This document shows positions 1-21,583 of a DNA stretch of 21,583 bases, piece by piece. The notes under the pieces are model-generated. The model was not told the DNA's origin. It searched no databases and was given only the letters and a program-made list of their open reading frames with translations. Source of the stretch: Candidatus Thorarchaeota archaeon (GTDB lineage: Archaea > Asgardarchaeota > Thorarchaeia > Thorarchaeales > Thorarchaeaceae); assembly GCA_016933575.1 (NCBI GenBank), contig JAFGAR010000055.1, positions 1-21,583 of the forward strand, given 5' to 3'. The stretch's first letter is position 1. Each line of letters opens with the position of its first letter. The position numbers and the translations under genes were made by a program.

Positions 1-498
1 CATTCCGGTCGCTCCGGTCGCATCAACGACAATCCTCGCAGTGATGTTCCTGTCATTGCCGTCCTTCTCCATAATCTTGAGTCCTGCTACCTTTCCATTA
101 TCGAATAAGAGTGTTTTCGCTCTGGTAGAAGCCATCACTTCAGCACCTTCTTTCTCAGCCATACTTAGGAACCATTGACCCATTTTCAGACGATTGAATG
201 ACATCCCGGTTGTGGTCGGTCCCTGCATCCGCAATCGATGTTCTCGATCTGGAGCGATCAGGTCGATACCATTGACTTCATGTTCTACAATATTAGAAGG
301 TATCTCTGGCAGTCCAATTAGCTCTTGCACTTCCTTGACATGGTGGCTTCCAAGAGCATCACCACAGGTTTTGTCACCAATCTTCTCCTTTTCTTTTCTG
401 TCTATCAATAAGACAGAATGTCCATTCTTTGCCAGGGTGTATGCAGTGGTTGCTCCACCAGTACCCGCCCCAGCAACTATCACGTCATAATCAGTCAT
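1..498 (-). CDS. Geranylgeranyl reductase-family FAD-dependent oxidoreductase (N-terminal part; runs off the left edge)
   Basis: Not in the ORF track. Manual translation from the ATG at 498 gives MTDYDVIVAGAGTGGATTAYTLAKNGHSVLLIDRKEKEKIGDKTCGDALG...FNRLKMGQWF...ARIVVDATGATG. This has a GxGxxG FAD fold, the KxCG(D/G)A motif and VVDATG typical of the GGR family. The ATG overlaps the TrmB stop (TAATG). Confidence 0.85.
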   Translation of the reverse strand, partial: MTDYDVIVAGAGTGGATTAYTLAKNGHSVLLIDRKEKEKIGDKTCGDALGSHHVKEVQELIGLPEIPSNIVEHEVNGIDLIAPDREHRLRMQGPTTTGMSFNRLKMGQWFLSMAEKEGAEVMASTRAKTLLFDNGKVAGLKIMEKDGNDRNITARIVVDATGATGM

Positions 499-1232
499 TA
501 TCTTGTCCTCGTGTTGTTCCACATTTGTTCGAGAAAGCCTTCAAACTGCAGAGCGATGAGGGCATTGTCAGCCCACCCGCATATACTTAGATCGGGAACT
601 GCAATCAGTGCTTCTTTTCCATCTTTTACAAGATTGATTGCAAGCGCGTCCTCTTTAATTCTCTGTTGGATTTTCGGATTCAATTCGTGTGAAGGTTTAC
701 CAAGTATTACCCGCACTTTGATGTTTCTTTTCACAGCATCGTCAAGCGTATCTCGCACCAGATGCCCGAAGATTGTTATGCTTGGACCAACCAGAAGAAT
801 TCGTTCCTTTGCTCGATTGATCATGCTGAGTATCTTCGAGGAAACATCTTGATGGCCTCTTATGGTGTAGATCAACGAAGGCATTGTCCCTTCGGAAGAT
901 CTCGATTCCTGCAGCCTCTTCAGATCCTCCATCAATTGGCTAATCTTGCTCATAAGTAAGTCTTCCAAGTGGTTCAAGGGAGCAAATTGATACTCTCTTG
1001 GTCGTCCCTCAATGCCGATGACAATACCACGTGATATTAGACCATCCAAGACTGAGTAGAGGTTTGCATGATGAATCCCTGTTGCGCCATGCAAGTCTGA
1101 TACTGTTGCAGTCGAACGCTGATTCAACGCTATGATGACTGCGGTCTCATGAACGCCGAAACCAAGGTCTCTTAGTATATCTATCACTCTTGTTTCGATA
1201 GTGCTATTGCGTGAATCATCCGTCAGACTCAT
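498..1232 (-). CDS. TrmB-family transcriptional regulator / chromatin protein (wHTH + coiled coil + PLD-like C-terminal domain)
   Basis: The N-terminus reads LRDLGFGVHE...ATVSDLHGATGIHHANLYSVLDGLISRG...GRPREY (TrmB HTH). The C-terminus has IYTIRG...MINRAKERILL and VKDGKEALI, typical of the TrmB effector domain. 244 aa. Confidence 0.85.
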   Translation of the reverse strand: MSLTDDSRNSTIETRVIDILRDLGFGVHETAVIIALNQRSTATVSDLHGATGIHHANLYSVLDGLISRGIVIGIEGRPREYQFAPLNHLEDLLMSKISQLMEDLKRLQESRSSEGTMPSLIYTIRGHQDVSSKILSMINRAKERILLVGPSITIFGHLVRDTLDDAVKRNIKVRVILGKPSHELNPKIQQRIKEDALAINLVKDGKEALIAVPDLSICGWADNALIALQFEGFLEQMWNNTRTR

Positions 1233-1251
1233 CTCGTTTCAGAATATTATG

Positions 1252-1259
1252 TGTAAAAA
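1252..1259 (-). promoter_or_regulatory. Putative archaeal TATA box of the TrmB gene (leaderless transcript)
   Basis: The minus strand reads TTTTTACA about 20-27 nt upstream of the ATG at 1232, with no SD-like sequence. Confidence 0.4.
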
Positions 1260-1268
1260 CTACTTATA

Positions 1269-2198
1269 TCACTTGCCATAGGATGCGAACCCCGTAAGAA
1301 TTGCCTTAACGATATCCCTTGCAGCAATCTCTGTCACTTGACTACTGTCAAGCATAGGATTGAACTCAACGATATCAGCATATCTCACCTTTCCTGATCC
1401 AAAGCACAAGTCAATGATATCAACTATCTCTGTAATTGTTAAGCCGCCAGATTCAGGATGCGAAACACCTGGAACGATATGAGGCTGAAGTACATCAAGG
1501 TCAATAGAGATATACACATGGCTAACTTTCTTAGATAGCTTGCCAATCGCTTCTCGGAATGCGGACAGGTCAGATGGACAACAATCAGGACCCAACTCCT
1601 CTCGTTGATCTGGTGTTATACATCTGAAATCGAATCCCACAATGTCGCTTTTATTAACGATTTTCTCATCAATAATTCTTCTCAGAGTTGATGCGTGTGA
1701 AAGGGTCATTCCGCCCATATCATCATAGAAGTCTGCATGCGAATCCAAGTAGACTAATCCATAAATCCCGGGATTTCCTCGTTTCAAACCTTTCAACAAT
1801 GGATAAGTGATGAAATGATCACCACCGAGGAACAGGAGCTTGCTGGAGGACTTCGACAGGATCTTTGCTGCATCTGAGATATGAACAGCAACTGATTCAG
1901 GAAGCTGAACCCCCACTTCTAGATCTCCGATATCCTCGATGGTCATCAGTGACGTGAGTGATTCCTTTCTTGGGTGATTCTTCTGATACAGATTCAATGG
2001 AAAGCTATGAGACCTCTCGCTGTCAGTTGCCTTTCTGAATGCATCTGGTCCAAATCTGGCACCAGGAGTGTGACTTGACGTGATGTCATAAGGAATACCT
2101 AAGATTGCAACATCAGGGTCTCCTTCCATAGGTTCTGGAATGCTGAAGAATTTTCTTGATTGCCGAAGATACCCGTTCAACGAATCACGCAATGGCAT
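1269..2198 (-). CDS. speB: Agmatinase / ureohydrolase (arginase family)
   Basis: Motifs GIPYD, PGARFGP, DIGD, GGDH, DSHAD, SIDLDVL, PGVSHPESGGL and DIVEFNP are present, including all dimetal ligands. Confidence 0.85.
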   Translation of the reverse strand: MPLRDSLNGYLRQSRKFFSIPEPMEGDPDVAILGIPYDITSSHTPGARFGPDAFRKATDSERSHSFPLNLYQKNHPRKESLTSLMTIEDIGDLEVGVQLPESVAVHISDAAKILSKSSSKLLFLGGDHFITYPLLKGLKRGNPGIYGLVYLDSHADFYDDMGGMTLSHASTLRRIIDEKIVNKSDIVGFDFRCITPDQREELGPDCCPSDLSAFREAIGKLSKKVSHVYISIDLDVLQPHIVPGVSHPESGGLTITEIVDIIDLCFGSGKVRYADIVEFNPMLDSSQVTEIAARDIVKAILTGFASYGK

Positions 2199-2244
2199 TG
2201 TTACTCAGGAACAAGCAAACCCGCCACAAGATAAACTAGGCGAT

Positions 2245-2297
2245 AAAACAGAAAAAAGAGAGAGAAAGATCTCTGAAACGAGTCAGAGATCGTTTCT
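2245..2297 (-). terminator. Hairpin plus pyrimidine/U-tract terminator downstream of the surface protein gene
   Basis: Inverted repeat GATCTCTGA (2268-2276) / TCAGAGATC (2283-2291), extended by AGAAA/TTTCT. It starts right after the stop at 2300 and is followed on the minus strand by CTCTCTTTTTTCTGTTTT. Confidence 0.65.
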
Positions 2298-2299
2298 AA

Positions 2300-3940
2300 C
2301 TAGACTTGGAATGTGTCTCCGCCACGACCCTTGAATATGCCAAGGATGGAGTAGATTCCCACAAGTGCGACAACACCAAGTGCAATGCCAGTGTATGGCA
2401 TACCACTCATGATACCCCCAATGAAAAGACCACCTACATCAGGCTGGACAATGTATCCCTCAGTGTGTGAGTCCTTGTAGAAGGTTTCACTTTCATATTC
2501 GTAGGATATCTCAACAGGTGCGAAGCTATATCCACCTTCATTGGTGAACGTGACCTGATACTCGATTGTGGCACTCGCACCACCCGCAAGGGTGAGGACA
2601 GTATCTGTCGTAGTACCTGTCACTGACACTGTGGAGTATGTGGAAGCGAGTTCATCATCAGCGATCACAAGATTACCAATCGCCTCATCACCCTCATTTG
2701 TTACAGTTACCGTTACTGTCGTAGAACCTCCAGGAACAGTCGTATCTGGAGAGAACGTCCTTGCAATGGTTATGAGTGGTGGGAAGTCAGCCTCAAAGTT
2801 AATGATATACTCTGATTGCGTACCTAGGGCAGTCGCGTTCCAAATCACCATGTTCGACTCGTTGTCGTAGAAGCTTTGATTCGCGACATTGGGAACGATT
2901 GATGTCACATTCAAGTTCTCAGGGAGGCTTGTCAGAATCAATGAATTGGCAGTCGTAAATGGTTCAATTGAACCTGTGATACCAAACAAGTCGCCAACAT
3001 TGAGACTGGTTGAATCAGTGGAGAGCAGCTGCTCGCCCAAATAGCCAGCTGCTGCTATTGCAATGGGTCCTGTGACATTCTCTAAGAATCCAACGCCCCC
3101 ATCTTGAACAAGTGCCGGTAGAAATTCCTCGCCTCCTCCATCTCCGCTGCTAAAGGATTCGATTAGATCAACAAGATCAGCAATATCAGGTATCGCAAGG
3201 AGACCTGCCGCTGCAGCATTCGCATTTGAAAAGATGCTTGTATCAATGGCGCTTAGAAAGCCACTTCCGTCCATCACGTCAAAGATTCTATCTACAGCCA
3301 CTCCGAACTCATGTGTTTCCTGATAGATGAATACATCAATTGAATCGAACGGGAGCTCTATCTCGGCTTCAGGTGGAAATAAGCTCTCATCAATCCGGAT
3401 CTTGAATATCTCTACGAATCCAAATCCGAATTGTGTCTGAAGATGGTTGAGTATGCTTCCCATCCGTGCATTGGATGTCGCTTCATCCACATTCACAAAG
3501 ATATTGATTAGCAGATTGAATTCAGTTCCAATCATCTCTAGAATCGAGTCTGGATTGAATCCGCCATCTTGTGCTAATGCAAATTCACCACCTTCTTCCT
3601 CTCCACCGAAGAGGTCTCCACCCACAAGTTCGAGGACGATATCAAGAAACTCTCCATGGGTTGAAATCAGAGCCATGGCTATGCACCCTTCATACATCTC
3701 TGCATCCAGATCAAGATCATCTGACGGGATACCTAGTTGACCATAAATCGCTGATGGCACTCCTTGCTCGTCAATCATGGAGAACATTAGTTCTGCTCCA
3801 TTTGTCAGCAGCCCTTCAAACAAATCTTCTCCGAGGAATTCATCCTGTGCCAATGTATTCCCTGATGCTGCTACCAAAGGTGCGGCAACAAGGAAGCCTA
3901 TTAGAATAATAGAAATTGCGTGCTCATTCTTGAACTTCAT
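2300..3940 (-). CDS. Secreted, C-terminally membrane-anchored acidic surface (glyco)protein with an Ig-like (DUF11/CARDB-type) domain
   Basis: It has an N-terminal signal peptide (MKFK...hydrophobic...AAS) and is very D/E-rich, with several N-x-S/T sequons. A beta-rich segment (PGGSTTVTVTVTNEGD...LAGGASATIEYQVTF) precedes a C-terminal TM helix and short basic tail. SD-like GGAGTGA lies upstream. Confidence 0.7.
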   Translation of the reverse strand: MKFKNEHAISIILIGFLVAAPLVAASGNTLAQDEFLGEDLFEGLLTNGAELMFSMIDEQGVPSAIYGQLGIPSDDLDLDAEMYEGCIAMALISTHGEFLDIVLELVGGDLFGGEEEGGEFALAQDGGFNPDSILEMIGTEFNLLINIFVNVDEATSNARMGSILNHLQTQFGFGFVEIFKIRIDESLFPPEAEIELPFDSIDVFIYQETHEFGVAVDRIFDVMDGSGFLSAIDTSIFSNANAAAAGLLAIPDIADLVDLIESFSSGDGGGEEFLPALVQDGGVGFLENVTGPIAIAAAGYLGEQLLSTDSTSLNVGDLFGITGSIEPFTTANSLILTSLPENLNVTSIVPNVANQSFYDNESNMVIWNATALGTQSEYIINFEADFPPLITIARTFSPDTTVPGGSTTVTVTVTNEGDEAIGNLVIADDELASTYSTVSVTGTTTDTVLTLAGGASATIEYQVTFTNEGGYSFAPVEISYEYESETFYKDSHTEGYIVQPDVGGLFIGGIMSGMPYTGIALGVVALVGIYSILGIFKGRGGDTFQV

Positions 3941-3947
3941 ATTTACA

Positions 3948-4514
3948 TCACTCCTTTGGCCTTACAGTTGCTCCAATTATCCCAGCTACTATTACAACAA
4001 TGACCGGTGTGAACAACCAAATCAGAATGGGTGTAAGTATTGATAGGATATCCAGTCCACCACCAGACATTCCTCCAATCAAGACGAGTAATTCAGAGAA
4101 TATCGATTGGACTAGAGGGATACTCAACAGGTCAGTAATTGAGGTGCCTGGTGGAAGGGGCGGTAGTGTTCCAAGATCAAATCCTGCAGTAATCAATTGA
4201 TACACACAGAACACTAGAATCAGAATCACTGAGAGCCATGCAAAAAGACCTACAACAAATGCACCTTTCTTTGTTCCAGCTACCAAACCACCAACAAATC
4301 CAGCAGCAGCCCATATTGCGACCATAATCCAGTTGTTCAATGGATTGACCAACACTGCGTTGACCAACACCATCGTAGGACGCACATAGTTGCCTAGTTG
4401 AGGCGATAACCAGAGAATCAACGTATTATACCCATCAGGCAATAGGAACCATCCTCCTGCTAATACAATGAGGAGAGTTAGTAGCCATCCGAAGTATTTT
4501 GAACCAAAAGCCAT
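3948..4514 (-). CDS. Hypothetical integral membrane protein (4-5 TM, Gly-rich helices)
   Basis: Multiple hydrophobic helices with GxxxG motifs (AGFVGGLVAG, AGIIGA). The ATG at 4514 follows GGAGG and is preferred over the TTG at 4553. The stop lies 7 nt before the next gene. Confidence 0.75.
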   Translation of the reverse strand: MAFGSKYFGWLLTLLIVLAGGWFLLPDGYNTLILWLSPQLGNYVRPTMVLVNAVLVNPLNNWIMVAIWAAAGFVGGLVAGTKKGAFVVGLFAWLSVILILVFCVYQLITAGFDLGTLPPLPPGTSITDLLSIPLVQSIFSELLVLIGGMSGGGLDILSILTPILIWLFTPVIVVIVAGIIGATVRPKE

Positions 4515-4741
4515 AATTCTCACTGTCCTCCTATAAAATAGGAAATCTAACAATATTCTTTAACAGAATGTTATTAACCTATGCAGGATTTACGGTTTCG
4601 AAAAATGGAGGAGGTTCGGAACACAGAAATACTCCTTCTTCGAACGGAATTCGATGCACAGACTTTCCAAATCGTTCGCGAATTCGTGGGAAGGAGTTGT
4701 GTGTTTAGGCGCACATAAACCTTGATAGACAGTTGAGAGGT

Positions 4742-5095
4742 ATGAATGACGAAGATACACTGCAATCAGTATATGAACTAGTGCAATTGATATCCGCCCT
4801 GAATGATACTAGACGTTCAATTTTAGTTGCATTAGCCCACATCTACCCACGGAGTGTGTCTGGGGTGCAGCTAGGCCGTCTCATAGGCTACAGCGGAAAA
4901 TCTCGCAGTCTGTATAGAGGCGTTCTGTCCCATATGCAGGAGAATCAAATGATACTGATAGATCAACTAACGCCAAAGCTTTACGCAATTCGAATCAATA
5001 ATGAGCATCCATTGCTAACATTATTGGTAGATATGTGTAGGAAATTTGGTGCAGACGCTCGAAAGATCTATGAGAAATCTTTGGAGGAAGAATGA
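4742..5095 (+). CDS. Winged helix-turn-helix DNA-binding protein (putative regulator)
   Basis: The pattern NDTRRSILVAL...SVSGVQLGRLIGYS...LYRGVLSHMQENQMI followed by a beta hairpin (KLYAIRIN) fits a wHTH. ATG at 4742 follows GAGG. Confidence 0.6.
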   Translation: MNDEDTLQSVYELVQLISALNDTRRSILVALAHIYPRSVSGVQLGRLIGYSGKSRSLYRGVLSHMQENQMILIDQLTPKLYAIRINNEHPLLTLLVDMCRKFGADARKIYEKSLEEE

Positions 5096-5694
5096 GCTTG
5101 GATACCTTACTTGTCCGTGCAAAGGGTCTGTACAAGGACAGACAAAGGATAGCATTAGCTACCTTCATGATCGTCTTTGCGCTCACATTCTATGCATTCT
5201 ATGTACCAGGTATCTATAGCCTCACTGATGAAATCCCCAGCTGGTTCTCTGGTGGTTGGGCACAGGGTTTTGAGCTGGTTTATTCCTTCAATACAGTAGG
5301 CTTCTTCTTTGCGTTCGCATTGATGGCTTTTGCCTATGCATTCTGGTCTTGGGCATTTCTACCATCTCCTGCAACGATCTACACGATCGGCGTGCTTAAG
5401 GGTGTATTCGGCTCAGATATCCACATGAAGCAATCAATTGGTAAGAGATTCCATCTCACGACTCGAGAAGGAATTGAAATTGATGTTAAATGCAGGATAA
5501 AGCAACATGGCACTGATGATTGGTTCGTATACAGGATTCAATCGATGCCGTTATCTTCGCCAAAGTTGGATTCGATAGCTCTTCGGCATGGATTTTCCAA
5601 CAAAGCGGGAAGAATCGCCTCATGGGTGAGCTACGACGAGCTTCACAGCAGATCACTTCTCCTCCTTAAGGCTATACAGCTCGCTAGTGCGTAA
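5092..5694 (+). CDS. Hypothetical membrane protein (2 N-terminal TM helices + soluble C-terminal domain)
   Basis: Two aromatic-rich hydrophobic helices in the first 90 aa. ATGA overlap with the upstream wHTH gene. Confidence 0.7.
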   Translation: MSLDTLLVRAKGLYKDRQRIALATFMIVFALTFYAFYVPGIYSLTDEIPSWFSGGWAQGFELVYSFNTVGFFFAFALMAFAYAFWSWAFLPSPATIYTIGVLKGVFGSDIHMKQSIGKRFHLTTREGIEIDVKCRIKQHGTDDWFVYRIQSMPLSSPKLDSIALRHGFSNKAGRIASWVSYDELHSRSLLLLKAIQLASA

Positions 5695-5754
5695 ATCTGG
5701 TATGATACAAAGAACGTATTTCTATAGTTGATTCATTCCTAACTATGATTCTCA

Positions 5755-6150
5755 ATGTCGATACGAGTCAAACGAGCAATCGAAATCACCATGCTGAATT
5801 ATGATTGCATCACTGCCGCTAGTGCGATAACATATGAACGAAGGATTGGGTTTGCGACAGACAATATGCAGCTCTCACCAGAGGAAATTGACCAGATTGT
5901 AAGGGCTTGGAATGGTGATATCAGTCATCTAATGATCAAGCATATTCCATTCATCGTTGTATTGCACGATAAGAATGGAGTTGTAGCAGTCAATCCTGAA
6001 GGCGCCACAAGCCTCGTTGTTGGGACGGGAAAGGGAGTATGGTTCGTCTGTGTCTTTGTCCCGATGGACCAAGACAAGTTCGGCATAATGAATGCGTGTG
6101 TACAAGCAGCTAAGAATCTAGAAACCTCTGTATCGATTTTCGATATCTGA
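5755..6150 (+). CDS. Profilin-like protein (Asgard eukaryotic signature protein)
   Basis: 131 aa with the profilin element order: N-terminal helix, AASAITYERRIGFATDNMQLS (compare the Asgard profilin pattern AII..DG.I...TENW.IS), short helix, ISHLMIKHIPFIVV (compare ..L.IQGIKY.IV), VAVNPEGATSLVV (compare I.TNI.G.GH.L), a strand FVCVFV and a C-terminal helix ending AAKNL. Alignment is from memory of the family. Confidence 0.7.
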   Translation: MSIRVKRAIEITMLNYDCITAASAITYERRIGFATDNMQLSPEEIDQIVRAWNGDISHLMIKHIPFIVVLHDKNGVVAVNPEGATSLVVGTGKGVWFVCVFVPMDQDKFGIMNACVQAAKNLETSVSIFDI

Positions 6151-6156
6151 ATCTAT

Positions 6157-6603
6157 TCATGTTTTGGCGATGATAGGTCGTTGTTCTGATATTGTCCGTG
6201 CCACTATAGCCATCATTGCACCAATCCATCCCAATGATTGTGTCATTTGTGTCATTAGAGGCATAGCTAAAATTCCTGCCCATGCTAGTTGGACTAGGCT
6301 CATCACCAAGCTCATTGCGCCCATACCCATAGATACCATCACAAGAATTCTCCCTATCTCTACATGTCGTGTTGTTAATACTAACCCGCCTAAGATGACA
6401 CCAAGACCCCCAATAGCTGTTAGACCTGCAAGAATGCCCATGATCAATTCGAAGGTATAGGAGAAGGATTCTCCAAACAGTGAATTGATTCCCTCCTGTA
6501 GAGCAGGTAGATATCCAAGGGTGCCACTAACACCGGAAATGATCATTGCGGTCCCACCAATAATGCATAGCATTAGTGAGGTCCTATTATGAGATGATAT
6601 CAA
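6157..6603 (-). CDS. Hypothetical small integral membrane protein (about 4 TM, Gly/Met-rich)
   Basis: Four hydrophobic Gly-rich helices. The start is uncertain (TTG 6603 or ATG 6573). Confidence 0.7.
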   Translation of the reverse strand: MISSHNRTSLMLCIIGGTAMIISGVSGTLGYLPALQEGINSLFGESFSYTFELIMGILAGLTAIGGLGVILGGLVLTTRHVEIGRILVMVSMGMGAMSLVMSLVQLAWAGILAMPLMTQMTQSLGWIGAMMAIVARTISEQRPIIAKT

Positions 6604-6704
6604 TGTGAAGTGACCCTGGTTATTATCGTCTTTTAAGCTTAGCTCATGTTGCTTTGTGAGTTATGATAGGATTCTTGTAGTTTTTACAATTTGCGGTTTC
6701 TGGA

Positions 6705-7658
6705 CTATGCTCGTTTCTCCTTTTCATACGGAACTCCTATTGCCTTTGGTGGAACCGAGCGGCGGATACCAGCTAACGCGATTATAACCAATATGAATGG
6801 TAGCATTTGGATGAAGGAGAGATATGCCCGGACAGCGTTTGTACCTAAGGCGATTTGCAATCCATATTCCAGACCACTGAGGAATCCAAAGAACAAGCCA
6901 GCAATGAAACAGCCAATTGGAGTCCAATTGCCAAAGATCAGGGCTGCGAGTCCGATGAAGCCTCGTCCATTTGTCATATTCTTGGCAAAGGCGTTCTCGT
7001 ATCCAATCGAGAGGTACGCGCCGCCTAATCCAGCTAGGATGCCGCTCATAATAACGCCGATTATCCGATATGTTTCGACATTGACTCCTGCAGTATCCAA
7101 TGTGCTAGGATCCTCACCTGCGGCTCGTAATCTAAGACCAAAGGGTGTCTTGTACATGAGATACCAGCAAAGGAATGTAATAATGAACATCATGTAAATG
7201 ACAGGTGATAGAGAGCTGAAGGCTGTTCCAATGACGGGAATTCCATCTAGGCCTGGGATTTGTACATTCTCAAGTCCTGCAACTTCGTCTGAGCGCCCTC
7301 GGATCCCCCATACCACCTGAAGACCCAGCGTTGTTATCCCCATTCCGAGAAGAATCATTCCTGTGCCACTCACGATATGATTTCCTTTGAACTTCACACA
7401 GACTATTGCATGAATGAGTGCAAGCAAACCTCCACTTGCAGAACCTAGAAGTAATCCTAGCCAGGGATTAACAGTGAAGTATGTTACCACAACCGCACTA
7501 AACGCACCGGTTAGCATCATTCCTTCCAATCCTATGTTTACAATCCCCGATCGTTCTGAGAACATTCCACCTAATGCCGCTAGAATGATGGGTGTGCCCA
7601 TTTGCAATGTGGTCTTCAAAAGATAACCTGCCAATAGAGCTGGATCTATCTGCAACAT
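6705..7658 (-). CDS. ABC transporter permease (nucleoside/CUT2 type, NupC/NupQ-like)
   Basis: Motifs FSERSGIVNIGLEGMML, TPFGLRLRAAGE and GRGFIGLAALIFGNW. Confidence 0.9.
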   Translation of the reverse strand: MLQIDPALLAGYLLKTTLQMGTPIILAALGGMFSERSGIVNIGLEGMMLTGAFSAVVVTYFTVNPWLGLLLGSASGGLLALIHAIVCVKFKGNHIVSGTGMILLGMGITTLGLQVVWGIRGRSDEVAGLENVQIPGLDGIPVIGTAFSSLSPVIYMMFIITFLCWYLMYKTPFGLRLRAAGEDPSTLDTAGVNVETYRIIGVIMSGILAGLGGAYLSIGYENAFAKNMTNGRGFIGLAALIFGNWTPIGCFIAGLFFGFLSGLEYGLQIALGTNAVRAYLSFIQMLPFILVIIALAGIRRSVPPKAIGVPYEKEKRA

Positions 7659-9170
7659 CTAGTTAGCACCTCCTTGTTGAACGAGTGATTGTCTTAGGAT
7701 GATGAATGACACTATGGCAAAAACTGCTTGGATGATTCCGACTGGAAGAGCTAGAAGTAAAAGACTCACATTCAATAATACGATTCCTAGTACACCAATT
7801 GCTATCCATACGAAAGAAGTCGCAATGGCGAGCACAAGTCCAGTTGAACTCCGTGTAAACATAAGAATGAATGAACTGAATCCAACAATTCCACAAAGTA
7901 GGAGGAATCCCCCCACTATGATCCACTGCACCGCAAGCAGAGAAAAGTAGCGAGTGATACTCGCGAAAGCTATGATTGATGTGACCAATGTAGTGCCAAG
8001 AGTAAGGAAATGTGGAGTGCCTTCCTTTGGTAACTCCTTTATCCATCTAGCTTCATCATATCCTCTATCTATCAACCAGTCGATAATTCTTGGTGCTGCT
8101 ACAAAGACCACGATCAGACCCTGAATAACAGTAATCAATTCCAAAGGCACATCAGTTATAGTCTGCATCTGATTGCCACCTGCTCGAAGAGCTCCGAAGA
8201 AGATAGCTCCAAAAAGAACGCCAAAGGGATTATTTCCGCCCAACACCGCGACAGTGATACCATCCCAGCCAAGGCCATAGGAGAAATTATCTACAAATCG
8301 ACCATGATAACCAAGAATCTCTCCTGCTCCACCAAGTCCTGCCAAGGCTCCTGCGATGCCCAGTGCCAAGGCAATATTTTTCTTTGAGTTGATACCTGCA
8401 GCTTCGGCTGCCTCTCTGTTGATACCTACAGCACGCAATTCATACCCAAGGACGGTTCTATTGATTAGGAAATCAATGGCAAAGACAGCTAATAGCGCGA
8501 CGATGAAAGCCCAGCTAAGAAATGCCCCAAAGATCTTCGGTAGCTCGGCTGTCACTAGAATATCTGGGGTTTCCAGTACATATTCATTACCTGGCTCGAG
8601 GAAGGGTCCAGACACGAGCCAATGCGTCAAAATGAGTGCTGTATAGCTTAGCATCATGGTAGTGACAACTTCATGAGCTCCTCGGTAAGCTTTGAGAAGT
8701 CCAGGTACGAATCCCCAAAGTCCACCCATTAGGGCAGCAAATGCCATAGCAACTAAAGGATGGATCACGATTGGCAGAGACACTGAGTATCCTATTATCG
8801 CTGCCGTGATTGCACCGATGTAAAGTTGGCCTTCGGGCCCAATGTTGAAGAGACCGCATTTGAAAGCCAAGGCGACTGAGAGCCCAGTGAATATCAATGG
8901 AGTGGCGTAGAAAAGGACTCGATCAAAGCGAACCACCGCCCCTTGTATCAGAGCGATCCAGGCGAGTCCTGCATTGTAGCCGACTATGATCATGACAAGC
9001 GTTCCCACGAGCATTGCTAAGACTATTGACCCGAAAGTCACAGCCATTGTTTTCTGGAATTCAGGACTTGATAGTTTTCTCAAAATCGAAGAAAAGAAAC
9101 GCTGAACAACGTTGGATTTCTTATCTCTTATTGTATCTGGTATGTTCGATACAATACTCTCATTGCTCAT
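7659..9170 (-). CDS. ABC transporter permease (nucleoside/CUT2 type, NupB/NupP-like) with a C-terminal TM extension
   Basis: Motifs TPLIFTGLSVALAFKCGLFNIGPEGQ, HEVVTTMML, GYELRAVG and GWDGITVAVLG. Confidence 0.9.
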   Translation of the reverse strand: MSNESIVSNIPDTIRDKKSNVVQRFFSSILRKLSSPEFQKTMAVTFGSIVLAMLVGTLVMIIVGYNAGLAWIALIQGAVVRFDRVLFYATPLIFTGLSVALAFKCGLFNIGPEGQLYIGAITAAIIGYSVSLPIVIHPLVAMAFAALMGGLWGFVPGLLKAYRGAHEVVTTMMLSYTALILTHWLVSGPFLEPGNEYVLETPDILVTAELPKIFGAFLSWAFIVALLAVFAIDFLINRTVLGYELRAVGINREAAEAAGINSKKNIALALGIAGALAGLGGAGEILGYHGRFVDNFSYGLGWDGITVAVLGGNNPFGVLFGAIFFGALRAGGNQMQTITDVPLELITVIQGLIVVFVAAPRIIDWLIDRGYDEARWIKELPKEGTPHFLTLGTTLVTSIIAFASITRYFSLLAVQWIIVGGFLLLCGIVGFSSFILMFTRSSTGLVLAIATSFVWIAIGVLGIVLLNVSLLLLALPVGIIQAVFAIVSFIILRQSLVQQGGAN

Positions 9171-10828
9171 TGCTGTGGCACCTCCTCCACCTCATCTCTC
9201 TTGTGTCCTGCTATTAGCAAACCAAGTTCTTGATTATCTGTTTCTTCTGGAGATCGAAACGCGACTATCTCTCCATCATATATCACAGCTATTCTGTCTG
9301 CGATATTTCGAATCTCATCCAACTCAGCTGATATAAGAAGAACAGCCGTGTTGCTATCCCGCATATTGATGAGCACCTTATGGATGAACTCAGTCGCACC
9401 GACATCCAAGCCTCTGGTAGGTTGTGCTGCCAGAATCAACTTGGGATTGGTTGAGAGCTCTCTTGCTACCACCACTTTTTGCTGATTGCCTCCTGAGAGT
9501 GTGCTAGCAGATGCTTCTATGTCTGAGATCTTGATCGAGTACATGTCTACAAGCCGCTCAGAATGATCCGCCATAGAGTCGAAATTTAATATCGCATTGG
9601 CGGGACCTGTGGCAAATGGTTCGATGTAGTGTTTTCCAAGGGCAAGGTTATCTCGAATTGAGAAGCCAAGTACGAGGCCTCTAGCATGTCGATCTTCTGG
9701 GATATGGCTAATACCTGCTTCACGTATTTCTCGAACACTTCTGCCTGTTATATCGATACCCTCAATGAAAACTCGGCCTTGTCTTGGTTTTCTGAGACCA
9801 GCTAATGCCTCGACAAGCTCTGTCTGACCGTTTCCTTCAACTCCAGCAATCCCTACAATTTCGCCAGCACGTACCTCAAGACTCACCCCCTTCACAGCAG
9901 AAAGTCCTCGATTATCATCAACATGAAGATTTTCGATCTTCAACACGACATCTCCAGGCATAGATGGCATCTTCTCTGTAGTGAAGACAACGGGGCGACC
10001 GACCATCATTCTTGCCAATTCTTGGGGAGAGGTATCTTTCTTATCGACAGTGCCTACTAAGGCACCATCACGTAGCACTGTGATTCTGTCACATAGAGCC
10101 ATACTTTCACGTAGTTTGTGCGTAATGAGAATGATTGTTCGACCAGCTTTCTTGAACTTATCAAGGGTGACGAATAGCTCATCGACTTCTTGTGGAGTGA
10201 GGACCGAAGTAGGCTCGTCAAGAATTAGAATGTCTGCATCTCGATAAAGCGTCTTGATGATTTCTACGCGCTGTTGAAGACCCACAGAGATATCCTGGAT
10301 TCTTGCATAAGGATCGACGTTTAATCCATTTTCCTCTGCAATTCGCTTGATTCTTTCTGCAGCGCCAGAGATGTCAGTTGGCATTAGTTGTCTAAATGCA
10401 CCTACTAGCGTGTTTGTGGCTTTCTTCACCTTCGAAAGCAAGCTGTCTTCGTAGTCCTCAGTCTCGATTTTTACTGGTTCTCGAAGCTTGATTGGCTCGA
10501 GTCCAAGAATGACATTTTCTGTGACCGTCAAGGTAGGTATCAGCTTGAAATGCTGATGAACCATGCCGATTCCTCTAGCAATAGCGTCATGAGGTGACCT
10601 TAGTGATACTTCCTCACCTCGAATCCTAATCATACCCTCATCTTGTGAAAGCAATCCATACAGTATGTTCATTAGTGTGCTCTTGCCAGCACCATTTTCT
10701 CCGAGAAGACCATGCACTTCACCCTCTTCTATTCGAAGTGTGATGTTCTTATTAGCTTGAACGCCACCTGCAAAGGTCTTGGAGATATTTTCTAGCTCAA
10801 CAGCGTAGATAGCGGAATCCTCCTTCAT
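9167..10828 (-). CDS. ABC transporter ATP-binding protein, tandem NBD (CUT2 / NupA-like)
   Basis: Walker A GENGAGKST, GMVHQHF, ILDEPT, a degenerate second Walker A GVEGNGQTE, LSGGNQQK and QPTRGLDVGA. ATG at 10828 preferred over TTG 10873. Confidence 0.93.
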   Translation of the reverse strand: MKEDSAIYAVELENISKTFAGGVQANKNITLRIEEGEVHGLLGENGAGKSTLMNILYGLLSQDEGMIRIRGEEVSLRSPHDAIARGIGMVHQHFKLIPTLTVTENVILGLEPIKLREPVKIETEDYEDSLLSKVKKATNTLVGAFRQLMPTDISGAAERIKRIAEENGLNVDPYARIQDISVGLQQRVEIIKTLYRDADILILDEPTSVLTPQEVDELFVTLDKFKKAGRTIILITHKLRESMALCDRITVLRDGALVGTVDKKDTSPQELARMMVGRPVVFTTEKMPSMPGDVVLKIENLHVDDNRGLSAVKGVSLEVRAGEIVGIAGVEGNGQTELVEALAGLRKPRQGRVFIEGIDITGRSVREIREAGISHIPEDRHARGLVLGFSIRDNLALGKHYIEPFATGPANAILNFDSMADHSERLVDMYSIKISDIEASASTLSGGNQQKVVVARELSTNPKLILAAQPTRGLDVGATEFIHKVLINMRDSNTAVLLISAELDEIRNIADRIAVIYDGEIVAFRSPEETDNQELGLLIAGHKRDEVEEVPQQ

Positions 10829-10874
10829 AACTTCTAGATACAATGGATAGGCATCATGAATTAGAGAACTCAAG

Positions 10875-10890
10875 AATACCTCGAGGTATT
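10875..10890. promoter_or_regulatory. Perfect 16-bp palindrome (candidate operator) upstream of the ABC ATPase gene
   Basis: AATACCTCGAGGTATT is its own reverse complement and overlaps a minus-strand TTTAATA TATA-like element. Confidence 0.45.
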
Positions 10891-10906
10891 AAACAGTACG
10901 GTTCCT

Positions 10907-10945
10907 AAAAAAAGAATGAGAGACCTCTAAGGTCTCTCAGATTCT
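10907..10945 (-). terminator. Hairpin plus U7 terminator/attenuator between the BMP gene and the ATPase gene
   Basis: 10-bp stem TGAGAGACCT (10917-10926) / AGGTCTCTCA (10930-10939) with a 3-nt loop, followed on the minus strand by T7 (10907-10913), just after the BMP stop at 10954. Confidence 0.7.
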
Positions 10946-10953
10946 ATACACAT

Positions 10954-12030
10954 CTAGTATGTAATGGCATCAACAAGTGCGGTCAGATTACTTGGAACGG
11001 TGTAGGTACCTGCAATGATACCTGCCTTGAGTTCTTCCACCGCAGTGATGACTGATGATGGGAGTGTCAGCAATTCCTCATTTACTTCATAGCCAAGACC
11101 ATTGTTGGCTAGATTGAAGACATTGATTCCAGCCGCAAAGGTGCCTAGCATTACCTTCTGGATAGTGCTGTAGACAGCAATGTCAACTCTCTTGAGCATT
11201 GAGGTCAAGCCAACAGTTGGAGGCTCGGGATCATTAGTGTTCGCACATCCAAGGTACATCTGCGGACTATCGACACCAATTGCCCATAGAGGATTTGGAA
11301 ATCCAGTAGTGTCATTGTTATTCTTTGCACTGGTGAAGACCCCAAGACCTGAGCGCCCTGCGGCAGCAAAGATGACATCAGTTCCAGCGGTATACATCGC
11401 ATCAGCGAGGTTCTGACCTGCAGTGGTGTCTACCCAATCGTTTGTATATGCGATGGTATAGTTCACGCCATCATTGACATGATCTGCACCCCACACATAA
11501 CCAGCTGCGAACTTGTTGATCAGAGGAATATCCAATCCCCCGATGAATCCTACCTTGTCAGATACCGTGGTAAGCCCGGCAATTGCTCCGACCAGAGCCG
11601 AGCCTTCATGCTCATCGAAGACCAGGCTGGCTACGTTGGGCTGATCAACGACCATATCCACAATCGCATATTTTTGATTCGGAAACTCAGCAGCTGTTTC
11701 ATTCAATGCATCTGCTTGGTCGAATCCAATTGATATGATAAGGTCATATACCCCAGCCTCAGAGAAGTCTCTGAGGAATCCTTCATATTCACTGATTTGG
11801 GTTGGTTCTGCATAGGTGAAATTCCACCCGAAATCAGTGCGTGCCATGACAGCACCGTCGTAAGCAGCATCGTTGAATGACTTGTCACCCAGTCCACCTG
11901 TAGCAAATACGATTGCCACGCGTGGTCCTGTTGGGAAGAGCAATGGTCCAAGTAGAACTATGCCTGCGACTCCAGCCACTACAATTATGATAACAACAAT
12001 GACTGCTATTGTCTTTGTGTTAGAACTCAT
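10954..12030 (-). CDS. BMP-family ABC substrate-binding protein (PnrA/TmpC-like, purine nucleoside type), N-terminal TM anchor
   Basis: Motifs GGLGDKSFND, EHEGSALVG, DVIFAAAG, AIGVDSPQ and TSMLKRVD. It has an N-terminal hydrophobic anchor without a lipobox Cys and several N-glycosylation sequons. Confidence 0.92.
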   Translation of the reverse strand: MSSNTKTIAVIVVIIIVVAGVAGIVLLGPLLFPTGPRVAIVFATGGLGDKSFNDAAYDGAVMARTDFGWNFTYAEPTQISEYEGFLRDFSEAGVYDLIISIGFDQADALNETAAEFPNQKYAIVDMVVDQPNVASLVFDEHEGSALVGAIAGLTTVSDKVGFIGGLDIPLINKFAAGYVWGADHVNDGVNYTIAYTNDWVDTTAGQNLADAMYTAGTDVIFAAAGRSGLGVFTSAKNNNDTTGFPNPLWAIGVDSPQMYLGCANTNDPEPPTVGLTSMLKRVDIAVYSTIQKVMLGTFAAGINVFNLANNGLGYEVNEELLTLPSSVITAVEELKAGIIAGTYTVPSNLTALVDAITY

Positions 12031-12076
12031 TTGTTTCTGTTCTCCTCGCGTTGTCGACTAACAGCGTCTGATAGGG

Positions 12077-12093
12077 TATTGCTTAAAGCAATA
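12077..12093. promoter_or_regulatory. 17-bp palindrome TATTGCTT-A-AAGCAATA (candidate operator overlapping a TATA-like element of the BMP gene)
   Basis: 8-bp perfect arms. The centre reads TTTAAG on the minus strand, about 55 nt upstream of the BMP ATG. Confidence 0.5.
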
Positions 12094-12163
12094 ACCATAC
12101 CACTAGAACATTTGCGATTCCTACTTAAAAGGTCTACTTCTTGAGAAAACCAAGTTTACTCTA

Positions 12164-12185
12164 AATGCTATTTGCATTATGCAAA
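12164..12185. promoter_or_regulatory. Two overlapping TGC-N5-GCA palindromes upstream of the hydrolase gene
   Basis: AATGC-TATTT-GCATT (12164-12178) and TTTGC-ATTAT-GCAAA (12171-12185). Confidence 0.4.
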
Positions 12186-12222
12186 CACAAGACTCAAAGG
12201 ATGCTTGAGGAAATGAATCCTT

Positions 12223-12963
12223 ATGTCGGTGCATATCGAGGAATTCGGAGATCAAGACACAACATCGCTAATTCTTGTTCATGGAGCTGGCGGGTCATCA
12301 GCAACATGGTTCATGCAGTTACGAGGCCTTCAAGACAGGTTTCATGTCATCGCCATCGACCTCAATGGGCATGGAAGGACTCCTGATCGAAACGAATCAG
12401 ATATACTCCAATCGTATCTTGATGACATAGACCATATTGTCACCCAGTTCAATAAACCATATCTTGGGGGACATTCAATGGGCGGTGCACTGACACAGCT
12501 ATACTCACTGAGATATCCTGACAAACTCAGCGGCATCATTCTCATTGGGACCGGGGGTCGACTGAGAGTGCATCCAATGATCTTCGAGATGCTTAGAAAT
12601 AACTTTGATGAATATGTGCGATCATCTGCTTCCTTTATGTTCGATGAATCCACATCAAGTGAGGTGATCACTGCGTCCCAGAAGGAGATTCGCAAGTGCA
12701 AGCCCTCTATCATCGAACGGGACTTTCGAGCTTGTGATGGATTTGATATCATGGACAAAGTCAGCAGGATCAACCTTCCTACCTTGATCCTTGTTGGTGA
12801 GAATGATCAGATGACCCCGGAGAAATACTCCACTTATCTTCATGAGAATATCAAGAAATCTGTCATGAGAGCGATACCGAAGGCGGGTCATGCAGTGATG
12901 CTGGAGCAATCTGAATTGCTTAATCGCAGTATAGCAGAGTGGGTACTTGAACAGAAGAAATAA
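12223..12963 (+). CDS. Alpha/beta-fold hydrolase (esterase/lipase-like)
   Basis: LVHGAGG oxyanion motif, DLNGHG, nucleophile elbow GHSMGG, acid in GENDQMT and His in AGHAVM. Confidence 0.9.
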   Translation: MSVHIEEFGDQDTTSLILVHGAGGSSATWFMQLRGLQDRFHVIAIDLNGHGRTPDRNESDILQSYLDDIDHIVTQFNKPYLGGHSMGGALTQLYSLRYPDKLSGIILIGTGGRLRVHPMIFEMLRNNFDEYVRSSASFMFDESTSSEVITASQKEIRKCKPSIIERDFRACDGFDIMDKVSRINLPTLILVGENDQMTPEKYSTYLHENIKKSVMRAIPKAGHAVMLEQSELLNRSIAEWVLEQKK

Positions 12964-13056
12964 GCTGATTTTAGCTCATATGCTTCTTTTCCCTCAGGAT
13001 TATATAGAAGCTTAAGCAACACTGACACCTGAACTAGAATTGATACGGTGCTAGAA

Positions 13057-14628
13057 ATGGAGAATTCTGAACATACACAAACTATACCTGCGACGCGACG
13101 GGAGCGTCTTTCATGGTATCTGTATGATTTTGCGAACACCTCATTCACGGTTCTGATCGTGACAGCTTTGTTTCCTCTTCTATTTGAAGAACTCGCAGAG
13201 CTATATTTCATGGATGATTATATCACAGGGCAGGCATTATGGGGATTTGCTGGGAGCGTAACGATGGCTATCGTTGCTCTCATGTCGCCTATTCTCGGAG
13301 CAATTGCAGATTACACTGGTTCAAAGAAGAGGTTCCTAGTCTTCTTTACGCTGCTATGTGTGTTTTTCAATGCGATGCTTTTCTTCACATCACTTGATAC
13401 ACCCATTGTTCTTGGAATGCCAATATGGTTGTGGGCATGGGTCTTCTTCATCATCGCAAATGTTGGATTTGAAGGAGCACTGCCTTTCTATGATGCATGG
13501 CTACCAGAGATCAGTGATGAAACCACAATTGGCAAGATAAGCGGGTTCGGGTACGCTGCAGGCTATCTTGGAGCAATGTTCACAATCATCATTGCATTGG
13601 TAAGCGTATTAGCATTAGGAACATATTCAACTGTTCCTTATCTCCTTGGAGCAGTGTTCTTCCTGGTCTTTGCTATTCCCGCAATCATGGGACTTAAGGA
13701 CCGACCACCCCATCGATTCACCGAGGAAATTGACCCAAGCGGGAAACTATATGCAGCAGGTTTCTTTGGGCTAGCAATCACAATAGCTATCGTCCTTGCC
13801 ACAGGGTTCACCTTGGGAATACTCTCGTATCTTTTTGGTATAGTTTTCTTCGTTACATGGATGATTCTTGCTAATATCATTCTTGGATCTCGACGGAGTA
13901 TTGAGAGTAGACCAAGTGAGAAACCTAACATTGTGCTAATTGGATTCTCACGAATCGCTCGAACAATACGAGAGATACGTTCCTATCAAGGAGTACCCCT
14001 CTTCATGGTAGCCTATTTCCTCTTCAGCGATGCCATATCTACAGTTATTGCATATGCAGCAATATTTGGTCGTGCAGTGTATGGCTTCGAACCCGAGATG
14101 ATTCTAATCTTCTTCGCAGTGACCCAGTTGGCTGCAATCCCAGGAGCTTTCATCTTCGGGTATATCGCAGATCATATTGGAACCAAAAGGACCTTGATGA
14201 TCACGCTGGTTCTTTGGATATTTGCACTCTTCATCGCATTTATTGGAGAAGGAGCGATTATCTGGTGGAGTGTAGGAATGATGGCGGGAGTGGGCATGGG
14301 ATCAGCTCAAAGTACAGCGAGAAGCATGTACGGTCAGTTCATGCCTGAAGAAACCAAGGCTGAGATGTTCGGACTTCTTGCGTTCACCGGGAGGTTTGCA
14401 GCGATTCTTGGTCCCTTCGTCTATGGCGTTGTGATTCTATATTCAGGGTCTCTGGGATTGGGAACTGAGCTGGCAAACAGGTATGCACTTCTCAGTGTTC
14501 TATTCTTCTTTGTGCTGGCGTTAATTATCCTGCTAAAGGTACAGCAACCAGTTAAAGGCAAGTCAAAGGTGGGAGCTGAAGTTTTCCTCGCTCTTGATGA
14601 TGACTTCGTAATTAGTGACCTCGAGTAA
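13057..14628 (+). CDS. MFS transporter, UMF1/Atg22 (BtlA/YxiO)-like
   Basis: WYLYDFANTSF, SPILGAIADYTGSKKRFL, FYDAWLPEI, GKISGFGYAAGYLG, GYIADHIGTKR and QSTARS are characteristic of this family. The start could be GTG 13048 or ATG 13057. Confidence 0.88.
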   Translation: MENSEHTQTIPATRRERLSWYLYDFANTSFTVLIVTALFPLLFEELAELYFMDDYITGQALWGFAGSVTMAIVALMSPILGAIADYTGSKKRFLVFFTLLCVFFNAMLFFTSLDTPIVLGMPIWLWAWVFFIIANVGFEGALPFYDAWLPEISDETTIGKISGFGYAAGYLGAMFTIIIALVSVLALGTYSTVPYLLGAVFFLVFAIPAIMGLKDRPPHRFTEEIDPSGKLYAAGFFGLAITIAIVLATGFTLGILSYLFGIVFFVTWMILANIILGSRRSIESRPSEKPNIVLIGFSRIARTIREIRSYQGVPLFMVAYFLFSDAISTVIAYAAIFGRAVYGFEPEMILIFFAVTQLAAIPGAFIFGYIADHIGTKRTLMITLVLWIFALFIAFIGEGAIIWWSVGMMAGVGMGSAQSTARSMYGQFMPEETKAEMFGLLAFTGRFAAILGPFVYGVVILYSGSLGLGTELANRYALLSVLFFFVLALIILLKVQQPVKGKSKVGAEVFLALDDDFVISDLE

Positions 14629-14892
14629 TAGAATAAAGGTGTAGTAGGAGTCATTTTCTTGCTACGCCTTTCATTCCTTATTCCAGAATGTTCTATCAAC
14701 AATGACTTGTCAAGCAAAGCATCTCTAACGCATATTTTCGTATTTCTATTTTCCCTTGCATTCTCCATCTTCGACAAATAATGAAGGAATATTCAGCAAC
14801 CATGAATAAGGATGCCAAGCAAAAGATAGTTCTATGATGAGTCATATCCTGATGTGGAACACTTAATATGGCGGTCACATGCACAGAACCAT

Positions 14893-15624
14893 ATGCAGAT
14901 TCTAGTCGAGCGATTCTTTCATATCGATTTCATTCTGCTGGATCTGCTATTTTGCCTGATATGGATTGCAGTTTTACTGAGACAAGGATACAGACTTGAA
15001 TTCTCTCTGGGACTGATGGGAATCCTCGTGAACTTCATCGTCGATTTCGTCATCTGGTTCAATGTGCAGGGCATTCGTACCTTAGAAGGTCCTATCGACC
15101 CACTATTGTTCTTCATCTACTTTTCGATCACCTATGGCATGGTCGAGTATTCGTATGTCGGTGTGATGTTCAGAGTAAGAACGAATAGACAACGAATTAT
15201 GTGGACTATCCTTCTCTATGGTGGTTGGCTCATCTCTGGATTACTCTCGCAGGTCATACCACTGAACGATACGATGGTCCATGTCACTCGAGAGATGTCC
15301 ATCTACCGGATGCCACAAATTGCCATTGTTATTGTTGGTTTTATTGGACTGCTTCTACTTGCAAAGTCATGGCTTCCGATGAATGACACAACGTATCAAA
15401 GGATTCTGTACCTCTTCCTCGTTGGAATACTCGTACACTTTGGAATGGAGTCCACGTTGTGGTTGGCAGGTATACGTCCGTCCCCTGTTTCTGGTGTCCT
15501 TTTCGAGTTCCTGTTCAATAGCTTTCTTGAGTTCAATACAGGTGTACCAATTCTTTATGTTCTATGGACATATCTCAGAAGCAGAGGCGAATTGGGATCA
15601 ATTGCCTCGCATGAAGTTCAATAG
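14893..15624 (+). CDS. Hypothetical polytopic membrane protein with an internal two-fold repeat
   Basis: About 7-8 hydrophobic helices and the repeated motif GILVxFxx(D/E)xxxWxxxGIR. ATG 14893 preferred over GTG 14854. Confidence 0.7.
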   Translation: MQILVERFFHIDFILLDLLFCLIWIAVLLRQGYRLEFSLGLMGILVNFIVDFVIWFNVQGIRTLEGPIDPLLFFIYFSITYGMVEYSYVGVMFRVRTNRQRIMWTILLYGGWLISGLLSQVIPLNDTMVHVTREMSIYRMPQIAIVIVGFIGLLLLAKSWLPMNDTTYQRILYLFLVGILVHFGMESTLWLAGIRPSPVSGVLFEFLFNSFLEFNTGVPILYVLWTYLRSRGELGSIASHEVQ

Positions 15625-15704
15625 AAAAAAGCTCCTGCACCTGAACTCTCTTTAAGGATATTCGTTCAAGTTTCACATTGAAACTTCTTGAGGATGAAAA
15701 GAAT

Positions 15705-16559
15705 ATGGATGCGCTCCGTAGCATCGCAAAGACATGGAAAGGGAAAAAGACCCAAGAGGGTGCAGGTGTATCACTGAAGCGCGTCTTTGGGTACTACGAA
15801 GTAAGAGATATGGACCCATTTCTGCTCCTCGACTTCTTTGGTTCTAGCAATCCAGAGGACTACATCGCTGGCTTTCCCTGGCACCCTCATAGAGGGATCG
15901 AAACAATAACATACATGCTCAAAGGTCGTGTCAGGCACGGAGACAGTCTCGGAAATAGAGGGGTAATCGGTCCAGGTGAAGTTCAATGGATGACAGCAGG
16001 CTCAGGTATTATCCATGAGGAAATGCCTGAAGGAAGTGAGGGAAATCTCGCTGGATTCCAACTGTGGGCGAATCTACCTGCTCAGGATAAGATGATGTAT
16101 CCTCGATATAGGCCCATAGCATCAGATGATATTCCCATTGTGCGAACAACTGACAATTCGACTGTACGAATCATCGCTGGAGAGGTAAATGGGATAAGAG
16201 GACCGGTCCAAGATGTCGTGACGAATCCTCAATATCTAGATGTATCAATTACTGCTAAAGGGAGTTTTTCACATCGCATTGAGAGAGGGCATACAGCCTT
16301 TGCTTTTCTATTCGAAGGAAAAGGGACCTTTGATTCAAATCATACTGATGTAATAGATGCTGAAACGCTAGTATTGTATTCAGATGGAGATTGTGTAAGC
16401 ATTACTCCTTCAAATGGGGGTATGCGATTTCTGTTGATTTCAGGAAAACCTATCAGAGAGTCGATTGCATGGCGGGGACCGATCGTTATGAACACCGATG
16501 AAGAGCTTGAGATAGCTTTTGAAGAGTACCGAAAAGGTATCTTTCTGAAGGCTAAGTAG
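15705..16559 (+). CDS. Pirin-family protein (bicupin, Fe-binding)
   Basis: EGAGV, DPFLLLD, GFPWHPHRGIETITY, QWMTAGSGIIHEE, FQLWANLP and GPIVMNT. Confidence 0.95.
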   Translation: MDALRSIAKTWKGKKTQEGAGVSLKRVFGYYEVRDMDPFLLLDFFGSSNPEDYIAGFPWHPHRGIETITYMLKGRVRHGDSLGNRGVIGPGEVQWMTAGSGIIHEEMPEGSEGNLAGFQLWANLPAQDKMMYPRYRPIASDDIPIVRTTDNSTVRIIAGEVNGIRGPVQDVVTNPQYLDVSITAKGSFSHRIERGHTAFAFLFEGKGTFDSNHTDVIDAETLVLYSDGDCVSITPSNGGMRFLLISGKPIRESIAWRGPIVMNTDEELEIAFEEYRKGIFLKAK

Positions 16560-16573
16560 ATTCTTCTCAATAT

Positions 16574-17047
16574 CTAGACTTGTCTTATAGATGATGCCTT
16601 TCTACTTAGCAAAAGCCACCCGCTTGCAAGAATTACCATCCCAATCAACACAAAGGATGATCCAATAGACTGGATCATTTCATTCAGCGGAATGACTGCT
16701 CGAACAACTAATCCTCCTATGATTGATAGGACCCCTCCAAGCATCGCATATCTGTTGGAACGAGTGTCAGGGTGTTCAAATATCAAACCTTCAGAATGTG
16801 ATCGAATACTTGGTGCATCCGATAATCTGACATCTGATTTGAAGAACCTAGTTTTATCATCTGTAAGATATCCATTAAGACTACCCGCTTGGATAAGATT
16901 CTCTATATTCCGAACCACAGCATCTTCGTCCATTTCAACTGCGCTGGCAATACTTTGAATTGAACTGATGCCAGATGACTCTATGAGGTCTCTGATAAGA
17001 TCTGCTTCACATATCGATTGATTTGCTTCAGTGCTAGTGATCATCAT
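16574..17047 (-). CDS. PCI/winged-helix-like domain protein with two C-terminal TM helices
   Basis: SSIQSIASAVEMDEDAVVRNIENLIQAGSLNGYLTDDKTRF matches the PCI-type WH pattern, followed by two hydrophobic helices. ATG 17047 preferred over TTG 17110. Confidence 0.6.
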   Translation of the reverse strand: MMITSTEANQSICEADLIRDLIESSGISSIQSIASAVEMDEDAVVRNIENLIQAGSLNGYLTDDKTRFFKSDVRLSDAPSIRSHSEGLIFEHPDTRSNRYAMLGGVLSIIGGLVVRAVIPLNEMIQSIGSSFVLIGMVILASGWLLLSRKASSIRQV

Positions 17048-17231
17048 TACTCGATATCGTTCATGTTGCTGGCGAATATAACCTCCAGCCACGATATGAG
17101 GACACTCCAAAGGGTCACCAGTAGAGGACTCATTCTGTGACTTATATATTCATGAATGGATACCATTGTGTGTATAGATTGCCTTATAGCTACGCTTATT
17201 TTCTCATTGGCTACGATGGTTTCAAACTAGA

Positions 17232-17663
17232 ATGGGATTATCAAGAATGGTCGACATCAAATGGGATGATAGTCTATCTGTGAATGTTGAATTAATTGAT
17301 CATCAGCACAAGGAATTGATCAAGCGAATAAGTGACATATCTGAGGCAGTCGATACGAATCAAAGCCCTGAGGTCATTGTGAATACCCTCCTCTTTATGA
17401 GTGAATATGCGGACTTCCATTTTTCAACAGAAGAACGACATATGAAGGAGCAGAACTATCCTGCTATGGAGCATCATCTGAAGCAACATGAGGAATTCAA
17501 ATCGATGGTTCAGACAATGATCATGGATTTCAAAGAAGAAGGAGCTACGCCTGCACTTGGTAAGTCGATCAATACCTACCTTATGAACTGGCTTATCGAT
17601 CATATTAAGGGAATAGATCTCAAATTTGGAGAATTCCTACACAGCAGTGGATTCTCTGAATAG
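17232..17663 (+). CDS. Single-domain hemerythrin (bacteriohemerythrin-like)
   Basis: W..SLSV...IDHQHKEL, HFSTEE, HLKQH and WLIDHIKGID supply the full di-iron ligand set H / HxxxE / HxxxH / HxxxxD. Confidence 0.93.
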   Translation: MGLSRMVDIKWDDSLSVNVELIDHQHKELIKRISDISEAVDTNQSPEVIVNTLLFMSEYADFHFSTEERHMKEQNYPAMEHHLKQHEEFKSMVQTMIMDFKEEGATPALGKSINTYLMNWLIDHIKGIDLKFGEFLHSSGFSE

Positions 17664-17747
17664 ATGCGTTATCAATTTGCCATCATTGCTATTCATATGA
17701 ATGGAATGTGCCTTCTTTTTATCAATTCTTGAAATAGCACGATCGCA

Positions 17748-18128
17748 CTATGTTTCATCTGTTTCCTCAAGCCAATCGCAAAATCGTGGATGTGTTTCGA
17801 CTTGCCTGATTGGAATCGAATTGTGCAGAAGCATTATTCGCAGGTTATTGGTCTTTTTAAGCTCTTCAAAAAGTGCTTGATTATCTATCATTGAGAGAGA
17901 ATTCTTCTTCTTTAAATCGACATAGTAAAAGCTGTATTCATTTTGCTTCTCTACTTGAATCTGAAGTGTGAATTCCATCTCTTCAAAGATGACTTTGCGG
18001 AACTCATCCAGTTCGTCCTCAAGAGCAATCCATCCTGAGATGACTTCGTGAGGTTTCTTTCCTATGACATAGAATGCAGCAAGTGTATCTTGCTCTCCGA
18101 TGTCTGGATTGCTTTCCGCGTCCCTCAT
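17748..18128 (-). CDS. Hypothetical soluble protein
   Basis: 126-aa ORF with an ATG, protein-like composition and an upstream AT-rich TATA-like region (about 18150-18167). No recognisable motif. Confidence 0.6.
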   Translation of the reverse strand: MRDAESNPDIGEQDTLAAFYVIGKKPHEVISGWIALEDELDEFRKVIFEEMEFTLQIQVEKQNEYSFYYVDLKKKNSLSMIDNQALFEELKKTNNLRIMLLHNSIPIRQVETHPRFCDWLEETDET

Positions 18129-18186
18129 GGGATTCTTGCTGTGCAGTTGAGTATATAGATATATTTCTTCGTAGAGAAAGGCAGAC

Positions 18187-18869
18187 CTATGATTGTCCTG
18201 GCATGATCAGGATATGGTCAATATTACTCGTTTCATCTTGTTCAATGATGAGTCGAACTGCTTTTGCGACATCCCGTGCTGTAAGCATCTTTGTAGTATC
18301 TACATCTCGCCCATCGAACCATGGCGTCGCAACAGAGCCAGGATTGATCGTTGCAGCTCTGACTGCAGTTCCTCTCTGAGAGACCATACCATAGCCTGTA
18401 CTGCGTGTTTAGTTGCTGAATAGATGCTAGCACGAGCCGATGTCCTAAGTCCTAGGTTAGAAGAAGTGACAATGATTTGACCAGAATTCTGAGCTTTCAT
18501 AAGGGGTAAGATTCTCCTAAGCCACAGAAAGACGCCTCGTACATTTGTGTTGAATTGTTCATCGAACTCGCTGATGGAAGCATCTTCCAAGTTCCCGAAA
18601 TATCCAACACCTGCATTGGCAATGAGCACATCGACCTTCTTCATCAAAGAGAGAGCTTCATTCGATAGACGTTCCGCATCTTTCTCATTCCCTACATCGC
18701 CAATTCCAATACTCGCTACTGAACCAAGTGATTCCACTTCTTTCTTAACTGTATTCAGCTTGGTTTCGTTTCGTGCTATCAGGAAGAACTGATGCTTGTC
18801 CTGAGCCATCTCAAGTGCGATGGCGCGCCCGATTCCACTTGAACCCCCTGTGATGATGATCTTTTTCAT
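18187..18869 (-). pseudogene. Short-chain dehydrogenase/reductase, frameshifted (pseudogene or assembly error)
   Basis: Frame 1 from ATG 18869 has TGGSSGIG, NAG and YSATK up to SLREEL. The expected continuation GTAVRAATINPGSVATPWF...LTARDVAKAV is in another frame (ORF 18187-18387). The junction is at about 18367-18372. Confidence 0.8.
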
Positions 18870-19083
18870 ATTCTCTGAACCTCCTGATGAGAGTGTGAAT
18901 GTTCCTTGTAAAATGTTCCCTTGAATGGTTAGACATACGATTATCAAACATATATTTCATCTATTGCCGCCATTTCCCCTAACAATTTTGGTCAAAGGAA
19001 AAGTATTGCCGCTAAACCCAATGACTATTGAAACGCAAAGTCTTTGAGATGGCATAGTTGTCCGAGTTCGAAGGCATTTGGAT

Positions 19084-19965
19084 ATGGAGTATCAAACACG
19101 GTCATTGCGCGAGAATGATAGAGAGATGATACTGGAGATTGCTAGGAAAACTTGGAGTGGCAATGACCATTTACCACATATGTTCGAGGATTGGATGTCG
19201 AACCCAGATTGTCACACAGTTGCTGTTATACAAAGCGAGAAGGTTGCTGCACTTGGTTGTGTTCGAGTCATCGATGATGGTCATACTGGTTGGCTTGAAG
19301 GACTACGGGTCCATCAGGACCATCAAGGCAAGGGACTTGCACGAATAATTACGACTTCTTTGAAAGAGAAGGCTATAGAGTTAGGAGTTGAAAGAATACG
19401 TCTTACAGCATCTATGGATAGTCCAATACCAAATCATCTTGCACAGAGCATATCGATGAGATGTCTATATTCTCTTCATGTCAAATGGCTGGATGAATTT
19501 GAACGGGTAAAAGCCATCCGATCGACATCAATGATGAGAGAGATCTCGATTGACGAATTCCTAAGATATGGCATTGAGGTGGATTCGTTGATACCTTATG
19601 GTGTTGTGATATATCATTGGTATGCATTCGATATCACTAATCCTCCTATCAAGGAAATCAATCAATTGGAAGACCTGAGATTCTGGCTGGCGAAATCCCA
19701 ATTGAACGAAATCGAGGGAGTTGCGATGGGATTCCAAATGATGAATGATTCGGGAAGTGAATGGTGCACAACCATCTATCCAAATTCCTTAGGTGCACTT
19801 CTATCGCTTCTCTCAAAACAAGGAGAGCATTGCTTGCAATACAACATTCAAGATATGATGCTCCTGTATCCCATTGAGTTCAGTATGAATCCGGACCTAA
19901 TGGACATCCTAAACGAGTCAATGGGTTACGGTCTCACGTTGAATTTGTATGAAGGTAACCTATAG
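19084..19965 (+). CDS. GNAT-family N-acetyltransferase with a C-terminal extension (NAT16/histidine N-acetyltransferase-like architecture)
   Basis: WSGNDHLP and GWLEGLRVHQDHQGKGLA (acetyl-CoA motif A QGKGLA) in the N-terminal half. Confidence 0.8.
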   Translation: MEYQTRSLRENDREMILEIARKTWSGNDHLPHMFEDWMSNPDCHTVAVIQSEKVAALGCVRVIDDGHTGWLEGLRVHQDHQGKGLARIITTSLKEKAIELGVERIRLTASMDSPIPNHLAQSISMRCLYSLHVKWLDEFERVKAIRSTSMMREISIDEFLRYGIEVDSLIPYGVVIYHWYAFDITNPPIKEINQLEDLRFWLAKSQLNEIEGVAMGFQMMNDSGSEWCTTIYPNSLGALLSLLSKQGEHCLQYNIQDMMLLYPIEFSMNPDLMDILNESMGYGLTLNLYEGNL

Positions 19966-20035
19966 ACCTGTAGTCTAGCACCTGCGTTCAGATTTTGTAT
20001 TGCTAGCATCTGGGGGTCTTCCACCAAAATGATGA

Positions 20036-20052
20036 TATTGCTAGTTGCAATT
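20036..20052. promoter_or_regulatory. TGC-N5-GCA palindrome upstream of the Cys/Met enzyme gene
   Basis: TATTGCTAGTTGCAATT. The half-site TATTGCTAG is directly repeated at 19998-20006. Confidence 0.35.
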
Positions 20053-20081
20053 CATTTGTAGAAAGGAGCATCCTGTATCAG

Positions 20082-21263
20082 ATGACAACGAAAAAAAGGG
20101 GACTCTCTACGAGGAGCGTACAAGGAAATAAGCGGCCTCAACCCGGACCTGCTGTTGAACCGATTGTCCAGACATCGACTTTCATTTTCAAGGACCAGCA
20201 TGAGATGGTAAATGCTGTTCAAGGAACATCAGGAAAACATGTCTACACTAGATGGAGCAATCCTACAACTAGGAACGCCGAAGAAAAAATCAGTTCGTTG
20301 GAAGGAACAGATGATACACTTCTCTTGGCATCTGGGATGGCAGCCATATCCTCAACAGTGTATGGGTTCCTCAAGAAAGGGAATAGACTTCTGTCGTGCG
20401 ACTCGATCTATGGAGGAACACTTCATCTCTTCAAGGAGGTATTACCTAACCAAGGTATCGAGGTGGACTTTCACCCCCTAGATGGGTTCGCAGATGCAGT
20501 TGAGAATTCATATGGATCATATGACATGTGCTATTTTGAAACACCTACAAATCCTGTTTTAGGAATAGTCGATATCAGGCGTGTTGCCTCTGCAGCAAAG
20601 GCAACCAACACCGTTTCAGTCATCGATAACACTTTTGCGACACCTATCAACCAGAGACCCCATGAGCTAGGAGTAGACGTCGTCATTCATAGTGCCACTA
20701 AGTATCTTGGAGGGCATAGTGACGTCATCGCGGGTTGTGTTTCTGGTTGTGATGAACACATCAAGAAGGTAAGGAGTGCGGCCAGACTACTTGGCGGGAC
20801 AATTGACCCCTTCGCATCGTTCCTTCTGGACCGAGGGATCAAGACACTAGCAGCACGTATGGTCTGGCATAACTTCAATGCAATCTTCTTGGCAGATAAG
20901 CTTTCCCAAGATTCTAGAATTTCAAGGATTCACTATCCTGGATTACCAACCCATCCAAATCATTCGATTGCCAGACGGCAGATGTCAGGCTATGGAGGCA
21001 TGATTGCCATCGACCTTGATGCGAATCTCAACATGACCAAAGATTTTGTTGATTCTCTTGAGATCTTTCTTAATGCCGTTTCACTTGGTGGAGTTGAGAG
21101 TTTAGCAAGCATTCCCGCGTTAACAACTCACTATGGTTTCTCAAAGGAAGAACTAGAGAAGACGGGTATCTCAGAATCCACTGTCAGATTATCAGTTGGT
21201 ATTGAGGATCCTGAAGACCTGTTGCAGGACATCAGACAAGCCCTTGATCTATCAATCAGATGA
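20082..21263 (+). CDS. PLP-dependent Cys/Met metabolism enzyme (cystathionine gamma-synthase/lyase or methionine gamma-lyase family)
   Basis: YTRWSNPT, SGMAAI, YGGT, ETPTNP, DNTFATP, HSATKYLGGHSD (PLP lysine), AVSLGGVESL and RLSVGIED. Confidence 0.93.
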   Translation: MTTKKRGLSTRSVQGNKRPQPGPAVEPIVQTSTFIFKDQHEMVNAVQGTSGKHVYTRWSNPTTRNAEEKISSLEGTDDTLLLASGMAAISSTVYGFLKKGNRLLSCDSIYGGTLHLFKEVLPNQGIEVDFHPLDGFADAVENSYGSYDMCYFETPTNPVLGIVDIRRVASAAKATNTVSVIDNTFATPINQRPHELGVDVVIHSATKYLGGHSDVIAGCVSGCDEHIKKVRSAARLLGGTIDPFASFLLDRGIKTLAARMVWHNFNAIFLADKLSQDSRISRIHYPGLPTHPNHSIARRQMSGYGGMIAIDLDANLNMTKDFVDSLEIFLNAVSLGGVESLASIPALTTHYGFSKEELEKTGISESTVRLSVGIEDPEDLLQDIRQALDLSIR

Positions 21264-21279
21264 CGGTTCCAAGAGAGTA

Positions 21280-21583
21280 TTATCCACTGAAGGTTCGTAA
21301 TATTTCAAGGATTGCGTTCTCTCCATCCTTCGTATACGGTCCAGAGGTTCCATAGAGGATTTCCCCGTTATTCTTCACTAGGAATAGATAGATTGTGTCT
21401 TCATTGTCGATAGATAATGCTGTTTTAAACGGTTCCTTATCAATGTACAATGTGATTGTACGACCTCTGGTTTCAGTTGACGGGATACCTGCTTTCATAC
21501 CTCCGTCAATGAATTTTCTTGCGATAACATTGAGTCTTCGAATCGTCGGGATTTCGTAGTATTCTACTGATGGATACTCATGG
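21280..21583 (-). CDS. ATP10-like thioredoxin-fold protein (C-terminal part; starts beyond the right edge)
   Basis: The frame stays open to the window edge: HEYPSVEYYEIPTIRRLNVIARKFIDGGMKAGIP...RTITLYIDK...IYLFLVKNNGEILY..SG, matching prokaryotic ATP10-like proteins (YExP, FIDGGMRAGIP, LVDxxGxI). Confidence 0.65.
   Translation of the reverse strand, partial: HEYPSVEYYEIPTIRRLNVIARKFIDGGMKAGIPSTETRGRTITLYIDKEPFKTALSIDNEDTIYLFLVKNNGEILYGTSGPYTKDGENAILEILRTFSG

Follow-up and report, generated by a model that had tools for sequence, protein, structure and literature searches.

The window analysed here, a 21,583-nucleotide stretch of Thorarchaeota DNA, carries a short forward-strand gene flanked by genes for small membrane proteins (Table 1). 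As the initial annotation had proposed, the open reading frame comprises 131 codons. It begins with ATG, and there is no in-frame start further upstream. The motifs that had been read from its translation are present (TDNMQLS at residues 35-41, VAVNPEG at 77-83 and AKNL at 119-122), and so is the hydrophobic tail VSIFDI at residues 126-131. A word-seeded HMMER search returned 92 homologues of 94-153 aa with E values of 3e-30 to 2e-66. Every named homologue is a Thorarchaeota 'hypothetical protein', and none of the 92 has a precomputed Pfam domain. We aligned 40 members of the family including the window protein; this alignment, and the third Thor profilin family that it represents, is denoted as A1. 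It contains 22 invariant columns and 30 more that are at least 90% conserved. Between the window gene and its nearest orthologues, dN was 0.08-0.14 and dS was saturated, which indicates strong purifying selection. The stretch at 5755-6150 is a genuine gene that purifying selection maintains. That it could be a chance open reading frame or a decaying pseudogene is suggested by nothing beyond the missing annotation, and this reading, whose probability is practically nil, is refuted by the conservation: it is at odds with the number of homologues, the invariant positions, the selection on the gene and the confident fold prediction described below.

Table 1. Coordinates of the features around the A1-family gene (positions in the window)
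Feature	Position	Strand	Remark
546-aa CARDB/DUF11-like surface protein and 201-aa membrane protein	2300-4553	-	pair diverging from the wHTH operon
120-aa putative winged-helix-like protein (wHTH)	4733-5095	+	stop overlaps the start of the 200-aa gene (ATGA)
200-aa membrane protein, upstream neighbour	5092-5694	+	stop 60 nt before the A1 gene
TATTTCT, TATA-box-like putative promoter element	5717-5723	+	38 nt upstream of the ATG
A1-family gene, divergent profilin-fold protein	5755-6150	+	131 aa, ATG start; stop codon within the coordinates
148-aa hydrophobic membrane protein, convergent downstream neighbour	6157-6603	-	syntenic in 27/27 loci

The gene order of this neighborhood, with the surface and membrane protein genes on the reverse strand, the wHTH, 200-aa and A1 genes on the forward strand and the 148-aa gene again on the reverse strand, is kept in all 27 loci compared, from 14 genera. 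The conserved block also holds an ABC transporter and other unrelated genes, and the pair of surface-protein and 201-aa membrane-protein genes is syntenic with the wHTH operon across genera. The 120-aa protein is the best conserved of the neighborhood, with 69-92% identity; it matched no Pfam or NCBIfam family, and its sequence pattern suggests that it is winged-helix-like. The 200-aa protein matched no Pfam or NCBIfam family either. Its AlphaFold2 model (pLDDT 80.6) consists of long N-terminal helices and a C-terminal α/β domain of ~110 aa, for which Foldseek returned no match at E up to 0.001, while a wide VIA comparison found weak similarity (Z 7-9) to helical bundles and to folds like those of type III secretion chaperones. 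Invariant motifs of this protein are F-W-S-W-A-F-L-P-x-P-A, A-L-R-H-G and D-E-L-H-x-R.

In the spacer ahead of the A1 gene, the TATA-like element named in the initial annotation, TTTCTATA, does stand at 5719-5726, but the conserved part is TATTTC at 5717-5722, which only overlaps that octamer. Upstream sequence was long enough for comparison in 23 orthologous loci of many genera, and in 22 of these TATTT(C/T) starts 37-42 nt ahead of the start codon, within a spacer that otherwise shows no conservation. In archaea, the centre of the TATA box usually lies ~26 nt ahead of the transcription start. At this spacing, transcription is predicted to start ~8 nt before the ATG, so that the mRNA would be nearly leaderless, with a very short leader or none. 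The A1 gene is probably transcribed on its own from this conserved TATA-like element, to which we assign a putative promoter function. Two metatranscriptome runs of the same study contained no sequence on window positions 4700-6650; the same stretch is found in the probable source metagenome, on a contig of 127,832 bases at a depth of 21.

The AlphaFold2 model of the window protein, calculated with A1 as input, has a pLDDT of 92.9 and a pTM of 0.86, and its topology is H-E-E-H-E-E-E-E-E-H. The model shows the profilin arrangement of a seven-stranded antiparallel sheet with both terminal helices on the same face. Its seven strands include the three-strand motif which separates profilin from Roadblock and longin and which replaces half of the central helix of Roadblock (PMC10933270). 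In a Foldseek search against the PDB, the best match was Odin profilin (5zza_P, E 1.5e-9), followed by Loki profilin-2 and -1 (TM 0.83-0.84) and then ~45 eukaryotic profilins, where the profilin matches spanned E values of 1.5e-9 to 1e-4. VIA-align superposed the model on Odin profilin with a Z score of 18.6 and an rmsd of 1.7 Å over 119 of 119 residues, on the Loki profilins with Z scores of 17-17.8 and on eukaryotic profilins with ~15, giving 46 profilin entries at Z 15-18.6 over the full length of the model. The neighbors of the protein in the ESM Atlas are profilin clusters.

Since Roadblock/LC7 and longin proteins have a five-stranded core in common with profilin (PMC10933270), we considered whether the window protein is a small-GTPase regulator of the Roadblock/LC7 or longin type instead of a profilin. 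Roadblock/LC7 proteins such as Loki Roadblock3 (PDB 9JUE) have the terminal helices in common as well (PMC10933270), a Loki Roadblock3 chain was found at Z 12.3, and Roadblock clusters of the ESM Atlas reached TM scores of 0.62-0.66. However, the profilins score higher than this over the full length and Roadblock ranks only 47th-50th; in Foldseek, the first non-profilin is a Roadblock at rank 50 with an rmsd of 6.1 Å. Moreover, Roadblock/LC7 itself is a five-stranded α-β-β-α-β-β-β fold without the three-strand insertion and has a full-length central helix through which dimers form, in contrast with the seven strands and three-strand motif of the model. The sequence profiles match profilins only, and Pfam Robl_LC7 (PF03259) was not matched at E values up to 10. 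A Roadblock or longin identity is very improbable.

The comparison with Pfam Profilin (PF00235) that had been suggested earlier gave a divided answer. The match covers nearly the whole profile (residues 17-122 onto positions 15-122 of 127), but its score of 14.8 bits (E 0.032) does not reach the gathering threshold of 25 bits, and among the other 39 A1 members none reached E 1. When the same Pfam profile was calibrated on canonical Asgard profilins, it gave 25.8 bits for the thorProfilin type, 24.9 bits for the canonical profilin of another Asgard family and no match for the tandem partner of thorProfilin. As the thorProfilin type barely passes and its partner is missed, the Pfam cut-off is a weak guide for Asgard profilins. 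Searching all PDB sequences with the A1 profile, we found the structure of thorProfilin, 7PBH, at E 1.2e-6 and 32 bits (residues 17-122 onto 37-142), Loki profilin-1 at E 0.066 and Loki profilin-2 at E 0.29. An hhalign comparison of A1 with A2, the profile of the canonical tandem Thor profilin pair described below, gave a probability of 94.5% at E 8e-8. A single-sequence phmmer search of 1.8 billion representatives returned the A1 family alone, plus spurious repetitive giants. The initial annotation had named two outcomes that would speak against it, a roadblock, GAF or other fold and the lack of profile similarity to Asgard profilins; based on the predicted fold and the profile matches, neither is the case. 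The window protein is almost certainly a divergent profilin-family paralog.

Among solved structures, the best structural matches of the model are Odin profilin and Loki profilin-1 and -2 (PDB 5ZZA, 5YED/5YEE and 5ZZB; Z 16.9-18.6, rmsd 1.7-2.0 Å, 119-125 residues aligned, TM 0.79-0.86). They are similar to A1 in size and likewise have no N-terminal extension, but the identity is 13-18% and the profile match is weak (E 0.066-0.29), covering the N-terminal two thirds only. These profilins were crystallised with bound rabbit actin (Akil and Robinson 2018, as cited in PMC10933270). The best sequence-profile match is thorProfilin (TFG12995.1), whose NMR structure is 7PBH (bioRxiv 10.1101/2021.08.06.455371; PMC8410842); it slows the elongation of rabbit actin and binds polyproline weakly (PMC8410842). 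thorProfilin and A1 belong to the same phylum and fold (Z 11.9, TM 0.69/0.64) and have in common N37, the glycine of the β5-β6 loop, W96 and the AAK.L helix. They are nevertheless different gene families: the window protein has ~14-19% identity to thorProfilin, a 20-residue N-terminal extension is found in thorProfilin and not in A1, and an extra five-residue C-terminal tail is found only in A1. Eukaryotic profilins (PF00235) resemble A1 in fold and topology (Z ~15), and the Pfam match spans nearly the whole model, whereas A1 remains below the curated threshold and is without the aromatic polyproline platform.

The canonical Thor profilins were reached through weak second matches of the A1 profile in related genomes, which led to a tandem gene pair. 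The first gene encodes 126-128 aa of the 7PBH type (W-Q-S-N-N-W-D-L, V-K-Y-S-T), and its partner encodes 124 aa (W-Q-T-D-N-W, V-T-Y-K-R). The pair is present in 82 of 87 Thor-class genomes, including all 24 high-quality ones, nearly always as two adjacent matches to A2. The A1 family is present in 65 of the 87, which include 19 of the 24 high-quality genomes and 14 of the 17 genera, and is practically always single-copy. Over 301 Asgard genomes, the A1 profile scored 171-246 bits in the Thor family f1 only; in 225 other Asgard genomes outside f1 it scored at most 48 bits, on canonical profilins, so that the A1 family was not found outside f1 among the 301. In a maximum-likelihood tree, A1 forms a single clade (100/98 support) whose stem measures 2.2 substitutions per site, and the two tandem Thor profilins are sisters with 98/95 support. 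A1 lies outside the clade of the tandem pair and outside the canonical profilins of three other Asgard families; as a result of its long stem, the origin of the A1 family cannot be placed. The fast-evolving tandem partner of thorProfilin is similar to A1 in that it is unannotated, missed by Pfam and of similar size, but it is sister to thorProfilin, adjoins the thorProfilin gene and keeps W-Q-T-x-N-W and Y66, while A1 falls outside that clade and lies at another locus. Mean pairwise identities in the same 18 genomes were 58% for A1, 73% for the thorProfilin type and 43% for the partner. A search for longer, fused forms of the A1 family found none. As such, A1 is a third, strongly diverged profilin family of one Thorarchaeota family, apart from the tandem pair, and the description of the protein as a non-canonical paralog holds.

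The assembly itself contains a second intact A1 copy, on contig C166, with the same neighbors as on the window contig, C28. Collinearity between C28 and C166 extends over at least 13 consecutive genes, whose products are 45-78% identical in amino-acid sequence, whereas C28 is 74-92% identical gene by gene to G019, a genome of another genus (g9). The window A1 protein is sister to the G019 copy with 100/98 support, and the GC content of the window (0.45) matches that of the G019 locus (0.445) and not that of the C166 locus (0.388). Furthermore, other contigs of 44-46% GC (C150, C100 and C61) all shadow one and the same contig of 40% GC, and together with C28 and others they form a set of higher-GC contigs that shadow low-GC ones. 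The completeness of the assembly is 85.5% and its contamination 6.9%, and two intact strong copies are found in no other genome among the 65 A1 carriers. Contig C28 very probably comes from a second Thor organism that was binned with the main one, and in a mixed bin the two copies are orthologues, not paralogs. A segmental duplication, by which C28 and C166 would carry true paralogs of one genome, would agree with both contigs being in the same bin and both copies being intact; we consider it unlikely, as it runs against the level of identity of the collinear genes, the affinity of C28 to G019, the repeated shadowing by higher-GC contigs, the GC match, the contamination and the single-copy state of the other A1 genomes. 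A Thor actin gene is present in the assembly (contig C57). No Pfam Profilin match with an E value of 10 or less was obtained anywhere in the assembly, and tblastn found no canonical Thor profilins in it. Considering that all 27 other genomes of the genus have the pair, the incompleteness of the assembly is the simplest explanation for this.

To compare residues, the three Thor profilin families were aligned from the same 18 genomes. The two replacements pointed out from the window sequence, NW to NM and GIKY to HIPF, were both confirmed. The first characterises the family, as N37 does not vary among the 40 homologues and M38 is conserved to at least 90%, and the columns of N37-M38 hold an invariant N-W in the canonical Thor profilins. 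In the second, the aligned counterparts of H63-I64-P65-F66 of the window protein are G-I-K-Y in other Asgard profilins and V-K-Y in the Thor profilins. The Asgard signature, W-Q-x-x-N-W in β2 and the following loop and G-I/V-K-Y in β3-β4, is thus not found in A1, where N37 alone is kept, the signature tryptophans are F/Y33 and M38, and K-Y is P/S65-F66. The aromatic platform for polyproline on the N- and C-terminal helices is also not found in A1 by column comparison. Canonical Thor Y9, Y13, W34 and the tryptophan of N-W correspond to I9, M13, F/Y33 and M38, and the polyproline-site residues W53, V24 and Y28 of 7PBH align with F/Y33, R4 and A/T8, respectively. Such a platform is not universal, in that Loki and Odin profilins are without polyproline binding (PMC8410842). 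What A1 keeps is N37, the loop glycine G83, W96, an aromatic residue at position 66 and A-A-K-x-L of the C-terminal helix. Conserved features specific to A1 are R4, K6 and R7 in a basic N-terminal helix, a G-T-G-K-G-V-W hairpin, P-M-D-x-D-K ahead of the last helix and a five-residue tail S-[IV]-F-D-[IV] past the canonical C-terminus. The window protein deviates from the family at six of the 30 near-invariant positions (A8, A21, I25, V69, V79 and A114), and its terminal branch of 0.19 is tenfold longer than that of its G019 sister (L039:4001-4396; 0.019).

Based on these comparisons, we propose that the A1 protein is a small cytosolic profilin-fold protein that may still bind monomeric archaeal actin via the usual profilin face, composed of the three-strand motif, β5-β7 and the N-terminal half of the C-terminal helix. 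The aromatic platform for proline-rich partners has been lost, and the basic N-terminal helix with R4, K6 and R7 and the C-terminal tail S-[IV]-F-D-[IV] have been gained. The protein would then be an accessory binder of actin monomers whose second partner differs. We give this whole statement, a third profilin family with a changed platform and including actin binding, a probability of roughly 0.55. The loss of polyproline binding, which the replaced columns suggest, is better founded than actin binding. For the latter, the odds are about even, and it is putatively assigned from the predicted retained fold and the profilin-like constraint profile. Segment by segment, the constraint on A1 parallels that on the thorProfilin type in the same 18 genomes, being lowest in helix 2 and β3-β4 and highest in β5-β7 and the C-terminal helix (ratios 0.81-0.95 there). 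The three-strand region is the least conserved in A1, but likewise in canonical profilin, so that constraint cannot discriminate actin binding; the profile appears compatible with a retained actin face and is no proof of one. Against actin binding are the very long branch, which is typical of a change of function, the replacement of hallmark residues that all the other Asgard profilins compared have kept (W of N-W and K-Y of G-I/V-K-Y) and the dispensability of the gene, which is absent at an intact locus in genera g8 and g10. Of three profilins of Lokiarchaeum ossiferum, only one showed significant enrichment with Lokiactin (PMC13716822); Asgard profilin paralogs need not all bind actin strongly. 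Altered actin or lipid binding, as put forward in the initial annotation, is conceivable.

Alternatively, the profilin fold of A1 could have been neo-functionalised, in which case the protein would not bind actin. It would serve a membrane or regulatory partner as adaptor or regulatory subunit, making contacts via the basic N-terminal helix and the tail, possibly with the wHTH and membrane proteins encoded next to it. We regard this as possible yet doubtful. The long stem and the replaced hallmark residues would fit it, as would the position of the most conserved new features, which are found on the two terminal helices and in the tail. The order of the wHTH, 200-aa, A1 and convergent 148-aa genes, kept in all 27 loci of 14 genera, also points in this direction; however, the synteny there reaches from the surface-protein gene as far as the ABC transporter, so that gene order by itself tells little. 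The A1 gene is missing from genera g8 and g10 and from the sister family f2, all of which have the wHTH and membrane genes next to each other, and in G022 its former neighbors are just 24 nt apart. The gap in G079 gave a weak tblastn match to the A1 gene (E 2.7e-6) on the wrong strand. Genera g8 and g10 still have actin and canonical profilins. Because the neighbors persist without it, unchanged, the A1 gene is dispensable and synteny is weak evidence of a functional module. The A1 gene also comes with a promoter-like element of its own. Loki-type genomes have fusions of profilin domains with TrmB-type winged-helix regulators, so that Asgard archaea do use the profilin fold in regulatory contexts, but no such fused form was found for A1, and its constraint profile is like that of canonical profilin. 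If the neo-functionalised reading is true, A1 would be a non-actin profilin-fold family in archaea.

Profilins are eukaryotic signature proteins that have been used to argue for a regulated actin cytoskeleton in Asgard archaea. The Thorarchaeota have, beyond thorProfilin and its tandem partner, a third profilin-fold family. It is a conserved family with a remodelled partner-binding face, was lost in some genera and has escaped both annotation and Pfam. A1 therefore bears on whether Asgard paralogs divide labor, as eukaryotic isoforms do, or reuse the fold. Since A1 is missed by Pfam, counting profilin genes by Pfam or InterPro gives too small an Asgard repertoire. According to a passage of PMC13716822 that cites Akil et al. 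2021, Asgard genomes have up to five profilin homologues each; as several paralogs per genome are already known, A1 extends this picture and does not change it. The accessions TFG28156, TFG33588, RDE15346, NHI90254, TFH04653 and UCE09333 are not mentioned in the literature searched or in the text supplements of PMC8410842, and the A1 family may already be counted in Bioessays 2023 (10.1002/bies.202200119) or in Akil et al. 2021.

Several other actin and profilin genes were met in the course of the analysis. Actin genes of five Thor genomes from different genera (L104-L108, in G009, G016, G008, G007 and G003) contain a 30-nt insert with an in-frame stop, located at the same place in all five, after nt 1075, in T-F-Q-K-M-W. 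The insert holds a hairpin that has compensatory changes and is flanked by CCAG...CUGG, which makes it a candidate bulge-helix-bulge mRNA intron; the actin gene of the assembly analysed here (C57) is without the insert. The Loki-type family f9 has proteins of 400-412 aa with an N-terminal canonical profilin (S-D-N-W-D-I-S, I-K-Y) and a TrmB-type winged-helix regulator, and its genomes also encode profilins of ~203 aa with an 80-residue C-terminal extension. The loci of these fusions and extended profilins are L113:1534-2736, L115:1405-2607 and L114:551-1789, and also L109-L112, and the ESM Atlas clusters that match the f9 profilin proteins have 51-92 members. In the sister family f2, a 447-aa protein of G001 (L023:1233-2576, forward strand) has a C-terminal profilin domain at residues 338-444 and a sub-threshold MIT domain at residues 239-294 (26.4 bits, cut-off 30). 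From these matches, it is possibly a fusion of an ESCRT-interacting module with an actin regulator.
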